DNA from: a virus | Virus record (IMG/VR): IMGVR_UViG_3300035698_017588 | Location: 1-64,000 of that record | Length of the DNA: 64,000 nucleotides | Direction: 5' to 3' (one strand) | Shown here: piece after piece, positions 1 through 64,000 of the stretch | Layout: the number at the start of each line of letters is the position of its first letter | Position numbering within the stretch: position 1 is the stretch's first letter | Translations under genes and position numbers: made by a program | Notes under the pieces: model-generated | Databases searched by the model: none | Told to the model about the DNA's origin: nothing | What the model saw: only the letters and a program-made list of their open reading frames with translations

Positions 1-489
1 ATCCCAGATATCAACTATACCATCGAATTTCATCAATCTCCAAGGGTCGACACTAGCTCGATAGGCATCAGTGTCCTCAATAACCAATTCGTCATGCTTA
101 TCTGCATGGTAGCTTGGTACGGTGACGCCACAGGCGAATGACTCAAATTGTTCGAGGTAGTCTATGGTTTCCACAACCCGGAATTTCGGCGTAATGTCAG
201 TGTGCAAGACCATGATTGGGCTATCGTCGAATAGGGCATCTGCATGTTCCCACATCGTAAGGATGCAGCTGGTTTCGAACAATATGGAGTTGTAAGAAGC
301 ATAACCTGGGAAGAAGTCTGATTCGCACAGACCGTCCCTGTAAGCGTGTGTTAATCCACAATTAATATGGGTTATATTGACCCGTCGAGATCGGAAGTCC
401 TTCAAGCGAATTAGATTCAAGCTATTGGGATGGTGGAGTATGACGACGTTCAAAGCTAAATCTCGGTTGATAATAAGTAAAAGATCCAT
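1..489 (-). CDS. hypothetical protein, truncated at the window edge (possibly glycosyltransferase-like)
   Basis: Read by hand: open frame from ATG at 489 (MDLLLIINRDLALNVVILHHPNS...IMVLHTDITPK...) to position 1 with no stop; absent from the ORF track because it runs off the edge; next to the GT cluster. Confidence 0.6.
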   Translation of the reverse strand, partial: MDLLLIINRDLALNVVILHHPNSLNLIRLKDFRSRRVNITHINCGLTHAYRDGLCESDFFPGYASYNSILFETSCILTMWEHADALFDDSPIMVLHTDITPKFRVVETIDYLEQFESFACGVTVPSYHADKHDELVIEDTDAYRASVDPWRLMKFDGIVDIWD

Positions 490-505
490 CACCCCGGAAA
501 ATATT

Positions 506-841
506 ATGCCTTACAAAGACCCCGAAGCTCGGAAAAAGTTCGATGAAAAGAGAAAATCCGATCCTAAATTCATAGAACAGAGAAGATTTATCGCAGCTGC
601 CAAATCCGTTGCAAACAAGGTTAAGGCCGTCTTATATAAAGGCGGGAAGTGTCAAAAATGTGACTACGACAGATGCTACGCATCTCTTGACTTTCATCAC
701 AGAGATCCCACCCAAAAAGATGGAGTATGGAACAAGTTTAAGGGACGATCGTGGGCCAAAATCAAAAAAGAACTGGACAAATGTGACTTGCTTTGTGCGA
801 ATTGTCATCGAGAAGAACATTTCAATAAGGATGCCGCATAA
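506..841 (+). CDS. HNH endonuclease
   Basis: MPYKDPE start; CQKC...LDFHHRDP...CDLLCANCHREEH HNH/Zn motifs; AT-rich relative to neighbours. Confidence 0.85.
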   Translation: MPYKDPEARKKFDEKRKSDPKFIEQRRFIAAAKSVANKVKAVLYKGGKCQKCDYDRCYASLDFHHRDPTQKDGVWNKFKGRSWAKIKKELDKCDLLCANCHREEHFNKDAA

Positions 842-941
842 CACATGATTGACTATTTTAAAAACAGAGACATAAAATATGTTAAAAATGGAATTCTAGT
901 TAATTATGACGAAGAGATAAATTATGTCAAAGAGATGCCGA

Positions 942-1757
942 TCATGAATATTGAGAGTTCTTGATTGTTACAGCAAATCGTGGGACGTCGATACGTTGAT
1001 TGAATTGGTCTTTCATGCCGAATGGGATGTAGCTAACGATTCGACCGTCGTCCCATTGGCAGTATGGAGCACAGAGTTGAGTGAATCGCATACCCCATTT
1101 CTTATGAAGTTGTATTAGTCTGCCAAGGAAACTAGAATCTTGGTAAAGACTGGCGGAGTATTGTCCGCAATGCTGAATATCGAAGTCGGCGGCAGCCAAT
1201 TGGTATCCAGTAGATCTAGCTTGGAGGCAGTAGTCAAGCCCGTAGAGATGGAAGCCTTGCCAGCTTGGGTCGAAGCGTAGGCCGGAGTTTCTGTCGATTA
1301 GCATGAAGACTTCGTCGACGCTTTGGACTAAGTGGAAGCCTTTAGAGCCAGACCAAGTCGGGTTGTTGTCTTGGTCGTAGATGTTTCCGACTGTGGCGTT
1401 TGGGATGTCATTGAGACCCCATTTGCCGAGCAGTTCTGGGTAAATTGTGTCTCGTATACCGGCAGCACCGACTAATGCTACGTTGTCTGGGTAATTCTTT
1501 ATTATTGATGCTAGTTTTTTGGATGAGGACGGTTTGAATTTTACGTCTTGATGCACGTATAATAGGAATCTGTCTTTGCATATTTCTAAAGCGATGTTGG
1601 CAGCTATAGACGCAGAATAGACATTCCCCTCATTATAGATAGGTATTATATTGATGTCCAAGTCTTCACGCAAACATGAAATAGATTCCAGCACGCAAGC
1701 TTGAAAAGCTTCAATATTGGACACACAACACGCCACTGTTAATCGAGGCTTACTCAT
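942..1757 (-). CDS. GT-A fold glycosyltransferase (Glyco_tranf_2_5/StrF-like)
   Basis: LLYVHQDV DxD-like motif, LVGAAG, VQSVDEVFM, FHLYGLDYCLQ. Confidence 0.8.
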   Translation of the reverse strand: MSKPRLTVACCVSNIEAFQACVLESISCLREDLDINIIPIYNEGNVYSASIAANIALEICKDRFLLYVHQDVKFKPSSSKKLASIIKNYPDNVALVGAAGIRDTIYPELLGKWGLNDIPNATVGNIYDQDNNPTWSGSKGFHLVQSVDEVFMLIDRNSGLRFDPSWQGFHLYGLDYCLQARSTGYQLAAADFDIQHCGQYSASLYQDSSFLGRLIQLHKKWGMRFTQLCAPYCQWDDGRIVSYIPFGMKDQFNQRIDVPRFAVTIKNSQYS

Positions 1758-1983
1758 GGCTAACACCACACTCGTTCGAATCACAAATACAACTAGTCAA
1801 GTCGTTTCTGTTATGGTCAACGCGATTGATCCTCGGAAATCGAATCCGCAAAGCACGATTCGTCCGCAAGAAGACGGCTTGTACCAGATGACTTCCGGTA
1901 GCACAATGACAGTGGAGCTTCAGCGAATCAGTGTGGGTCAACTTGACAACCTGCAGAACTTGGGACAAATCACTTACGCATAG
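1756..1983 (+). CDS. small hypothetical protein
   Basis: 75-aa ORF MANTTLVRITN...; fills the gap between two GT genes. Confidence 0.55.
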   Translation: MANTTLVRITNTTSQVVSVMVNAIDPRKSNPQSTIRPQEDGLYQMTSGSTMTVELQRISVGQLDNLQNLGQITYA

Positions 1984-2698
1984 CCCCGTCCCAATTGTCT
2001 TAACTAGTTATCACCGCCCGAAAACATTCGAGAGGTGTGTTACTAGTGTGGTTAGAGCTACACGCCAACCTATCTACATCATCGACAACTCACAAGGTAA
2101 GATCGATGAACAACTTCGCTGGGCACAAGAAGATCTTGGAATAAAGATTATTCGCAACAGTGAGAATCTTGGCAAGCCGACCTCTATCAGAAGGCATTGG
2201 TCCAAAACCCCACAGGGTCAATGGTTCATCACCATGGACCCTGATGTGATTGTCCCTGAAAATGGGATCGATGACCTAATCTACTGTGCCAATAGTATGT
2301 CAGAAGAAGGATACCAAATAGGTATCATATGCCCGGCCTTGGAGCAAAAAGGTAGAATATGGGCTAAGCAATTGGAAAAGAAGAATCTCGTGATGCACAA
2401 TTGGAACGAGATGACAAGAATCAAGCAAGACGTTTATTTCAATTCATCCCTAGCCGGATGTTTAATGCTCGTCAACAATCTATTCTACAACCACATTGGC
2501 GGATTCATAGGATGTAGGATGTATAACGATGACGACGGATGGTTGTGCAATGAATCCGTGAAGCATGGGCTCTTAAATCTTATCAACAGTAATGTGATAT
2601 GTGAGCACGATTTGAGTGAAGAGACGTCGGGATATCGGACTTGGAAAGACCGGAATTCTACACTACAAATTGATCAGTTAGGATACTGGGATCAGTAA
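1931..2698 (+). CDS. family 2 glycosyltransferase
   Basis: IVLTSYHRP, IIDNS, NSENLG, FITMDPDV, YNDDD motifs; start codon uncertain (GTG 1931). Confidence 0.8.
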   Translation: MWVNLTTCRTWDKSLTHSPVPIVLTSYHRPKTFERCVTSVVRATRQPIYIIDNSQGKIDEQLRWAQEDLGIKIIRNSENLGKPTSIRRHWSKTPQGQWFITMDPDVIVPENGIDDLIYCANSMSEEGYQIGIICPALEQKGRIWAKQLEKKNLVMHNWNEMTRIKQDVYFNSSLAGCLMLVNNLFYNHIGGFIGCRMYNDDDGWLCNESVKHGLLNLINSNVICEHDLSEETSGYRTWKDRNSTLQIDQLGYWDQ

Positions 2699-3290
2699 TC
2701 CCATCATAGAATTCATTGATTAACCACGATTCTTTTTCCAACAGCTGCTTTAAAATCTCCGGCTTATAGATAGCCACGTCTTTTGCAGTTTGGCCGATTT
2801 TTCCAGACGTATTGGTCCGTGGAACATTGTTTATTTGTTCTCGTGTTACGTCGTAACCCATTTTGATGAGAAATCTGAACAATCCGTCAGTCAATTGTTC
2901 GTTTTTGATGATGTGCTCTACTCGTTGATTCCTTTTCTTGTATAGAAAAAGCTTGGTGAGACTTGTCAGACGACCGTTTGGATCGTAGTCCATCACATTC
3001 TGTACGAACTGGTTAAAGTCATTTGAGGCACATTCCCAGTCTATGGGGTGCAACGGCATCCAGCCTATTCTAATGCGATGGTACCAACGAGATTGATACC
3101 AAGTCACTGGGTGCCGGATACTGATAAGAGTCGGCAGATTGATGCCCCTCTTGGGCATCGCGAATGATGAAGCATGGTGTTGGCAGACTTCTTCGCCAGT
3201 GATCCCAAGCTCTTGAATGACTCTTCGTATATGCTGTCCGCCAGTTTTCGGCAGATGAGCAAATACGAATTTATCAGTTACTAGGGACAT
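2658..3290 (-). CDS. sulfotransferase (Sulfotransfer_2-like)
   Basis: FAHLPKTGG 5'-PSB loop and IRHPVTWYQS 3'-PB motif. Confidence 0.8.
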   Translation of the reverse strand: MSLVTDKFVFAHLPKTGGQHIRRVIQELGITGEEVCQHHASSFAMPKRGINLPTLISIRHPVTWYQSRWYHRIRIGWMPLHPIDWECASNDFNQFVQNVMDYDPNGRLTSLTKLFLYKKRNQRVEHIIKNEQLTDGLFRFLIKMGYDVTREQINNVPRTNTSGKIGQTAKDVAIYKPEILKQLLEKESWLINEFYDGITDPSILTDQFVV

Positions 3291-4248
3291 TTGCTACTAG
3301 ATCCGTTGCTTCTTTATGCCATCCTAACGCATTAAACAGCGTAGCTAGGCGATGGTGGTAAGTATGGTTGTTCATAACCTGCTTGTGGATTCGATCTGCC
3401 AATTCGATCCGTTCATCTGTCTTCACCATGTAATGCAAATGGATACCAGCGTATTCTTCGGGATTTCTAGCCATTGGCAAATCTGGAAGAAGCCGATGCA
3501 GAGTAGGAACTGGATCATGGATCGGCAAACAACCGCAAGCGGCTACCTTCCAAACACGTTCTGGCAAGTCAAATCCCCATTTCTGAGTATGTGGCTCTGA
3601 AATGCATGGGCCGATTTGAGCCCGGTTGAACGTTGGTGTGACTTTGTCTTCGGGAAGTATACCGTGGCTTAACCCGTCTTGCCACTCTCCCCAACCGTGG
3701 ATTTCGACTTTGTAATTGTAAGGAGCGACGTGCCTGATCATTGGAATGAGGTATGCGTCAATGCTTTTGGCTTTGTAGGCCCAACGACCACCAATATAAG
3801 CGGCTGCGAGGGCACGATGTTCTGGTGGAGCTGTTCGCTTGAAGATCGTAGCATCAGCCCCGGTGGGCATTGGGCACCATGGGATTCCAAGCTTTTCTTT
3901 CCAGTATTGCCAATACACTCGGTCTTCTTCGAATCCGTAACCAAAGACGAGAGACGGGTTCATATCTCGAATATATTGGATCGAATCGGCTGATTCATTG
4001 ATGGCCCCGCAATCCATTGGTCCGTAAGGATTGACGTGCATTGCGAATTTGCAGCTTGGGTCTTTGGGAACGGGCTGTCGGTGTCCTGATGATCCGATAT
4101 AAAGATCGGGCGAGAACACTTTCCATGACTCAATCAGTCCGTCCCAACGTTGCACTTTATGCCCAGCAGAACGAAGAGTGTTAGCCCAGCTATCGGTAAT
4201 GTAGCCAAAAGCACCACCTGGTCGATGAACCAACATTATTCTTTTCAT
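3274..4248 (-). CDS. GT-B glycosyltransferase (Glyco_trans_1_2/CgeB-like)
   Basis: ERVWKVAACG and C-terminal NHTYHHRL motifs. Confidence 0.75.
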   Translation of the reverse strand: MKRIMLVHRPGGAFGYITDSWANTLRSAGHKVQRWDGLIESWKVFSPDLYIGSSGHRQPVPKDPSCKFAMHVNPYGPMDCGAINESADSIQYIRDMNPSLVFGYGFEEDRVYWQYWKEKLGIPWCPMPTGADATIFKRTAPPEHRALAAAYIGGRWAYKAKSIDAYLIPMIRHVAPYNYKVEIHGWGEWQDGLSHGILPEDKVTPTFNRAQIGPCISEPHTQKWGFDLPERVWKVAACGCLPIHDPVPTLHRLLPDLPMARNPEEYAGIHLHYMVKTDERIELADRIHKQVMNNHTYHHRLATLFNALGWHKEATDLVANVPSN

Positions 4249-4274
4249 GATTTACCCGATTTTTAGATTGTTCT

Positions 4275-6374
4275 CTAACTCAGGTATTTACCGTAACCTA
4301 GAGAGTGCAACTGTTTGTGTTGTAAACGAACACGTTGCTCGATTGTCATTTTATTCAATCGAGATGCGATCGATTTATTGTCATTATGATGGTCGTTCCA
4401 ATCAGCAGCACGACCATGCCATAAGTGGACTAAGTCGAATTCCGTCGAACAGAGCCATGATGGTGTGCTTCCGATTCTGGCATAGAAATCGCAGTCTTCG
4501 CAGCCATAGCCCCAGAAATCTTCGTTGAATGCACCGCGTTCCCAGAAAGTAGACATCCGGCATGCGAGTGAGCCACCTTCGAAGTAACCGACGATGCGTT
4601 CGAATTGCACATCATCAGGGACGTACCCTACTCGGTTCACACGATTCGTAGACTCCATGTTGAGGTAAATGACACGCCCGCAAATGTGGACTGATTCGTG
4701 CGATTGGAGTAAGTCATAAGTCCGTCTAATATAGTCAACGCGAGATAACATATCAGCGTCATGAAGAATGACTGAATCAGCGGTGCATTTTGCGACAGCA
4801 CGATTAAATGCTTTAGACTTGTTGAATAGGTCGTTGCCTTCGCCGCCTACGAACAAGTAGTTGACCGATGGATAATCATCTCTACTGAGTCGTTGTTCAG
4901 AGTCTTGCTCAACTAGCCATATGTCGATTTCGGGAAAAGATTGGCCGATTACTCCTTTGACTACGGATTTGATACTGTCTTGTCGTCCTTGGTCACCAGC
5001 GTCTCTACATGGGATGACGTATGAGATCTTTGGGACTACGGATTGCTCGCATGGGGGATGATAGGTTCTTGGGATTCGTTTTTCGAAGAGTGATTTATTA
5101 CGAACGTAGTGTTCTGTTTTGCTGTCGACTGATGTTGCTTCAGCGTGGATTCTGACGTATTCAGTGCTGCCTACTAAATCGTAAAACCCTGCGGGTTGCA
5201 GATTGAATTCTAATGGTCTCATTGACCAATCGACGTGTTCCATGCCATAAAATTGATATTGTGCGTCGAAGTAGCCGATCTTTTTGAGGCAGTGGTTCGA
5301 CATGTACAACATGGCACCATGTGGTTTATCGGGCACATAGTTCATGCGGATGTTTCTAAATTTCTTTTCTTCCCCTAATTTGGCACCGTAAACGTTGGGT
5401 TGTCTGTAGCAGAAATGGTGGAAGCCCGATGCTTTTGCTCCACGAACGTAGAATTCGATCCATCCGGGTTGCAAGAATTCAATGTCGTCGTTGCATATGA
5501 ACATGTGCTCGAATCGAGACATGCATCGTAGTAATCGGTTGGAATTACTGGAGATTCCGACGTTTTCGGAGTTTTTGATTACTACTATGCGGGAATCGGT
5601 TGCGATCTGAGAGAGGATAGTGAGTGTCTGTTTGCTGGTACTCGCATCATCTGAAATGAATAAAGTAGTCGTGTTCAGATCAATTGTTCTTTTGATCGAT
5701 TCGACGAGTCGCAGCAGCGATTTGCCGCGATTATACGAGAGTATGCCGATTGCGATACCGTTGCTGATTCGGTATGGTGCTTTGGCGTTGTTTTCTTTGT
5801 AGATCTGAGTCGCATCGCCCGATACGATCTTTCCGACTAACTGTTTTTCAGTTTTCTTGCGACCTTTGTAGATCCCGCCAGGGCGATGTTTGTGGATGGT
5901 GGGACGTTTGTCATGGACAACGGGCTGGCGACGTATACCTTTGTTGGTCGGGACGACTTCTACTGCTTCGGAGTTGCTTGTGGGCTTTGTGTGGACTCTT
6001 GGGGCCTTGGTAGGCGTTGTTTTGGGTGTTGAGGTTGGTGTTTGCTTGACCGATGGTTGAGGTACATCGGGAGTCTTGATTGGAGTGGTTTTGTGTGCGT
6101 TGATTCTTTGTTGGATATCGTTCTGTCGTTGAACTCGTGGCTTAGAACCCAGTTTGAGGTGATTCACTGGGGTATTAATAGAACTGTTGGTTCTAGGAAC
6201 AATTACATTGGATGGAGTGCTGGATTCATCTACTCGTTCAATATATCCACGAGCTGTGTATCTCTCGTAATATTCATCCAGATGTTTTCGTGCTTTGCCT
6301 TTTAGTCGAATCCGTTCCCCTGCGGGACCCATTAATTCAACTGTGTGCGGCCACGGGTTGATGTATTCTGGCAT
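4275..6374 (-). CDS. two-domain GT2/galactosyltransferase-like glycosyltransferase with Pro/Thr/Lys-rich N-terminal extension
   Basis: GILSYNR...ISDDAS...CNDDIE first GT2; ISYVIPCR...FNKSKAFN...LHDADM...FNEDFWGYGCEDCDF second domain. Confidence 0.85.
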   Translation of the reverse strand: MPEYINPWPHTVELMGPAGERIRLKGKARKHLDEYYERYTARGYIERVDESSTPSNVIVPRTNSSINTPVNHLKLGSKPRVQRQNDIQQRINAHKTTPIKTPDVPQPSVKQTPTSTPKTTPTKAPRVHTKPTSNSEAVEVVPTNKGIRRQPVVHDKRPTIHKHRPGGIYKGRKKTEKQLVGKIVSGDATQIYKENNAKAPYRISNGIAIGILSYNRGKSLLRLVESIKRTIDLNTTTLFISDDASTSKQTLTILSQIATDSRIVVIKNSENVGISSNSNRLLRCMSRFEHMFICNDDIEFLQPGWIEFYVRGAKASGFHHFCYRQPNVYGAKLGEEKKFRNIRMNYVPDKPHGAMLYMSNHCLKKIGYFDAQYQFYGMEHVDWSMRPLEFNLQPAGFYDLVGSTEYVRIHAEATSVDSKTEHYVRNKSLFEKRIPRTYHPPCEQSVVPKISYVIPCRDAGDQGRQDSIKSVVKGVIGQSFPEIDIWLVEQDSEQRLSRDDYPSVNYLFVGGEGNDLFNKSKAFNRAVAKCTADSVILHDADMLSRVDYIRRTYDLLQSHESVHICGRVIYLNMESTNRVNRVGYVPDDVQFERIVGYFEGGSLACRMSTFWERGAFNEDFWGYGCEDCDFYARIGSTPSWLCSTEFDLVHLWHGRAADWNDHHNDNKSIASRLNKMTIEQRVRLQHKQLHSLGYGKYLS

Positions 6375-6885
6375 AAAGTGGCCTTGATGTATCGCCGTTG
6401 ATGAACGTTTTGTTCGACGGTTTGAGAATTAATTCTTCATGTTGATTTGACATTTCATCAATTGAAGACTGGTCCAATGCTCCTTTACCCAATAGTTTTT
6501 GGGTGGAAAAATGGCCTTTTAACAATTGATCCAACATTCCAGGACTAATAAATTGCCCCTTCGGCTCCACGAAGTCAACTACGTTTAGATCTGCGTCGAA
6601 GAACATTTGGTACTTATTGATTCCTGAAGTGGAGGCAATAGGTATGAAACCTTCATTGAGAGACAATGCCTTCATATGTAATTCTTCTAGGTTGGTAATA
6701 ATATTACCACCCCAATCCGCGATCTGTAAAGTTACATCTACATTTTCACCCAATAGGGCAAAAATCGACAAGCCCGGTTTGTAGGGTTTAATGAAAAAGA
6801 CATTCTGACCGTACAAAGGTGAACCCGGTGCCAGATCCGAGATCTCGGGGGCTTTATACAAACCAGATTGGGAGACTGTGCTCAT
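6337..6885 (-). CDS. hypothetical protein
   Basis: 182-aa ORF tiling with its neighbours. Confidence 0.6.
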   Translation of the reverse strand: MSTVSQSGLYKAPEISDLAPGSPLYGQNVFFIKPYKPGLSIFALLGENVDVTLQIADWGGNIITNLEELHMKALSLNEGFIPIASTSGINKYQMFFDADLNVVDFVEPKGQFISPGMLDQLLKGHFSTQKLLGKGALDQSSIDEMSNQHEELILKPSNKTFINGDTSRPLYARIHQPVAAHS

Positions 6886-7153
6886 GTGAATGCCTTATGA
6901 TTGTGAATCTGCCACCTCTTGAATTACGAAGTTCTTCAAGGTTCAGTTTCTGTATTGATTTGCCGATCCCGTCTGTACGCACCAATAATGCAGGAAGCCC
7001 CGCGATCATGAAAGTGCAATCACTCGGTTGACGATAATCTATGAGAAATCCGTGCCACGTGCTAAACCACTTCGACCAAACAAGATAATCGCCGTAGAGT
7101 GGAACGTATGTGAGGATTGATTGAGTATGACATGCTGGTTTGATATCGTTCAT
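6854..7153 (-). CDS. hypothetical protein
   Basis: 99-aa ORF tiling with its neighbours. Confidence 0.55.
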   Translation of the reverse strand: MNDIKPACHTQSILTYVPLYGDYLVWSKWFSTWHGFLIDYRQPSDCTFMIAGLPALLVRTDGIGKSIQKLNLEELRNSRGGRFTIIRHSHEHSLPIWFV

Positions 7154-7161
7154 CAGTGAGC

Positions 7162-8013
7162 TTAATCATTGTCCGCCATGGTCAACCGGTCCGCAATCGG
7201 ATCATAAAAGTAAGTAGAGTCGCCCACGACCCATTTAATACGGTCACCATCTCGTTCGCCGCCCGTGCACTTCTTAATGAATGAATTGACGGCTGAATTT
7301 TCACCTATCCTGAGTGGTATAATACTCTCACCTTCATTGATTGGTATAGACGAAGGTGGAGCTTCTTCTTGATCTGCACCAAGAATAGCATCCTTAATGA
7401 TTTCCATGTAAGGTGGATGGTCGGTCGAGGTATTAACATGGAATTCTTGTTCACCCACGTTGAGACTCACTACTCGACCAGATCCAGGCTTACGTTCTTT
7501 GAGAACTTTGATGATTCGTTTCACATCAGCGAGAGAGCTGATGATAGTAACTTCTTCAGATCCTCGTCGAAATTCACGTTCACGTGCCTGACTTAGCAGG
7601 GCTTCGGGGTTATATTCGTTCATTTCTTGTCCGAAACTGACCAATGGTGACACAAGTTCGATAGCTGTAACTCTACCGCGATGCAGCAGCTTGTACGAAG
7701 TATTTAGCCAATTGGTGGTCCTCTGAAGTGCAAACAGAATAATAGGCAGCAATAACCAATTGGTAGCCCAAGATAATAGCAATGCACCTGGGATAGAGTA
7801 AATGACACTCATGCATTGCCCACAGGTGATCCACTTATACAGAGTCCAGTTGTACCACACTGGATTCTCTGCGTACCTGGGAGTGATTCTAGAATGAATC
7901 AGGGCGTGACTGATATCTGAGTCTTTTACTAACTCAATTATAGCTTCGGTCGCTAGAGCGACGAAAAAGAATGCTATTACTGGATAATATGGCGACAAGA
8001 GAAATTCGTGCAT
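7162..8013 (-). CDS. membrane protein with CxxC (DUF1360-like N-terminus)
   Basis: Hydrophobic segments flanking KWITCGQCMSV; soluble C-terminal part; ATG at 8013 chosen. Confidence 0.55.
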   Translation of the reverse strand: MHEFLLSPYYPVIAFFFVALATEAIIELVKDSDISHALIHSRITPRYAENPVWYNWTLYKWITCGQCMSVIYSIPGALLLSWATNWLLLPIILFALQRTTNWLNTSYKLLHRGRVTAIELVSPLVSFGQEMNEYNPEALLSQAREREFRRGSEEVTIISSLADVKRIIKVLKERKPGSGRVVSLNVGEQEFHVNTSTDHPPYMEIIKDAILGADQEEAPPSSIPINEGESIIPLRIGENSAVNSFIKKCTGGERDGDRIKWVVGDSTYFYDPIADRLTMADND

Positions 8014-8264
8014 TGTTTCCGGGGCCTTCCGCCAACACGGGTCATCATAACTGTATGCTGGCAGAGGGGGCACTTCTCAGCGTCGGGCCGTCTAACAGCT
8101 CGTGGGACCGACGTACGTTCGCCTGTCTTTTGATTATTTACAAAGACACGCATAGTGGAAGGCGGTTTTAGATTCACGGCCTGTGGAGATACTGCCTGAT
8201 TATTAGCAGTCTGAGGGGTAATTTGAACGCGAAGAGGTCTTTTACTTCCACCGCAACAAGCCAT
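7977..8264 (-). CDS. small Cys-rich (Zn-ribbon) protein
   Basis: MACCGG start; CPLC...CTNFSC. Confidence 0.6.
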   Translation of the reverse strand: MACCGGSKRPLRVQITPQTANNQAVSPQAVNLKPPSTMRVFVNNQKTGERTSVPRAVRRPDAEKCPLCQHTVMMTRVGGRPRKQCTNFSCRHIIQ

Positions 8265-8318
8265 AACTTCACCTAGATGGAAAAATGCTGTTTTATCATT
8301 CTTATCTTTGTAAGAAGA

Positions 8319-8762
8319 TCATTTCACGATCTTAGAACGATAAAGATTTGTCCGATCTTTACTATTGGTGCAAGCCTCAATCTCGGACTCTGTCGCACCA
8401 ACGCTCTCAAGTATAGCCACTTGATCAGGTTTCTTGCCTCTCCCGAAGCGTTTCGTTAGCTGCCGGGTACCAACAGGATGTAGAGGACCTTGGTCACGTT
8501 CGAGATAGTCCGCCATAGCACGTAGAACTGTCGGAAGGTCCCATTTACCGTGGATACATCGAGACTTATGGAAGTTCTCGATCTTTCCAAGTAGAGCGTT
8601 GCCTTCAGAAGACACAACTGCACGAATCCTACCGGATTTATGATCATGATCGACGACAGGAATTAATTCCTCATGGCCCAGAATTGGGCAATGTGGTGGA
8701 ATATTCTCTTCTCGCCATTGGGCCAGACGCGATTGTGGTACGTAATCGTCGTACTGGGCCAT
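8319..8762 (-). CDS. recombination endonuclease VII-like (T4 gp49 family)
   Basis: CPILG...VVDHDHKSGRIRAVV...NALLGKIE. Confidence 0.8.
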   Translation of the reverse strand: MAQYDDYVPQSRLAQWREENIPPHCPILGHEELIPVVDHDHKSGRIRAVVSSEGNALLGKIENFHKSRCIHGKWDLPTVLRAMADYLERDQGPLHPVGTRQLTKRFGRGKKPDQVAILESVGATESEIEACTNSKDRTNLYRSKIVK

Positions 8763-8763
8763 A

Positions 8764-9015
8764 TTAGTTCTCTGTCACGATCATTGTGTTGAGAACTGAA
8801 ACTGGTGAAAAACCAGCCAGATCCTCTAACGCGAGATAATCCTCGATGTTAGGTGAGTTCACAGAACTCGGGATCAACGGATCTGGGATAACCCGCATAT
8901 CTGTCTCGGCAGCAAGAGCTACTTGCTGGATAGTGGTGGCGGGATCGTTTTTGTCAACGACGTTACCGTTGGAGTCGATAAGCGTTGGTTTGACGTAAAC
9001 TGTGTGGACTGCCAT
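8764..9015 (-). CDS. hypothetical protein
   Basis: 83-aa ORF, 1-2 nt spacing to neighbours. Confidence 0.6.
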   Translation of the reverse strand: MAVHTVYVKPTLIDSNGNVVDKNDPATTIQQVALAAETDMRVIPDPLIPSSVNSPNIEDYLALEDLAGFSPVSVLNTMIVTEN

Positions 9016-9017
9016 GA

Positions 9018-9821
9018 TTATTCCTCATTAGAAACTGACCAATCTAGCTCGTGCAAGGCCGGATACATATTATATTGGCCTAAAATGCCTCTCGCAGCAT
9101 TGAGATCGAATTTAGTTTCCTCTTGGATACCATTCAGAACGGTATACTGAGCCCGCATCTGATATGGACAAAGGGATAAATCCACAATGTTCATATTGAA
9201 CAAGAAGGTGCGGGGATCAGCAGAAACGAATTCATGCAATTTATTTGGACATTGAAGCATCTTTTCAGCTCTTACTGGCCCGATTCCCCTATAGCCTTCA
9301 ATATTGTCCGATTTGTCTCCCATTAAGCACTTTTGCAGAACCGGGTTGCAGAGAGGCTTCTCGTAGAAATCCCCTGCTGGTTTGAGCTGCCGAGCATTCA
9401 GGAATCTGAACGGGATCTGCAATAAATCGTGGTCAGATGAGAGGACCACGAGGTCAGTAGGATGGAACAACGCGGCGAAAGCGTAAACAAGGTCGTCAGC
9501 TTCGAGCTTGTCACAGTAGTATTGGCGGAAGCCTAGGACTGGTATCACTTTTTTCAACACTTGTAAGTTGATACCGATTGCTTCGCCAATTTCGGGGTCG
9601 CTTTCTTTGCGGTTGGCTTTGTATGGTGGATATAGTTTTCTACGCCAAGTCTCATTTCTTGGACAGTCCCAGAAGATATGAAAAGAGGTGGCATTCGCCG
9701 TTCTAATCGACTTCTGTATGATACGAAAGAAAACCTCTACCGGACTGTCCTTCGATCTAACGAAGATAGCCCGGTAGAGGATGTTCTTACCATCTATTAA
9801 CAGATGGGTTCCTGGCAACAT
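9018..9821 (-). CDS. 5'-3' exonuclease / T4 RNase H-like flap endonuclease
   Basis: LLIDG, WRRKLYPPYKANR, LEADD, SSDHDLLQ, GDKSDNIEGYRGIG. Confidence 0.92.
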   Translation of the reverse strand: MLPGTHLLIDGKNILYRAIFVRSKDSPVEVFFRIIQKSIRTANATSFHIFWDCPRNETWRRKLYPPYKANRKESDPEIGEAIGINLQVLKKVIPVLGFRQYYCDKLEADDLVYAFAALFHPTDLVVLSSDHDLLQIPFRFLNARQLKPAGDFYEKPLCNPVLQKCLMGDKSDNIEGYRGIGPVRAEKMLQCPNKLHEFVSADPRTFLFNMNIVDLSLCPYQMRAQYTVLNGIQEETKFDLNAARGILGQYNMYPALHELDWSVSNEE

Positions 9822-9822
9822 G

Positions 9823-11052
9823 CTAATTTGAGAATCCCTCAAGCATACTTTCGATTTCGTTCATCACGTCGTCTCCGCCTCCAGTTGGAGGCTGGACTGT
9901 CTCAGCTGGTGCCGCGACAGGAGCCGGGGCAGCTTGGACCACTTCAGCTGGTGCAGCTGGTGCAGCTGGTGCAGCTGGTGCAGCTGGTGCAGCTGGTGCC
10001 GCGACCGGAGCAGCCTGAACAGGTGCCGCAACAGGTGCCGCAACAGGTGCCGCAACAGGTGCCGCAACAGCCGGTTGTGCCGGAACGGGAGCCACAACAG
10101 CAGCCGCGGGAGCCACAACAGCAGCCGCGGGAGCCACAACAGCGGCCGCGGGAGCCACAACAGCAGCCGCGGGAGCCACAACAGCAGCCGCGGGAGCCGC
10201 AACAGCTGGTTGTGCCGGAACGGGAGCTACAGTGGCCGCAGCCGGGGCAGCAGCCATTGGAGCAGCCGGGGTCCCGAATCCATCATCTTCAACACCGTTG
10301 ATCAAGTTCTGAGCAACCTTGTTGAGAGATTCAATATTCGGAAAATCGACCTTGGTAGTGAGATCGAACCGCGAGGACAGAATTTGCTGAATACCAGCAG
10401 CATCAGACATTGCGGTCGGAGTTCCACCATTAGCCAAGAAACCCGAAGACTCATAGGTGTTGTTCTGTCCCTTGACTTTACAAGAAAGCTGAAACATGAA
10501 CGCCGCGTTCTCATCAAAGAACGCCCCATAAGCTTGCGGATCAAGCGAATCGCCAGGACCGGTTCGTTCAAGAGCCTCCACCCAAATGTCGAAACACGTA
10601 CGTGGAGCCTTGTAGAACATGACACGGCCTTCCAAATCGGAGCCATTACCTTGTCCGACAGGGAAGTAAATGTTGACGACTTTGTAGTCGGCTGGCATCC
10701 ATTCACGACCAATCGCACTCTTTGCAGCACGGTCATCAGCAGCTTCTTTCATGAGATCGAAGCCGTGTTGACACACTGGACATGTGCCGCCATCGCAAAC
10801 CCGAGGGCATGGCTGCGGCGGCTTGCAAAGACCGAAGTGAATACCATAAGGCAAGAAGAACGTATCCAAGCTATGGGAAGCCGGGGTTCCACGCAGCGGA
10901 TCATTTTCTTGGTAGGGCGGAAGGATATAGAAACGGTACTTCAATTCCTTTCCAGCATCAGCTTTCGCGGGTCGGAACTCATCCGGATCGCTACGGCGAC
11001 CAGATTTGAGTGCATTGACTTTTTTCCGCATGGCATCGAGATCATAACTCAT
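9823..11052 (-). CDS. gp32-like single-stranded DNA-binding protein with Ala/Pro linker and acidic tail
   Basis: RFYILPP...CP..CPVC Zn motif, acidic C-terminus DDVMNEIESMLEGF, position between UvsY-like and exonuclease genes. Confidence 0.7.
   Translation of the reverse strand: MSYDLDAMRKKVNALKSGRRSDPDEFRPAKADAGKELKYRFYILPPYQENDPLRGTPASHSLDTFFLPYGIHFGLCKPPQPCPRVCDGGTCPVCQHGFDLMKEAADDRAAKSAIGREWMPADYKVVNIYFPVGQGNGSDLEGRVMFYKAPRTCFDIWVEALERTGPGDSLDPQAYGAFFDENAAFMFQLSCKVKGQNNTYESSGFLANGGTPTAMSDAAGIQQILSSRFDLTTKVDFPNIESLNKVAQNLINGVEDDGFGTPAAPMAAAPAAATVAPVPAQPAVAAPAAAVVAPAAAVVAPAAAVVAPAAAVVAPAAAVVAPVPAQPAVAAPVAAPVAAPVAAPVQAAPVAAPAAPAAPAAPAAPAAPAEVVQAAPAPVAAPAETVQPPTGGGDDVMNEIESMLEGFSN
9945..10230. 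repeat. in-frame tandem repeats (9-, 12- and 21-bp units) encoding the Ala/Pro/Val linker
   Basis: (CAGCTGGTG)x6, (AACAGGTGCCGC)x~4, (GGGAGCCACAACAGCAGCCGC)x~5. Confidence 0.95.
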
Positions 11053-11058
11053 AACTCA

Positions 11059-11637
11059 TTAACTCCCAGAACTTTCAGAACGTTTCAAACTAGTAAGTGT
11101 ACGGCCCAAATCAGCCTTCATACGAATCGCTTCAATCATGTAGAACATCTTGCTCGCAACCATATGGGATTGAGCATGTTGAAGTTCTGCACGGTTAACA
11201 CGTTCGTCCTTCTCTACCAGTGTTTTGATGGCGTCTTGGGCCAGACGGACACCATCTTTCGCAGCGGCATCTAATATCTGTTCATGAGCGGTGGCCCTTG
11301 CGGTTTTCACCATTCTTTCCAGAATATTAGTACGGTACTTGGCTTCTGCATAAACAGCCGACCAGAACGCTAATTCTGAGGAAATGTCGGCCAATTGATG
11401 CTCAACCGTATCGTAGTCGAGTGACACATTCGCTAAAAGATCAACACGAATGGTCTTATTTCGTTTCTCTAATTGATTGTTCTGGCACTGAGGGCACGCA
11501 ATCAAATTAGGATCAAAGACAACATTACACTGAGCACAGAAATGCTCGAACATCGAAGGAAGAGTCACTTCGAATTTGAATATCCGCGAATCAATAAGAT
11601 CCTGCGGAACACTCTTTATAAAGGGTAATTTGCTCAT
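11059..11637 (-). CDS. UvsY-like recombination mediator with Zn-ribbon insertion
   Basis: Helical coiled-coil C-terminal region, CAQC...CPQC, directly upstream of the SSB gene. Confidence 0.55.
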   Translation of the reverse strand: MSKLPFIKSVPQDLIDSRIFKFEVTLPSMFEHFCAQCNVVFDPNLIACPQCQNNQLEKRNKTIRVDLLANVSLDYDTVEHQLADISSELAFWSAVYAEAKYRTNILERMVKTARATAHEQILDAAAKDGVRLAQDAIKTLVEKDERVNRAELQHAQSHMVASKMFYMIEAIRMKADLGRTLTSLKRSESSGS

Positions 11638-11676
11638 ATTAAATCCAACACATCAAAAACTCATTGCTCAGTACAT

Positions 11677-12861
11677 TTATATTTGCTTGGAACGAACGAC
11701 AGATATCTCTTTCCACTGCTTCCAGCGGTTCCCCATCGACACCTTGTAAGGGAACACAAGATCCTGCGTAAAAATCCCATCAAACGGACGATAAAAAATC
11801 TCACCAACCTTCTCAACCACATGGCCCAAAATCTTCTTATCCTTAGGCAAAGAAAGGACCACACCATCATGGATGTCTGTAATTAAGTAGTTCGGAAACA
11901 TCCGACGAACATTCCATAACACATTCTGCATCGCAGCAGCAACACTACCCTGCAAAATAGCATTAAAAACAGAACGCTCCGTACGATCTTGCTTCAAACG
12001 AAACTGACGACCAACAATATTAGCAGAATACTTATCCTCACGAAGCTTCATCAACGTACCCTGCAACCAATTACACAACTTCGGAAACTCACCCCTAATC
12101 ACCTCATCAGAATAATCCAAACTATTAATCGTCTTCAACAACAACAGCTTAGCATCATCCCGAGCCTGACTACCACACCCAGTCAACCGCTTAGACAAAT
12201 AAGTATAGGGGTCAGAATCGAAGAAAGAACTATTAAGAGCATCATCACCCGAAAACAATGAAGCGATCCGAAAGTCAGCACAAATCCAGTCAAAATGCAA
12301 CTGCACTGACTCGTACGGCATCATAGGCTGATAAATCGCATCAGCATTAGACCAACCCTGAACATTAAAACCAGTACACTTCGATCGGCCAGAATAAGTG
12401 TCCCAAGACCAATGTGGTTCCATCTTGGTGTAATTCAACATCAAACCAGTGCGTTCCATTCCAACGTAAACGCTTTGTGCTTTGGCTAAGATGTTCTGAT
12501 ATGGACGATTAGGAACAGCCTTGACCAACTCGACGATCTTTTCACAAAGGATCTTATCCTTACTAGAATCGCCGGTTGATTTGATGGAACTGTAAGCATA
12601 GTCGCGAGCCTGCGTCCCGCCATGCAGCTCTTCCATATTGAAAGCTCGGAGCAGATCGCCCATATTCGGAGACCGGAAATCACCTTGAGCGGCCCACGAC
12701 AATAGTTCGTGTGCTCCATCAAAGCGTTTAAAGGTCTCAGCGAGACTCTTGCCTCCGCCCTGCCTGAAAATCTCGAAAGCGACAGTCTTCTGCTCGTTTT
12801 GGAAATGAAACCAAGCTGGGCGACCTTTATTGTCGATTGTCGCCACAGCATAGGTTGTCAT
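11677..12861 (-). CDS. truncated, divergent family A DNA polymerase-like protein
   Basis: Motif A-like FDWICADFR, motif B-like RDDAK, FNAILQGSVA, motif C IHD; no exonuclease domain. Confidence 0.7.
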   Translation of the reverse strand: MTTYAVATIDNKGRPAWFHFQNEQKTVAFEIFRQGGGKSLAETFKRFDGAHELLSWAAQGDFRSPNMGDLLRAFNMEELHGGTQARDYAYSSIKSTGDSSKDKILCEKIVELVKAVPNRPYQNILAKAQSVYVGMERTGLMLNYTKMEPHWSWDTYSGRSKCTGFNVQGWSNADAIYQPMMPYESVQLHFDWICADFRIASLFSGDDALNSSFFDSDPYTYLSKRLTGCGSQARDDAKLLLLKTINSLDYSDEVIRGEFPKLCNWLQGTLMKLREDKYSANIVGRQFRLKQDRTERSVFNAILQGSVAAAMQNVLWNVRRMFPNYLITDIHDGVVLSLPKDKKILGHVVEKVGEIFYRPFDGIFTQDLVFPYKVSMGNRWKQWKEISVVRSKQI

Positions 12862-13307
12862 TTTTCACCAGATTTCGGTACGTCAGATGGTTTAAAAGGC
12901 TCAGAGACAGTTTTCTGAGTGAAATACTTGGTGTTAGGGTCATGCTTGCCTTGGTCCTTCAGACCACGACGAACATGTTCGACTTCGCCTGGGACCCTGT
13001 GCTTAGAATACGGGTCTTGATTATCTAGGTGATAGACATGCATGTCACGTTTCGAACCAGCCTTATCTTTCCATCCATATCCGCGTATGTAACTGGAAAT
13101 GTTTACACCAACGAATGTCTTGTCACAATCTCCACTATTACATCGTGGACAAAGAACCGCCTCTTTTAATTGTTCTTCCGATGGATTCATCGTATGGAAC
13201 GTCTCGAACAAGAGCTTCTCGCCATATTCTTCTTCGGACATGGCATCGGCTTCTGCCTCAGTGTAATTTGAGGAGCAAGCATTGCATTGGTAGACGTAAA
13301 CTGGCAT
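12858..13307 (-). CDS. FmdB-family zinc-ribbon protein
   Basis: MPVYVYQCNAC...CPRCNS. Confidence 0.7.
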   Translation of the reverse strand: MPVYVYQCNACSSNYTEAEADAMSEEEYGEKLLFETFHTMNPSEEQLKEAVLCPRCNSGDCDKTFVGVNISSYIRGYGWKDKAGSKRDMHVYHLDNQDPYSKHRVPGEVEHVRRGLKDQGKHDPNTKYFTQKTVSEPFKPSDVPKSGEK

Positions 13308-13316
13308 AATAAATCT

Positions 13317-13484
13317 TCAAGGTAGAATTATAGTTGGCGGCGGCGGATCATCTCTTAAAGTGACCATTCCTTCGCCATGACATTGTTTACAGCAACCCAT
13401 GACGAAAGACACAGCTGACGAACAGGAGCATTCTGGTGTATGCCCCGATCCGCCACAAATACCACACCAGTCCTTATGAATCAC
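13317..13484 (-). CDS. mini protein with DnaJ-type CxxCxGxG zinc-finger repeats
   Basis: GTG start at 13484; CGICGGSG and CKQCHGEG. Confidence 0.5.
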   Translation of the reverse strand: MIHKDWCGICGGSGHTPECSCSSAVSFVMGCCKQCHGEGMVTLRDDPPPPTIILP

Positions 13485-13938
13485 ACGAGCCGCAGTCGGG
13501 CTCGCAGGACGGCTTGCAGACGACGTTGACTTTTGGTCCAGTCGTTGCCTTGTAGAAGATGTTTTTCTCTGTGAAGAGTTGGACAAGTCGTCCCTCATAA
13601 GCTGGGCCTTGTTCCTCGACGTTAACGATACCACCACCCTTCGGGTTGATGATAACATTTTGTCCGAGCTTGAACGAATTGACACACTGGGTTCCAACAC
13701 CGACGATAACGCCAACATTAGAGAATCCACTTGCACCGGGCAAGGCGATTTGGGATTCACGCGGAGTGAGCATCACAGCGACGTAGTCATTAAAGACGTC
13801 GACAGCTGGGAGGGTTGTCTGATCTGGTACAGAATCGACGACGTTGTGAGACTTTTCGAGGGAAGCGTCAGGACCGATCTTACGAGCGGTACCAGCGGAT
13901 TCAGCAGCTTCGAGAGTAGCGGATTTTGGCAGAGCCAT
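13474..13938 (-). CDS. groES: GroES-like co-chaperonin
   Basis: VFNDYVAV...IALPG...GVIVGVG...KLGQNVI...LFTEKNIF GroES pattern; Cys-rich tail. Confidence 0.65.
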   Translation of the reverse strand: MALPKSATLEAAESAGTARKIGPDASLEKSHNVVDSVPDQTTLPAVDVFNDYVAVMLTPRESQIALPGASGFSNVGVIVGVGTQCVNSFKLGQNVIINPKGGGIVNVEEQGPAYEGRLVQLFTEKNIFYKATTGPKVNVVCKPSCEPDCGSCDS

Positions 13939-13939
13939 G

Positions 13940-14134
13940 TTATTCCTTTTTGGACTTAGACTTGGTAGGAGCGTTTTTGTATGTAACCTTGCATTTTCTG
14001 CTAGGAACCACAACATTATCTCCGACCGTGATTTTATGACCGGAGCCGTCTCTATCTACAGTGAAAGTCCCACGTTTAATAGTATCAGTGATCGTCTCGG
14101 ACGCATCGACTTCGATTTGGATGATTGTTTTCAT
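13940..14134 (-). CDS. hypothetical protein
   Basis: 64-aa ORF with 1-nt gaps to both neighbours. Confidence 0.55.
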   Translation of the reverse strand: MKTIIQIEVDASETITDTIKRGTFTVDRDGSGHKITVGDNVVVPSRKCKVTYKNAPTKSKSKKE

Positions 14135-14135
14135 A

Positions 14136-15272
14136 TTACGTATTAATCTCTCGAACTTTCATGGTAGTGTAATTGATCTCGCAAGTAACGGTCTTGTGTT
14201 TAGGACCATTCCGATTCTTAGCAATAAAGAAACGAAAACGTGGAGGACTTGATTCACGTTCCTCGGGAGTCTGGTTGATGGTGATAATATAGTCCATTGA
14301 GAACTGCTTGGCATAAGACTCTGCCGCGTCCTTCAACGTAATAGCTTCGCCAGTAGATCCCGCTGACCTATTCGTCTGCGTAGCCGTGAATACTAACACA
14401 TTTTCATTTTTAGCAAAGCCCCGAACCTCATTAGCAACAGCCTTTTGCCGACTGTAATCATCACGATTAGCGTACTTATTCCGACTCACCATCAAATCGA
14501 GATAATCGATAATAACAACGTCCGGATACCAACCATGAGACCGACGAAGGTTATCTAGCAAGTGATACAAATGGTCAACACTACATTGCTCAGGCGGCAA
14601 TTCAGAAATAAAAATCTTGCCATCATAAGTCGTCTTCAACGAATTAATCTTGCTCGTTATTTCATCCTGGCGACTGACTAATTTGTCCATCGGGATATCT
14701 TCACCAAGAACGCCAAGACACCGCATCGAAGTCTTAATATAATCAAGCTCAAACGTCACCAACAAAACATCCTGCCCAACCCTACCACCAGGACCCGGCC
14801 CCTGCCAAGACGTAATGGCATTATTACACAGAACAATCGAATTATGGCTAACCAAACCAGAAGTATAATACCAATGCGGATCAGATATGGTAATATCATA
14901 AAAATCTTCCTCGGGACCATCATCAATATAATAGCCACCAGGAGAATAGTAATTTCCATGCCGTAGATGTTCACAATGGAAACCAACTAAAACATCATTA
15001 GTACAATCTATTTGATCAGCACGGGCTGCCGTTAATTTTCCATCCCTTATGATCTGTAAAACATGCCCAGGATCACAAGAAAATTTATCAGCTCGAAGAG
15101 AGAAAATCTTAGAAGGCCCGCGTTTCATGAACGCAAAATCAAGAACTTTAGTCCAGCCAGATGGGGTCAACACATGGTGAATAGCATCAGGATTCTCTTC
15201 TAAATCATCTTTAATGATTGATAATGGAACTTCTTGAAGTCTATTCGTCGGTTTAATTGATCTAATTTTCAT
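14136..15272 (-). CDS. gp41/DnaB-like helicase C-terminal part fused to the C-fragment of a split intein
   Basis: Intein residues ending FYDITISDPHWYYTSGLVSHN|S; then VTFEL, IIDYLDLM (Walker B), TATQTNR, IAKNRNG. Confidence 0.9.
   Translation of the reverse strand: MKIRSIKPTNRLQEVPLSIIKDDLEENPDAIHHVLTPSGWTKVLDFAFMKRGPSKIFSLRADKFSCDPGHVLQIIRDGKLTAARADQIDCTNDVLVGFHCEHLRHGNYYSPGGYYIDDGPEEDFYDITISDPHWYYTSGLVSHNSIVLCNNAITSWQGPGPGGRVGQDVLLVTFELDYIKTSMRCLGVLGEDIPMDKLVSRQDEITSKINSLKTTYDGKIFISELPPEQCSVDHLYHLLDNLRRSHGWYPDVVIIDYLDLMVSRNKYANRDDYSRQKAVANEVRGFAKNENVLVFTATQTNRSAGSTGEAITLKDAAESYAKQFSMDYIITINQTPEERESSPPRFRFFIAKNRNGPKHKTVTCEINYTTMKVREINT
14841..15272 (-). mobile_element. split intein C-fragment (144 aa) of gp41/DnaB
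   Basis: Contains VLTPSGW, block B-like SCDPGH, block F YDITI..H and block G HN. Confidence 0.85.
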
Positions 15273-15448
15273 CTGTTTTCAAATTCCATGTGATTTTCAA
15301 TGGCCGATTGTACAGTTTCACCCACAGAAACCACTTGCGGCTTTCGTTTTTCATGAGGACGAAAACCTTCTGCTTTATATTCATGCTGAAGACGCAAATC
15401 AAGCCATTTGGCGTCCTCTAAATCAAGTTCGATTATTATTTTCGACAT
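15269..15448 (-). CDS. small hypothetical protein (59 aa)
   Basis: Read by hand: MSKIIIELDLEDAKWLDLRLQHEY...MEFENR*; ATGA overlap with the helicase-C start; below the ORF track cut-off. Confidence 0.5.
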   Translation of the reverse strand: MSKIIIELDLEDAKWLDLRLQHEYKAEGFRPHEKRKPQVVSVGETVQSAIENHMEFENR

Positions 15449-16370
15449 CTTCTATAATCCCTTTGAGTCTTAAAAAAGCTTCCTTTGGTGTTTTCATAAT
15501 CTCTGATTCCCAGAACACGTGAACAACATATCCAAGAGCTTCGAGATCGTTTTTCCTAATCTCATCTTTTTCTTTTTTGTTCATTCGTCCGTCATTACAA
15601 ACAAAACGATCTGAATGCCAATAATCACCATAAACCTCTATTACAATATTATCAAATAAACAAAAATCTACACAATACTTGTCTATCAGAAACTCGAATT
15701 CAAAATCGAATTCGAAAGAATGCAACATGCCCCACATAGCAAGTTCTGGTTTAGTGACAATTTTAGATTGTAGAGATCTAGTTCTGGCAGACACTCTTTT
15801 AGTCTTATCAGTATGACCTCTTCCATGAAAACCATTATTAGAACCACATGACTTTTTACTTAATTCCTTTTTTATTTCCGATTTTGGTTTGCCGGTTCTT
15901 TTTTGAATCGATTTAATAGAAGCCGGGTTTCTAGCCCCAGAATTACATTCTCTCAACAACTTTTTCAATTCATCGGTAGAATACCTCTCAGCAATCCCTT
16001 TCTGACGAGAGCTTAAAGCGATAATAGCATCATCAACTTCCATCCCCTGATATAGATAGAACTCTATACATGATGGATTTCGGAGTCTGTTGATGCTACT
16101 ACATTCTCTAGCAAAACAAGAATAAGCAAAATCCCTTCTGTGAAGGTTGACATCTCGGCCGCAACCACAACAACATTTTGGGACTTGAAAATAATCTTTC
16201 AAATAATCCCCAAAATCCCCACCACGCTCAGAATTGCGTCTCTTAATACCATGTACATCATGTAAGTGTGTCATGAGCTTATTCGGATGAGATCCGTCAC
16301 ACTTCCAATCGCATATCTGACAATTCCAAATCCCAGGAATCATCGACAGATGGTAAATCTCCGATCTCAT
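15423..16370 (-). CDS. free-standing homing endonuclease (Zn finger + NUMOD3-like + Vsr/DUF559 PD-(D/E)xK)
   Basis: CQIC..H..H, CCCGCG, GSNNGFHGRGHT, TKPE...VDF...IEVYGDYWH...WESEI; AT-rich; start uncertain. Confidence 0.85.
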   Translation of the reverse strand: MRSEIYHLSMIPGIWNCQICDWKCDGSHPNKLMTHLHDVHGIKRRNSERGGDFGDYLKDYFQVPKCCCGCGRDVNLHRRDFAYSCFARECSSINRLRNPSCIEFYLYQGMEVDDAIIALSSRQKGIAERYSTDELKKLLRECNSGARNPASIKSIQKRTGKPKSEIKKELSKKSCGSNNGFHGRGHTDKTKRVSARTRSLQSKIVTKPELAMWGMLHSFEFDFEFEFLIDKYCVDFCLFDNIVIEVYGDYWHSDRFVCNDGRMNKKEKDEIRKNDLEALGYVVHVFWESEIMKTPKEAFLRLKGIIEDVENNNRT

Positions 16371-17157
16371 CCTCTTCGGTAAGATCTTTAACTTTAACTG
16401 CTCCGCGTGCAGTTTGAACTTTTCTAAATCCTGCAAGTTGTCGAACCGTACCATCTTCCATCTCCAATTCATAAAGCTGTGAATTTTCTTTATTTACAAT
16501 CGAAGTTGATAAAGAATGGCATTTACCAACATTTGTTCCCGCAAGCCAACAAACAACCTCTTTAGGTCCTGGACCGCCATTATTGAGGAATTTATCAAGA
16601 CTTCGGAAACCAGAGGTACGATGCTCAATAGCAGACGGGCTGAACAATAATTCATAATTATCCAGAAGCCACAAACCCTGGACCTGCAGATCAGTAATCC
16701 GATTAGCCTCTTCGACGATCTTCTCGATCTCATCAAAATCCCCGTTCTGATAAGCAAGCATCGCCTCGTCTGAATAGATCAAGCCGAAAGCCCTCTTCCG
16801 AGCCCATTCGACCATCTTCTCTTTCAGAATGGGAACATCACGCGGGTTCGATTTCTGATCGATAAGTTCCAGAACCGATTCATATGGGTCATCCTCAGTC
16901 ATATGCTGAAGGATGAAATCACGAAGCAGGCCCCGAGTCGGGACGATTTGATGCTTCTCAATGTGATTAAGAATGATAGCGATTACGTATCGTGCTTCAA
17001 CCGCTTCGAAAAGATCTGGCGTTAAGAATCGTCCGATCGAAAGAAATAGATCCGGGTGATCAAGGGCAAGGGGGATCAGAGCCTTCTCAACGTACTTGCC
17101 AAATTCGCTCTCAGCCTCGTTATTTTGAGTGAGAAATTTGGAAGTATCTTCGTACAT
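16297..17157 (-). CDS. gp41/DnaB-like helicase N-terminal part fused to the N-fragment of a split intein
   Basis: SGFRSLDKFLNNGG...WLAGTNVGK|CHSLST; splicing would restore Walker A GTNVGKS. Confidence 0.9.
   Translation of the reverse strand: MYEDTSKFLTQNNEAESEFGKYVEKALIPLALDHPDLFLSIGRFLTPDLFEAVEARYVIAIILNHIEKHQIVPTRGLLRDFILQHMTEDDPYESVLELIDQKSNPRDVPILKEKMVEWARKRAFGLIYSDEAMLAYQNGDFDEIEKIVEEANRITDLQVQGLWLLDNYELLFSPSAIEHRTSGFRSLDKFLNNGGPGPKEVVCWLAGTNVGKCHSLSTSIVNKENSQLYELEMEDGTVRQLAGFRKVQTARGAVKVKDLTEEDEIGDLPSVDDSWDLELSDMRLEV
16300..16521 (-). mobile_element. split intein N-fragment (74 aa) of gp41/DnaB
   Basis: Starts with Cys directly after Walker A Lys; block A CHSLSTSIV. Confidence 0.8.
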
Positions 17158-17158
17158 A

Positions 17159-17515
17159 TTATGGTCCTGAAGTGCCGCTCGTACCTGATGTAAGATCAAC
17201 GCAATGCGTAGCGATCCTATTTTGAATTGCAGCTAGTTGATTTTGATGATACTGTTCTGCCAACGCAAGAGCATCACAGATCTGAATAAATTCGCATTCT
17301 TCGAAAGTGATAATTGCCCCATTTGTCAGACTCCGACGCTCCCCATAATGGGGAGCATGCGTTGGCAAATTGGGCCTAATTAGAATGGTATAAACCCACC
17401 CATTATTTCCACGGGTAACACCCGCAATCGTATGAGCTTCTAAGAATCCGACTGAGGCGGATTCTCGGAGGTAGACGGTTGTTCCTCGTTCGTAGAGGGG
17501 AGCGTCGTAGGGCAT
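17159..17515 (-). CDS. hypothetical protein
   Basis: 118-aa ORF overlapping the RecA tail, 1 nt from the helicase start. Confidence 0.55.
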   Translation of the reverse strand: MPYDAPLYERGTTVYLRESASVGFLEAHTIAGVTRGNNGWVYTILIRPNLPTHAPHYGERRSLTNGAIITFEECEFIQICDALALAEQYHQNQLAAIQNRIATHCVDLTSGTSGTSGP

Positions 17516-19656
17516 GAGTCTGTTCCAGTGATTACATGATTGTAAATTCTCTGAAATAGATTTGGGTCTGTCGCCAATGTAGCAGCAGAAGCCGCCATAC
17601 CATTGCCAAGAGATTCCCCATCATATTTGATATGACTCCCAGAGACAGTAACAATTTTCTTATCTTTCGCTACCGTCAACAAGCTGGAATATGGGTCGAC
17701 ACCATAAATTGGGTATTCAGGCAGACCAAACGTGATATTGAATTCAGCGACAGTAAAAGGCGGTGCGATCTTATTCTTCTTGAACGTCACCTTAGTAGTA
17801 TTACCAACAACAGTATCACCAACCTTAAAAGAACCCGTCCGACGAATGTCCATTCGAATAGACGAATAGAATTTCAAGGCTCGACCACCAGGAGTTGTCT
17901 CAGGAGAGTTATGCACAACAACACCAACTGGATTACCACCAGCCATGTAATTATGATTCCCTTCTACAGAAATATCATACTTTCCCTTCTGCTTCATTTG
18001 TCGTTTGCTAGCTGGTCGAATATCAACAATCTCAACACCGCAAGATCTGAAAGCCCTTTTTCGACTAAGATTTAATGTTTTGTAAAACCCGCGACGACAA
18101 ACAGGTAATTTTCTGTCCATACATTCTGGGACAAAGCAAGCGATCTTAGAAGCAATATTTTCGCTGATGTCCACGTCAAATGTGACTCTGCCACCACGAG
18201 ACATGTAGTGGAATAAGCCTAATTCATCAAGTGCTCGACTAATTTGATCAAGCTTCTCACCATCACCAGCGAATCGTTTGATAGATAATTGATAACGTTT
18301 ACGTTCGTAAACAGCATCATCCATCATCCAAATAGCAAAACCAAGCCATGAAAAATTGTCAAGCAAAATCATTGGGTCGCGATTTGGATAATCACGCTTA
18401 ACTTCAGCAAATTCAGGATACTCTATTGAAGAATAAAAGACGCCAGAATTACATTTATAATCAGCCATCTTAAGACCAGCAGCAGAAAGAATTTCAGCCT
18501 TCCAATTCATATAATGAGTATCAATATTATCTCGAATCTTCAGAGCAGCTCCTAATCTCTTCTTATTTTTGGAGATATGAGAGTCACCGGACAACACTCC
18601 AGTAAGGAATTGACCAAGAGTGCCATTTGGGTGACCGTCTTCATCAAACACAAAACAATCTTGTTTTGTGGTAAGATGATCACCCACACTCAAAGAATCC
18701 ATTTGAACGAATTCATTATCACACAATACTTCGTGACTTGGAGTCACAGTGATTTGCATGGTACCGTTTTTCGTACCAGGACCACGCAATGAAACGTGAA
18801 GATAGTCGTCAGATATTTCTACATCACCATTGTGGTGCCAGTCGACGATTTTCTTTGGTTCGAATTCCTTGGTCTCGATGTTGTAAGACCATACCTCACC
18901 TTCAACCTTTTCATCATAAACTTGACGAATCGGCAATACTCTGCCATCTACAAATGGGATTAAAGTGTCGGCATGAAGGCAGCCGAACATGACGCCGATC
19001 TTCTCTCGGATCTGATTAACACACAATAGAGTGCATTTACTGGCTGAAACAGGGCCATTGATTTTAGCAAAGGCACGACTGTTCATTCGAGCATTAGCAC
19101 CAATTTGGTTGTTACCCTCAAGAGTGCCTTCGATTTCGTCTTTCGTGATCATGGCAGCGATAGAGTCGATGATCACCAATTCTACCTTGCCGGATTTGAC
19201 AAGCAATTCGACAATATCGTACGCTTGCTCACCATTACTCGGCTGAGAGAAGATCAATTCTTCGACGTTCAAACCGATCGCCGAAGCCCAAGTGGGATCA
19301 AAAGCGTGCTCGACGTCGACAAAAGCCACACGTCCTGGTCGTTGACCAGTCACTTTGCCAGAGTCGTCTTTGACGTCAAAAAGAGTGTTCTGAAATGCTG
19401 CACCGATTTTGAGGCACGTGGTAGTCTTTCCGCTCGACTCAGGCCCATAGATCTCGATGATCCTGCCTCTCGGGATTCCGCCGCATCCGATCGCCTCGTC
19501 GATACCGACGACACCGGTTGGAACGGAATCTACTGGGACAATAGCGTTGTCTCCAGCGAATCGTACGGCTTCGACACCATACTTAGATATGAAGTGTGCT
19601 CTCAGCTCAGTCAGATCTTCAATTGCTGTGCTCTTCGCTTTAACTTTCGCCATCAT
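17440..19656 (-). CDS. recA: RecA recombinase containing an intein
   Basis: GGIPRGRIIEIYGPESSGKTT, IDSIAA, NQIREKIGVMFG|...|SPETTPGGRALKFYSSIR. Confidence 0.97.
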   Translation of the reverse strand: MMAKVKAKSTAIEDLTELRAHFISKYGVEAVRFAGDNAIVPVDSVPTGVVGIDEAIGCGGIPRGRIIEIYGPESSGKTTTCLKIGAAFQNTLFDVKDDSGKVTGQRPGRVAFVDVEHAFDPTWASAIGLNVEELIFSQPSNGEQAYDIVELLVKSGKVELVIIDSIAAMITKDEIEGTLEGNNQIGANARMNSRAFAKINGPVSASKCTLLCVNQIREKIGVMFGCLHADTLIPFVDGRVLPIRQVYDEKVEGEVWSYNIETKEFEPKKIVDWHHNGDVEISDDYLHVSLRGPGTKNGTMQITVTPSHEVLCDNEFVQMDSLSVGDHLTTKQDCFVFDEDGHPNGTLGQFLTGVLSGDSHISKNKKRLGAALKIRDNIDTHYMNWKAEILSAAGLKMADYKCNSGVFYSSIEYPEFAEVKRDYPNRDPMILLDNFSWLGFAIWMMDDAVYERKRYQLSIKRFAGDGEKLDQISRALDELGLFHYMSRGGRVTFDVDISENIASKIACFVPECMDRKLPVCRRGFYKTLNLSRKRAFRSCGVEIVDIRPASKRQMKQKGKYDISVEGNHNYMAGGNPVGVVVHNSPETTPGGRALKFYSSIRMDIRRTGSFKVGDTVVGNTTKVTFKKNKIAPPFTVAEFNITFGLPEYPIYGVDPYSSLLTVAKDKKIVTVSGSHIKYDGESLGNGMAASAATLATDPNLFQRIYNHVITGTDSCPTTLPSTNEEQPSTSENPPQSDS
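17908..18981 (-). mobile_element. RecA intein with LAGLIDADG endonuclease (358 aa)
   Basis: CLHADT start, VTPSH block B, GVLSGDS and WMMDDA motifs, YDISVEGNHNY...VHN end. Confidence 0.95.
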
Positions 19657-19891
19657 TCTCACCTTGGTTATCAGAATTAATAGCCGGTTTCACTTCCGTA
19701 GTGAACTGGCCTACTACCTTTACGGCAGATGGTTTAACACGTAGAATACGGGCACCGCGTGACAACACAAGGAATTCGTCGTGGCTAGATACAACAGACC
19801 ATCGGCCACTTGAATCAAACCCACCTTTCTGCCCAAGAACACCAGTGGTATCAATAATAATTACAATGTCGAAAGCACGGATATTCTTCAT
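19640..19891 (-). CDS. hypothetical protein
   Basis: 83-aa ORF overlapping the recA start. Confidence 0.5.
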   Translation of the reverse strand: MKNIRAFDIVIIIDTTGVLGQKGGFDSSGRWSVVSSHDEFLVLSRGARILRVKPSAVKVVGQFTTEVKPAINSDNQGENDGES

Positions 19892-19935
19892 TTCAAAAAT
19901 AATCTTGAACCAAAAGTGGATGGGAAACTAAACTT

Positions 19936-20466
19936 ATGAATAACCAAGACAAATCAATCGTCGAAGAGATCCGAGCTTATTTAGGTCTCGACGCCCATGA
20001 CAGGGGCGATGAGCAACGATTAGCTTTGGGTTCGCAACATATCCGCGAATACATCGACGACGCCTATCGTCTGAAAGTCGGTAAACTATCCCACTTCGAT
20101 TCAATCGTCACTGCATTCAGTAAAACACATCACTCAATGTATATTGACGACCCCGCATTCGTCACCACCTTCAAAAAGGAAATGACAGCACGGGGCCTAC
20201 CAAAACCACAAATCGAAGAAGCACTCGATGCGGTCGACGCCGTTCTCGACAAAGTCGTCAAAGAATTTGGTTCAAAGCAAGAAAAAGACGGCGGAACCCA
20301 CCCGAAATTCGACGACATCAAAGAAGTCAGTCAACCCGGACAACCCGATAATGGTGGATTAGTCAAGCCACGAGATGGGCACAAGCAAGAGAATAATATC
20401 GACAGCGACCTGCCAATCAACCGAGACAAAGCCCCTAAACGGCAGAAGCCTGAACTAGAGGGTTAA
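19936..20466 (+). CDS. hypothetical protein
   Basis: 176-aa ORF; shares a TTAA stop palindrome with the convergent gene. Confidence 0.65.
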   Translation: MNNQDKSIVEEIRAYLGLDAHDRGDEQRLALGSQHIREYIDDAYRLKVGKLSHFDSIVTAFSKTHHSMYIDDPAFVTTFKKEMTARGLPKPQIEEALDAVDAVLDKVVKEFGSKQEKDGGTHPKFDDIKEVSQPGQPDNGGLVKPRDGHKQENNIDSDLPINRDKAPKRQKPELEG

Positions 20467-21248
20467 CGGCGTACAGTAACTTCCCCAGCCCCATTGCATT
20501 TGGGACACTTCTGACCACTCACCTGACCGGTAGGAGTCCCATTCTTCATACATAATTTACATGGGCTAAATTGGACTGAATAACCGTCACCAAATGATTG
20601 GTCGACAGCTCCATTATTCTTCCCATCTCGCTTCATTCTCTCCCAATTATCATTGAAAGCCTTCTCGCTATTAGTATCAATAGCGATAATGGTTTCACCA
20701 GTCTCATCCACAGTACGTTCTGGTAACTCAAACTGGCGACCAGTCGGAGACTGAACACGCTGCTTGACCTGAACCTTCTCACCGGGTTTAACAGATTCAA
20801 CAATCGGGGTCCGAGCTGGTGCAGGGGCCGAAACAGCAACAGCTTGAGCTGGAGCACCCTCCGAAACACCTTCCGAGGCTTCCTCTTGGTCTTCCTCGTC
20901 TTCGCCGTTACGTGATGGTATTTGCTGCATCCTCATCGTTACAGGACCAGGAGAGGCCACAGGAGCCGCTGGAACGGGTTGAGCCGCTGGGATAGGTCCA
21001 TTATCCGTAGGTCCCCCAATAGTCATCATACCGCCTTTGGCGATCGCCTCCTCTAAATCGAAGCCGAAAGTCTCAGCTAATTCTTCTGCTTGAGTGACCA
21101 ATTTGACCACCGCATCCCTTACTTCAGCGAGTGATCGGCCCAACTCGTCATCGCAAATAGCAACAGTAATCGGACCAAGACTACATTGAACAGTCACAGA
21201 AGTATTAAGTTCTTCAGTCGTCTTGCTAAACAAGCACTTTTTAGCCAT
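20463..21248 (-). CDS. hypothetical protein with C-terminal DnaJ-type zinc finger
   Basis: CKLC...CPKCNGAG; Pro/Ala/acidic linker. Confidence 0.65.
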   Translation of the reverse strand: MAKKCLFSKTTEELNTSVTVQCSLGPITVAICDDELGRSLAEVRDAVVKLVTQAEELAETFGFDLEEAIAKGGMMTIGGPTDNGPIPAAQPVPAAPVASPGPVTMRMQQIPSRNGEDEEDQEEASEGVSEGAPAQAVAVSAPAPARTPIVESVKPGEKVQVKQRVQSPTGRQFELPERTVDETGETIIAIDTNSEKAFNDNWERMKRDGKNNGAVDQSFGDGYSVQFSPCKLCMKNGTPTGQVSGQKCPKCNGAGEVTVRR

Positions 21249-21259
21249 CGTAGGAACCC

Positions 21260-21649
21260 ATGTCAAAAGCAATTATTGTCAAAATTGATCTCGCAACGCC
21301 GCCCGAAGAATACATCAAACGTCACTTGGGTAAGCAGTCTGAAGAAACCAAGGCGGCAATCGAAAAAGTAGTCCAAGAGAAAAAACTCGTACAAAATGCC
21401 AAGGATTCTCTGGAAGAAAAAACACGCCAGAAAACCACAGCATTAAACAACCTATTTACTCAAATCCATGCACAGGGCGAAACTGGTATGCCCAAGCAAG
21501 AAGTCATCGACGCCATGATGGAAATGGAAGCCGTCAAAAGCTCGTCCGGAGCGACTTTGAAGCTCAAGAAAATGGTGGCCACTGAATTAATCGGATATGA
21601 GCTAAAAGTGACCAAGACGCATTATTTCATCGTCAAAGCCGAAAACTGA
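21260..21649 (+). CDS. hypothetical protein
   Basis: 129-aa Lys/Glu-rich ORF. Confidence 0.6.
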   Translation: MSKAIIVKIDLATPPEEYIKRHLGKQSEETKAAIEKVVQEKKLVQNAKDSLEEKTRQKTTALNNLFTQIHAQGETGMPKQEVIDAMMEMEAVKSSSGATLKLKKMVATELIGYELKVTKTHYFIVKAEN

Positions 21650-22341
21650 GCGTAATCCCTAGGGACGTCAATAGTCCTCAATCTTTGCAAGACGGTATGG
21701 ACCTTAATCTCCATACCGTCCATCATCCATTGAATCTGCTCTAAATTTTCAGTATGGGTATAATAACCAATTGACCCATTAAATTTCTTAGGAATTCCCT
21801 GCGGGAAGATATAAACACCAATGTGCTTATAAAACTTCGATCCGTTATAGGGAATACAAGACCGGCTGAAGTACAAAGCTTTGCCACCTGCAGCAAAGAC
21901 AACTTTGACAGTATTCGGGTCATCTGGATCATCATACTTATCATCTGACAAGAATGAATATGCCAAAGTATGAATCGGAAACGAGGTGTCAGTAACCAAA
22001 CCGGCCAAAATACCATTCAGCAACATCGGATCTAAATCAGGACAGTCAGCCTGAATGATAATAAACGGATCGTTGATATTATTCTTCATCAGATAGCGAT
22101 GAACCCGATCAGATCCAGAATGTCCAAGAGTAGAATCAACGATCCGGACTTTAGTAAAGTCCACCTTACTCACAGCTTCTACTATCCTGGGATCATCCGT
22201 GAGAACAACCACTTCGCTAATATAATCACACTTGGCGGCATTCTCAACAACATGATTAATCAGCGGTTTCCCACCAATCTCTATCAGGACCTTCCCAGGG
22301 AAACGAGAAGAATCATACCGAGCAGGTATAAACGCAATCAT
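21622..22341 (-). CDS. kdsB: CMP-Kdo synthetase (3-deoxy-manno-octulosonate cytidylyltransferase)
   Basis: IPARYDSSRFPGK, HSGSDR, DPNTVKVV, ALYFSRS.IP, KHIGVY, ENLEQ. Confidence 0.9.
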   Translation of the reverse strand: MIAFIPARYDSSRFPGKVLIEIGGKPLINHVVENAAKCDYISEVVVLTDDPRIVEAVSKVDFTKVRIVDSTLGHSGSDRVHRYLMKNNINDPFIIIQADCPDLDPMLLNGILAGLVTDTSFPIHTLAYSFLSDDKYDDPDDPNTVKVVFAAGGKALYFSRSCIPYNGSKFYKHIGVYIFPQGIPKKFNGSIGYYTHTENLEQIQWMMDGMEIKVHTVLQRLRTIDVPRDYAQFSALTMK

Positions 22342-23267
22342 ACTATTGATCCATCAGCGATTTTTAATAAGCGGTGCAAACAACTGGAAACGTCCATAGC
22401 AGAATCCCATTGAGCAGACATACCCAATGGGACGATACCATACGACTTGAGCCAATGCACATCTGAAATAGCACCAGCTGGCAAACAGCCAGGATAGAAA
22501 AACCCAGAGATCAAATCAAAATCATCAACATAGGGCGTCAAATAAAGCCCCGGATTGTCGATCCGATCCAAGAAGTAGAAAATGTACTTGTTTTCGCTAA
22601 CCTGTGCGGTCTTATAAAATTGAATCTGAGGATCGACGACATAAACCTGATTGAACCCCTCATAATTCAGCGTGCTCGACTCTAGAAGAATCACACTAAT
22701 ATCGATACTATGCAAATTAGACTGATAATTCGTCAATTCGCACAAATCATCGAGCGGGATAGTAGAAATACAATTATCGAACTCAATCACATGCCCGTCA
22801 TTAAACTCGATCCTATGAGGCTCGATAGACTTAATAGACGAGATATTGCGAGAATTTTGCAATTCCTGATAATAACGCTGATACAATGCAGCATAGAGCT
22901 GATTTACTCTGGTCCCGTATACATCGAACTCCATCCGGTGCGGATAAACGAGTTCCAAATGTCCAGGGATTTGGAAGCCATAGGTCTTAGCCAACCAAAA
23001 CGAGCAATGCTCTTTGTCAAAGCCGCGAACTAACTGCCCCTCGTGCGACCAACAGCATTTATAGGGGTGTCGTTTAATGTCGATGTTCAAAGCCTTGAGT
23101 TGATTCTCTAAAGGCTTCAGTAGATCACTAGCATAAATGAAGTTGTCAGCCGATGCCGGATTGACTCCATAAAATCGACTAGGCCCGGCACTGATCATTT
23201 CATAATCGGAGCCTAAAATATGACGAGCCAAAAAAGCATTAAGGCCGGAGCCTAATATTACATTCAT
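22338..23267 (-). CDS. FAD-dependent oxidoreductase/mutase-like protein (divergent)
   Basis: N-terminal VILGSGL Rossmann-like start, ISTIPL, LG.SAQW near the C-terminus. Confidence 0.5.
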   Translation of the reverse strand: MNVILGSGLNAFLARHILGSDYEMISAGPSRFYGVNPASADNFIYASDLLKPLENQLKALNIDIKRHPYKCCWSHEGQLVRGFDKEHCSFWLAKTYGFQIPGHLELVYPHRMEFDVYGTRVNQLYAALYQRYYQELQNSRNISSIKSIEPHRIEFNDGHVIEFDNCISTIPLDDLCELTNYQSNLHSIDISVILLESSTLNYEGFNQVYVVDPQIQFYKTAQVSENKYIFYFLDRIDNPGLYLTPYVDDFDLISGFFYPGCLPAGAISDVHWLKSYGIVPLGMSAQWDSAMDVSSCLHRLLKIADGSIV

Positions 23268-23866
23268 TATTCGCCGTCAGGGTCAAAGTCAGTTGGTATA
23301 GCATCTGGGGTGTTTTCTAGCAGCTCGCCCATCGCATCAAACACATCCCCACCACGAAAATCGATTCTATCTTCCTCAGGCTTCTTGACCTTCTTCCATT
23401 GATCACGACGGCGAATAAATTGCCCAAGGCCCTCGCTGCGTCTTTCGACCATTGGATCTTCGATTTCCTCGATCAACATTGGCTTCTCGTCATTGTCTTC
23501 ATCAATAAACATTGCATCAATATTGCTCAATGCCGTTGGGTTGATGTCGAACAATACTAGAGAACTAGTAGAAATCGGATCTCTGAACGGAAATTCATGT
23601 TCGATGACTTCCGGAACATAGACGTAAGGAAAGCACTTTTCGCAGTACGTCGGTATGGGGACATTCAAATCGTCGGAAGGCTTTATTATCTGTTCTATCA
23701 GACTACCACATTCCGGACATGTAGTCACAGCCATGGTGGGACGGATCAATTCGCCATTTTGACGAATATAATCCTTATTATAATCATCGTCGTCGAATTG
23801 CACTGGTCGTAGAATGAGCGATTGACCATTCAATACGCCTTCAAGAATAGCAAAAGGATTCGACAT
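23267..23866 (-). CDS. hypothetical Zn-ribbon protein
   Basis: CPECG...CEKC; acidic tail. Confidence 0.6.
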   Translation of the reverse strand: MSNPFAILEGVLNGQSLILRPVQFDDDDYNKDYIRQNGELIRPTMAVTTCPECGSLIEQIIKPSDDLNVPIPTYCEKCFPYVYVPEVIEHEFPFRDPISTSSLVLFDINPTALSNIDAMFIDEDNDEKPMLIEEIEDPMVERRSEGLGQFIRRRDQWKKVKKPEEDRIDFRGGDVFDAMGELLENTPDAIPTDFDPDGE

Positions 23867-24321
23867 TATGATTCTGTCTCCCAAGAGCTTGCACCCGGAG
23901 GCACAGGCTTCGGTTCGAACTCGGACTTGAATTGCGGGTGTATCAAAAACGAGAGATAATTTGGGTCGGTCGCCACCGCTTTTGTTTCCAAATCGACCTC
24001 AACAGCGGTGACAAACACCAAAAAAGCCGGACCATTCACAATTGGTTCGCCAGATATCTCACAATCTGCTCGGCCTCTGCGTTTTTTCTGCTGAAGTATA
24101 ACATTCGTACCAATGACTTTCTGGGCGAATTTGCCATGACAATTGCCACACAAATCAAGAGATCCTATAGCAGCTTTGCGATTTGCTTTAAGAACGGAAG
24201 GCCCCATACCATTGATGATATTGACACCACAGAGATCGTAACTGTAGTATCTGAACTTCGATTTCAATTTCATGTGACAAAGATCACACGATATTCCATC
24301 TTTAGTCGTAAGCTGGGCCAT
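23866..24321 (-). CDS. hypothetical Cys-rich protein
   Basis: CDLC, DLCGNC; TAATG coupling to dnaE-C. Confidence 0.6.
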   Translation of the reverse strand: MAQLTTKDGISCDLCHMKLKSKFRYYSYDLCGVNIINGMGPSVLKANRKAAIGSLDLCGNCHGKFAQKVIGTNVILQQKKRRGRADCEISGEPIVNGPAFLVFVTAVEVDLETKAVATDPNYLSFLIHPQFKSEFEPKPVPPGASSWETES

Positions 24322-25520
24322 TAATCTTTCCGATTCAACGGGATTATCACATTATTACGCAACATCGTAAAGGACTTGCGTTTCGGCTGATAAGTCACCG
24401 GAATCATACAAGCAACACCCTTCCTCAGGACCGATGGGTTAATCTTCTCTAGATTGTCGCTCCAGATGAAAACTGTCGTGGTTTCACGACCATCAGTAAC
24501 ATTCAATCGACAATAAGGATCACCCTTCTGAGTGCTACCTCTATGTGCTTCATTGATAATGCATTCGAGGAAAGCAGCCTGCTGAGTCATGAAATCCTCA
24601 ATACAACCCTGGATATCCCGATTAGCCCGAGTATCATACATCAAAAGCGGATTGGATAGATGATAACCCAAATACTCTTCTTCATAATCAATGATTTCCG
24701 AGATCTTATAATCGTCGAACAATTCATTGAAAGTCTTCAAATCGTGCTTATCTTCTGGCATCCATTCAGTCACCCGCTTAGGATAATTAGCTTCCTTCTT
24801 GCGAGGGAATAAATCACGATAGGCGTCAACCTGACGATCACGTTCATTCTCGATCTCGGAAGGCGACCAACCAACATGCTCAATCAGAGTCGGATACAAC
24901 TCACGACGTTCAGCAGTCTTCATCTTCTTATACTTATAAGCATAATAATGCCACAAAGCCCGGCGATTCTCATGCTCCGGAACCTTCTCGAAAGCCCCAA
25001 GACGAATCAAACGCTCAACAAGAGTCTTACCAGCATTCGTACGTTCGATAAAGTCATCAAGCGATTCAAAAGGCCCCTCGACCTCAGTGATGGCACGATC
25101 TGATTCACCGATGCCCTTAATCGAAAGCATACCGACCGAAACAACATTGCCAATCACGCTAAAATTAGGGCTCAGATTGTTCACATCAACAGGGATGATC
25201 TCAAACTTCTCGTAGCCCTCTTTCGGGGGTCGTCCGAGCTTGGTGATCTCAGTAGGGTGCCAACCTTCTGCACGGGCCACGGAGATATAACGGGGAGCCT
25301 TCTTTGGGTCACACGTACTCAGAACCGACGCGATCCACTCTGGGAAGAAGTGAGCCTTGAACCATGTGCAGCGATACGCGATAATAGCAGCGTACGCAAC
25401 TCCGTGACTATTTTTGTGAATAACGGAACTATTGCCGGTCAAATAGTTGTGGTGTTTTGATTGCATCTCTGGCGAATAAGTTCTTTTAACACCCAAAGAA
25501 GTCAACGATTTAATTTTCAT
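24321..25520 (-). CDS. dnaE: DnaE (Pol III alpha) C-terminal part fused to a split intein C-fragment
   Basis: 37-aa intein C ending VIHKN|SHGVAYA; WFKAHFFPEW, IKGIG HhH, LIRLGAF, EEEYLGYHLSNP, OB fold. Confidence 0.92.
   Translation of the reverse strand: MKIKSLTSLGVKRTYSPEMQSKHHNYLTGNSSVIHKNSHGVAYAAIIAYRCTWFKAHFFPEWIASVLSTCDPKKAPRYISVARAEGWHPTEITKLGRPPKEGYEKFEIIPVDVNNLSPNFSVIGNVVSVGMLSIKGIGESDRAITEVEGPFESLDDFIERTNAGKTLVERLIRLGAFEKVPEHENRRALWHYYAYKYKKMKTAERRELYPTLIEHVGWSPSEIENERDRQVDAYRDLFPRKKEANYPKRVTEWMPEDKHDLKTFNELFDDYKISEIIDYEEEYLGYHLSNPLLMYDTRANRDIQGCIEDFMTQQAAFLECIINEAHRGSTQKGDPYCRLNVTDGRETTTVFIWSDNLEKINPSVLRKGVACMIPVTYQPKRKSFTMLRNNVIIPLNRKD
25410..25520 (-). mobile_element. split intein C-fragment of DnaE (37 aa)
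   Basis: MKIKSLTSLGVKRTYSPEMQSKHHNYLTGNSSVIHKN followed by Ser+1. Confidence 0.85.
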
Positions 25521-27046
25521 ATTTTCAACCCATATTTCAAATTACCAGAATCCCACAATCTACGATAGCCGTTTGCGAACATATTTTCTGACTCAGTGAG
25601 ATCAGGATCAAAATGATCTAGTTTCTCAGAAAGTTTATGCTTTTGAAATGACCTTCTGTTATACAATTTATTAGATCTCCAATATCTATAACCAGGATTC
25701 GTGATACCATTAAATGTCATCCCAAATTTAGAATAACACGTATCTTGAGTAGTAAAAGATCGATCGACAAATGTTTCGATACAAGTCGGTTTGTCGAATT
25801 TAATAAAGCTTTTCATGAGTTTGGAAAAACCGCCAATAACGGTATGTCCAATAATATTTGCAAATCTGGAGATGGAATAATTTACATCATTTCTGGTTAG
25901 AGATAAAACAGAAACAATTTTACCATCATTCTCTAGAGCATACGCCACATGCGGCATAACTCCACAATGATAATGATTATCATCAAAAAATCTTTTAGCC
26001 TGCAAATTGTCCATCTTGATAATAGAGCATTTTCTTGCGTAGATCCTAGATGATAAACCCAAAGAATTTTTTATCATCGAATCTGCTACGATTCTTCGTT
26101 TAGAATAATCAAGATCAACAAACTGCAACAACTTAAAACCTCTTCTATAAGCCATGGCAGATTTCATAGAATGATAGTTTCTGTGATATGTCGATTCTTT
26201 AATATTGAATGAATGAAAATAAGCACCATGATATTCTATACCAACATTAGCATCAGGTAGCCAGATATCCAATTCCAAACCATTTAAAATAGATCGGTTA
26301 GATCTTTCTATTTTACCATCATAAACAGAAGCGATCCAATCAGCCAGTTCATTCTCTGGAATAGAAGTCAATTTCTCAGTGTTGCATTTAGGACAGCCAT
26401 TTTTCTGTCTAACATGCCCAGTTGGTCTAGTTTCAAAATCACCGTGTTTAGGACATACGACTATCACTTTTGTTCGCTGATTTATATATATCGTTTTTGA
26501 ATAATCATATTTATTACCATGGGTCGCAACACACCTTCCGATGAATTCTTCCTGGTTTAAAGTTCGTGGGTCATCTGATGGACTATCATAATAATCGGAC
26601 CTAGCTTTAGTCACTCTGTCGACATAATCTTGATCTGTGCGAAATTTTTCCTTGATCGCCTTTGACATTTTCTCCTTGAAGTCTTCAGAAACAGAAAGCC
26701 TTTCATGATTGATCACCATTTTCTCACGATAAGAAGGATCTTTCCATCTTTCTTTGGCTGTTTCAGATCTTTTTGAAAAACTGGAAGACTTCGACGCAAC
26801 AATAGACTGTCTCTCTTTAAAAGAGTCCAAAGAACGAAAACATTTCGGACAATGATAACAATTAACGTGTTTAGATTGATTATTAACCTTCCTAACATGA
26901 TCATAAAAATTCGTATCTGAATTCTCATTGCAAGAATAACACGACACAATAACTCTATGCTTCAGCTTTGGTTTAACATGACCTGGATCGACCAATCTAA
27001 GGCGTGGTGATCTCCAATCCTTTGGCAACAATTTCTCTAACTTCAT
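25517..27046 (-). CDS. free-standing homing endonuclease (Hef-like: Zn repeat + PD-(D/E)xK + C-terminal domain)
   Basis: HGNKYDYS...CPKHGDF...GCPKC, ELDIWLP...GIEYHG.YFHS, RIYARKC, NGYRRLWDSG; AT-rich; lies between the split dnaE halves. Confidence 0.85.
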   Translation of the reverse strand: MKLEKLLPKDWRSPRLRLVDPGHVKPKLKHRVIVSCYSCNENSDTNFYDHVRKVNNQSKHVNCYHCPKCFRSLDSFKERQSIVASKSSSFSKRSETAKERWKDPSYREKMVINHERLSVSEDFKEKMSKAIKEKFRTDQDYVDRVTKARSDYYDSPSDDPRTLNQEEFIGRCVATHGNKYDYSKTIYINQRTKVIVVCPKHGDFETRPTGHVRQKNGCPKCNTEKLTSIPENELADWIASVYDGKIERSNRSILNGLELDIWLPDANVGIEYHGAYFHSFNIKESTYHRNYHSMKSAMAYRRGFKLLQFVDLDYSKRRIVADSMIKNSLGLSSRIYARKCSIIKMDNLQAKRFFDDNHYHCGVMPHVAYALENDGKIVSVLSLTRNDVNYSISRFANIIGHTVIGGFSKLMKSFIKFDKPTCIETFVDRSFTTQDTCYSKFGMTFNGITNPGYRYWRSNKLYNRRSFQKHKLSEKLDHFDPDLTESENMFANGYRRLWDSGNLKYGLKI

Positions 27047-29003
27047 GATACAGGCCATCCTCACATAAAAATTTATGGTCTAAAGTCACGTCTTCGCAAG
27101 AACCGTCTTCGAACTCTACTCTAAAGATTTCTTGTTCACCAGAATAACTAATATCCACACAATGATCTATGAACAAATCTTGTCCATCATATGACCAAAG
27201 ACTTGGTAATTGATTATGTTCAAGAAAATCACTTGTCACGGGGGGAGAGTCACACCATTCTTGAATAGTCATCTCTAATCCAGTAACAACACATTTCAAT
27301 TTTGTGTCGTATGACAAACATTTATTAAAAGCGTAGCGACCGAAAGTCTCAAGCTTTCCCCAATATTCCTCAGCAAATTGTGGGCCAAGAGTCTTTGACG
27401 CACCACGAATCCATTTTTCTTTGATAGCTGGGAGCTTGTGGACCTTCTTCTTCGCAATGTCCTTCCGACTCATCTGAGCCTCGGTGGCCGAAAAACCACC
27501 CAGACGTTGCCAAAGAGCCGTCAACTGTTCCTGATAAGTACAAACACCATAAGTCTTCTCAAGGATCTCGAACATAATCGGGTTGCGAGCCTTAAGCTCG
27601 CCCTTCCACGATTGAGTTGGATCATCACGATTAGCCAAAACAGTAGGAATCGACTGCATCGGGCCAGGGTGCCCGAGAGCATTCAACAATGTCAACTGGT
27701 GCGGATCACTGACACCCTCACCCTCAGATGCGTCAGCCAAAATCGACTTGGCCAATGACGTATCGAACTGGAAAATCGTGTCCGTCCGTTGGGTGTTGAT
27801 GAGCTTATAAGTCGCTTTATCATCATAGCGAATCTCGTGCTCGTTCCCATCCAAGTCATAAAACTTGCCACAATAACCAGCCTCGGGATCGACATCATCA
27901 AGACCCGAAAGCTCATAGCAACCGCCATATCCCTCGATCTCTTGTGGAATACCAAAAGTAATCCCGCGATTCGCCTTGATCATATAACAACAGTTATAAA
28001 TGTACTCCAAGGTCTTAAGACCAAGAATGTCCCATTTAATATATCCGCATTTGGATAACTGTTGATTCCCGCCCTCAGACCACATCGAAACCCAAGGGCC
28101 ATCAACCTTATTCTTACCAAGCGGGATGTTGCCAAGAAGCTTGGTACTGGCGATGATTAGAGCACCCGCATGCATGCCCATGTTGCGAATTCGACCGACC
28201 ATTTTAGCCGCATAGCCAATAGCAGCCGGGAAACGACGAGCAAAATCAGCTAAAGGCTCGTTCTCTTTCAACAGACGTTCGAGAGTCGGAGCGTCAGTTA
28301 GTTCACTACCACATTTCGGACATTGATAACGAGCGTGGCGATTGCCACACTCACGCATTTTGCCGCTCTCGTCTGTGATGTTGCCTTTACAAGTAGCCAG
28401 ACCACCGGGTTTGAGGTTATCAAGATCATCGGGGAGATTGGAAGTCAGCTTTTCAGCTTCGTTCCTATGCATCAATCCTAAAGCGGTTGCTGCGTCTTGG
28501 ATCGCCATCTTGAATTTGTATGTCTGCCATGTGCCGACACTACACACTTGAAGATCGCCCAATCCGTTCCCATCACCATAACGTCTGATGGCGTAGTCTT
28601 TGATCGGATCGCGGGCCGCTGGGAGACAGTCAATGTCAATATCTGGGACATCATTGTCTTTTTGGAAGTCATGGGGTGGACTACCATGCTTCTCGACGTA
28701 TGCGGCGACGTCGTCGTAGCTTGTGCTGATTAGGCATTCCGAGCCTCGTTGAGACATGGGATCGACGGGATCTGTGAGCATCCCGAGAACCCATGGTATT
28801 AGCAGATTGTTCGGATTCGAGTCGAATTTGGCTTCGGTGTTGAGATACTCGATCCAAAGACCATTTAAACCTTGCTTGTTCAGTTCGTACAACTCGAACT
28901 CAACACGATCCTTGTATTGTTCTGGTAAGTGGTCGGCTGCTTGCTTTACAGACTCTTCGAACTCTTCCCAGGTTTCAATCTTGTTTAGCAGCGTTGTACT
29001 CAT
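26997..29003 (-). CDS. dnaE: DnaE catalytic (palm/fingers) part fused to a split intein N-fragment
   Basis: PDIDIDC, GMHAGALII, KWDILGLKTL, IFQFD, TYGVCTYQEQ, YAFNK|CLSYDT. Confidence 0.92.
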   Translation of the reverse strand: MSTTLLNKIETWEEFEESVKQAADHLPEQYKDRVEFELYELNKQGLNGLWIEYLNTEAKFDSNPNNLLIPWVLGMLTDPVDPMSQRGSECLISTSYDDVAAYVEKHGSPPHDFQKDNDVPDIDIDCLPAARDPIKDYAIRRYGDGNGLGDLQVCSVGTWQTYKFKMAIQDAATALGLMHRNEAEKLTSNLPDDLDNLKPGGLATCKGNITDESGKMRECGNRHARYQCPKCGSELTDAPTLERLLKENEPLADFARRFPAAIGYAAKMVGRIRNMGMHAGALIIASTKLLGNIPLGKNKVDGPWVSMWSEGGNQQLSKCGYIKWDILGLKTLEYIYNCCYMIKANRGITFGIPQEIEGYGGCYELSGLDDVDPEAGYCGKFYDLDGNEHEIRYDDKATYKLINTQRTDTIFQFDTSLAKSILADASEGEGVSDPHQLTLLNALGHPGPMQSIPTVLANRDDPTQSWKGELKARNPIMFEILEKTYGVCTYQEQLTALWQRLGGFSATEAQMSRKDIAKKKVHKLPAIKEKWIRGASKTLGPQFAEEYWGKLETFGRYAFNKCLSYDTKLKCVVTGLEMTIQEWCDSPPVTSDFLEHNQLPSLWSYDGQDLFIDHCVDISYSGEQEIFRVEFEDGSCEDVTLDHKFLCEDGLYHEVREIVAKGLEITTP
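27000..27320 (-). mobile_element. split intein N-fragment of DnaE (107 aa)
   Basis: CLSYDT block A, FEDG..EDVTLDHKFL block B. Confidence 0.9.
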
Positions 29004-29934
29004 CCAGTTTTTCCGGGTGCTTTTGTTTGACGTGATTGGTAACACCGAAGGCTTTCTTCATCGTTTTGTCACAGTAAGGACAGGAAAAACCTTCAGTCGG
29101 TTTCTCTATCACTTCTGGTACTTCCTCTTCGGAACCACGGGGATCAGCGGTTGGTGCTTCCGTGGTGGTATCCGTCTCGGAGTCGTCTTCAAGGAATTGT
29201 GGTGGCACATCATTGTCGACCACTAAATCTTCAACGTCAACGGCGGCATCGGATGATTTGGTGAAGTTCCGGAGCGAGACTGGAAGCAACACCCATGGGC
29301 CTTCTGCGACGATGTGTTTTCCCTGTATTGTAAACGAGCTGTAATACAAGAGCAGATTATGATCGTTCGATTGGGAAACGATCTCTTGCAGATGCTTCTT
29401 AGAGAAAGCCTTGCGGAATCCGACGATTTTGGATGGTGGTTCGACTAAGGCGAAAACGAATTTTTCATAGTCGAGGTCATTTAGTGATTTGCCGATATCG
29501 ACAGCGACATTCCCGCTGTCATCTTGACTGTAGAACACAGAAGGGGGCAGGTTTTTCACAATGATTTCATCCACAATAGCACGTTCGTCAGAAGCAGCCA
29601 AAAGAGACGATTCAGCTGATAATAATTTCTCAATCACCAAGTCTGGTGCACCGTATTCAACACGCTTGAATTTGTCACGCCACTCACCAAGCACCTTCTC
29701 AGTACAAGATGACTCATCTGGGCTGACCAATATCAATTCGTGTCGGAAATTACCTATTGTGGCAGCTAAAGCCAATAATTCACCGCGACCGGCAGACGGG
29801 CAAATCTCAGCAGAACCAAACCAACGTGCCATGTAAAGCATGGAGTAGTCTCCATCTTTCATCTCACGTTGGACTTGGAGAGAGCAATAAAGTTGTCGGT
29901 CAATTATTGAGTCGTCGTACTGAATTCTGATCAT
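28975..29934 (-). CDS. hypothetical protein with C-terminal C2H2 zinc finger
   Basis: ATGA-coupled to the dnaE PHP gene; CPYC...H...H at the C-terminus; lies between dnaE fragments. Confidence 0.65.
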   Translation of the reverse strand: MIRIQYDDSIIDRQLYCSLQVQREMKDGDYSMLYMARWFGSAEICPSAGRGELLALAATIGNFRHELILVSPDESSCTEKVLGEWRDKFKRVEYGAPDLVIEKLLSAESSLLAASDERAIVDEIIVKNLPPSVFYSQDDSGNVAVDIGKSLNDLDYEKFVFALVEPPSKIVGFRKAFSKKHLQEIVSQSNDHNLLLYYSSFTIQGKHIVAEGPWVLLPVSLRNFTKSSDAAVDVEDLVVDNDVPPQFLEDDSETDTTTEAPTADPRGSEEEVPEVIEKPTEGFSCPYCDKTMKKAFGVTNHVKQKHPEKLDEYNAAKQD

Positions 29935-32483
29935 GTTGATGAAACCGGTTTTGGCATGGATGCATTGAGACGGTATCCACCACGGGCTTCTGCAAGGAAC
30001 CGGTCGAATGACAGGTCCCATTTCAGAGGATCGATCGAGGATAACCCTAGTAAGTAACAAACCAAACTACCACCACCACTACCCCGTGGACCAAAGATCC
30101 ATCCCTGCGACTTTCCATACATAATCAGATCCTGAGTAATCAAGAAATAACTAGCAAAGCCTTTGGAAATAAAACGAGTCAGCTCGATAGTAGCTTGTTG
30201 GACGTAAGTGACCTCACGACCATCGATCACGAACTTGCGATCGACCTTATCAAGACCTTTCATTCTCAACGCTTTCATCACAATCTCAGTCAGCTTCGTA
30301 GCATCATCAGTGATACGCGGAAACTTTGGATTGCTATCCAACTCAATGTAATCACACTTATCAACAATCTCAAGAGTAGCATCACACATAGCCTCGAAAG
30401 CACTAGATGACACCTTCTCACAGTAGCGGTTCGACGCATAATAAGACCAAAGCTCAGCCCTGGTCTTAAAATATTGCTCGCTACTATTCACATGGAACAA
30501 ATCAGGAGAATCAACAGTCGTCCCCTGAGCCGTAGCCATCATGATCTTCTGGATCTCGAAGTCCTTACGCTGAATGTAATGAGAATTGCCAGATGACAGA
30601 CCGACCAAGAAGGAATGATCATCTTCGACTTGTATACACCACACTTCTTTTAAATCAGATTTAACGACTTTAAATGGATTTTTAATCCAAACTCCATGGT
30701 GATCTTGATGATGTTTAGATCTAACTTTAGAAGCGTCAAAATACTCGCCCAACCCAATCGCAAAGATACCAGCTTTACCGATAGAACCAGTATAACCCTC
30801 CCTATGTCTTGTTGATATCCTACGACCGTCTTTTTTCTTGATTATAGCATCTTTAGCGGGTCGTAGCTGCGGAGTAACCCCGACACCAAGACAAGCAAAA
30901 GCGTGCATTAAATCAGTGAAAAGTTGGAAGGATGTAGTAAAAAAACTGCGACGAGAAATACAACCATCACCTTCAACGTAACCTCGTATTAAAACCGACA
31001 ACTGACGAGATGATAACTTAGTCCAAAATTGCGGTAATTTCTTAGCATAAACAGAAAATCCACAACAATTAGCGAACAATTTGGAAAAACCAGAAGAACA
31101 GATTCTAATTGATCTGCCTTTATCAGATACTTTAGAGATATCACTTGGAGAAAAACCAAATTGGGTAAAATATTCTTGTATCCGACTGAAACGATCAAGT
31201 TCCAAATCATTACCAGCAAATCCGAGCCTGTAGTCCTTATCGGTATGACCTTCAGCAATGTAAATGCCGAACAACCATAATAATTCATCAGTCAATTCTA
31301 TGACATTTGGTATCGGATTTATCGATTTGCCGCCAAATGGGTAAATCAACCCATCCCTTACTTTACATCTAGGGTCGTCAATATAATCACTAATAGTCAA
31401 TTCTTTTAAATCGTCATCAGGAAGAATGGGAGCGGCTACGTGTATAAAATCATCGGGACTAATATCACGAATCTCTTTCATTCCAATCAAACCGGTTTCA
31501 TGGCATTTAGAATACAATCTATGATTTTCAGTGCATACCATCACTTGGCTACCCAGAAAACCATATAATTCTTCTCTATCTCTAACCTTTCTCTTACCAA
31601 TACACTGTACTTCTCTAAGACGATTTTTATGTGTCCAAACATACTCACCAGGGCGAATGTCGCACAGCCTCTTAGAACCATTGATAGTCTGAACAGTAAC
31701 CTCAGGATTCCAACAATCATTCGCAAGAACAGTCTTCAATCCAAAATAATCTGCCAAGCCTACTAGATCCCAAAAGACCTCGTAGTCATCCTCAATCCCT
31801 GGCATTTGCAATTCGATATAGTAATCCTCACCGAATGCATCCTTAAACTTCTTTACCCACGTCGCAGCAGCTTGAAAACGCTCCTTACGAGTAGTCTCAA
31901 CAATGAGATTATCCTCTTTGTCTCGAAGCTCCTTATACCGAAGCTCATGAGCCACGGGACCATTGAGGCACCCGCTGAGAATAATCAAGCCTTCCCGGTG
32001 TTTACAAAGCTTGTCGAACCAAATACGGTTCATTTTACGACTACCAGCCCCGAAGAGCCCATCATCATAAGCTTCCGTGGTCAATTTGAGCAAGTTATGT
32101 AAACCCTGCTCTGTCTTGCAGAGCACGGTAAGGTGACGATTACGATTGATTCTAGTGGCGAGTGCGAAATTCTCAGCACGCCAAGCCTGACTCTTGAGCT
32201 TTATGCCTTGTTCGACCAACGACTGTCTTTGGGGTTCATAATCATTAAAATAAATCTCGCAGCCAAATATACTTTTCAGACCGTGTTTTTTGAATTCAAA
32301 ATGAAAATCTGGAACAGATCCCATATGACCATGTTCAGTGATGGCCATGCCGGGCCATCCATTATCGACACATTTTTCGGCGTATTCTTCGATAGTCGCT
32401 ACACCATCAAGTGCCGAATAAATCGAATGACAATGAAGGTGGGCAAATCCCGAAGATCCGGTATATTCGCTAGGTTCAGGCAT
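29931..32483 (-). CDS. dnaE: DnaE N-terminal part (PHP domain to RGS motif) containing an intein
   Basis: FAHLHCHSIYSALDG, AITEHG, GCEIY, LSGCL, AND|...|SHY, GPRGSGGGSLVCYLLG...FDRFL then stop. Confidence 0.93.
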   Translation of the reverse strand: MPEPSEYTGSSGFAHLHCHSIYSALDGVATIEEYAEKCVDNGWPGMAITEHGHMGSVPDFHFEFKKHGLKSIFGCEIYFNDYEPQRQSLVEQGIKLKSQAWRAENFALATRINRNRHLTVLCKTEQGLHNLLKLTTEAYDDGLFGAGSRKMNRIWFDKLCKHREGLIILSGCLNGPVAHELRYKELRDKEDNLIVETTRKERFQAAATWVKKFKDAFGEDYYIELQMPGIEDDYEVFWDLVGLADYFGLKTVLANDCWNPEVTVQTINGSKRLCDIRPGEYVWTHKNRLREVQCIGKRKVRDREELYGFLGSQVMVCTENHRLYSKCHETGLIGMKEIRDISPDDFIHVAAPILPDDDLKELTISDYIDDPRCKVRDGLIYPFGGKSINPIPNVIELTDELLWLFGIYIAEGHTDKDYRLGFAGNDLELDRFSRIQEYFTQFGFSPSDISKVSDKGRSIRICSSGFSKLFANCCGFSVYAKKLPQFWTKLSSRQLSVLIRGYVEGDGCISRRSFFTTSFQLFTDLMHAFACLGVGVTPQLRPAKDAIIKKKDGRRISTRHREGYTGSIGKAGIFAIGLGEYFDASKVRSKHHQDHHGVWIKNPFKVVKSDLKEVWCIQVEDDHSFLVGLSSGNSHYIQRKDFEIQKIMMATAQGTTVDSPDLFHVNSSEQYFKTRAELWSYYASNRYCEKVSSSAFEAMCDATLEIVDKCDYIELDSNPKFPRITDDATKLTEIVMKALRMKGLDKVDRKFVIDGREVTYVQQATIELTRFISKGFASYFLITQDLIMYGKSQGWIFGPRGSGGGSLVCYLLGLSSIDPLKWDLSFDRFLAEARGGYRLNASMPKPVSST
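30585..31715 (-). mobile_element. intein with LAGLIDADG endonuclease in the DnaE PHP domain (377 aa)
   Basis: CWNPEV start, CTENH, FGIYIAEG, IRGYVEGDG, VWCIQVEDDHSF...SGN|S. Confidence 0.9.
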
Positions 32484-32506
32484 CGAAAATCCAAAGAGTT
32501 GAAGTA

Positions 32507-33943
32507 ATGGCAAGAAGAAGAACACAAGAAGAATTTATTGAACAAAGCTTAAAGAAACATGGCGAAAAATATGATTATAACAAATCTGATTATATAAATG
32601 AATATACTAAAATAATAATAATATGCCGAGAGCATGGCGAATTTGAGCAAAAACCGTCAATCCACTTAAAGGGACATGGGTGCAGAAAATGCCGATATGA
32701 AAAATTAGCAGCCAATATGGGTGGTGGATTAACCGGTTTTATTAAGAAAGCTTCTAAAATTCATGATAATAAATACGATTATTCAAAAGTTGAATATTCG
32801 ACATCACAGAAGAAAGTGGTTATCATATGTCCAGAACATGGTGAATTCGAACAATTACCGTGTAATCATATTAATAAGTGTGCTGGTTGTTTGAAGTGTT
32901 CGACCGCTTACCAACCCACAAATAAAGAATTTATAAACAAACTTGTTTATAAATTCGGAGAAAGGCATGATTATTCTAAAACTATATATACATCATCGAA
33001 AGACAGAATTACTGTAATATGTCCAGAGCATGGTGAATTTCAAATTAGAGCTGAATCTTATGTAAGATCTGGATCTTGCCCTAGATGCTGCTCGTCTAAC
33101 GAACAATTGGTGATCCACGATTTTGTTACCAGCTTCGAACCAACGGCAAAATCGAATGATAGGGAAGCCATACGCCCTTTAGAATTAGATGTCTATATTC
33201 CAAGCAAAAAACTTGGAATAGAATATAATGGAAATTATTGGCATTCATTTAACAGAAATGAAACAACAGAAGAGAGAAAGAGGCACCAAACAAAATTCGA
33301 GAAATGCGAAAAATCTGGTATAAGATTATTTCAAATAAACACCACGGAATATGAAGACAAATTCGAAATAGTCCAATCTATGATCAGACACAGATTAGGA
33401 TTATCAAAAAAGGTCGGTGCCAGAAAAACAATGGTCAAAGAAATATCTAACAAAGAAGCGGGAATTTTTTTAGACCGCTGTCATATTAGTGGCCACAGAA
33501 ATGCATCTAAAAATTATGGATTGATTCTTGACGACAAATTGATCGCCACAACCACATTTAGTAAATATAAAATAGGTTGGGAAATAATAAGATACGCCAA
33601 CGAGTTAAACATAACCGTGGTAGGCGGTTTTTCTAGATTACTAAAATCATTTATAATCGACAATCGACCGAAAACAATCATGACGTTTGCTGATCTAAGA
33701 TATGGAAGTGGAAATGTTTATAAAGAATCTGGCTTCGAGTTAGTGAAACGAACGAAACCAGGATATGTCTATCTTGACTCTAATGCAAGATATATGGGGT
33801 CTAGGATAAAATTCCAAAAACATAAACTTGAAAAAATTTTAGAAGTCTTTCATACAGAACTAACGGAATCTGAAAACATGTTTCTCAACGGTTATAGAAG
33901 AATGTGGGATGCTGGGCATAATCAGTTTATTTTGAATCTCTAA
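32507..33943 (+). CDS. free-standing Hef-like homing endonuclease
   Basis: Three YDYS...C.EHGEF..C..C repeats, ELDVYIP...GIEYNGNYWHS, NGYRRMWDAG; AT-rich; paralog of 25517-27046. Confidence 0.85.
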   Translation: MARRRTQEEFIEQSLKKHGEKYDYNKSDYINEYTKIIIICREHGEFEQKPSIHLKGHGCRKCRYEKLAANMGGGLTGFIKKASKIHDNKYDYSKVEYSTSQKKVVIICPEHGEFEQLPCNHINKCAGCLKCSTAYQPTNKEFINKLVYKFGERHDYSKTIYTSSKDRITVICPEHGEFQIRAESYVRSGSCPRCCSSNEQLVIHDFVTSFEPTAKSNDREAIRPLELDVYIPSKKLGIEYNGNYWHSFNRNETTEERKRHQTKFEKCEKSGIRLFQINTTEYEDKFEIVQSMIRHRLGLSKKVGARKTMVKEISNKEAGIFLDRCHISGHRNASKNYGLILDDKLIATTTFSKYKIGWEIIRYANELNITVVGGFSRLLKSFIIDNRPKTIMTFADLRYGSGNVYKESGFELVKRTKPGYVYLDSNARYMGSRIKFQKHKLEKILEVFHTELTESENMFLNGYRRMWDAGHNQFILNL

Positions 33944-34565
33944 AGCTTATGATCTTATCGATATTTTGAATGAGTAGAGGAACGTCCGAGTCCTCAATCT
34001 CTAACACATCGAGAAGTTCATTAAAAGGATCAAATGTGACAGACTCCATTTCCTGAGTAATCAGATAAATCTTGTCACCATATTCCTTATCCCCAACATA
34101 CTTAGCCCTAGGTTGGTACCTATCAAGTGTCATGCGAGAAGCACGGGCTGACCTCTCTCGAATCAATGGATTAGCCACTATTTTGGCTACAAACTCTTTT
34201 ATCTTGTCGAATGGACGGAGTTCGACCCAAAACAGTTGCACAAATCTTTCAGCTGTCTCTGGGTCAGATAAGGATTTAATCAACCTCTTAACGAAGTCTT
34301 TGAAATACCGTTTCGATTTCGAAGAATAACCAGCATTGTAGCCATTCTCATAAGCCAAAGAACAAGCTTTGAGAGTAGAAAGAGAAGCTTCGCCCCTAGT
34401 TGCTTCCGGAAGCCAATATTCAGGAGCAATTATGTTGAGTTGTTTGAATTCGGAATCGAAGATTTTAATGTCCCAGATATCGAAAATATCAAGATAATAA
34501 ACCGAGTTACCTATCTTGATAACAACCACTTTATCTTTTGAACACAGAAATTCAAACTTCGCCAT
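33927..34565 (-). CDS. hypothetical protein
   Basis: 212-aa ORF, TAATG-coupled to the actin-like gene. Confidence 0.6.
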   Translation of the reverse strand: MAKFEFLCSKDKVVVIKIGNSVYYLDIFDIWDIKIFDSEFKQLNIIAPEYWLPEATRGEASLSTLKACSLAYENGYNAGYSSKSKRYFKDFVKRLIKSLSDPETAERFVQLFWVELRPFDKIKEFVAKIVANPLIRERSARASRMTLDRYQPRAKYVGDKEYGDKIYLITQEMESVTFDPFNELLDVLEIEDSDVPLLIQNIDKIISFRDSK

Positions 34566-35851
34566 TAGAACATTTCAGCAGCTTTCAAGCATCCTCGTGC
34601 CACAGTGAAGAGTGGACTTTTGCAAAGGATGACTTTATTAATCTCGAATGGCACTTCGAGTTCTTTGATCAATTTGATGCATCGATCATTGAATCCGGCA
34701 GGGCTGGCGGTGCCTCCTGCCATGTAGAGGTTGACACCTTCTTCGATTCTGGCTTCATTCTCGTTCTCTTTGAATCCTTCGATGATACCGGTAAGAACAT
34801 TATTAATGAGAATATCATAATGTAACACAATATCCATGCCAAGCCGGTCATCAGGCTCTTTGCCGGGAGTGAGATTAACAGACATTTTACGTTTCGACAC
34901 AGTAGTCGGAGTCTCTTTGGATTTCTTCCGGCTATCGGCATTGAATCCATGTCGTTGTGCTGTTTCATAATCAATCCAATCTCCGGAACCAACCCAGCAA
35001 AAGCTGAATATTTCTAGACCGTACTTGACATAGCTGACAGTAACGGTACCAGCACCCCAACTAATACCAATCCCCGTGCCATCGTCTGAGGAATCCAACA
35101 CAATCGCGTGTGATTCCTTGATCGTATGCCGTTCGATATTGGACTTAGTTTCATAACTATCCAAGATGACATTGACTACACGAGTATGGTAATCCAGATT
35201 GATATCTTTATTAATCGCTTTGGCGGTCGTACAGTAACACAGCTTGACACCATCACCGAATTTGCCGATGTCGTCTTCAGCCGTCTGCAACAAGCCAGTG
35301 ACAATCGTTGAGAGGATCGTCATAGCTTCTTCGTCAGCCGCAACACCGCCCTCAGCCATGGGACGCCGAAGATAATCGTTTTTGGCATAAGCGAATTCTT
35401 CTGCGTCTTTGCCGAGAATGATTGCTTGACCGTCTAGCTCGATCCAACGTGCCGGGCGTTTGGTCCCGTCAGATCTGACCTTGTTGGGATCATCGAGCAT
35501 ATTCTTCAAGAATGGAGTGACACGCTCGAAAGGCCAATAACCGTTAACCTCACTGAGGTAGCCGATTTCGCCGTTCTCTTCCTTAAAGGCAAGAACGATA
35601 TTACGGGTTCCGAGGTCGAGTCCTAAGTATTCCATTTTCATTCTCTTTGTTCTACAAATTTCGCCAAGCCGAAACACCCTTGGTTTCTTGGCAACCTTAT
35701 TTACTACCGAAGCAATGCGGGTATGCCCACGAACGATATCGATCTTGGACAGTGCGGGCTTGGTAGGTTTAGGAGCAAGAGGGGTATCAGCGATGACAGG
35801 GATTGGACGCTTTACAGTGTCCGACAATATTCTATTAGGTTCACTCGCCAC
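34565..35851 (-). CDS. actin-fold ATPase, volactin-like
   Basis: Phosphate-1 GLDLGTRNI, LRRPM.EG, phosphate-2 GIGISWGAGT, SGDWID, adenosine AGGTASP.GF, PLFTVARG; core starts at 35635. Confidence 0.85.
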   Translation of the reverse strand: MASEPNRILSDTVKRPIPVIADTPLAPKPTKPALSKIDIVRGHTRIASVVNKVAKKPRVFRLGEICRTKRMKMEYLGLDLGTRNIVLAFKEENGEIGYLSEVNGYWPFERVTPFLKNMLDDPNKVRSDGTKRPARWIELDGQAIILGKDAEEFAYAKNDYLRRPMAEGGVAADEEAMTILSTIVTGLLQTAEDDIGKFGDGVKLCYCTTAKAINKDINLDYHTRVVNVILDSYETKSNIERHTIKESHAIVLDSSDDGTGIGISWGAGTVTVSYVKYGLEIFSFCWVGSGDWIDYETAQRHGFNADSRKKSKETPTTVSKRKMSVNLTPGKEPDDRLGMDIVLHYDILINNVLTGIIEGFKENENEARIEEGVNLYMAGGTASPAGFNDRCIKLIKELEVPFEINKVILCKSPLFTVARGCLKAAEMF

Positions 35852-36107
35852 TCTTTGCCCTTGAACCGAAGCTAGTCTTGGGTGCTTTCTTCATCATCGA
35901 AGCAGGATCGGGTAATGGAACTTCCTGTTTCTTACCGTAGCCATTTTCCTCTCTTGTTGGAAAATCCAACGTCTCCACATTGCCCTTATAGACTGTGGGA
36001 GTCTTGGGTGCTTCAACATTAATATTGATGACGGATTCCTTCTTCGAAAACACCCATGCCCAATAATTTGCTGAAACAAGAAAAAGGATCATCCAGACAA
36101 TTGACAT
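35841..36107 (-). CDS. small N-terminally membrane-anchored protein
   Basis: MSIVWMILFLVSANYWAWVF hydrophobic N-terminus; overlaps the actin-like gene. Confidence 0.55.
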   Translation of the reverse strand: MSIVWMILFLVSANYWAWVFSKKESVININVEAPKTPTVYKGNVETLDFPTREENGYGKKQEVPLPDPASMMKKAPKTSFGSRAKSGE

Positions 36108-37222
36108 ACATCACCCAAGATCTTGAAGGAAATACCACGATCAGTGCAATGCTCTATGATCCTAGTCATAAAAGTCTGACGTTTAATGGATTCAGAATTA
36201 TCGCCAGCTGCGACCAAAGCACTGAACACACTATTAGAATTGACCAGGATAGACTTTGGAGAGCACGACACCAAGATCTCAATGGCAGTCAGCATATTAT
36301 TGGAAGAGACAGAAAAGGGCGGTGCGAAATTGATATTCGACGTGAACTGCTTAACTGCGAACGTCCCAACCGGACCCAAAGACGGAGTGAACAAAGGTCC
36401 CGGACTAGTATGGTCAAGCAAGACTATCTGTGCGAATGTTCGAGACATATCGAATTCCGTGATCATCGCACCCGGCAAAGCGAAATAAAAATCCGCGTCG
36501 ATATCGGGGTCCAAAGCAAAAGTCAAATAATTATACTGACAAAATTGATAATCATTCGAATAAGAGTCAGTCAGCAATACATCATTACCACGGACCTTAT
36601 CAAAAAGTTTAATAAACCCGTCGCGGTTTGAATTGTGAACTCCGGTCATTGAACCACGAGATTGTGTAACAACGATCTCGTCTTTTTCAGTAGACAACAA
36701 GTAGTCTAAAGATTGGCGTGAATAATTCGACGACAATGAAGCCCTAACTGTTGGCAACGCTTCTCGGAATTTAACAGATGCGAGCCACCCTTCCAAGACT
36801 GAAACATCATATGACTTAGGGTGCAGCAGTAAACTCAATTCTAAAAACAAGTCGGTGATGTTAGTACACCGATGCAATAATCGTGCCAACGTGCCCTTAT
36901 GAGCTATTAAACCGAACGGGATAAAATCCGGCTTAACATCGACATTCGTCAAAACCGGTTGAGTCTTCAAATTAGCTTGGAGAGCAACGTGGTTAATCTT
37001 CTTGCCGAATGGGTTCTGGATTTTAGAACTAAATGGCAAGATCTGAGGAACATACATTGCTTTCACATTTGTAGTATCAAAATCAGCCGGTGGTTCCAAG
37101 CACTGATACGACAAGTCTGCAATCATTACCCATTCTGTTGGAGATTTCCGGACTTTATCAAAGAGCCCAGAAATAGACAATCCATCAGAAAACTTGATAC
37201 GATGTAATTCTTGATATTTCAT
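36089..37222 (-). CDS. hypothetical protein
   Basis: 377-aa ORF; no motif recognised. Confidence 0.65.
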   Translation of the reverse strand: MKYQELHRIKFSDGLSISGLFDKVRKSPTEWVMIADLSYQCLEPPADFDTTNVKAMYVPQILPFSSKIQNPFGKKINHVALQANLKTQPVLTNVDVKPDFIPFGLIAHKGTLARLLHRCTNITDLFLELSLLLHPKSYDVSVLEGWLASVKFREALPTVRASLSSNYSRQSLDYLLSTEKDEIVVTQSRGSMTGVHNSNRDGFIKLFDKVRGNDVLLTDSYSNDYQFCQYNYLTFALDPDIDADFYFALPGAMITEFDMSRTFAQIVLLDHTSPGPLFTPSLGPVGTFAVKQFTSNINFAPPFSVSSNNMLTAIEILVSCSPKSILVNSNSVFSALVAAGDNSESIKRQTFMTRIIEHCTDRGISFKILGDVCQLSG

Positions 37223-37250
37223 AGATTAATAATACAGTGTGGATTTACAC

Positions 37251-38759
37251 TCAACATTCGCCGGATTCCGGAAAGATAAAGTAATCATCCTGACAACACT
37301 CATCACCAGTTGGCTCTTTAGGACGAACCAACTCGTAAGGATATCTACCGGGTCGAACGCCCTCTGGGCCATACCATTTGAGATCTTCTGAACATGCTGC
37401 AGCATCAGTCCCAGAAATCCAATCGAATTCATGTTTTTCAAATGAACGGCGAGTGAAGCATCCGTCTTGAGGTTCCCATTGTTGTAGATCTGGGTCCTCG
37501 ACTTCTACTTCAGGAAATGCATTAGACAAAGGCGTCGTCTTTTTTATAGCTGTCGCTACACGTTCCACAGCAACATACCGGCCTTCAACTATAGGCCGAG
37601 TAGTGGTAGTACCAGCCAAAATATCAGTCGTAATCAACTGAAAAGCATCTTGAGAAACCAAACGAGTATAATTGACATAAAAAGTGTCATTCTCGCAGTC
37701 CAACCGAAAATGAGTCAAAGTCCCATCAGGACGAACATTCGAATCATCTGGGAATTCACAAGGCTCAGTCCGGATAAAACCGTCCGGAATATCACCACGA
37801 TCACCAGTGGGACCACGTTGACGGGCTTTCCAAACAGTTTCTTCGGGCCAACCACCGGGAATTTCGAATTTGAGAAGTCCGATATTTTGATCAAATTCGA
37901 TCACAATATCATCTGGATTAGCCCCGATGCCATTGACCACTATTTCAAAAGAGCCATCTACTGGATTAATATCCAACTGGAAAATGACATTAGGCACAAG
38001 ATTCAAGGAATTCGTCACAGTTTGTGACAATGCGATATTTGGACCAGTCGTAAGACCTAGAGACTGGTCAATTATTTGCTGGCGTAAACGTGAGAAAACC
38101 GTTTTCTCTTCATCAGCAACAAAAGGGCTGCCAATCACATCAATCCAATATACCAACTGGTCCCCGAACGAAAACGAACCAGGGATTTCATAAAACCCGA
38201 AAAACCTAAGGCTAATAGGTGTGATTGTAGGATGATTAAAATACGTCCCAATCGGAATAGGAACATAAGCTTGGCCGGTAACGACATCATTAACCTTAAA
38301 AGGATAATATGTCGCCTCATTTGGGGCCGGAATACCAACCTCACCATCAGGACCTTGCTCGCCCTGGGGGCCTCGATCGCCAATACAGAGATATCGGTAG
38401 TAATAAGCGACGAGCTTTTGTTCGTTGACGTCGATATTGATTTCGCCATTACCACGATAGCGAATATCGATTAGCCCGTCAGGACTGTAGAAATAATAGT
38501 AATATGCGTCAGTGCCAGGAGCGATCTTGAAAACGGAAACATCAAGACCTTGAAGAGAATCCTGCAGCGTAACGAGCTTGTTATAAATTACCGGTGTGAT
38601 CAACCCATCCTGGACAGGCGATGCAAGAGGAATCAACTCATTCAGCTCATTCTGCACCCAACGAATAGATCCGCTTTGATACCGCCACTCAATTCCATTT
38701 GTGTCGACAAACAGTTGACCGTTTATCGGATTACGAGGGAATTTAGTGACAGCTGCCAT
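37251..38759 (-). CDS. putative virion/tail-fibre protein with short collagen-like segments
   Basis: FPRNPINGQLF...W.Y...W, LASPVQDGLI, GDRGPQGEQGPDG and GPTGDRG triplets. Confidence 0.6.
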   Translation of the reverse strand: MAAVTKFPRNPINGQLFVDTNGIEWRYQSGSIRWVQNELNELIPLASPVQDGLITPVIYNKLVTLQDSLQGLDVSVFKIAPGTDAYYYYFYSPDGLIDIRYRGNGEINIDVNEQKLVAYYYRYLCIGDRGPQGEQGPDGEVGIPAPNEATYYPFKVNDVVTGQAYVPIPIGTYFNHPTITPISLRFFGFYEIPGSFSFGDQLVYWIDVIGSPFVADEEKTVFSRLRQQIIDQSLGLTTGPNIALSQTVTNSLNLVPNVIFQLDINPVDGSFEIVVNGIGANPDDIVIEFDQNIGLLKFEIPGGWPEETVWKARQRGPTGDRGDIPDGFIRTEPCEFPDDSNVRPDGTLTHFRLDCENDTFYVNYTRLVSQDAFQLITTDILAGTTTTRPIVEGRYVAVERVATAIKKTTPLSNAFPEVEVEDPDLQQWEPQDGCFTRRSFEKHEFDWISGTDAAACSEDLKWYGPEGVRPGRYPYELVRPKEPTGDECCQDDYFIFPESGEC

Positions 38760-39862
38760 CAATCTACGCCTATGTTATCAACTGTGTACAGTGAATCGCC
38801 TTCATGGATAATCTCACTGTTTAGCTGCTCCATTAAAGACTTATTATATTTATCTGCGTGTTTATCACGATCAAAATATCGGCTAAAGAGATCTTGAACT
38901 TGCATCCTGGACGGAGCACCATGACCCCTATTAACTTCGGGCTCAAGGGAATCTTTCAGTCGAAGGAATCTGACGACCTTTGCTCCCTTATCCAACAATT
39001 CTTTCCGGTATTGAGTCGTCAAATCATCAGGGAGATACTGCTCCGCAATAATCCGAAAATGATTCCCCATCACATCATGTTCCGATAAACCAGCCACATC
39101 ATCAAGACCAATCGTTAACATATGAGGGGGAATCATCTGGCCAGGATTATCAGTGTACATCAGAGGACGCAAATCCACGAAGCTATGCTTCCCGGTGTCA
39201 CAATCGTATTCAACAAAACCATGGGGCACAACACCCTCATCGAATGAGAAAGGAATCGGCGACCCCACATAGTGAGTCTTCACGCCAGCCCGATGATAAC
39301 AATGAAAATGTCCGGTGAAGACCTGACCAGCCGCTCGGTGGTCGAAATTAATGGCCTTTTGTTCTTGGAATAAGAAGCAAAGGTTGTACGAGGCCCCGAT
39401 ACATCCAATGTGAGTGAGTAAAACGTCGCTTTGGCGACATTCCTTGTCGATCTCGTCGACGACGTCCATATAAGCCTTGTCGACGGCGATGAACGGGATC
39501 ATCCAAAATCGACGGTCAAATAACTCGACGCGATGAATGTCTTCCAGCACGTGACAGACGTCCGCTAACGGTCGGAGTGATGTGATTTTCCAGTTGTACT
39601 TGTAGTACATGTCATGATTGCCTGGAAAGACATACCATTCTTGATCGTATTCTCTTTTCGTAGCCGCGAGAAACTCATAAACGACGTGCATCACTTCAAC
39701 GTTAATTGACTCACGATCATGGAAGAGATCACCCAAAACAAAAACGTGTTTAATACCGTTCTTCTGGGCGTAACTCCGAATCGATTTCGCTGCCATCAAA
39801 ATGTCTTTGGTCCGACCGTGAAGACCAAAATGAAAATCTGCCGTTAAAAGGACTTTGCTCAT
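38759..39862 (-). CDS. SbcD/Mre11/gp47-like nuclease
   Basis: ADFH, GDLFH, PGNHD, LTH, GHFH, YVGSP metallophosphoesterase motifs. Confidence 0.92.
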   Translation of the reverse strand: MSKVLLTADFHFGLHGRTKDILMAAKSIRSYAQKNGIKHVFVLGDLFHDRESINVEVMHVVYEFLAATKREYDQEWYVFPGNHDMYYKYNWKITSLRPLADVCHVLEDIHRVELFDRRFWMIPFIAVDKAYMDVVDEIDKECRQSDVLLTHIGCIGASYNLCFLFQEQKAINFDHRAAGQVFTGHFHCYHRAGVKTHYVGSPIPFSFDEGVVPHGFVEYDCDTGKHSFVDLRPLMYTDNPGQMIPPHMLTIGLDDVAGLSEHDVMGNHFRIIAEQYLPDDLTTQYRKELLDKGAKVVRFLRLKDSLEPEVNRGHGAPSRMQVQDLFSRYFDRDKHADKYNKSLMEQLNSEIIHEGDSLYTVDNIGVD

Positions 39863-42695
39863 GTCTGAAACAATTCCAGCTCAAGTAATTGATGAAAATC
39901 TGATCGATGCCTGTTTCCCAATGGAAACCTATCGACCACAACAAAAAGAAGTAATACAAGGGATAGTTCGTTCAATCAACGCAGGCTACAAGTACATCAT
40001 TGCCGAATGCCCAACCGGAAGCGGCAAAAGCCCAATCGCTGTGGCAATCGGAGCCCTAGCAGGAACCGAACGTGCTTACTACATCACAACCACAAAACAC
40101 CTGCAGGACCAGATCGAAACGGACTTCCCAACCGTCGTCACGCTCAAAGGCCGCAATGCCTATCCTTGCACCGCATACCAGAACTTCCAGACTCGACTCT
40201 ACACGATCCTGGGAAAAGACCGGTACACCCAACAAGCAGGTCAAGAACTCAGCTGCGACGAAGGATACTGCAAAACCAACACCGGCAAAGCCAGCTGCAG
40301 CATGTGCCTCCCAAGCCAAGAGGACAAAGACTCAGGCCGAGTCCAACTGCCACAGGACATGAACTACAGCTTCTGCCCATACTACGAAAAGCTCTACGGC
40401 GGGATCAACGCCCAAACCTGCTCGATGAACTTCAACAACTTCATCCTGCACCTGAACGCCGGGCACCGATTCTCCAAACGCAAAATCCTCATCATCGACG
40501 AATGTTTTCATGCACACACATTCATCGAAACAGAAATTGGAAGAATTCCAATTGGAAAAATAGTAAACCAAAATCTGCAAGTAAGGGTAAAAAGCTGGAA
40601 TTTCGAAGAAGAAAAATTCGAATATAAACGAGTCACCAGATGGCTAAAAAGAGATGAAAACCAGACATTCAGAGTTCTGGCTGGCAACAGAATAATGTAT
40701 CCCACTATGGACCATAAGATTTATACCCCAAATGGTTTAAAAAAGTTGTCTGATTTAAGGATCGGAGACCAAGTCATGGTAAATCAAAATCAGATCACAG
40801 ATGACCAAGAACAATTGGTCTTAGGGTCCTTGTTGGGTGACGCATCACTTGATATTGTCGAATCAAAAAGAATTTCGAAAAAACATGTCAATAAAGGCAA
40901 TAGAGCAAGAATAAGTTTTCGACATGGGCCGAAACAATATGAATACTTGCTTTGGAAACATTCTTTATTAAAAGGACACGTCGGAAATAAACCCAAACTA
41001 GAAAAATCGAAAGGTTTTGGAAAAACAACAGCCAGATTCCAAACAAATTGCGGGTTTTATGATACGATCATGCCGACAATATTAGGCGGTCGTAAAACAC
41101 CAAAAGATTCATGGTTGAATAAAATCGGACTACTCGGTCTGGCAGTGTGGTACATGGATGATGGTGGAAAATCGAATGAGACGTGCAGATTTCACACTCA
41201 AGGATTTGATTATTCAGAAGTGGTTACATTAAGAAATTGGTTAACAACCAAATGGGATCTTGCAGCCAGCGTGCACGAAGAGAAAAAAGAAGATGGGAGA
41301 ATCTATTTCTATATCTCATTAAACAGACAATCATCAAGAAGGCTAATGTGGATTATATCAAAATTTGTGCCAACACATATGAGATATAAATTACTTGAAT
41401 TCAAAAAATGCAATCAAGACGGGGTTTTAGACAAGTCCATTGAGAACGATTCATGGCCTCAATACAACGACCAAATAGAAAATCAAGATGTAAAAGAAAC
41501 GACATTTCAACCGATCATCTCGATCGATCAGTATAAATATGATTACACCTATGACTTAGAAGTAGAGGATAATCATAATTATGTTGCAGGAAACACTGTT
41601 GTTTCTAATTGCCACAACACCGAAGCCAAGCTGCTTGATTATCTCGAATGTACAGTGAGCAGCCGACACATCGAAACCAAAATCCCAGAACTCACCAACC
41701 CGATGCAATACGTCACATGGTTGCAACAGATCGGGGCGTTGCAATATCTCAAGGACAAAATCGAAACAGCTCGGGAAAGCCAAAATCTCCGGATGATGAC
41801 GACTTATGAGGGACTGTTCAAGAAGTACATCAATATGATGATCGAGGTCAAGGAAGATCCAACAGGGTGGGTCGTCGAGTACGAAGAAGACAAGAAAACG
41901 GACACGACCAAAGCGACTCTCAAACCGATTTTCGCTCACCGGGCTGCGAAGAATTTTCTATTCAAGTTCGCTGATCACATCGTCTTCTTGAGTGCGACGA
42001 TTCTCAATGCTAAGACTTTCGCACGAAACCTTGGAATCCAAGAGGGAGAATACGCCGCTATGCGTATCCCATCGCAATTCCCGATTGTTAATCGCCCGAT
42101 CACGACTGATTTCGCCGGTCGATTCACTGGTGGCAAAGCCAAAATGAACCAATGGATCGGTGATATGTCTAATAAGGTAGTCGATATCGCACTCCGTTAC
42201 AAAGAGCATCGCGGGATCATCCACACTCACTCATTCGGCATTCAACGAGCCCTCATCGAGAAGCTTCCACCGGTAGTGAGTAATCGATTGATTCAACAAT
42301 TCGATTTTCAGACCAAAACCGAAATGATCGAAGCCCATGCGAAACGTCCGGGCTCTATTATCATCGCACCGGCCATGCATGAAGGTGTCGACTTGAAGGA
42401 TGATCTGAGCCGATTCCAGATCCTTTGCAAGGTGCCTTTCGCCAATTTCTACGAGAACAAGCAACTCGAAGCTCGAATGGAGCTTGACTCAGAATATTAT
42501 GACTACATTACCATACTCAAAATTATACAAAGCGTAGGGCGCAGTGTTAGAAGTATGACAGATTGGGCAGATACTTTTATTATTGACGAGTCTTTTGACC
42601 GAATTTATCGGAATAATCAAAATTCTTTTCCATTGTGGTTCAAAGAAGCCGTAACCAAGGAGATACCAAATGTCCGCAAAAAGGAAAAGATTTAA
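39861..42695 (+). CDS. DinG/XPD-like helicase containing an intein
   Basis: FP..YRPQQ Q motif, CPTGSGKS, LKGRNAYPC, CPYY, IIDE|..|CHN, LSAT, EGVD, KVPF, QSVGRSVRS. Confidence 0.92.
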   Translation: MSETIPAQVIDENLIDACFPMETYRPQQKEVIQGIVRSINAGYKYIIAECPTGSGKSPIAVAIGALAGTERAYYITTTKHLQDQIETDFPTVVTLKGRNAYPCTAYQNFQTRLYTILGKDRYTQQAGQELSCDEGYCKTNTGKASCSMCLPSQEDKDSGRVQLPQDMNYSFCPYYEKLYGGINAQTCSMNFNNFILHLNAGHRFSKRKILIIDECFHAHTFIETEIGRIPIGKIVNQNLQVRVKSWNFEEEKFEYKRVTRWLKRDENQTFRVLAGNRIMYPTMDHKIYTPNGLKKLSDLRIGDQVMVNQNQITDDQEQLVLGSLLGDASLDIVESKRISKKHVNKGNRARISFRHGPKQYEYLLWKHSLLKGHVGNKPKLEKSKGFGKTTARFQTNCGFYDTIMPTILGGRKTPKDSWLNKIGLLGLAVWYMDDGGKSNETCRFHTQGFDYSEVVTLRNWLTTKWDLAASVHEEKKEDGRIYFYISLNRQSSRRLMWIISKFVPTHMRYKLLEFKKCNQDGVLDKSIENDSWPQYNDQIENQDVKETTFQPIISIDQYKYDYTYDLEVEDNHNYVAGNTVVSNCHNTEAKLLDYLECTVSSRHIETKIPELTNPMQYVTWLQQIGALQYLKDKIETARESQNLRMMTTYEGLFKKYINMMIEVKEDPTGWVVEYEEDKKTDTTKATLKPIFAHRAAKNFLFKFADHIVFLSATILNAKTFARNLGIQEGEYAAMRIPSQFPIVNRPITTDFAGRFTGGKAKMNQWIGDMSNKVVDIALRYKEHRGIIHTHSFGIQRALIEKLPPVVSNRLIQQFDFQTKTEMIEAHAKRPGSIIIAPAMHEGVDLKDDLSRFQILCKVPFANFYENKQLEARMELDSEYYDYITILKIIQSVGRSVRSMTDWADTFIIDESFDRIYRNNQNSFPLWFKEAVTKEIPNVRKKEKI
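40503..41609 (+). mobile_element. intein with LAGLIDADG endonuclease in the helicase Walker B motif (369 aa)
   Basis: CFHAHT start, PTMDH, GSLLGDA, WYMDDG, YDLEVEDNHNY...VSN|C; AT-rich. Confidence 0.93.
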
Positions 42696-44181
42696 TTGCC
42701 ATAAATGCGGAAAATCATCAGAAAAAACCGTTCCCAATTTTTACAAACAACTTAAAATCTACGGTTGTTCATATTGCACAGATTGTGCTATAAAGATAAG
42801 GAATTCTAATAACTCAAAAAGAGAAAAAGAAAGAAATAAATCGAAGATAAAGAATAAAGATCTTGTTGGGGCAATATGTGAGAAATGCGGGCAAACCAGA
42901 TCGATTCAATATAGATTAGCAAAACAATCTAAACTATGCTACTCTTGTGCGGCCAAAGAATCACATAGATCACATCGCGATTCATATTTAATAGGACAAG
43001 ACAAACTAAAAAACAATAATAATTTCAAAAAACTAGTATCAAATGGTATAATGGCGGCTTCAACGCCAGAACAAAGATCAGAGAACGCAAGAAAATCTGC
43101 TGAATATTGGAATAATCCAGAAATTAAAGAATGCATCTTAAAAAGACGCATGGAGCCCGAATACCGCAAAACCATGAGGGAAATTTGGGATAGACCGGGA
43201 TATAGAAAAGCGGCCTCAAAAAGAGCCAAAGAACACTTTAAAAAGTTGTGGCAAAACGAAGAATTCCGAAACAAAATGGCAATAGCAAGAAGCAAAATGC
43301 CTAGGGAATCAAGCCAACAAAAGATTCTTTCGAATATACTCGATGATCTTAATATAGAACATTTCAAGGAATACCCAATAGGACCTTGGTGTTTTGATTC
43401 ATTCATCCCAGAACATAACTTATTAATAGAAGTACAGGGAGAATATTGGCACTCACTACCAAAGGCTATTAGAAACGATAGATCGAAGAGAACATATATT
43501 ACTAATTATACCGACTACGATGTGTTGTATTTATATGAAAGAGACTTTTATTCCAACAACACTGTCCTGAATAAATTATTAAGTAAATTCGGCATATCTT
43601 CTGTAGATGAAAAAAAATTTGATTTTTCAAATGTATCAATAAAAGTAGAAGAAAATAAGACCATTTCAGAATTTTTATATTCATATCATTATCTCGGGAC
43701 AATAACACACAGTAACAATATTTGTTTTTATCTCAATGATGAATTAATAGCGGTTGGGTGTATAGGGCCATGTTCAAGAAATGAAACGCCAAAAAGACAC
43801 GGCTTAACCAACAATGAATGTCGAGAATTAAGAAGATTTTGTATAAAACCTGGATATCATAAGAAAAATTTCGCTAGCTGGTGTTTGAGTAGAATAAGGT
43901 CAGAACACAAAGAATCAAGACCAAAAACAAAAAGAATTTATAGTTTCGCCGATAGCACCATGGGGCACAATGGCACAATCTATAAAGCGGATAACTGGAT
44001 ATATGATGGTGACACTCAGCCATCATATTATTATATCAGTAATAATGGTTGGGTTATGCACAAGAAAAGCCTGTATAATATGGCCATAAAAATGGGTTTA
44101 AAAGAAAAAGAGTATGCAGAATTACATGGATACGCAAAGCAACATACAGATAATAAATCAAGGTTTTATAAAGACATCTGA
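42670..44181 (+). CDS. free-standing endonuclease (Zn fingers + Vsr/DUF559) fused to a Mom-like GNAT domain
   Basis: CHKC/CEKC, FDSFIP...IEVQGEYWH; C-terminal YHYLG...ELRRFC...SFAD...GH.GTIYKADNW.Y.G. Confidence 0.8.
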   Translation: MSAKRKRFNCHKCGKSSEKTVPNFYKQLKIYGCSYCTDCAIKIRNSNNSKREKERNKSKIKNKDLVGAICEKCGQTRSIQYRLAKQSKLCYSCAAKESHRSHRDSYLIGQDKLKNNNNFKKLVSNGIMAASTPEQRSENARKSAEYWNNPEIKECILKRRMEPEYRKTMREIWDRPGYRKAASKRAKEHFKKLWQNEEFRNKMAIARSKMPRESSQQKILSNILDDLNIEHFKEYPIGPWCFDSFIPEHNLLIEVQGEYWHSLPKAIRNDRSKRTYITNYTDYDVLYLYERDFYSNNTVLNKLLSKFGISSVDEKKFDFSNVSIKVEENKTISEFLYSYHYLGTITHSNNICFYLNDELIAVGCIGPCSRNETPKRHGLTNNECRELRRFCIKPGYHKKNFASWCLSRIRSEHKESRPKTKRIYSFADSTMGHNGTIYKADNWIYDGDTQPSYYYISNNGWVMHKKSLYNMAIKMGLKEKEYAELHGYAKQHTDNKSRFYKDI

Positions 44182-44275
44182 GTCTTTCAACCGCGTCTAC
44201 CGCAATAATCAAAGCTCGTTCCCTCAGTGGTTCAAAGAAGCGGTAACTGACATTATCCCAAAGGTCGACAGATAA
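44180..44275 (+). pseudogene. orphaned duplicate of the helicase 3' end
   Basis: Encodes ESFNRVYRNNQSSFPQWFKEAVTDIIPKVDR*, matching ESFDRIYRNNQNSFPLWFKEAVT at 42588-42656 (19/23 aa). Confidence 0.85.
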
Positions 44276-44276
44276 T

Positions 44277-46088
44277 ATGCTTGAAATTGCTAAATTCTCA
44301 TGGTCCAATTACTTAAGCTTCGGTGATTACGTATCAACCGTTGACTTGACCAATTTGAAAGAGTGCTTCATAACCGGGACCATTGAAGACGAAAACGGCA
44401 ATCTGCTCGATGGACGATCCAACGGAGCCGGTAAGAGTAATGTCATTTCGGCCCTTCAATGGACGCTTTTTGGTCGCACCACTCACTCAGCCAACCCCGG
44501 CAATAAAATCAGAAACTGGGGCAGTAAAGCGGATACGTGGGGCAAGGTGGTCCTCGAAAACGGCGATAACATCCTCAGAACACGCACAGCAGATGGAACC
44601 ACGGAAGTCACCTTCTATCACGCTGGAGAAGAAACGTGTGCAACAGCCGACACACTTGGCACGCTCAAAGCACAACAAGCCAAGCTGAACCAAGCATTCA
44701 AGCTCGATTGGGATATCTTCTCCAAAAGCGTTTTCTTTTCATGCTTCGACAAGCCCTGGTTACAAATGAGTGACCAGAAGCGGAAAGAGGTTTTAGAAAA
44801 GCTGCTCAAGTTGGATAGATTGGGATATTACGCCAAGAGTGCTCAAGCGAGAGCCGGTGCTGATACCAGAGATCTTGAGACACAAAAGACTGAAATCAGC
44901 AGCAGAATCCGATTCTTAACCGATCTAAAGACACAGACAGAAGCCCAGAAGAATGCTGCAGACCAATTTGAAGTCAACCGCACTAATCGTATCAACGCCA
45001 AAATCCAACAAAAGAACGACACACAGGTCCAGCTTGACCAATGCCAAGTATACGATATTGAATTAGTACGTGGGTGCTGGGAGCGATATAATGCTCTCAA
45101 GGCCCAAATGACCGAGAAGATCAACGCAGTCCAGACTAACAGGACCAAGACGGCGAATAGCTATAATTATTCTATGCGGCGGGTGGCGGATCTTCAACGA
45201 GAGATCATGGCGTGGGAGAGCAAGAAAGGTACTACGTGTGCGTCTTGCGGTCAGCCGGTTGCCGATGGTCATGTTCATGAGCAAACGACGCCGAAGAGCG
45301 AAGAAAAGGCTTCCTTGGAGTCAACGTTGCCTGATCAAGCTGGTCAGATCGAAGCGATGGATGCGATGATCGCCAAGGTTCAAAAGGTAATGGTCGAACA
45401 AGCACCAAAGATCGAACTGAGCGTTGTAGAAGCAAACGAACGGTATCGGGTGAGCCTCCAGCATCAGATTCAAGGCTTTGATGCCGAGATTGTTCGGATT
45501 CAAGAAGAGGTCGCTCCGAACGTCCAGGCGATGGATGAACTCAAGTCATCGTTGGGTCGGATTAAGCAGGAGATCGGCGAATGTCAGAAGAAGGTCGGAA
45601 TTCTCGAAGAGAGAATCATCCACCTTGAGTACATCCGCAAGGCTTATAGCGATCGATCGAAAGTCAAGAGGGATATTGTCGGACAGCATATTCCCCTAAT
45701 CAATGAAAGACTTCGGTATTACTTGGATGTAATGGAGCTTGAAGTCAAAGTACAATTGACTGATAGTCTTGGAGTAGAGAGTAATTATTGGGGGTACGAT
45801 TTTCAGAGTAATGGTGAGAAACGTCGTACTGATGTGGCGATGATGCTAGCTACTTATGACCTCCATGAGCAATTGTATGGGCGTCAGTGCAATATGCTTG
45901 TTCTTGATGAGGTTGATGGTCAAATGGATCGTCAGGGGATCAACGCACTGATACATATTATTAAGAATGATTTGGTCAATCGTGCCGGATCGGTTTTTAT
46001 CATTTCGCACAATAATACAATGCAGAGTGTATTCGGAAGCGAAATTAAAGTACGCAAGCGTGCTAAGTTGTCATACCTAGAGTCATAA
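44277..46088 (+). CDS. SbcC/Rad50/gp46-like ATPase
   Basis: NYLSFG, GRSNGAGKS, CASCGQ zinc hook, QSNGEKRR signature, LVLDEV, IISH. Confidence 0.93.
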   Translation: MLEIAKFSWSNYLSFGDYVSTVDLTNLKECFITGTIEDENGNLLDGRSNGAGKSNVISALQWTLFGRTTHSANPGNKIRNWGSKADTWGKVVLENGDNILRTRTADGTTEVTFYHAGEETCATADTLGTLKAQQAKLNQAFKLDWDIFSKSVFFSCFDKPWLQMSDQKRKEVLEKLLKLDRLGYYAKSAQARAGADTRDLETQKTEISSRIRFLTDLKTQTEAQKNAADQFEVNRTNRINAKIQQKNDTQVQLDQCQVYDIELVRGCWERYNALKAQMTEKINAVQTNRTKTANSYNYSMRRVADLQREIMAWESKKGTTCASCGQPVADGHVHEQTTPKSEEKASLESTLPDQAGQIEAMDAMIAKVQKVMVEQAPKIELSVVEANERYRVSLQHQIQGFDAEIVRIQEEVAPNVQAMDELKSSLGRIKQEIGECQKKVGILEERIIHLEYIRKAYSDRSKVKRDIVGQHIPLINERLRYYLDVMELEVKVQLTDSLGVESNYWGYDFQSNGEKRRTDVAMMLATYDLHEQLYGRQCNMLVLDEVDGQMDRQGINALIHIIKNDLVNRAGSVFIISHNNTMQSVFGSEIKVRKRAKLSYLES

Positions 46089-46092
46089 TTTC

Positions 46093-46620
46093 ATGCCAGT
46101 TGATCTAGATAATCTCAGAAGAGCCGCGAACTGCCATAAAGTACAGAAGAACCTGATTCATTATTTTATCGGCAAGGTCGGCAAAGAAAGTATGGGTAGG
46201 ATTGTTGATCCTAGCCAATTGGCCGATATAACTGTGCAGATCCCACAGCTTCACACGAAGTTGGAAATTGTGCCGAACGCTAAGGATTTAAAAATCCAAG
46301 ATGACCACCTATCATTAGAGTGGAATCTATTCGTTCTGGGCACGAAGAGAATGTTCCTGGGGCGTACGGCCCACCAGGATATTATGGCGACACTCCATAC
46401 TGTTAAGATGGGTGAACCTGTGAATAGGGTTCATGGTATCGAGTATGGGGTAAACCCGAAGCAGATTATTGCTTTTATTATTCGGGTGTTGAGTAAGCAC
46501 GAAGATGGCTACGTTCCTTGGGTGACACCTGAACGTAGTATCGATCAGGTACTCAACTTCGGAATGTTGGGGACAGGATATAGTCACTCAGCCGGTATGG
46601 CTGGTGACATTTATCGCTAA
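46093..46620 (+). CDS. hypothetical protein
   Basis: 175-aa ORF 4 nt after the SbcC-like gene. Confidence 0.6.
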   Translation: MPVDLDNLRRAANCHKVQKNLIHYFIGKVGKESMGRIVDPSQLADITVQIPQLHTKLEIVPNAKDLKIQDDHLSLEWNLFVLGTKRMFLGRTAHQDIMATLHTVKMGEPVNRVHGIEYGVNPKQIIAFIIRVLSKHEDGYVPWVTPERSIDQVLNFGMLGTGYSHSAGMAGDIYR

Positions 46621-47789
46621 TAGTCGCCTTTGACCATCGCTAGTGTCAAAGCTTCGACCTGGACACGGACGGTGGTCAATTCCTTCTTGGACAGCCCGAG
46701 CATTGACTCAATGTTCTTGAGTGACACTTTGGCGTCTCCGAATTCTTGCAGGTATCGGTCGTACCAGTACCCTTCGCCGCTCTTGATTTGGCGATAGGCT
46801 CGACAGTTCTCGGTTGGTAGTCGTGCGTCGACCGTTGCGAGGAAGTCATCTGAGATAATTTTGGCAACGTGGTCTTGCTCGGCTTCGTGTGGTACCTCAA
46901 TTGGGCTTGGTGCGTCTGGCCCACACTGACTTGGTGTGAGCATCGTGACGTGGACTTTTTCGGTCACGCTTTGGGTGATGCTCTTGCAGTCTGGTCCACG
47001 TTGGATGGTGATGCCAGATGGGTCGAGGGAGATGACCACTCCGTTTTCTTGTGCTTCTTGTCGGATTGCGGAGATTTGTCCGATGGTCCGGCTTGGGCAT
47101 GCCTGGACGTCGAAGTAGACGCTTGCGGCTTGTTCGCTACCTTTGTCGGTGTTGACTTTCTGGTGGCTGATTTTGGAGCTGTTGAGTAGGCTTTCGACGG
47201 ATCTTACGATCTGTTTGTCGGCGTAATCGGTCACGGTATTCGTCCTCGTAGTGGTGGTGATAGGATTTTCCCGTAATTGTTGACGAGTGGCATTAGACAA
47301 TTGTTGACTAAACCACCGAGACATTTGTGTCTCGTCTTGGATTACGGAGTCAGGGTCAGGGTGGCGTTCGCCTACAACAATGGCTCGGATCGGAGATTCA
47401 CCGTCATCGCCTGTGCAACCGCAGTTCTTGCAGGGATTATCACGGCTTTGAATTTCCGATAGAGAACCAGTCTTGTTCTTGTAAGTCCGTGATCCGCACT
47501 GGGTGCATTCGAACTCGTATTTCTTGTGGTAATAGAGCATCACGACGCCACGCCAGATGATGACGTAATAGTCTTGCTCGGCGGCTTCCTTGTCTCGGTA
47601 GTCACCCCCAATGGTGGTACTCATATCTCTAATGTACCTCCGCTTGTGTTTTTCCATTTCGGGGTGGTTTACAACCAACGCCACCACTTCATTTGCCCGG
47701 TCCTGCTCTTCAGCAGTCAAGTTGGCCATCGTTTCATTAGCTAGGCTACCTCGCAGGTAAAGCTCTGGCAGTTGAGTAATAATACTCAT
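46617..47789 (-). CDS. divergent sigma70-like factor with Zn-ribbon insertion (tentative)
   Basis: Region 2-like DKEAAEQDYYVIIWRGV and RWFSQQLSNATRQQLRE; CTQC..CKNC insert; region 4-like SLKNIESMLGLSKKEL; GGAGG upstream of ATG 47789 (alternative start 47807). Confidence 0.5.
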   Translation of the reverse strand: MSIITQLPELYLRGSLANETMANLTAEEQDRANEVVALVVNHPEMEKHKRRYIRDMSTTIGGDYRDKEAAEQDYYVIIWRGVVMLYYHKKYEFECTQCGSRTYKNKTGSLSEIQSRDNPCKNCGCTGDDGESPIRAIVVGERHPDPDSVIQDETQMSRWFSQQLSNATRQQLRENPITTTTRTNTVTDYADKQIVRSVESLLNSSKISHQKVNTDKGSEQAASVYFDVQACPSRTIGQISAIRQEAQENGVVISLDPSGITIQRGPDCKSITQSVTEKVHVTMLTPSQCGPDAPSPIEVPHEAEQDHVAKIISDDFLATVDARLPTENCRAYRQIKSGEGYWYDRYLQEFGDAKVSLKNIESMLGLSKKELTTVRVQVEALTLAMVKGDY

Positions 47790-47805
47790 AATAGGAAAAT
47801 CCTCC

Positions 47806-48465
47806 ATGGCACGTTATTGTGACAGTAAAGAGTTAGAACGATTTTGGTTCGAATGGGCAATGGCATCCAGCACACCCGATTTCGAACCGTTACGACAGGT
47901 AGGAGCGATCTACAGCCGTGTTAAACCCGACCAGATTGTAACACAGAAGACTCAAACGTGCAAGAATCCCTGGCTTCCTCTGAAAGAGCATTTTTTGGTC
48001 CTCTTTGACCCCGTACATGTTACAAGCGAGGCGGGTGACGTTAATTTCGACCTCGAAAGAATACAAGTCAGGGTAGCCGACAGGGTAACACATCAGAGAT
48101 TACTTGACGATGGTTACTACCTGGAGCCGACCGAGTCTTACGCCTGGGAAAGGCTGTTCCTTGAGGTCAAAAAGATGTGTGAAGGAATATCCAGAAAATT
48201 CTCTGTCGAACCTGATTCAAGGATGGAAATCGAACAGGAAGGTCTGGTTATGGTCATCGATAAAATACGGAACAAGAAAATTCGGTATGAGCCAGGCTTG
48301 GCTCCCGTCTTTAATTTTCTGACGACAGCGATCCATCGCTGTATATACAACCACCTGAGGAAATCGACTCGTTATTCAAAGCAGATGCACGAGTTGCGAG
48401 AACGATTAGACAAGGGTCACCTTGATGTTTCTATGAGAAGTTACAAGCCTATTTCAGGAGTTTGA
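47806..48465 (+). CDS. gp55-like late sigma factor (region 2 only)
   Basis: KMCEGISRKF...EIEQEGL...YEPGLAPVFNFLTTAIHRCIYNHLRK. Confidence 0.6.
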   Translation: MARYCDSKELERFWFEWAMASSTPDFEPLRQVGAIYSRVKPDQIVTQKTQTCKNPWLPLKEHFLVLFDPVHVTSEAGDVNFDLERIQVRVADRVTHQRLLDDGYYLEPTESYAWERLFLEVKKMCEGISRKFSVEPDSRMEIEQEGLVMVIDKIRNKKIRYEPGLAPVFNFLTTAIHRCIYNHLRKSTRYSKQMHELRERLDKGHLDVSMRSYKPISGV

Positions 48466-48466
48466 A

Positions 48467-48721
48467 ATGAGCAGAGTTAGCGATTTGTTGGATGATGCAG
48501 ATGAATTCATCATCATTACCATGAAGAAAAATAATGATGCCCAATTAGATGTGGGCGTCATTATGGGTTGTGACCCCGGTGGTCCAATGCTTGACGTCCT
48601 AGACAATGTTGTTAAGGACGCTAAAGATGCAGCGAGCAGTTACAGCAAGCGTGCTGAGACGGACAGCGATCAAACCGAAAGTGACGGTAATTCAAAAACC
48701 GGTTACGCAAGCAGCGTCTAA
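48467..48721 (+). CDS. small acidic hypothetical protein
   Basis: 84-aa ORF 1 nt after the sigma-like gene. Confidence 0.45.
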   Translation: MSRVSDLLDDADEFIIITMKKNNDAQLDVGVIMGCDPGGPMLDVLDNVVKDAKDAASSYSKRAETDSDQTESDGNSKTGYASSV

Positions 48722-49634
48722 TAAACAGACCCTTCAGCGTACTACTCAAGTACGTCACCAACCGATTCCACCACGGACCCAAGTACAACCAATTCCACCA
48801 AGCGAAGCGGCCCCGGTGGTCGCTCGAAGAAACCAATCGGTTAACACGGTCCGAGACCGAATCAACAGGACACGGCGGGAATTAGTCCCCCAAGCTCCTA
48901 GACGAAAAGTCCCACCCAAAGTCACCTATCTCAGTGCTGACCTAACGGTCGATCAGATCGAAAAAGTCAAAGCACTCAAGGGATCAGCCCAAGGCCGATA
49001 CCTGGTGATTTTGGGTAACGGGCCATCTTTAGAGCAAGTCGATACTAACCGCTTAGCACAGTACGACAATATCAAGCTCTGTACGATCAACGTCCCAGAC
49101 AAACGATGCTGGCCAACACCATACTGGGCCTTCTATGATCGATCACAATATCATCGTCACAAAGAATTATACAAGGGCTTTGCAGGAACCGTCTTCAATA
49201 GCACCGGCATCAAAGAAGGCAACGTAGGAAGCATCAAGTTCAAACACAACCCCGGACTAGGTTGGAGTAGAGATATTTCTAGGGGAGTATATGTCGGCAT
49301 GTCGAGTGTCTACGCCACCCTTCAAATCGCTGTGTACATGCAATTCAACCGGATATACGTCGTCGGTTGCGATATGAGCGAAAGCATGGACCTAGGCAAG
49401 ACCCATTTTTACGGGATAAACCCAGACGTCAAGCCAGAGGAACGCAAAAAGCGTTTTGTCAAGGAAGCGAATTGGTATGATAGGATGACGGAAGTTTTAA
49501 AAGAAGACGAGAAACAAAAAATCGTGTTTTGTAGTAAGGGTGTAAATAAGTGGCCATTCATGAGTCACTTTACTACTGTGAGGCCAGATCAAGCCACACA
49601 ATTTATCATCCAGGATACGGGTTATGCCAGCTAA
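48627..49634 (+). CDS. Maf/DUF115 (CstII-like) putative CMP-sugar transferase with disordered N-terminus
   Basis: VILGNGPSL, SSVYATLQIAVYMQFNRIYVVGCDM, THFYG. Confidence 0.7.
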   Translation: MQRAVTASVLRRTAIKPKVTVIQKPVTQAASNKQTLQRTTQVRHQPIPPRTQVQPIPPSEAAPVVARRNQSVNTVRDRINRTRRELVPQAPRRKVPPKVTYLSADLTVDQIEKVKALKGSAQGRYLVILGNGPSLEQVDTNRLAQYDNIKLCTINVPDKRCWPTPYWAFYDRSQYHRHKELYKGFAGTVFNSTGIKEGNVGSIKFKHNPGLGWSRDISRGVYVGMSSVYATLQIAVYMQFNRIYVVGCDMSESMDLGKTHFYGINPDVKPEERKKRFVKEANWYDRMTEVLKEDEKQKIVFCSKGVNKWPFMSHFTTVRPDQATQFIIQDTGYAS

Positions 49635-50031
49635 GTTCTATGTCGCGACCACTCTTTCTAATGCAGATCAGGCCAAAATAGCAATTAATCGACTGAGTGA
49701 CTTTGGTCATGAAGTCAGCTACGATTGGACGACCCATGGTTTCGCACCAGTCGAAGTCAGGAAAGAGATCGCAGCCAAGGAATTGCAAGGCGTTATTGAT
49801 GCGGATGTTTTATTCGTTATCTGGCCCGGTGGTGGCGGAACCCATATTGAGATGGGTGTCGCGATATCTCTAAACAAGCCGATCATCTTTGTTGCTCCAG
49901 AGAGTCTTGAAAGAGAAGTATCATTTTACCAACTCGACAATGTATTGAGAATGAGTGAAATGAGCAAGGCCATCGAGGTCGCCCACAAGCATCTATCCCA
50001 ATACGAAGGACAATTAGCAGATTATGAGTGA
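49624..50031 (+). CDS. nucleoside 2'-deoxyribosyltransferase / dNMP N-glycosidase family protein
   Basis: FYVA...DWT...ELQGVIDADVL...GGGTHIEMGVA...KPI (catalytic Glu motif). Confidence 0.75.
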   Translation: MPAKFYVATTLSNADQAKIAINRLSDFGHEVSYDWTTHGFAPVEVRKEIAAKELQGVIDADVLFVIWPGGGGTHIEMGVAISLNKPIIFVAPESLEREVSFYQLDNVLRMSEMSKAIEVAHKHLSQYEGQLADYE

Positions 50032-50626
50032 CATCAAATGGGGTTCATTGATTATTCAATGCAACGACGCACAATCTATCCGACCAGCTTCTGAGCTTGC
50101 TCACAAACAAAGAGTCGGCAATGTAATCGTCCCGCCCGAGAGCATCGAGCAAAGCATCATGGGACGCAGCATGATGAAGGCGAAATACCATCTCCTGACA
50201 ACAATCAAGAACCCAAGCCAACGGGCTCCAGGCTCTGACAAATTCATCAACATCAACGCAGATGTTTTTGACGTCGAAGGATTCGAAATCGTTCCAATGA
50301 AAACGGATAACCCGCAAGTCTTGCTCAAAGACTTGCGGATGTGCTCTGACTTTCTGAAAAACAACCTCAACCAACAAGTAACTATTGGTTGGAACCTTTC
50401 AGGTCACGGTCTCAAGGACAAAGAGACCCTGCAGCTTTTAGATTCAATCGCCAAGGGCTACAGACCAGATTATATCCGGTTTGATGAATCCCAAGGGCTG
50501 ATCTGCACAATCGCGAAAAAGATTTGTGCGACGAAAATGGCTCTTCCATTCAATGCTGACGTTGAATCTGACTGGAAAATCATCGAAGCTTCGGAAGCCC
50601 TCAAGCTTGCGAAACAACCAGCATGA
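50024..50626 (+). CDS. hypothetical protein (weak DeoC/TIM-barrel-like resemblance)
   Basis: 200-aa ORF overlapping the NDT-like gene; alternating beta/alpha pattern, VIVPPESI. Confidence 0.5.
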   Translation: MSDIKWGSLIIQCNDAQSIRPASELAHKQRVGNVIVPPESIEQSIMGRSMMKAKYHLLTTIKNPSQRAPGSDKFININADVFDVEGFEIVPMKTDNPQVLLKDLRMCSDFLKNNLNQQVTIGWNLSGHGLKDKETLQLLDSIAKGYRPDYIRFDESQGLICTIAKKICATKMALPFNADVESDWKIIEASEALKLAKQPA

Positions 50627-50644
50627 GAACGATCTGGGACTGAA

Positions 50645-50881
50645 ATGAACGAACAGCCCGAATTTTATCCGGCGTGGAAAGTGAAAGGTGGTCTGTTCTG
50701 GTCATTCAGAATCATGTTAGTGCATTTATTGTTCATCTTAACTCCGCTAGCAGGACTCTTCATAGACCCATTGATGGTTCCAGTCGGACTGTGCATCTCA
50801 ATGGGCTGGGCATACACAGAATTTAATAGGTATTCTAAATGGTGGAACAAGACCCTCAGAAAAGACCGAAAACCATTTTGA
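50645..50881 (+). CDS. small two-TM membrane protein
   Basis: Two hydrophobic segments and a basic C-terminus. Confidence 0.55.
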   Translation: MNEQPEFYPAWKVKGGLFWSFRIMLVHLLFILTPLAGLFIDPLMVPVGLCISMGWAYTEFNRYSKWWNKTLRKDRKPF

Positions 50882-50921
50882 TATCAGACGTCACTTAACT
50901 TCATTTCATTACAGAGATACT

Positions 50922-52052
50922 ATGAAACTTGGAAAAATTAACCTCGTCGTAGACGGACAACATGGCTCAACTGGCAAAGGTCTGATCAACTCATACCTTG
51001 CATGGCGAGACAGGCCCGAAGTCATCAGTTGCACCAACATGGCAAACGCAGGCCACACCGCCATTCTCCCGGACGGAACAAAATTCGTCGCAAAAGCCCT
51101 GCCAAGCTCCACGATCCTTAACAAACTCGACAACTACTCACCAGAAGTCGTTGTCGGAGCAGGAGCAGCATTCACCGTCGACCAGCTGCTCAAAGAACTG
51201 AAAGAATGCGGCAACCCGAACTTAACCGTCCATCCAAGAGCCGGAGTGATCACGCAAGAACACAAAGAGCGTGAATCCGAACTCAAGGGCGGTACAAAGC
51301 ACATTGCCAGCACAATGCAAGGCTGCGGAGCCTTTTTAGCTGATAAAGTGATGCGAGGACCAGATGTCAAGCTGGCTGGAGACTACGAAGATCTGTCCTT
51401 CTTCGCTCCGAGTTTTCTTGCTGATCGTCTTGGCTCCAAAAGCAAGTATCTGCCCGATCTGTTGATGCAATATTTAACCACCGGTCGCACTATTCTCCAT
51501 GAAGGCTCCCAAGGTTTTGGGCTTGATATCAATCACGGGAATCAATACCCGAATTGCACAAGCCGTCAATGTACAGCTTTGCAATCAGTCGCTGATATGG
51601 GGCTGCCCCATCAAGTTATTGGCGACGTTTACATGGTGATCAGGCCCTATCCAATTCGAGTTGGGAATGTGGTAGAAAAGGGCAAGACTGTTGGCTACAG
51701 CGGCGACCCCTACTCCGACAGCAAGGAGATCACTTGGGAGGAAGTCGCGACTCGATGCGGTGCTCCACCCGAAGTGATGGCCGGAGAGCTAACAACGGTC
51801 ACGAAGAGGCTTCGACGGGTGTTCGAGCGGTCAGATATTCAGTTCCGCCAAGCTGCAATGGTCAACGGGGCCACGAAAATTGCTTTGAACTTCGCGAATT
51901 ATGTTGATTGGTCTTGTTATGGCAAGAACAATTGGGATGAACTTGGCGACAAGGTTCACAGTTTCATTGCGAAGGTCGAAGACGCGGCTGGAGTGCGGGT
52001 TGAGCTTGTTGGGACCGGGCCGAGCGTTGAACATGTTGCGGTTCGTCCGTAA
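50922..52052 (+). CDS. purZ: PurZ-type N6-succino-2-amino-2'-deoxyadenylate synthase (PurA paralog)
   Basis: GQHGSTGKG (Ser in place of the PurA catalytic Asp of GDEGKG), NMANAGHT, EGSQG, YPNCTSR, PIRVG, ELTTVTKRLRRVF, LNFANY in place of PurA TKLD. Confidence 0.85.
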   Translation: MKLGKINLVVDGQHGSTGKGLINSYLAWRDRPEVISCTNMANAGHTAILPDGTKFVAKALPSSTILNKLDNYSPEVVVGAGAAFTVDQLLKELKECGNPNLTVHPRAGVITQEHKERESELKGGTKHIASTMQGCGAFLADKVMRGPDVKLAGDYEDLSFFAPSFLADRLGSKSKYLPDLLMQYLTTGRTILHEGSQGFGLDINHGNQYPNCTSRQCTALQSVADMGLPHQVIGDVYMVIRPYPIRVGNVVEKGKTVGYSGDPYSDSKEITWEEVATRCGAPPEVMAGELTTVTKRLRRVFERSDIQFRQAAMVNGATKIALNFANYVDWSCYGKNNWDELGDKVHSFIAKVEDAAGVRVELVGTGPSVEHVAVRP

Positions 52053-52079
52053 CGTACATAATCCAGACAATGAGCGACT

Positions 52080-52117
52080 CAAGGGCTTGAGGGACATGGT
52101 TGTTTCTCAAGCCCTTG
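52080..52117. terminator. stem-loop downstream of purZ
   Basis: CAAGGGCTTGAG...CTCAAGCCCTTG 12-bp perfect inverted repeat; no clear U-tract. Confidence 0.5.
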
Positions 52118-52148
52118 CTATATACAAACATAAGGAGGGAGATTCTTT

Positions 52149-52676
52149 ATGACTGAAACAAATCCAATTATGGCCTCGGCTAAATATCCACTTGGTAGCA
52201 CGGCATGGTTCCTGGGATTAGAGCCGCATGAAAGTTATCAATTGGGTGAACAATATGACATGTTCATGTTCGAGCATCCGATTTTCGCACTTAGCCGAAC
52301 GCCGTTGCGACATATTTGGAAGAGTAGTCGTGCATTGCCAAAGTTAGAACATGAATCTTTTGACAATATAATCACTCTGGTTACGAGTCGTATCTTAGTC
52401 CAGTCAATGGTTGTCGAGAGTATCGAACGAAGCGAAAATACAGGGGAATTCGTTTATTTGGATAATGATCTAGAGGTCTGCTTACCAGAGCAAGTTCTCT
52501 ATTCTACGAGGCGTGAAGCTTCGCGAGAACAAACACGAATTCTTAAAATGGTCAGAGACTGGGCAATAGCACAATTGGAAACGAACAATGAAATGTTTTC
52601 CATGCGAAGGAATAGCAAAAAACAACAAAATCGACGTCGTGATCGTCGATCCGGGAAAGCCCCTAATCAGGGGTAA
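52149..52676 (+). CDS. hypothetical protein
   Basis: 175-aa ORF preceded by AAGGAGG. Confidence 0.65.
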   Translation: MTETNPIMASAKYPLGSTAWFLGLEPHESYQLGEQYDMFMFEHPIFALSRTPLRHIWKSSRALPKLEHESFDNIITLVTSRILVQSMVVESIERSENTGEFVYLDNDLEVCLPEQVLYSTRREASREQTRILKMVRDWAIAQLETNNEMFSMRRNSKKQQNRRRDRRSGKAPNQG

Positions 52677-55600
52677 TTCTAATCAAGCACGATCGGAGTT
52701 CCCGTGGACTAATCCTCGCAATCGGTATGACGTCAATAATAGTGGCGATGTAACGGCACTTGATGCCCTCTTAGTTATCAATGCATTAAATCGAGGCATT
52801 GAATTCGACCCTTTCGTAGAACCAGAATTCTTCTACGATGTGAATGGCAGTCGGACTGTTTCGGCACTAGATGCACTGCAAGTCATCAATTACATTAATG
52901 GCCAAGACACCAACAATAATGGCGTCGTAAACAGCGGAGATCTTGACACACAACGCCTTATCGCAAAGAAAATCGAAGGCGTAAAAAGACAAGCAACCCG
53001 TCTACGGGCACAAGAATCGAACGAGCCAATCAGACTTCAAAGCAGTGGAAACGGGGCAGCATTAAGATTCGAACTATTGTTTCCATTCAGAACAATGGGT
53101 GGAGCTTTCCGATTCACCCTACAATCAGTAGAATGGGGCGAATCAGTATGGTCGCCAGAAATTCGTATCCCAAATTCTGTCTATCACAATGCTTTAAGTG
53201 ACCAACCAGCTGCTGGAGCCAATTATTCTTCTGACATGGCGGACGTCAGACAACAGATGTTGGACGCGGTCTTAGCCGTATACAACAATACTCCGACTTT
53301 CGATAACATCACAGCCGCAAACGTCACTATCCAACAATATGTTAATCAGGGATTCTGTTGGTATGATATCGTCGTCGATTGTGTGCCACCAGCGGGTTTT
53401 TGTGGAGCAGGTCAAGAATATGATTTCACCATCTTTCGAACGACATCGACGAATCGAGCTCTAGCAGCACAGTCAGCTGGATTTTATGCTGAAAAAGTTT
53501 TTTCATTCTCTGGACCAGGAGGAAGTTCAGCCTTAGGTTCGACTTGGAGCACTGATAGAAGACTAACAGATGGAACATTGACCTTCCAATTCAGAAGACC
53601 AATTTCTATCCAACGAGGAAATATCAATAGCTTCGTAAGTATGACTGTCCCGTGGGACATGAATTTCAGTGACTTTGCGGCCTTGGTGGACCAAACCATC
53701 GGCCCATTGTATGGCGGTGCAGGACAAGGAAATACATCTGTAGAGAATTATACTGGTAGTTTTCTTTTCAACAGCAAAATCGGTGAGAACACTCTTGGAA
53801 TTCGAGTAAAGCAGTTTCCATTTCTTGCAGTAGACCCAGCCACATTGAGCGACCTCTTATTTGAGATCGATGGAAACAATACCAAAATGCTGGTTCCATA
53901 TAATAATGTAACTCCAGGCATTACACAATTATTCTTTAGAGAATGTGGCGGCACCGGTCCAACAAACGTCAGCGGTGGCGGATGCGGACCCTGCAATCCA
54001 GGTGGTGGCTCCAACGGCTCCAACGGCTCCAACGGCTCCAACGGCTCCAACGGCTCCAACGGATCAAACGGCTCCAATGGATCAAACGGCTCTAATGGAT
54101 CGAACGGCTCTAATGGATCGAACGGCTCTAATGGCTCAAATGGTACCAATGGACAAGATGGAGGACCAGACAATACTTGTGTTTATGATTTTCTAGAAGT
54201 GCCCGTCTGCAACACTCTGCTTGACCCCAATTTAACGCCTCGGCAAAGAGGATATGGTGTATATGGTGCGAGCCACGAATGGGATCTCACTAATATCGGA
54301 TATGCTAGTTTTACTATCAACTTCACATTCGGTGGTGGTCAGACCGCATCTACTCAACCAATCATCGTAAACGATACGACGATCTCTGCGTCGCCATTTG
54401 TCGACTATAACACCGAAGATGTGATAAAAAGTGGCGATCAACCGCCATCATTTTTCGCATTGAATAGTTTGATCCTCGAAGCAATATTCAATCTATATAA
54501 TTCGAATAATGCATTCCCATACATCAGTCGAAGTGAAATCCAGGTTTACAATTTCCATGTCCCAACTGGTATAGCACCATCCACGTATATCGTGAAATGG
54601 GGCTTCCGAATTAAGAAGGCCCCCTTCGACGGATTCGAATCAATCAGCGTTACCACGTCAACCAAAACCAACAAGATCTTCTTCAACGACACCGTATCTG
54701 GATCGACGTTTCCAGGAGTTTCGATCGAAAGATGGCTAAGGTTTGTCGGTGGTTCAACTGGAACATTCAATATCGTTGCTACAATCGACCGCCAATTCGA
54801 TGATGTCGATGACGTGCTGTTGTATCAAAATATCCCAGCCAATATTACACTGGCTGATCTCAAGACATTATTAAACACCCAGAGTTTCTCTAATGTTGGA
54901 ACTGGTGGACAATTCAATGCTGGGCAATTTGAAGTAACCCCATACACAAATGGAACAATGTCTGATCCAGTAAACAATGGATCACTATTCAGAATCGCAT
55001 ACTTGTTCACATCACCGCTTCAGCCGGTGATTAATCAAAGAAGATTCATACAAATCGAGGCTGAAGGTCTCAACGACAATATTATCCACAATTATTTCAA
55101 CAAGACAATTAACTTAGATAATTGTGGAGAGATTAATGGTGTGGTGAATGGGAAAACGCCAGCGACATTCACACCATTTCAAATCAGATTCGAACCAGGA
55201 CCAAACCCAAATGTTCCTATAAACATCTACTCTGTTTATGTGAAATACAGTCTAAGAAGCACTGTTAACACAGCAAACAGAACTATCGTTTACATGCCGA
55301 TAAGCGAATATGATGGAACTTCCGCTCCTAACTGTGTGGACTGGGGAATCAACGGTGTAAGTGGAGAACTCAACACTGACTTGAACTTAGCAGAGCTTCA
55401 AACAACAAGCTTAGACGTATCAGGCAATGAAAGATTCATCTATACCAGATTCAACCAAGGGAGCGGAGAAAGCTTCGCAACTCAGCTGGGCTTTGAATTC
55501 GAATCGCCATGGACCAACAGTCCAAATCGAGTAATCGATGGTGATACCGGTCTTGCGATGCTTCCCGGAATGACAGGATACAAACCCAGCCGGATTGAAA

Positions 55601-58600
55601 AAGCCGAGCTATTGATTCTGGCGGGAAAGCCCGACAACCTAGAAGCACAAACACCAATCGAACTGTCATACTTCCCAGACGAGAGAAAAGTTTACAGCTC
55701 TGTGGGCACCACCCCGACCCACAATCAATTCAACGTAGTTCTGATGGTCTCAAGAAATTCGGGGGCCATTCACGGACAATTGACTACTCCGAACATCACA
55801 CAGTTTGTCGATGATTTGGAACTAGCACTAGGTTCAACATCTTCTGTTGCAGTCGTCGAATTTGGTAAAGTGCCCTCCTTATTCTCCGGAAATAGCAATA
55901 CAGTTCTTGGTTTCACACCATTAACGAACAAACCAGCGATAATCGCAGCAATTGACGGCATCGTTTACAATGCAAGCGAATCAAAGTGGGGACAAGTCCA
56001 AGGCTTAGACGCAGCCGTCACTCTGTTCAATAGCCTTGGAACATCGCCATCACGAAAATTGTTGATCTCACTCAGCAATGGTATTGAGACACGACAAGCA
56101 AGAATCGAAAGAGGCACTAGTCCGACTAGTTGGCTTGTGAGAGCTTCACAGTTTTCATCTAATGGAACAGATGTAGTCTTATCAAATCAAAGCAATGACT
56201 TCCCTGGTATGACATTGCCACTTGGAGTCAGCTACGGTGAACCAGACGACTATACCGATTTTCTAGACAGACTCGCAGGAGCGATCTACGCCTACAACAA
56301 TGTTCCGTACGCCGATCCAAAAAATCTGCTTATTGAACTACCAGTATCATGCACTGAGGGTATTTCAGAGCCGAACGATTTGGTGATTTCGACACAAATC
56401 GGTGCCTCGACTTGGCGAACCATTCTACCTTCTAACAGGATCATAGCTTCAACGGGCAATCCGTTCTTTTGGGGCTATGATTTTGATGAAGGCAGTGGAT
56501 TCTTACGCAATATCAGAATCGACGCACAGACCGTCTTTAACGACGCCGTCGTTGGGAACTGGAATAATCTTCCAGCTATCGACTTCAAAAGAGTAGGCAT
56601 TGAATTGGAAGAAGCTGGCTGGAACACACTATGCTTGCCTCTTGGAGAGAATTTGCAAGGTGGTGGAGATGGAGGGGGATCGGACGGCGGTATTGTCACA
56701 GATGGATGTGATCTGAGCAACATTCAAGTCAGCTTGACTTACGATCTGTTCACAAGGAATCCAATCAACATCTATGCCTCGGCTATGAAGTACGTCGTTC
56801 GAGACTTCATCAATCCTTCTATTAGAGCCACAATCATTGTGCCAATTGAAGGATGGAACAATCTGAACCTCTCCTATGGACAAACACCATGTTCATATTG
56901 GGTGAGCAATACGATCCCTACTCAATATAGCCGATATCCCGCCCCGACATCTGGTAGCGTGGTAAATGTATCAGGAGTAGCGAACTTCATTTCGCCATTG
57001 TTCGGACTTGGGGGTAATCCTCAAACGACGATATCCACGGTGCCGACACACGATCAAGATAACGTAATGGGGCGGATCGTTTCTGGTGATCCAAGATGCA
57101 CACTGACAAGAAGCCAAGTTGGATATCGATCGTGTGTGGTCGAGTCGATGGAACTTCTGCTATTATCGTCACTTGCTAACAATCTACTGGCTGATCCACC
57201 ATTCATTGAAAGAATCTTCGATGAAGAAATTATTTTCTTCGATCCCGGCAACTGTGATGTGTTAGACGTCGTTTTCGCAGTTGACAATTCTGGAAGCATG
57301 AACGGACCGATCAATAATGTTAAATCCGGTATCGATCAATTGATCGATTTCATCTTTAGTATCAGTCCCTTAGGACGCATTGGTTTGGTGAGTTATGGTC
57401 AATCATCTAACAATGGTTTACCAATTGTTTATCTCTCGCCCACGTCCGTAGCTACCGCGATAGAAAGAGACACCATTCGACAAGCAGTCCAATTATACCA
57501 AGCAAGTGGTAGTAGAGAACCACACGGTTCAGCAGTAAAAACAGCCGTTGACGAACTATTGGCAGTACCATTTTCTGGTTTAACGTTCTCCGGAGCACCA
57601 GAAAATATCGAGCCACAAAACAACTCGGAAATCAGACCGAGCATTATTAACGGCCAGCCTACTAGCAATTATGAAGCCGTTGGTGTCGTCAATGGAAACT
57701 GCACAGGAACACTAATTGCACCAGAATATGTGTTAACAGCGGCCCACTGCATGTTCGACCAGAACAATGTTAAGATACCGCTCAGCAGTATGAGCTTTGA
57801 GGTTGGCGGAACCGTTTATAATGTAGTCGAAGAGACAACTCATCCAAATTACGATGATGCATTCTTCGAAGTGGGATTTGACGCCTCTATATTAAAACTA
57901 TCGACACCAGTGACTGGAGTAACCCCGTATGGTCTACTAACAGTACCACCAACCGTTGGCGATACATTGACCATAGTGGGCTTCGGAGAGGGTGGCAACA
58001 GTGCATCACCTCAGCCCAACTTTGGCACAAAAAGAGTAGGACAAACGCCACTAGAAAACCTGACTTTCGTCCATTTAAACTGGAGTTATGATCCGGGCGA
58101 AGCGAACACAAGTTTCGGCGATTCGGGAGGACCATCATTTGTCGATGTCAACGGCACAGATTTAATCGCTGGAATCGTTAGCGGCGGTGCCGGTATTCCT
58201 AGGGATACACCGGGTGTGTCATCATTCAACACCAGGATAGACACGATACTACCATGGATCAATTCCGTGTTAAGCGGAGGTGGTGGTGGAGGTAGCGGAC
58301 CCGTCGATCGTTCGCAAGTAGTCATATTAATCACTGATGAAGGATCGGCAGATGACGGATATGGTAGTTCCAATGAGTCGGATGCTTTCATTCGGACACA
58401 AGCACAATACGCTGGTGCTAATGATATCCCGATTTTTAGCGTTCAAGTGGCGAACAATTCTGGAGATGGAGTAATCTTCGATTTCCATAAAATCAACGCT
58501 CAGGAAAGCTCAGGTGCGGCAGTCAAGCAGATCGATGGTTTGATTGTTGAACCGTTAATCAAATTGTTCACCAGATTCTGTCTTACAGCAGTAGGCACTT

Positions 58601-59694
58601 CAAACACAGAAGTAGTAACACCGAACCAGTGTACGGGTCTTAACAATGGCAATATGCTGATCGATCTGGAATTCGACAGCGAAGCCTATCCGAATAGACA
58701 ATCTTTTCAATACAATCTTCAAGCGATTGAGATATTGCAAACCACTGGCAATGAAGTATTCTGGCCTTATAACCCACCAGCATCTCTTCAATATGACACC
58801 AGACCAGACGGCAATTGGTTGAACTATCCAAATATCGACCGACAGGGTGTTGAGATGGGTCTGGCACGATGGGAAGGTTTCAGAATCTTCACTGACCTAC
58901 CGGATGGAACTGGAGTTGTACAGTGTACTGGTATCAATGTCCGACTAATCGAAGGTCGAGGCAATATCAACATCCCACCAATTGAAATCGCTGGTGTCGG
59001 TCAAGTTGCAAGATGTTTCACAAATGTGACTGTTGCGACAATCAATGAAGGTGGCAACGGAAACCCAACAGTTCAGGTTATCACTCTAGATAACGCTACT
59101 GGTGGAGATTGGCAGATAGAAATACCAGACACCACAGCTGGAACAGTAACATCTGTTTTGGGTTGGGATGCTACGGCCACAGATGTAGAAAACGCATTAA
59201 ACGCTCTCCCGCCACTCACTGGCAGAGTCGCAGTAACAGGAAATAATCCAATATTCACAATTACTTTCAATGCTGGGATTAGCCCAATTAGTGAATTGAT
59301 TCTGATAAACAATCTTACCTGTACTGATCAAGCGATCACGATTGTACCAGATGGGCCATATTGTTATGAAGTGCCTAAGCCAGGACCGAATGACAATGTT
59401 GATCCGCCAGATGAATCATGTAATTTCTGCATCCCAACGGTGACACAAACCGTAAACCTTCATTATGAAGGCATTAGTGCTGGATGTGATACATCGACAC
59501 GTAAAATAGCTTGCAGATTCACCAAGATTCCTGGTGATTACAACTATTTCAAATTGGTCAATGGCGTTTTGCAAACGGTACCTGCAGATTATGAAGCAGT
59601 TCCCGGCGACAAGATCGTTTTGTTAAACAAATCGGTCGAACAGACCAGCGTTATTCTCAGTAAAGTCAGTCGGTCATTTACTGAGAAGATATGA
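52588..59694 (+). CDS. giant multidomain protein: dockerin-like + GSN collagen-like repeat + two vWA + trypsin-like protease (putative virion fibre/adhesin)
   Basis: DVNNSGDVTALDALLVINAL and DVNGSRTVSALDALQVINYI; (GSN)15; VFAVDNSGSM...ILITDE; IING, CTGTLI..VLTAAHC, GDSGGP. Confidence 0.85.
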   Translation: MKCFPCEGIAKNNKIDVVIVDPGKPLIRGNSNQARSEFPWTNPRNRYDVNNSGDVTALDALLVINALNRGIEFDPFVEPEFFYDVNGSRTVSALDALQVINYINGQDTNNNGVVNSGDLDTQRLIAKKIEGVKRQATRLRAQESNEPIRLQSSGNGAALRFELLFPFRTMGGAFRFTLQSVEWGESVWSPEIRIPNSVYHNALSDQPAAGANYSSDMADVRQQMLDAVLAVYNNTPTFDNITAANVTIQQYVNQGFCWYDIVVDCVPPAGFCGAGQEYDFTIFRTTSTNRALAAQSAGFYAEKVFSFSGPGGSSALGSTWSTDRRLTDGTLTFQFRRPISIQRGNINSFVSMTVPWDMNFSDFAALVDQTIGPLYGGAGQGNTSVENYTGSFLFNSKIGENTLGIRVKQFPFLAVDPATLSDLLFEIDGNNTKMLVPYNNVTPGITQLFFRECGGTGPTNVSGGGCGPCNPGGGSNGSNGSNGSNGSNGSNGSNGSNGSNGSNGSNGSNGSNGSNGSNGTNGQDGGPDNTCVYDFLEVPVCNTLLDPNLTPRQRGYGVYGASHEWDLTNIGYASFTINFTFGGGQTASTQPIIVNDTTISASPFVDYNTEDVIKSGDQPPSFFALNSLILEAIFNLYNSNNAFPYISRSEIQVYNFHVPTGIAPSTYIVKWGFRIKKAPFDGFESISVTTSTKTNKIFFNDTVSGSTFPGVSIERWLRFVGGSTGTFNIVATIDRQFDDVDDVLLYQNIPANITLADLKTLLNTQSFSNVGTGGQFNAGQFEVTPYTNGTMSDPVNNGSLFRIAYLFTSPLQPVINQRRFIQIEAEGLNDNIIHNYFNKTINLDNCGEINGVVNGKTPATFTPFQIRFEPGPNPNVPINIYSVYVKYSLRSTVNTANRTIVYMPISEYDGTSAPNCVDWGINGVSGELNTDLNLAELQTTSLDVSGNERFIYTRFNQGSGESFATQLGFEFESPWTNSPNRVIDGDTGLAMLPGMTGYKPSRIEKAELLILAGKPDNLEAQTPIELSYFPDERKVYSSVGTTPTHNQFNVVLMVSRNSGAIHGQLTTPNITQFVDDLELALGSTSSVAVVEFGKVPSLFSGNSNTVLGFTPLTNKPAIIAAIDGIVYNASESKWGQVQGLDAAVTLFNSLGTSPSRKLLISLSNGIETRQARIERGTSPTSWLVRASQFSSNGTDVVLSNQSNDFPGMTLPLGVSYGEPDDYTDFLDRLAGAIYAYNNVPYADPKNLLIELPVSCTEGISEPNDLVISTQIGASTWRTILPSNRIIASTGNPFFWGYDFDEGSGFLRNIRIDAQTVFNDAVVGNWNNLPAIDFKRVGIELEEAGWNTLCLPLGENLQGGGDGGGSDGGIVTDGCDLSNIQVSLTYDLFTRNPINIYASAMKYVVRDFINPSIRATIIVPIEGWNNLNLSYGQTPCSYWVSNTIPTQYSRYPAPTSGSVVNVSGVANFISPLFGLGGNPQTTISTVPTHDQDNVMGRIVSGDPRCTLTRSQVGYRSCVVESMELLLLSSLANNLLADPPFIERIFDEEIIFFDPGNCDVLDVVFAVDNSGSMNGPINNVKSGIDQLIDFIFSISPLGRIGLVSYGQSSNNGLPIVYLSPTSVATAIERDTIRQAVQLYQASGSREPHGSAVKTAVDELLAVPFSGLTFSGAPENIEPQNNSEIRPSIINGQPTSNYEAVGVVNGNCTGTLIAPEYVLTAAHCMFDQNNVKIPLSSMSFEVGGTVYNVVEETTHPNYDDAFFEVGFDASILKLSTPVTGVTPYGLLTVPPTVGDTLTIVGFGEGGNSASPQPNFGTKRVGQTPLENLTFVHLNWSYDPGEANTSFGDSGGPSFVDVNGTDLIAGIVSGGAGIPRDTPGVSSFNTRIDTILPWINSVLSGGGGGGSGPVDRSQVVILITDEGSADDGYGSSNESDAFIRTQAQYAGANDIPIFSVQVANNSGDGVIFDFHKINAQESSGAAVKQIDGLIVEPLIKLFTRFCLTAVGTSNTEVVTPNQCTGLNNGNMLIDLEFDSEAYPNRQSFQYNLQAIEILQTTGNEVFWPYNPPASLQYDTRPDGNWLNYPNIDRQGVEMGLARWEGFRIFTDLPDGTGVVQCTGINVRLIEGRGNINIPPIEIAGVGQVARCFTNVTVATINEGGNGNPTVQVITLDNATGGDWQIEIPDTTAGTVTSVLGWDATATDVENALNALPPLTGRVAVTGNNPIFTITFNAGISPISELILINNLTCTDQAITIVPDGPYCYEVPKPGPNDNVDPPDESCNFCIPTVTQTVNLHYEGISAGCDTSTRKIACRFTKIPGDYNYFKLVNGVLQTVPADYEAVPGDKIVLLNKSVEQTSVILSKVSRSFTEKI
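54007..54159 (+). repeat. 9-bp in-frame tandem repeat encoding (GSN)15-GTN-GQD
   Basis: (GGCTCCAAC)x6 followed by synonymous variants. Confidence 0.95.
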
Positions 59695-59728
59695 TATCAC
59701 CCCGTCCGACAAAATCGAGCTTGTTTCA

Positions 59729-60241
59729 ATGTTGGGAAAAATAGTCCTGCCAGTCGAATTTTGTAATCGCAATATCTTAAAAAGCGAAAGACTGGCAAGA
59801 ATCACCACCAATATGGCTCAGCACGGGTATACTGAGATTGTCGAAAAGCTCCGTGGGCACAGAAACCCATTGTATGGTCTTTTGCGACAGTGTCAACTTG
59901 TCGGTGGGACCTATCAAAAGATATTCTCATCGAACGAAGTGGTCTTCCACCCCGTTCATCCGTTTCTTTATTCGAAACGAGAACAATTAATAATTTTGAG
60001 ACTTTTCGAAGGGGACATAACAGAATACCTCATTAGCACGATGGTCAATGTTCCAGACCACAAAGCCCAACGACGCAAAACCGTGGGCGACAAGCAATTG
60101 TACTGGGGAGTGGCAAGCAAATTATCAGAACTAGATGAACTCTTGTTTGGTCAAACACCCCAAGAGATATTGTTACCTGGCGATGTTGCTAACGTTTTTG
60201 GGCTTGAAGTGCTCAGTAGCCTCAAGACGCCTTTCCTGTAG
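59729..60241 (+). CDS. hypothetical protein
   Basis: 170-aa ORF. Confidence 0.55.
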   Translation: MLGKIVLPVEFCNRNILKSERLARITTNMAQHGYTEIVEKLRGHRNPLYGLLRQCQLVGGTYQKIFSSNEVVFHPVHPFLYSKREQLIILRLFEGDITEYLISTMVNVPDHKAQRRKTVGDKQLYWGVASKLSELDELLFGQTPQEILLPGDVANVFGLEVLSSLKTPFL

Positions 60242-61619
60242 CTCGCTCGAACATTCGACGAACTATTGCGGCCTCAGGGATTTTTGCTTCTTCATAACGC
60301 TGAAGAACGTAATCAGCCATTGCTACAGGATCTTGACCTGAAGCTTTAGCCGCACGAGCAGCAGACATCATCTTTCGATAGATCATCGCACCAGTCGAGA
60401 CAGGCTTTTCCTTTTCCTGTTCAGGAGCCGGTGGTACCGGTGGTGCTTCAACAGGTTGTTCGAGATTCACCATTGGATTTTCCGGTATCAATGTTGGAGG
60501 TAATTGTGTCACCTGAGGCATAGGTACTTCCCTCTGATCTGATGGGCGACCTGGATTCTGAGATATCTCATCAAATCCATCTTGTACAGGCGGAGCACCG
60601 CTCATAGGTCGTACGGCTCCAGAACCCGGTGGTTTTGGCTCTGTTCTCCACCTTTCTGGTTTAGGTGATTGGGTCTTTTGTGCTGGCGGCTTCTTGGTTG
60701 GCATCTTGAATTTATCAGAACCCAATAATTTCGAAGCTTTGGCCAGGATTTCTGCGTTGCCTGATTCTTCACGACTTTTCCAGGCTTTCATCATGAATTT
60801 GCGATCAATTCCAGCTGTTTGTAGCTTGTCGTAAGCCCTATCGGTTACGATCTGCAATAGATGGAAAATAGCAGCTTTGGCGAGGTTCTGAGATCTTTTC
60901 TTGTCATATTTCTCACCCGCCATGATTTTGGTCAATTGGGGCGAAGCGAAGAAACTGGACATTTTGGAGACTACGTCGGTGAACATATTCTCTAGTAGAA
61001 TTTCTTCGGAGATCATGTCCCGATCGTCTTGCTTCGATTCCTTGGGCCACTCTGAAAGGCCACCGGAAGGCTTTCCCTTTGAGTCTGTTTTCTTGGTTTC
61101 TCCGGAGCCGGGCGGACCTTTTACAGCACCACCGGAGCTACGGGAGAGCCTTTCTTGGGTTTCGAGAGCCTTAGTAAGACGTTCGTTGAGCTTGTTGAAC
61201 CGTGCGGAGATCATCTTCTGCATTTTCAGAAGGTCTTCGGGGGTGGTTTTACCGCTTGATGCACGTTTTCCGAAAGTTCCTAGCATTTTCTGTAGTGCTG
61301 GGTCTTTTTGGGCCAGGGGTGTATTGGTGTACTTCTTGATGGCGTCTAGAGCGTTGGCTCGGGGTTGACTTGCGGCTGCTTGGACGTTAGAATGGACTTT
61401 TTTGATGTCAGCCCATTTTGCTCCCGTTGCCTTTCGTACTTCCCCCCACCATTCCCGGTTGTTTACGAAATCGCTCGGAGCACCTCTGATTATACGAGTT
61501 AGGTCGCTCTTGTAAGAATCTGGTAAGAGAATGGCTGCAATCGGTGCGAATGCAGGCGGCGTCGGAAGTTCCGCAGCACTCGTGACAGCACTGAGGGCTT
61601 TGCTGAAAATGTTTGGCAT
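60222..61619 (-). CDS. hypothetical Lys/Ala/Pro-rich protein (possible internal virion protein)
   Basis: 465-aa ORF with AGAGGT RBS; low-complexity Pro-rich C-terminal half. Confidence 0.65.
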   Translation of the reverse strand: MPNIFSKALSAVTSAAELPTPPAFAPIAAILLPDSYKSDLTRIIRGAPSDFVNNREWWGEVRKATGAKWADIKKVHSNVQAAASQPRANALDAIKKYTNTPLAQKDPALQKMLGTFGKRASSGKTTPEDLLKMQKMISARFNKLNERLTKALETQERLSRSSGGAVKGPPGSGETKKTDSKGKPSGGLSEWPKESKQDDRDMISEEILLENMFTDVVSKMSSFFASPQLTKIMAGEKYDKKRSQNLAKAAIFHLLQIVTDRAYDKLQTAGIDRKFMMKAWKSREESGNAEILAKASKLLGSDKFKMPTKKPPAQKTQSPKPERWRTEPKPPGSGAVRPMSGAPPVQDGFDEISQNPGRPSDQREVPMPQVTQLPPTLIPENPMVNLEQPVEAPPVPPAPEQEKEKPVSTGAMIYRKMMSAARAAKASGQDPVAMADYVLQRYEEAKIPEAAIVRRMFERATGKAS

Positions 61620-61669
61620 TGTTGACCTCTATAATAATTACTAATGTATTTTTCTACTGGAGGTAACTC

Positions 61670-62335
61670 ATGGTTAAGAATCTTGGCGGTCGAATTGAAC
61701 TGGAAGTTGGTAAGAAGGTTCGATTCCTAGATATTCATGGTTGTGTCAGCCCTGATATTTATGAATTCGACACCCCGCACACTGATTACAGAGCAAGGGC
61801 ATCACTAAAGAATGGAGACTGTGTTGTTCAAACGCACTACGATCGCATTCTACCCCTTGAATCGGGAGGAAAAGCAATCGCAGTGTTGGGCGAAAAGGAC
61901 ATAACCATTACTTGTCCGAGTTGCCGCAAAGTCGTGACCGCCGAGTCCGGTCAAACCCATTTCACTTGTTGTTCGACATTAGAGGTATTTTTCATGTCAG
62001 ACGCTGTAAACGAAGTCCAAAAGCAGGAAGAGCAAAAGTTCGACCTTGAATCACTCAAGGCTAACTACGAAGTATGGACCAAGGATGGTCAATTCAGCGA
62101 GAACATCGGCTTGACGACAGTCCAGCTGGTCCTTCTCCAAGGCGAAACTCCGCGAAAGATGAGTTTCAATCTCTACGACGGCAAATTATCCACCAGCGGC
62201 AAACAAGTCGATCTTCGCCTCGAAGAATTCAACAAGGGCGAAGTCAACGAGGGCAAGAAAAAATTCTGGTACGACGTGGATTCCACCAAGTACCAAAAAG
62301 CCCTGACGTCCAAGGGATATGAAAAGCTTGCCTAA
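61670..62335 (+). CDS. hypothetical protein with CxxC...CC motif
   Basis: GGAGG RBS; 221 aa. Confidence 0.65.
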   Translation: MVKNLGGRIELEVGKKVRFLDIHGCVSPDIYEFDTPHTDYRARASLKNGDCVVQTHYDRILPLESGGKAIAVLGEKDITITCPSCRKVVTAESGQTHFTCCSTLEVFFMSDAVNEVQKQEEQKFDLESLKANYEVWTKDGQFSENIGLTTVQLVLLQGETPRKMSFNLYDGKLSTSGKQVDLRLEEFNKGEVNEGKKKFWYDVDSTKYQKALTSKGYEKLA

Positions 62336-62350
62336 GTTACCAAATCGACA

Positions 62351-62358
62351 CAAAGATA
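62351..62358 (+). promoter_or_regulatory. candidate phage promoter motif CAAANATA
   Basis: The same 8-mer lies 34-40 nt upstream of starts at 8264(-), 11637(-), 19936(+) and 62394(+). Confidence 0.4.
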
Positions 62359-62393
62359 GGACGCCCCTTTTACTACTAACGGAGTAACAGTCG

Positions 62394-62582
62394 ATGCTAG
62401 TGCTAAGTCGCAAGAAGAATGAAGAGATCATTATCGGGGAAGGTGAGAACCAAGTCCGACTAATGATCGTGGAGATAAGGGGTGACAAAGTTCGCCTCGG
62501 AATCGACGCAGATCGAAGCGTACCAGTACACCGTAAAGAAGTGTACGACGCCATCGAACGAGAGAAAAACGGCGGAAAATAA
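62394..62582 (+). CDS. csrA: carbon storage regulator CsrA
   Basis: MLVLSRKKNEEIIIG...VEIRGDKVRLGIDA...VPVHRKEVY; GGAG RBS. Confidence 0.95.
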   Translation: MLVLSRKKNEEIIIGEGENQVRLMIVEIRGDKVRLGIDADRSVPVHRKEVYDAIEREKNGGK

Positions 62583-62606
62583 CCGCCGAAACATTCTGTT
62601 AATCAC

Positions 62607-62641
62607 AAGCCACTCGGGTTATGTAACCCGAGTGGCTTTTT
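62607..62641 (+). terminator. intrinsic terminator after csrA
   Basis: AAGCCACTCGGGTTA-TG-TAACCCGAGTGGCTT perfect inverted repeat ending in a T-run. Confidence 0.8.
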
Positions 62642-62664
62642 AATATATTAACAGGAGTAGAAAA

Positions 62665-64000
62665 ATGAAAGTATTAGTCACAGGTGGAACCGGATTCCTA
62701 GGCAGACACCTACAAGCCCGACTAACACTACACGGCAACGCACAATTCTGCTACGCCAATAGCATGGACTGCGACCTACGAAATCAAGCAGCAGTCAACG
62801 CCTTCTTCCTCGAACACAAATTCACCCACGTAATCCACCTAGCAGCAAGTGTTGGGGGAATCGGGGCCAACAAACAAAACCCAGGCAAATACTGTTACGA
62901 AAACCTCATCATGGGCTGCAACGTAATCGAAGCAGCCCGACTCGCAGGCATACGCAAGCTAATCTGTGTTGGAACAGTTTGTTTTCCAAAAGGAACGATG
63001 ATCAACACAAATAGTGGTTGGAAATGTATATCTAATATTAATGAATTTGATGATGTTGTTACTCACACTGGTAAATTAAAACCAGTAACACAAACAATGT
63101 GTCGAGATTATGACGGCCCAATACAACACATTAAAATCAATGGAATACTCGATATTAAATCGACACCAAAGCATCCTTTCTTAACAGAGAGGGGTTGGAT
63201 CGAAGCTGTAGAATTACGCCAAGATGATAGAATTTTGGTGCCGATAACTCATAATTATAAAGACCAAAGACTCCAGGTTTTACAAGGCCGAGACTTGTTA
63301 AGATGGGTATATCACCACGAACCGATAAACAAAGTGGAATTCGCACAAAAAGGTGGGACAAATAATCAATGGCGTGATTGGAAACGACATACACCAAAAT
63401 GTGCTAGAATCACATCACCATTTATCACCACAAACGATATAGCATGGTTATTCGGAACATATGCTGCCGAAGGATTTAGATGCAAAAATGATACTGGTAA
63501 AAGAGGTTCAAAACATTATTTATATTGGGCGACAAACCATGAAGAACGAAGATTTAGATTAGAAATAAATTCAGAATATTACAAATTGTTTGGAAAAACA
63601 ATGTCAGAAGTCGTGAGAGAGACCGCTACTAATCTGGAAGTAGGAGACAAATATACAATCGATTTGTTTGATGATTTTTACTATGATGGTGGAACAACGG
63701 CGGAATTTAAAAAAGTCCCTGATTCAATAGCAGATTCATCAGATTCCACAATAAAGCTTTTTATTAAGGGATATTGGAAAGGAGATGGCCATTGGGCAGA
63801 AAGAGCTAAAAGGCCCGGACAATACATTGCTACTTGTAATTCTACATCCCTTAGAATGATTTTAGATATTCAAAAACTTTTGCTAAAGTTAGGCATATTT
63901 AGTACAGTCCATCCTCGGAAAAAACAAGGGAAAATAATTATTCAAGGTAGAGAAGTGGAAACAAAAGACTCTTGGTCTATTAGAATAACTGGTAAGTGGG
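62665..64000 (+). CDS. fcl: GDP-L-fucose synthase (Fcl/WcaG) containing an intein, truncated at the window edge
   Basis: Read by hand: MKVLVTGGTGFLG...CDL...VIHLAASVGGIGANKQNPG...ENL.MG.NVIEAA...KLICVGTV|C; AGGAG RBS; frame open to the end. Confidence 0.88.
   Translation, partial: MKVLVTGGTGFLGRHLQARLTLHGNAQFCYANSMDCDLRNQAAVNAFFLEHKFTHVIHLAASVGGIGANKQNPGKYCYENLIMGCNVIEAARLAGIRKLICVGTVCFPKGTMINTNSGWKCISNINEFDDVVTHTGKLKPVTQTMCRDYDGPIQHIKINGILDIKSTPKHPFLTERGWIEAVELRQDDRILVPITHNYKDQRLQVLQGRDLLRWVYHHEPINKVEFAQKGGTNNQWRDWKRHTPKCARITSPFITTNDIAWLFGTYAAEGFRCKNDTGKRGSKHYLYWATNHEERRFRLEINSEYYKLFGKTMSEVVRETATNLEVGDKYTIDLFDDFYYDGGTTAEFKKVPDSIADSSDSTIKLFIKGYWKGDGHWAERAKRPGQYIATCNSTSLRMILDIQKLLLKLGIFSTVHPRKKQGKIIIQGREVETKDSWSIRITGKW
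62980..64000 (+). mobile_element. intein with LAGLIDADG endonuclease (partial)
   Basis: CFPKGTMI block A, STPKHPFL block B, WLFGTYAAEG and FIKGYWKGDG motifs; AT-rich. Confidence 0.88.

Follow-up and report, generated by a model that had tools for sequence, protein, structure and literature searches.

Known Fractured Genes and Split Inteins

The closest described systems are the fractured genes, in which phage gp41 helicase, NrdA/J, IMPDH, and DnaE are divided by split inteins and a free-standing GIY-YIG or Vsr-like endonuclease gene lies between the halves (Dassa et al. 2009, PMC2677866). Canonical split inteins, such as gp41-1, gp41-8, and NrdJ-1, are split at the endonuclease-domain site (S0) and have a long N-terminal fragment (IntN, ~100–130 aa) that contains block B and a short C-terminal fragment (IntC, ~35–50 aa) (PMC13014065). 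The natural atypical split inteins include VidaL and PolB16, which are split at the S1 site with an IntN of 15–16 aa, AceL-TerL and GOS-TerL, which are split at the S2 site with an IntN of 25–37 aa, and the consensus Cat intein (PMC13014065, PMC11766414); the S1 break falls after β2 and the S2 break after α1 of the minimal fold (PMC13014065). A further point of reference is the Aes123 PolB1 intein (PDB 9HTH), which is split at the canonical site and has extra β4–β5 strands at the S2 site (PMC13014065).

A Helicase Gene Broken within Its P-Loop

The window analyzed here is a stretch of 64,000 nucleotides from an IMG/VR virus record (IMGVR_UViG_3300035698_017588, positions 1 to 64,000), and the features of the locus described below all lie on its minus strand. 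The locus encodes a helicase of the DnaB/gp41 type that is broken exactly at GTNVGK|S, in the ATP-binding P-loop, into an N gene and a C gene, which together with an intervening DUF559 reading frame occupy one strand within 3.1 kb. With a probability of roughly 80%, we interpret this locus as a fractured gene of a large uncultured phage, in which the gene of a class-1 intein inserted at the P-loop (GK|S) of the helicase has been split by a free-standing DUF559/Vsr-like endonuclease gene. The P-loop insertion point sets the locus apart from the examples of PMC2677866.

The N fragment (16297..17199) comprises 300 aa if read from a TTG start; the database call begins at ATG 17157 (286 aa, P0021), the Atlas record begins at residue 15, and ATG 17157 is likely the true start of the gene. 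Its extein (16522..17199) spans the N-terminal domain of the helicase and runs halfway through the P-loop, ending in GTNVGK. The C fragment (14136..15272, 378 aa) contributes an extein (14136..14840) that opens with Ser+1 (S145, 14838–14840, invariant in 20 C fragments) and continues through the remaining RecA-like helicase domain (SIVLCNN...; Pfam DnaB_C, E 3.5e-11). The initial annotation placed the break at this point and the two genes about 1 kb apart, and both statements hold: the gap measures 1,024 nt, and on the helicase profile phrog_19 the N fragment (residues 15–226) covers positions 145–366 and the C fragment positions 367–581, such that the exteins abut exactly at 366|367. The insertion is in frame at a conserved host site, the extein join is seamless, and the flanks are identical in intein-free alleles, which read GTNVGK-SI(V/L)LCNN. 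With blastn, the 3-kb locus had no match in the GenBank phage collection, and no excess of promoters or terminators was found.

Anatomy of the Two Intein Fragments

The IntN (16300–16521) is 74 aa long (64–87 aa in the family, with a mean of 73 aa in 23 clusters), begins with Cys, and contains block A only. Residues 1–10 (CHSLSTSIVN, 16492..16521) constitute block A with the Cys1 nucleophile and correspond to strands β1–β2 of the Hint fold; the equivalent residues are strands in an AF2 model, and Cys1, residue 227 of the N fragment, shows almost no variation among 23 N fragments. Residues 11–61 (16339..16491) are the IntN share of an accessory β lobe and comprise a hairpin (YELEMEDG-TVRQLA), a loop (GFRK), a second hairpin (VQTARGAVKV), a short helix, and an acidic stretch. 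This region is 55–75% identical across the family, with S14, L19, E20, D23, G24, G31, Q36, T37, R39, G40, L47, and D51 invariant. It includes the block-B-like stretch that was described at the outset as lacking the catalytic His, which is correct: the position is occupied by Arg (AGFRK), or by His in one lineage.

The IntC (14841–15272; C-fragment residues 1–144; 125–144 aa in the family) begins with MKIRSIK. Its residues 1–12 (MKIRSIKPTNRL, 15237..15272) are a basic strand, the first of the IntC, with which the accessory lobe is completed; M1, I3, I6, and T9 are nearly invariant, and the equivalent segment is a 12-residue strand in the AF2 model (pLDDT ~96). Residues 13–144 (14841..15236) make up the remainder of the canonical Hint fold, starting with the strand that precedes helix α1, and include block B (CDPGH, 15063–15077) and blocks F and G (DFYDI...PHWYYTS and SHN, 14841–14906), all three of which had been correctly assigned to the IntC. 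C66, D67, H70, D126, P132, H133, W134, S142, H143, and N144 are invariant in 20 C fragments, and this set includes the class-1 residues, namely H70 of block B, D126 of block F, and H143-N144, which are followed by S145. HMMER comparison shows that the IntC profile is colinear with residues 24–141 of VidaL (E 5e-8) and with gp41-1 from Met14 to its end (E 7e-7), and we therefore place helix α1 and everything after it in the IntC.

Searches with the fragment sequences were less informative. With phmmer, neither IntN nor IntC alone gave anything meaningful against PDB sequences, so that profiles were needed; the IntN profile returned mostly coiled-coil noise from the PDB, and an ESM Atlas search with the IntN gave a single viral cluster (score 0.75) and was uninformative. 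Recurrent, weak Pfam matches of the IntN to LRR_NXF1-5 look spurious and were set aside.

With its break upstream of block B, the intein does not belong to the canonical split type, in agreement with the initial annotation; the block B His resides in the IntC, and the fragments measure 74/144 aa (64–87/125–144 aa in the family). As in the atypical split inteins, the break is N-terminal to block B and the IntC is a nearly complete Hint domain. Unlike the atypical split inteins, however, the helicase inteins have an IntN of 64–87 aa rather than 15–37 aa (PMC13014065), a distinction that had also been anticipated, and carry at the split site an accessory lobe of ~55–70 residues that is shared by the two fragments. 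They further resemble the canonical rather than the atypical type in the complementary charge clusters on their fragments. Identity to VidaL, gp41-1, and NrdJ-1 is only 21–23%.

The split layout is common to ~20–30 sequence clusters, with the IntN conserved in ~23 and the IntC in ~20–30 of these, and, judged by sequence, is not a product of chance. Three relatives (P0085, P0096, and P0084) have a contiguous gene with the same ~200-aa intein and no endonuclease. P0089 has an IntC of 58 aa that begins after block B and may represent either a canonical-type split or a truncated gene call.

Joining of the two genes at the RNA level, as by a group I intron, was rejected because the motifs of an intein are complete in both reading frames and the DNA between them codes for a protein. 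We also considered that the helicase might not be spliced, having either been inactivated by insertion of the endonuclease gene or been left with halves that join non-covalently like the split NrdA of phage Aeh1. Non-covalent rescue of an endonuclease-split gene has a precedent (PMC3045599), splicing at this locus is inferred from sequence, and the record is only ~27% complete, such that a second, intact helicase may be encoded elsewhere. We nevertheless regard this explanation as very improbable: the break interrupts the P-loop, and association of the halves without a covalent bond would leave the ATP site unrestored; the splicing residues are all invariant or nearly so across ~20–30 clusters; both fragments are full length and free of frameshifts in eight divergent loci; the split form has outlasted loss of the endonuclease (L001 and L090); and a profile search of the 95-kb record found this DnaB_C match only.

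An Endonuclease Gene between the Halves

The gap between the helicase genes holds a DUF559/Vsr-like endonuclease reading frame of 306–349 aa (15423..16343/16454/16472). We annotate it as a putative free-standing homing endonuclease gene (15423..16454), in which a CxxC...HxxxH zinc finger precedes a DUF559/Vsr-like nuclease core (EVYGDYWHSD) that matches Pfam PF04480 (DUF559; E 3.5e-8, 33.7 bits against a cut-off of 20.6). The candidate starts are ATG 16454, which lies within the IntN and is preceded by GGAG, and ATG 16343; the longest reading frame opens at 16472. Homologs occupy the same place in related loci, being full length in L088 and L091, where the order N fragment, endonuclease, C fragment is the same, and decayed or deleted in L083, L089, L090, L092, and L001. 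A search of the phage's own record for paralogs of the endonuclease gave one marginal match (43003–43479). A 59-aa reading frame of doubtful status as a gene (15269..15448) lies between the endonuclease and the C fragment, and its stop overlaps the IntC start (ATGA). It has no Pfam or PHROG match and no counterpart among reading frames of at least 45 aa in six divergent loci with DNA upstream of the C fragment; in near-identical loci, reading frames were listed at 80 aa or more.

Because an endonuclease gene sits between the halves, the overall arrangement is that of the known fractured genes. The initial annotation had proposed a distinct architecture; the early split within an accessory lobe supports this in part, but the annotation had missed the endonuclease gene, and the overall arrangement is a described one (Dassa et al. 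2009, PMC2677866). The likenesses to that report extend to a phage replication gene split with the intein halves flanking a free-standing Vsr-like/DUF559 endonuclease in one locus, to alleles that no longer have the endonuclease (L001 and L090 in this family, gp41-7 in that report), to opposite charges on the strands at the split, and to the origin proposed there, invasion of an intein gene by an endonuclease. The locus differs in that 71-nt folds upstream of both endonuclease start candidates and of the IntC start do not exceed chance (z −0.07 to −0.34), whereas an upstream RNA hairpin, accompanied or not by a late-promoter box, is frequent, although not defining, in PMC2677866.

The endonuclease gene overlaps the IntN, and this overlap bears on how much of the IntN belongs to the intein. 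Residues 62–74 (SWDLELSDMRLEV, 16300..16338) are a read-through extension encoded by the 5′ end of the endonuclease cassette, and in another frame the same DNA encodes the IWNCQIC start of the endonuclease zinc finger. This tail has low pLDDT in the AF2 model, is missing from the contiguous relatives, ends at the first in-frame stop and thus varies in length, and diverges in L001, where the endonuclease has been lost; it is cassette read-through and not intein. The entire IntN tail had been proposed to be a half-Hint module, which must accordingly be narrowed to residues 11–61, a region with pLDDT > 90 in both AF2 models.

A more radical reading is that the long IntN is itself an artifact, the true IntN being a VidaL-like peptide of ~10–16 aa and the remainder being kept open and conserved for the N-terminus of the endonuclease in the +1 frame. 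The +1 frame across IntN residues 23–62 is indeed open in six of seven divergent loci, far above synonymous shuffles or other parts of the genes; it begins at a conserved ATG with GGAG or GGAA upstream, and the conserved ELSD tail overlaps the NCQIC of the endonuclease. We find this reading very unlikely given that the contiguous relatives, which lack the endonuclease, keep the region in the intein frame, that its conservation tracks the IntN frame (turn glycines and alternating hydrophobics are kept), that it remains intact in L001 and L090 after endonuclease loss, and that the confidently modeled residues pack against the first IntC strand.

An Accessory Lobe at the Split Site

AF2 models were made for the contiguous relative P0096 (pLDDT 86.7) and for P0099 (pLDDT 90, pTM 0.81), the read-through intein of the endonuclease-less locus L001; both are 41–48% identical to the pair in the window, and P0099 represents the split form as a single chain with an artificial 15-residue read-through linker. 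MAFFT alignments A6 and A7 were used for folding, and alignments A3 and A4, which mixed in intact helicases or used P0085 as the anchor, were discarded because they misaligned the IntN. Foldseek with a full-length model returned helicases only, and an intein-only model was made; it gave 46 significant matches (E <= 0.001), all to inteins or other Hint-family domains (BIL, hedgehog). In VIA comparisons, the P0099 model has the horseshoe-shaped Hint fold and superposes on NrdJ-1 (Z 19.7, rmsd 1.7 Å over 130 aa), gp41-1 (Z 19.0), and VidaL (Z 17.9), but only ~125–136 of the ~192 intein residues align.

The models thus contain one complete Hint fold plus ~55–70 extra residues, consistent with the initial proposal of an additional module through which the split runs. 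Based on the VIA aligned-residue counts and the first and last residues of the aligned ranges, the part that does not superpose is most likely IntN residues ~11–61 together with the first IntC strand, and the break lies within this lobe, upstream of block B. The lobe is most likely inserted in the β1/β2-to-α1 region, at the S1 site, a placement drawn from aligned ranges, HMMER colinearity, and chain continuity. The IntC from residue ~13 onward is the part colinear with VidaL and gp41-1, model residues 108–217 correspond to the atypical IntC of the Cat intein, and the helix at model residues 104–107 runs straight into the HVYT/GFQR hairpin. In an alternative register, the VQT.RG...DL hairpin and helix of the IntN would occupy the canonical β2/α1 place and the head of the IntC would be the extra element, giving an S2-like split. 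The Aes123 PolB1 intein, which is also similar in structure (VIA Z 16.2) and sequence (E 2.8e-6 against the IntC profile), likewise has extra β elements inserted toward the N-terminus of the Hint fold rather than at the site where endonuclease domains usually lie; in contrast, the insertion described here is larger (six strands rather than two), is probably at S1 rather than S2, and is traversed by the natural split.

Charge is opposite in sign across the split, with means of −5.8 in the IntN tail and +3.0 in the IntC head, as would suit a docking role. The initial annotation had regarded the module as a docking handle, and to this extent the idea stands; however, the lobe is older than the split, being present by sequence in the contiguous relatives P0085, P0096, and P0084, and because it predates the split it did not evolve as a docking handle.

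A rival reading, to which we give somewhat less than even odds, derives the lobe from a duplication of the half-Hint that contains block B, now without catalytic function, and of the first IntC strand. The break would then fall at the S0-equivalent position of the pseudo-half, with docking of the pair as in canonical split inteins and completion of the catalytic fold as in atypical ones. Model residues 20–61 and 88–99 run in the order long strand, strand, loop, strand, strand, short helix, strand, long strand, and residues 126–174 and 182–196 repeat this order. MAFFT, unprompted, aligned the IntN onto the block B region of the IntC; hhalign paired IntN 34–75 with IntC 66–103 (P 6.5e-4, probability 28%); positions 42–92 of the Pfam intein model match IntN 9–53 of L090, where the block B region of the IntC matches positions 37–92; and the IntN profile matches NrdJ-1 residues 61–107, its block B region (E 1.1). 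The Arg (His in one lineage) at the block-B His position and the opposite charges across the split point the same way. We are cautious about this reading given that all of these similarities fall below usual thresholds, the Pfam match (E 0.015) coming from one sequence only; that a gapless profile scan did not recover the block B pairing and gave IntN 16–23 against block F as its best match (P 0.02); that β-hairpins with DG turns are generic; and that the lobe alone (model residues 20–99) yields VIA matches of Z <= 3.5 only. The evidence for the duplicated half-Hint of the initial annotation, although consistent, is weak: the order of secondary structure elements matches, and the sequence similarities are marginal.

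A Model for Assembly and Splicing

On the fractured-gene reading, the locus would produce two polypeptides, HelN-IntN and IntC-HelC, with the IntN supplying block A and most of the lobe and the IntC supplying the last long strand of the lobe and blocks B, F, and G. The acidic IntN lobe would capture the basic first strand of the IntC, after which the block A strands would insert into the nearly complete Hint domain of the IntC. Class-1 splicing would follow through a Cys1 thioester, attack by Ser+1, and cyclization of Asn144, restoring GTNVGK-SIVLCNN in a helicase of ~446–460 aa. The most likely homing targets of the endonuclease are copies of the intein gene that lack an endonuclease gene.

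A more detailed version of this model, which we consider possible but rather doubtful, is a three-lobed intein in which the dead block-B half-Hint duplicate and the duplicate of the first IntC strand are inserted at S1, the break falls at the canonical split position of the pseudo-half, and the endonuclease starts within the handle in the +1 frame. If so, these inteins would be a distinct class of split intein that docks by a canonical-type charge zipper in a non-catalytic handle and completes its catalytic fold as in atypical inteins, with endonuclease and handle tied together by dual coding.

Implications

The helicase inteins fall into neither of the two size classes of known natural split inteins; blocks B, F, and G are in the IntC as in the atypical class, yet a structured, oppositely charged lobe is present at the break. 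Split inteins are widely used protein-ligation tools, and the helicase pair is a possible addition. If it splices, the high-affinity capture of canonical pairs could be combined with the atypical topology, and the pair would probably be orthogonal to existing ones. Within the family, the contiguous, endonuclease-bearing, and endonuclease-free alleles form a natural series on how a gene is fractured by endonuclease invasion and how the fractured state persists or is healed.

The Split Helicase Locus

The helicase gene at this locus is fractured in an already known manner, and every gene discussed here lies on the minus strand. The N fragment of the DnaB/gp41-type helicase (16297..17199; 300 aa from a TTG codon, whereas database entries start at the ATG at 17157 and have 286 aa) ends its extein with GTNVGK, which is followed by IntN, a 74-residue N-terminal intein half with Cys as its first residue (16300-16521). 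The C fragment (14136..15272; 378 aa) opens with the C-terminal intein half, IntC (residues 1-144, from MKIRSIK to SHN), after which Ser+1 begins the C-extein, made up of what remains of the RecA-like domain of the helicase (Pfam DnaB_C, E 3.5e-11); no second DnaB_C match occurs in the 95-kb record. The exteins abut to the residue, because positions 145-366 of the helicase profile phrog_19 fall on the N fragment and positions 367-581 on the C fragment. Intein-free alleles on other phage contigs read GTNVGK-SI(V/L)LCNN over the insertion point. These data confirm the initial annotation in placing a break at Walker A that divides the helicase into two genes. Its motifs also hold: in IntN, block A is accompanied by a block-B-like stretch that lacks the His (AGFRK), and IntC has block B (CDPGH), block F (DFYDI...PHWYYTS), and block G (SHN/S, the slash marking the splice junction). 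It overlooked, however, the endonuclease ORF (15423..16472 at longest) that, followed by a 59-aa ORF, occupies the 1,024-nt gap between the fragments. The endonuclease combines a CxxC...HxxxH zinc finger with a DUF559/Vsr-like nuclease core (PF04480, 33.7 bits; cut-off 20.6). The 59-aa ORF (15269-15448) fills the space from the endonuclease to the C fragment: its first codons overlap the 3' end of the endonuclease gene, and its stop overlaps the IntC start codon (ATGA). Neither Pfam nor PHROG matches it, and it lacks a counterpart among ORFs of at least 45 aa in the six divergent loci whose sequence extends upstream of the C fragment. Split-intein halves that flank a free-standing Vsr-like endonuclease gene, within a gene for phage replication, constitute the "fractured gene" arrangement of Dassa et al. 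2009, whose examples include gp41 helicases (PMC2677866). The locus shares this layout, and its overall arrangement is therefore already known.

At 95 kb, this fragmentary IMG/VR virus record has an estimated completeness of 27%, and its source is therefore probably a jumbo phage; contigs L002-L005, L010, L081, and L082 are near-identical. Directly upstream of the helicase, recA (17440-19662; Pfam RecA, E 1.5e-84) carries a second intein adjoining the split one, full and contiguous, with a LAGLIDADG endonuclease domain (GVMFG/CLHADT to VVHN/SPETT). The same helicase can itself host two inteins, since a C fragment of the family (P0076, 763 aa) contains a second large intein further downstream in the helicase domain (KMMP/CVLPDT ... 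VVHN/CDYVVS), with a homing-endonuclease-like middle. Four proteins of 2,000-2,650 aa (P0079, P0081, P0092, and P0095) contain 5-10 repeated stretches matching IntC residues ~6-84 (E 1e-12 to 1e-4), presumably Hint-like or β-hairpin modules.

Family Conservation and Allele States

N fragments (278-306 aa) from approximately 23 sequence clusters retain the entire IntN at 55-75% identity, and about 20-30 clusters of C fragments retain an IntC of 125-144 aa. The class-1 catalytic residues (Cys1; C66, D67, H70; D126; H143, N144, S145) are invariant or nearly so across the family. The IntC of the window and that of one relative (P0002) have ~10-13 additional residues (EHLRHGNYYSPGG; IntC ~97-111, approximately 14940-14985) directly before the long strand preceding block F, which is the canonical endonuclease-domain insertion site (S0); this segment may have arisen by loop expansion or persist as a small remnant.

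Loci from IMG/VR and JGI metagenomes show the endonuclease intact (the window, L088, and L091), decayed to remnants (L083, L089, and L092), or almost fully deleted (L090 and L001), and many alleles are intein-free. These four allele states are what a homing cycle acting on the intein gene would be expected to produce. Three further relatives (P0085, 637 aa; P0096, 645 aa; P0084, 629 aa) have the same ~200-aa intein unbroken at the same site and without an endonuclease. The N and C genes are in the same frame and 42 nt apart in L001 (3790-3834), 48 nt apart in L090 (1927-1977), and 129 nt apart in L083 (3369-3500), so that re-fusion of the intein would require the loss of only a few stop codons; the contiguous forms could thus be secondary re-fusions and not ancestors. 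Set against the contiguous forms, the split ones locate the cassette between ...(S/T)xxD(A/D) and K/M-x-I-K-S-(I/L)-K. Contiguous forms contain nothing equivalent to the final ~13 residues of the window's IntN (SWDLELSDMRLEV, 16300-16338), which vary in length and overlap, in another frame, the IWNCQIC of the endonuclease; this tail is read-through into the cassette and not intein.

Fold Models and the Position of the Break

Two natural relatives were folded in place of the window's own halves. The contiguous P0096, modeled with an alignment of 58 family members, gave a pLDDT of 86.7, with the intein mostly above 85. The second, P0099, is the endonuclease-less split locus L001:3574-4224 with four stop codons read through (TAA=G, TAG=S), arranged as IntN, an artificial linker of 15 residues, and IntC; its model (pLDDT 90, pTM 0.81) has low scores limited to the linker and the IntN tail. 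In a Foldseek search of the PDB, the 46 significant matches (E ≤ 0.001; best 3e-8) are inteins or other Hint-family domains (BIL, hedgehog). VIA-align against 48,161 chains retrieved NrdJ-1 (Z 19.7, 1.7 Å rmsd over 130 residues), gp41-1 (Z 19.0, 1.8 Å, 125 of 127 residues), Npu DnaB (Z 18.9, 1.9 Å, 130 residues), and VidaL (Z 17.9, 3.1 Å, 136 residues), and the relatives' intein therefore contains one complete Hint fold. This fold accounts for 125-136 of about 192 intein residues in the relative's model, leaving roughly 55-70.

Three observations locate the left-over part. In VIA-align, model residues 108-217 pair with the Cat intein's atypical IntC chain (PDB 6dsl_B). A profile of IntC alone is colinear with VidaL residues 24-141 from about residue 13 (E 5e-8) and, from position 17, matches gp41-1 from Met14 through its C terminus (E 7e-7). 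Finally, in the model a short helix (104-107) leads straight into a local hairpin (HVYT/GFQR), the counterpart of gp41-1 LVLS-NTG-YNEV. Helix α1 onward therefore belongs to IntC; an alternative register, in which the IntN hairpin VQT.RG...DL and the following helix take the canonical place and the head of IntC is the extra part, is less likely. In the preferred register, the models would give IntN only the block-A strands of the canonical fold (its first ~10 residues), and the left-over part would comprise IntN ~11-61 and IntC 1-12. This accessory lobe is modeled as a helical turn, four strands (20-26, 31-35, 39-42, and 45-48), a short helix, and two further strands, 57-61 and the 12-residue 88-99. 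We posit, with a probability of about 0.7, that the lobe is an insertion at or very near S1, the natural split site of the VidaL and PolB16 inteins; AceL and GOS-TerL are split at S2, after α1 (PMC13014065). In the models, the natural break passes through this insertion.

The two sides of the break carry opposite charges: across the family, the mean is -5.8 for the part of IntN that starts at residue 39 and +3.0 for the first 12 residues of IntC. The family resembles in this the canonical pairs of Dassa et al., in which strands meeting at the break carry opposite charges (PMC2677866), a pattern that later work linked to "capture and collapse" assembly (PMC13014065). The lobe could plausibly serve in docking.

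Is the Lobe a Duplicated Half-Hint?

The initial annotation interpreted the split as lying inside a duplicated, non-catalytic half-Hint that acts as a docking handle. Its observation is upheld and its interpretation survives in part: the models put the break inside an extra lobe, but we are cautious about the duplication, which we regard as possible yet somewhat doubtful. The order of secondary structure in the lobe recurs in model residues 126-174 and 182-196 (the block-B half and the first canonical IntC strand), MAFFT spontaneously places IntN on the block-B region of IntC, and hhalign pairs IntN 34-75 with IntC 66-103 (P 6.5e-4, probability 28%). Pfam Intein_splicing aligns the L090 IntN, of the RGSHE lineage, at model positions 42-92 (E 0.015, 15.5 bits), close to the positions 37-92 matched by the block-B region of IntC, and the profile of IntN has a hit at NrdJ-1 residues 61-107 (E 1.1). 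However, none of these similarities reaches threshold, a gapless profile scan instead favors IntN 16-23 against block F (P 0.02), hairpins with a DG turn are generic, and the lobe searched alone has no match above Z 3.5. Whatever its origin, the contiguous relatives also have the lobe, which therefore did not evolve in response to the split.

A Probable Endonuclease Start within IntN

The +1 frame across IntN residues 23-62 is open in six of seven divergent loci (16343-16454 in the window, and the equivalent place in L083, L088, L090, L091, and L001). Its first codon is always an ATG that spans the Asp-Gly codons (GAT GGN) of the IntN hairpin and follows GGAG/GGAA by 7 nt, and from there the frame continues into the endonuclease zinc finger; a second conserved Met (ATG 16343) lies 4-5 codons upstream of CxxC. 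Synonymous-codon shuffles keep the frame open in 0.003-0.22 of trials in the six loci, and elsewhere in six helicase genes (L088 not among them) 40-codon windows have an open +1 frame at a frequency of 0-0.19. In the exception, L089, this frame has one stop and was open after none of 2000 shuffles; the +2 frame contains 4-6 stops. The endonuclease gene thus probably starts inside IntN, and the reading frames suggest a real dual-coding overlap. Dual coding may add to IntN conservation; it is insufficient to explain that conservation away, because IntN is retained in contiguous and endonuclease-free alleles and is modeled with high confidence by AF2. Use of the upstream start would make about 112-158 nt dual-coding.

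The intein is a variant not described in the papers searched, having an atypical split site, an IntN of 64-87 aa, and an IntC of 125-144 aa, and the models predict that a structured, charge-complementary accessory lobe straddles its break. From the conserved residues, the fold, and the allele series, we infer that the two intein halves dock and splice and that the endonuclease homes.

Follow-up and report, generated by a model that had tools for sequence, protein, structure and literature searches.

To our knowledge, the cytoskeletons known from phages comprise the tubulins PhuZ and TubZ and a single actin, AlpC, which is carried by a cryptic prophage; our literature searches for phage volactins or for actins in jumbo phages returned nothing relevant. 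The PhuZ spindle of the nucleus-forming jumbo phages would share with the system proposed here its nature as a phage-encoded cytomotive filament, its occurrence in very large phages and its part in intracellular organisation. However, PhuZ has a tubulin fold and the protein described here an actin fold, and we know of no membrane adaptor for PhuZ.

Precedents that support a link to replication are AlpC/AlpA and the p16.7/MreB pair of phi29. In prophage CGP3 of Corynebacterium glutamicum, as in our locus, a phage-encoded actin-like protein comes with an upstream adaptor gene, which is co-transcribed in CGP3; efficient phage DNA replication needs AlpC/AlpA, and the phage DNA ends at the membrane (PMC4446434). 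AlpA is a soluble DNA-binding protein that recognises alpS repeats, whereas the adaptor here is a predicted membrane protein and the module has no such repeats; CGP3 is a cryptic prophage, whereas the actin here belongs to the core genes of huge phages with T4-like replication. According to the account of phi29 in the same article, p16.7, a small phage membrane protein, and the actin cytoskeleton of the host organise membrane-associated phage DNA replication (PMC4446434); phi29, in that account, borrows host MreB, whereas the phage here brings its own actin. The plasmid system ParMRC needs a ParM/StbA actin, a ParR-like DNA-binding adaptor and parC repeats, none of which was found in the phage module.

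In haloarchaea, the volactin VolA (HVO_2015) of Haloferax volcanii forms dynamic filaments in vivo, the tips of which contact the membrane (PMC10869688), a behaviour known in the family from this protein alone, and the membrane-protein neighbourhood of haloarchaeal volactin genes has been noted (PMC12126565). The locus analysed here has the same arrangement in a phage replication module rather than in a cell-shape system. It lies in a window of 64,000 nucleotides (positions 1 to 64,000 of IMG/VR virus record IMGVR_UViG_3300035698_017588), where a volactin-family actin gene directly follows a gene for a small membrane protein, named adaptor here. In our preferred reading, with a probability of about 0.6, the two proteins would form membrane-tethered volactin filaments that organise phage DNA replication or position replicating DNA.

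A volactin-family actin gene of giant aquatic phages

The actin gene (34565–35851, minus strand; 428 aa, GTG start) was assigned by its match to the Pfam family Volactin (PF25216; E = 3.9e-38, 132.1 bits against a gathering cut-off of 35), the sole Pfam family to match at E ≤ 0.1. The alignment spans residues 76–425 of the protein and positions 3–321 of 321 of the profile, that is, the whole profile. When all six frames were searched, the gene scored 131.9 bits, and H. volcanii was the only control genome above the cut-off. The Pfam models MreB_Mbl (PF06723), StbA/ParM, FtsA and PilM gave no match to the window protein (E ≤ 0.1); it should be noted that haloarchaeal volactins score only 22.8–25.8 bits on PF06723, under its cut-off of 27. 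A tblastn search over 72,556 plasmids matched only haloarchaeal volactin genes, with 27–28.5% identity over 97% of the query.

A preliminary description of this DNA had placed the gene with volactin rather than with MreB, ParM or FtsA, and the exclusive Pfam match and the haloarchaeal identity of all plasmid-borne relatives agree with it. The three open reading frames it had delimited, of 88, 428 and 212 aa, were all recovered on the minus strand, and the gene overlaps it had reported are real; we measured 11 nt between adaptor and actin and 1 nt between actin and the 212-aa ORF. Regular expressions located GLDLGT at residue 77 and the motifs it had quoted (RRPMAEG at 162, YHTRV at 221, TGIGISWGAG at 259, GDWID at 290 and GGTASPAGF at 379), with one exception: P..VARG has no match as written, and position 413 reads PLFTVARG, i.e. 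P...VARG.

Residues 71–428 make up the actin core. Its four nucleotide-binding motifs, namely phosphate 1 (GLDLGT, residues 77–82), KESHA with the catalytic Glu (E246), phosphate 2 (GISWGAGT, 262–269) and the adenosine motif (AGGT, 378–381), are invariant over 17 relatives, including D79 of phosphate 1 and GGT at 379–381, and align to those of MreB and haloarchaeal volactins. Phosphate 2 has a Ser instead of the usual Asp, as is common to haloarchaeal volactins, so the ATPase chemistry of the phage actin may differ from that of MreB and ParM. This Ser, GDWID and RPM..G are the volactin signatures shared with VolA and seen when the phage actin is aligned with volactin genes of Halogeometricum and Natrinema; they are invariant or almost so across 55 diverse members.

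Although it covers the full family profile, the phage actin is only 27–28.5% identical to haloarchaeal volactins and scores 132 bits on PF25216 versus 436–466 bits for archaeal members. It belongs to a separate, phage-only clade (SH-aLRT support 100) and differs from archaeal volactin by two clade-specific conserved insertions (at about residues 123–135 and 313–330) and a 70-aa N-terminal extension (residues 1–70). In the latter, residues 5–21 (PNRILSDTVKRPIPVIA; 35789–35839, minus strand) form a peptide that is conserved in the alignment of closer relatives, and a basic, Pro-rich and variable linker comes after it; in the AF2 model the peptide is disordered or a short helix (pLDDT about 30). 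Judged by its sequence, the 428-aa gene is a divergent but genuine volactin-family actin. Searches of PHROG and NCBIfam gave no useful match for the actin, the adaptor or the neighbouring 212-, 377- and 503-aa ORFs (p212, p377 and p503), and because it has no model in these collections, standard annotation labels the actin gene hypothetical.

The window is part of a 95-kb IMG/VR record rated 27% complete, and 40 related actin loci lie on IMG/VR contigs of up to 408 kb, which bears out the phage origin proposed at the outset. Five near-complete relatives (98–100% completeness) measure 354–408 kb, and none of these five has a tubulin-family gene. More than 325 close actin homologues were found, and a search of 185,579 prokaryote species genomes found only one relative; a megablast search against GenBank phages gave no match. 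The window is probably best regarded as part of the genome of a giant bacteriophage from a salt lake, the size of that genome being estimated from those of its relatives, and the actin as carried by a lineage of huge (about 350–400 kb) aquatic phages. Over the shared loci the actin has a median identity of 57%, compared with 49% for the PHP domain of DnaE and 26% for p503; the actin is under strong purifying selection. Inteins interrupt some actin relatives, as they do replication genes of this phage lineage. The actin is a core gene of a widespread giant-phage lineage; its conservation is as tight as that of the replicative polymerase, and it is accompanied by its own predicted membrane tether.

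A conserved membrane partner

The adaptor gene (35841–36107, minus strand), recognised by its profile family and its position upstream of the actin gene, would encode a single-pass membrane protein of 88 aa. Its sole hydrophobic stretch, residues 3–21 (IVWMILFLVSANYWAWVFS; 36045–36101, minus strand), is a predicted transmembrane helix (mean Kyte-Doolittle value 1.64 over 19 residues) and is followed by KK and then by a basic, Pro-rich tail; homologues reach hydropathies of 2.0–3.4 at the position of this helix. Only the C-terminal tail is strongly conserved in the family, the linker between helix and tail being variable. The tail motif, defined from the family alignment, occupies residues 63–83 (VPLPDPASMMKKAPKTSFGSR; 35859–35921, minus strand), with the consensus ELPPEIIAPxLKKPPRPxGGFGSRV, in which P76, F80 and G81 are invariant.

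The adaptor family numbers 29 database proteins, with E-values down to 1.9e-39 against the profile. An adaptor homologue was detected by HMM directly upstream of the actin gene in 26 of 28 related loci, and in the other two an ORF with a transmembrane segment occupies the corresponding position; in the tier of 36–43% identity, no homology to the adaptor was detectable for the ORFs upstream of the actin gene. The actin gene begins with a GTG 8 nt ahead of the adaptor TGA, which gives the 11-nt overlap, and the adaptor gene is predicted to be translationally coupled to the actin gene. The suggestion that the upstream ORF encodes a partner is supported: the 88-aa ORF is a real gene and a conserved companion of the actin. 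Fusions of a transmembrane protein to actin were absent among 120 close homologues, and a homologue search without a length limit found only intein-bearing forms and, in distant members, N-terminal fusions.

Haloarchaeal volactin genes are likewise preceded by a gene for a membrane protein, the CdpA-like DUF7139 family (HVO_2016 in H. volcanii), in which a disordered linker joins the membrane anchor to a short conserved tail at the C-terminus. The phage partner has one predicted transmembrane helix in 88 aa, whereas the haloarchaeal protein has four in about 300 aa. No homology of the adaptor to DUF7139 was detectable on comparison with three DUF7139 proteins (hhalign probability 0.1, hmmsearch E ≥ 0.07), and the parallel is therefore best seen as architectural only. 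As a lead only, GGFGSRV of the adaptor resembles archaeal tails (GLLGSIRSLF and similar).

The nature of this companion bears on an alternative that we consider unlikely, in which the actin would be a DNA mover of the ParM or AlpC type, its filaments coupled by a DNA-binding adaptor to the phage genomes (or to a pseudolysogenic, plasmid-like form) that they push or position, while the membrane protein would be only a landing site or an unrelated neighbour. The dynamics of volactin do resemble those of ParM (PMC10869688), and AlpC, with AlpA as its adaptor, brings CGP3 DNA to the membrane (PMC4446434). A distant volactin-family member, P0184, has a weak N-terminal ParB-type HTH (19.7 bits, below the cut-off), and a peptide at the N-terminus of the phage actin itself is conserved as well. 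However, the conserved companion is a predicted membrane protein in which neither a DNA-binding domain nor any Pfam match was found, the actin does not match ParM/StbA in Pfam, and the surroundings of the module contain no iterated centromere-like repeats and no repeat family with more than three copies; its genes overlap, with no intergenic region.

Fold and probable filament formation

An AF2 model of the actin (pLDDT 75.5, pTM 0.76) was compared with known structures by VIA. The Z-scores were 23.9 for MamK, 23.6 for BeeR, 22.5 for crenactin and 22.3 for MreB; over the 294–304 residues aligned, MamK, BeeR and MreB are 14–18% identical to the phage protein. A PDB search with the window actin alone found no relative, whereas the profile of the actin family matched MamK (1e-16), BeeR (6e-12), MreB (4e-9), FtsA (4e-8) and PilM (2e-3), with no match to Hsp70 or kinases. 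MamK, BeeR and MreB, the best matches by both structure and sequence profile, all form filaments. By analogy, we infer that the phage actin probably polymerises into volactin filaments.

The lower-ranking matches are compatible with another arrangement, in which an actin-fold ATPase that is non-filamentous, or merely oligomeric, would dock on the bitopic membrane protein, as in PilM–PilN or FtsA, and form a membrane-associated assembly platform instead of a cytoskeleton. PilM binds bitopic PilN through a short cytoplasmic peptide of the latter (PDB 5eou), the phosphate-2 Asp is replaced by Ser, and the nucleotide-binding domains of Hsp70 come close behind (Z 21.9) and are not separated by structure alone from the matches at 22.3–23.9. 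We nevertheless regard such a platform as unlikely, since MamK, BeeR and MreB match far better than FtsA or PilM by sequence profile and head the structural ranking, the FtsA Pfam model does not match the window protein, and the founding volactin forms dynamic filaments in vivo (PMC10869688).

The DnaE module and a proposed role in replication

The window contains a replication and recombination module, with PHROG matches to UvsX-like, SbcC-like and HNH proteins. Its first DnaE piece (29931–32525, minus strand) was identified with Pfam as Pol III alpha and comprises the PHP domain (5.1e-36; DNA_pol3_alpha 1.6e-21), an intein and the start of the NTPase domain. An HNH homing-endonuclease gene (32507–33943, plus strand; phrog_559, E = 1.1e-111) is inserted on the opposite strand between p212 and dnaE, and is absent from this site in a 79%-identical relative (L002/L009). 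Scans for promoters and terminators gave chance-level results. The adjacency to dnaE could also reflect shared expression timing, not shared function.

Between actin and dnaE lies p212 (33927–34565, minus strand), which is coupled to the actin gene by a TAATG shared between the actin stop and its own start. The conserved trio of genes expected from the preliminary description did not stand up to the synteny comparison, as HMM homologues of p212 were found in just 14 of 40 loci; when p212 is split from actin, it is next to dnaE in four loci (L016, L018, L019, L023) and next to actin in one. It therefore appears to be an optional gene between actin and dnaE, not a constant member of the module. 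It has no Pfam match, and its AF2 model (pLDDT 76) gave no Foldseek match at E ≤ 0.001 and only generic helical hairpins in a VIA-wide search (Z ≤ 7.4); its Atlas scores, at most 0.76, were uninformative.

On the other side of the pair, the start of the adaptor gene overlaps the end of p377 (36089–37222, minus strand), which has no family match. This ORF fills the slot that in most relatives, directly upstream of the adaptor, is held by a 472-aa GT2-like gene. The two show no similarity, and p377 was ruled out as a counterpart of the GT2-like protein. The GT2-like neighbour could point to the cell envelope.

The actin–adaptor pair heads the DnaE module: 27 of 40 loci, the tier of 36–38% identity included, have dnaE no more than 5 kb downstream of the actin gene. 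This conserved position points towards DNA replication and is the reason for the role we propose; capsid positioning and remodelling of the host cell, two functions raised earlier, are not favoured by the evidence here. The least likely of the alternatives is that actin and tether act with the glycosyltransferase-like neighbour to redirect envelope synthesis or alter cell shape or size, so that the cell can hold a very large virion and its burst. In Haloferax, volactin acts on cell shape (PMC10869688), the partner is predicted to sit in the membrane and a GT2-like gene adjoins it in most relatives, but the GT2 match stays below the Pfam cut-off (21.7 versus 23.3 bits), the actin–adaptor pair is intact here even though the unrelated p377 replaces the GT2-like gene, and the linkage to dnaE is stronger and wider.

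In the preferred reading of membrane-tethered filaments, the actin and the bitopic adaptor would be made together from their overlapping, co-directional genes, and the actin would polymerise with ATP. The adaptor would place its N-terminal helix in the membrane and expose a cytoplasmic basic, Pro-rich tail ending in the conserved ...LKKxPK/R..(G)FGSR.. peptide. By binding actin, this peptide would tie filaments, or filament ends, to the inner membrane, and we infer as cargo the replicating phage DNA, which the filament system would position or the replication of which it would organise.

More tentatively, and with some doubt, the whole 350–400 kb lineage could run a membrane-anchored actin apparatus for DNA replication, an actin counterpart of the PhuZ spindle with a one-helix tether and a tail peptide that grips the filament, on an anchor–linker–tail logic common to haloarchaea. 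If the filaments are real, giant phages would have a second, independent way to organise the infected cell, and an archaeal cell-shape actin family would be tied to viruses of bacteria. The phage pair, if this is true, could offer a compact and tractable model of the membrane attachment of volactin filaments, as the two-gene module is small enough for direct testing in E. coli.

Further upstream of the module lies p503 (37251–38762, minus strand), a conserved neighbour with a short collagen-like Gly-X-Y run, homologues of which (23–31% identical) are found upstream of the actin gene in most related loci.

Family assignment and carriers of the actin

The 428-aa ORF (34565-35851, minus strand) matched a single Pfam family at E <= 0.1, Volactin (PF25216), with an E value of 3.9e-38 and 132 bits (cut-off, 35 bits). 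The match runs from residue 76 to residue 425 and takes in profile positions 3-321 of 321, which bears out the volactin-family assignment made in the preliminary description. All the actin motifs quoted there were also found, except that "P..VARG" reads PLFTVARG in the sequence. Only one of 14 control genomes, that of Haloferax volcanii, scored above the cut-off of the Volactin model, and no model in PHROGs or NCBIfam matched the actin. When 72,556 plasmids were searched with tblastn, five records matched, all haloarchaeal megaplasmids, with 27-28.5% identity across 97% of the core (residues 71-428); the matched genes score 436-466 bits against the Volactin model.

The AF2 model of the actin (pLDDT 75.5, pTM 0.76; residues 1-55 disordered) is most similar to filament-forming actins, with VIA Z scores of 23.9 for MamK, 23.6 for BeeR, 22.5 for crenactin and 22.3 for MreB. 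Hsp70 nucleotide-binding domains come within about 2 Z units of these; therefore, structure by itself does not decide the matter. The sequence profile built from 55 diverse members of the family is clearer: it matched MamK (1e-16), BeeR (6e-12), MreB (4e-9), FtsA (4e-8) and PilM (2e-3) but no Hsp70 or sugar kinase. The alignment shows no variation at D79 (phosphate 1), at E246, which aligns with the catalytic Glu of MreB, or at GGT 379-381. The MreB phosphate-2 Asp is replaced by Ser264; since haloarchaeal volactins also carry Ser here, this is a family trait.

In a maximum-likelihood tree with MreB as the outgroup, a quick run whose search was not finished, the actin falls in a phage clade (SH-aLRT 100) apart from the haloarchaeal volactins; this clade holds 37 rows (36 IMG/VR actins with the window's, and one unlabelled metagenome protein). 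A word-index search revealed more than 325 close homologs, all with PF25216 and many on contigs of 100-440 kb, and 40 loci were found in IMG/VR on contigs of up to 408 kb. Of 185,579 prokaryote species genomes, only one carried a relative, which lay on a MAG contig of 4 kb, and the only GenBank phages with one were two uncultured huge phages (595 and 485 kb). Over the same loci, the actin (median identity 57%) is more conserved than the DnaE PHP domain (49%) and much more so than the neighboring p503 (26%). Volactin-family actins in phages were not found described in our literature search, nor are they mentioned in the jumbo-phage surveys checked. No tubulin-family gene was detected in five relatives of 354-408 kb that are 98-100% complete. 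A bacterial host is inferred because the proteins are not acid-rich and the polymerase is a bacterial-type DnaE. At least 50% of the sampled words of 33927-37222 were present in 14 coded runs from salt-lake or lake-water metagenomes (2017-2019), which may stem from one campaign.

The upstream adaptor and the downstream ORF

Three overlapping minus-strand ORFs were found where the preliminary description had placed them: the 88-aa adaptor (35841-36107), the actin, and a 212-aa ORF, p212 (33927-34565). The adaptor ORF overlaps the end of the upstream 377-aa ORF, and its TGA comes 8 nt after the GTG start of the actin, whose stop shares TAATG with the start of p212.

In the adaptor, residues 3-21 form the one hydrophobic stretch; after it come KK and a basic tail rich in Pro. 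The gene is genuine and conserved: an HMM of its family found a homolog immediately 5' of the actin in 26 of the 28 loci with at least 52% actin identity and an upstream flank, some of them near-identical to one another. Both misses have a small ORF with an N-terminal TM at the same position, one ending in ...KGFGDMQ. A profile built from six positional homologs retrieved 29 database proteins, several of which share contigs with actin matches. In the alignment, an N-terminal TM helix and a variable linker precede the sole strongly conserved element, a C-terminal peptide (consensus ELPPEIIAPxLKKPPRPxGGFGSRV; VPLPDPASMMKKAPKTSFGSR in the window). No TM-actin fusion was found among 120 close homologs.

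In the tier of 36-43% actin identity, most loci (not L040) have an ORF of 93-123 aa at the adaptor position, with no detectable homology to the adaptor; a TM helix is present in one of them, and an (F/L)-G-x-(E/D) motif closes several. The likeness to the adaptor is suggestive only. The upstream ORFs of four loci (L042, L043, L045 and L046) lack a TM helix, and their N-termini (including MFKWLKRLLG, MLGWLWRKIVG and MMGLFGFLRK) look amphipathic by eye; these may be membrane-targeting helices replacing the TM anchor.

A constant trio did not hold up, as p212 homologs occur in 14 of the 40 loci: directly 3' of the actin in ten, and 1.2-4 kb away, immediately before dnaE, in L016, L018, L019 and L023. 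In L026, p212 follows the actin in a flank without dnaE; L012 and most of L029-L039 (L034 being an exception) lack p212, and there dnaE directly follows the actin. Hence, p212 is optional in the interval between actin and dnaE. Its predicted model is a helical bundle with a small beta domain (pLDDT 76), and structure and family searches gave no informative match. Between p212 and dnaE, an HNH homing-endonuclease gene (32507-33943) lies on the plus strand; it is missing at that position in a 79%-identical relative (L002/L009), and similar HNH genes follow the actin on two small viral contigs (L047 and L048).

Predicted role of the pair

The most likely reading of the sequence and comparative analyses is that the actin would polymerize into filaments, that the adaptor tail peptide would anchor these to the inner membrane, and that the system would serve phage DNA replication or positioning. 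This role is proposed because the pair is conserved at the head of a DnaE module and because AlpC/AlpA and phi29 p16.7 with host MreB are precedents (PMC4446434). dnaE lies within 5 kb of the actin in 27 of 40 loci, distant tier included. The window, which spans the initial 64 kb of a 95-kb IMG/VR record with a CheckV completeness of 27%, is a replication and recombination module. Its genes encode intein-bearing DnaE pieces, a UvsX-like recombinase, an SbcC-like protein, a metallophosphoesterase, an intein-containing DEAD-type helicase and HNH endonucleases. p503 (37251-38762, minus strand), a conserved upstream neighbor without family assignment, carries Cys-rich ends and a short collagen-like stretch (GPQGEQGPDGEVG).

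An envelope role for the pair is possible, given that a GT2-like 472-aa gene lies immediately 5' of the adaptor in most relatives (e.g., L004:4036-5454); this gene scores 21.7 bits against Pfam Glycos_transf_2, below the cut-off. However, in this phage and in its closest relative, that slot is taken by the unrelated 377-aa ORF (36089-37222, minus strand), and in the window the pair is still intact. A ParMRC-type system is argued against by the lack of centromere-like repeats near the actin module.

The proposed membrane tethering has a likeness in haloarchaea. Three of the five megaplasmid matches were inspected for gene context (L049, L050 and L051; Halogeometricum, Haloarcula and Natrinema), and in each the volactin gene comes directly after that of a DUF7139 protein. 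It is the CdpA-like neighbor of volactin described in H. volcanii by Liao et al. (PMC12126565); Schiller et al. reported that the tips of volactin filaments touch the membrane (PMC10869688). In both systems, the gene just upstream of the actin encodes a membrane anchor that leads through a disordered linker to a short conserved tail. DUF7139, however, combines four TM helices with a long acidic linker and a short tail conserved at the C-terminus, whereas the phage adaptor has one hydrophobic stretch and no detectable homology to it. The annotations at these loci include "cell division protein FtsA" for one volactin and "permease" for one DUF7139 protein.

N-terminal extension, insertions and inteins

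The 70-aa N-terminal extension of the actin is translated. In it, a variable linker, basic and Pro-rich, connects a conserved peptide (residues 5-21) to a conserved RVYRLGD strand directly before the core. AAAGAG, the string found before the GTG start, also precedes Met71 and Met73, immediately ahead of the core (35625-35675, minus strand; codons 60-75), and the short start is called in 18 of 120 database homologs; a core-only isoform is possible. Distant members carry other N-terminal modules, namely a zinc ribbon (P0201, 50 bits), a response-regulator receiver (P0226, 35 bits) and a weak ParB-type HTH (P0184, 19.7 bits), so the N-terminus looks like the add-on site of the family.

Compared with haloarchaeal volactins and MreB, the phage clade has two nearly invariant insertions at about residues 123-135 (RSDGTKRPAR) and 313-330 (ETPTTV..RK....LTPG), which may be clade-specific contact surfaces. 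In some relatives, the actin gene is interrupted close to its phosphate-2 region by a LAGLIDADG intein, which is consistent with a gene indispensable to the phage. The intein-bearing metagenome proteins P0129, P0131 and P0139 are about 700 aa long.
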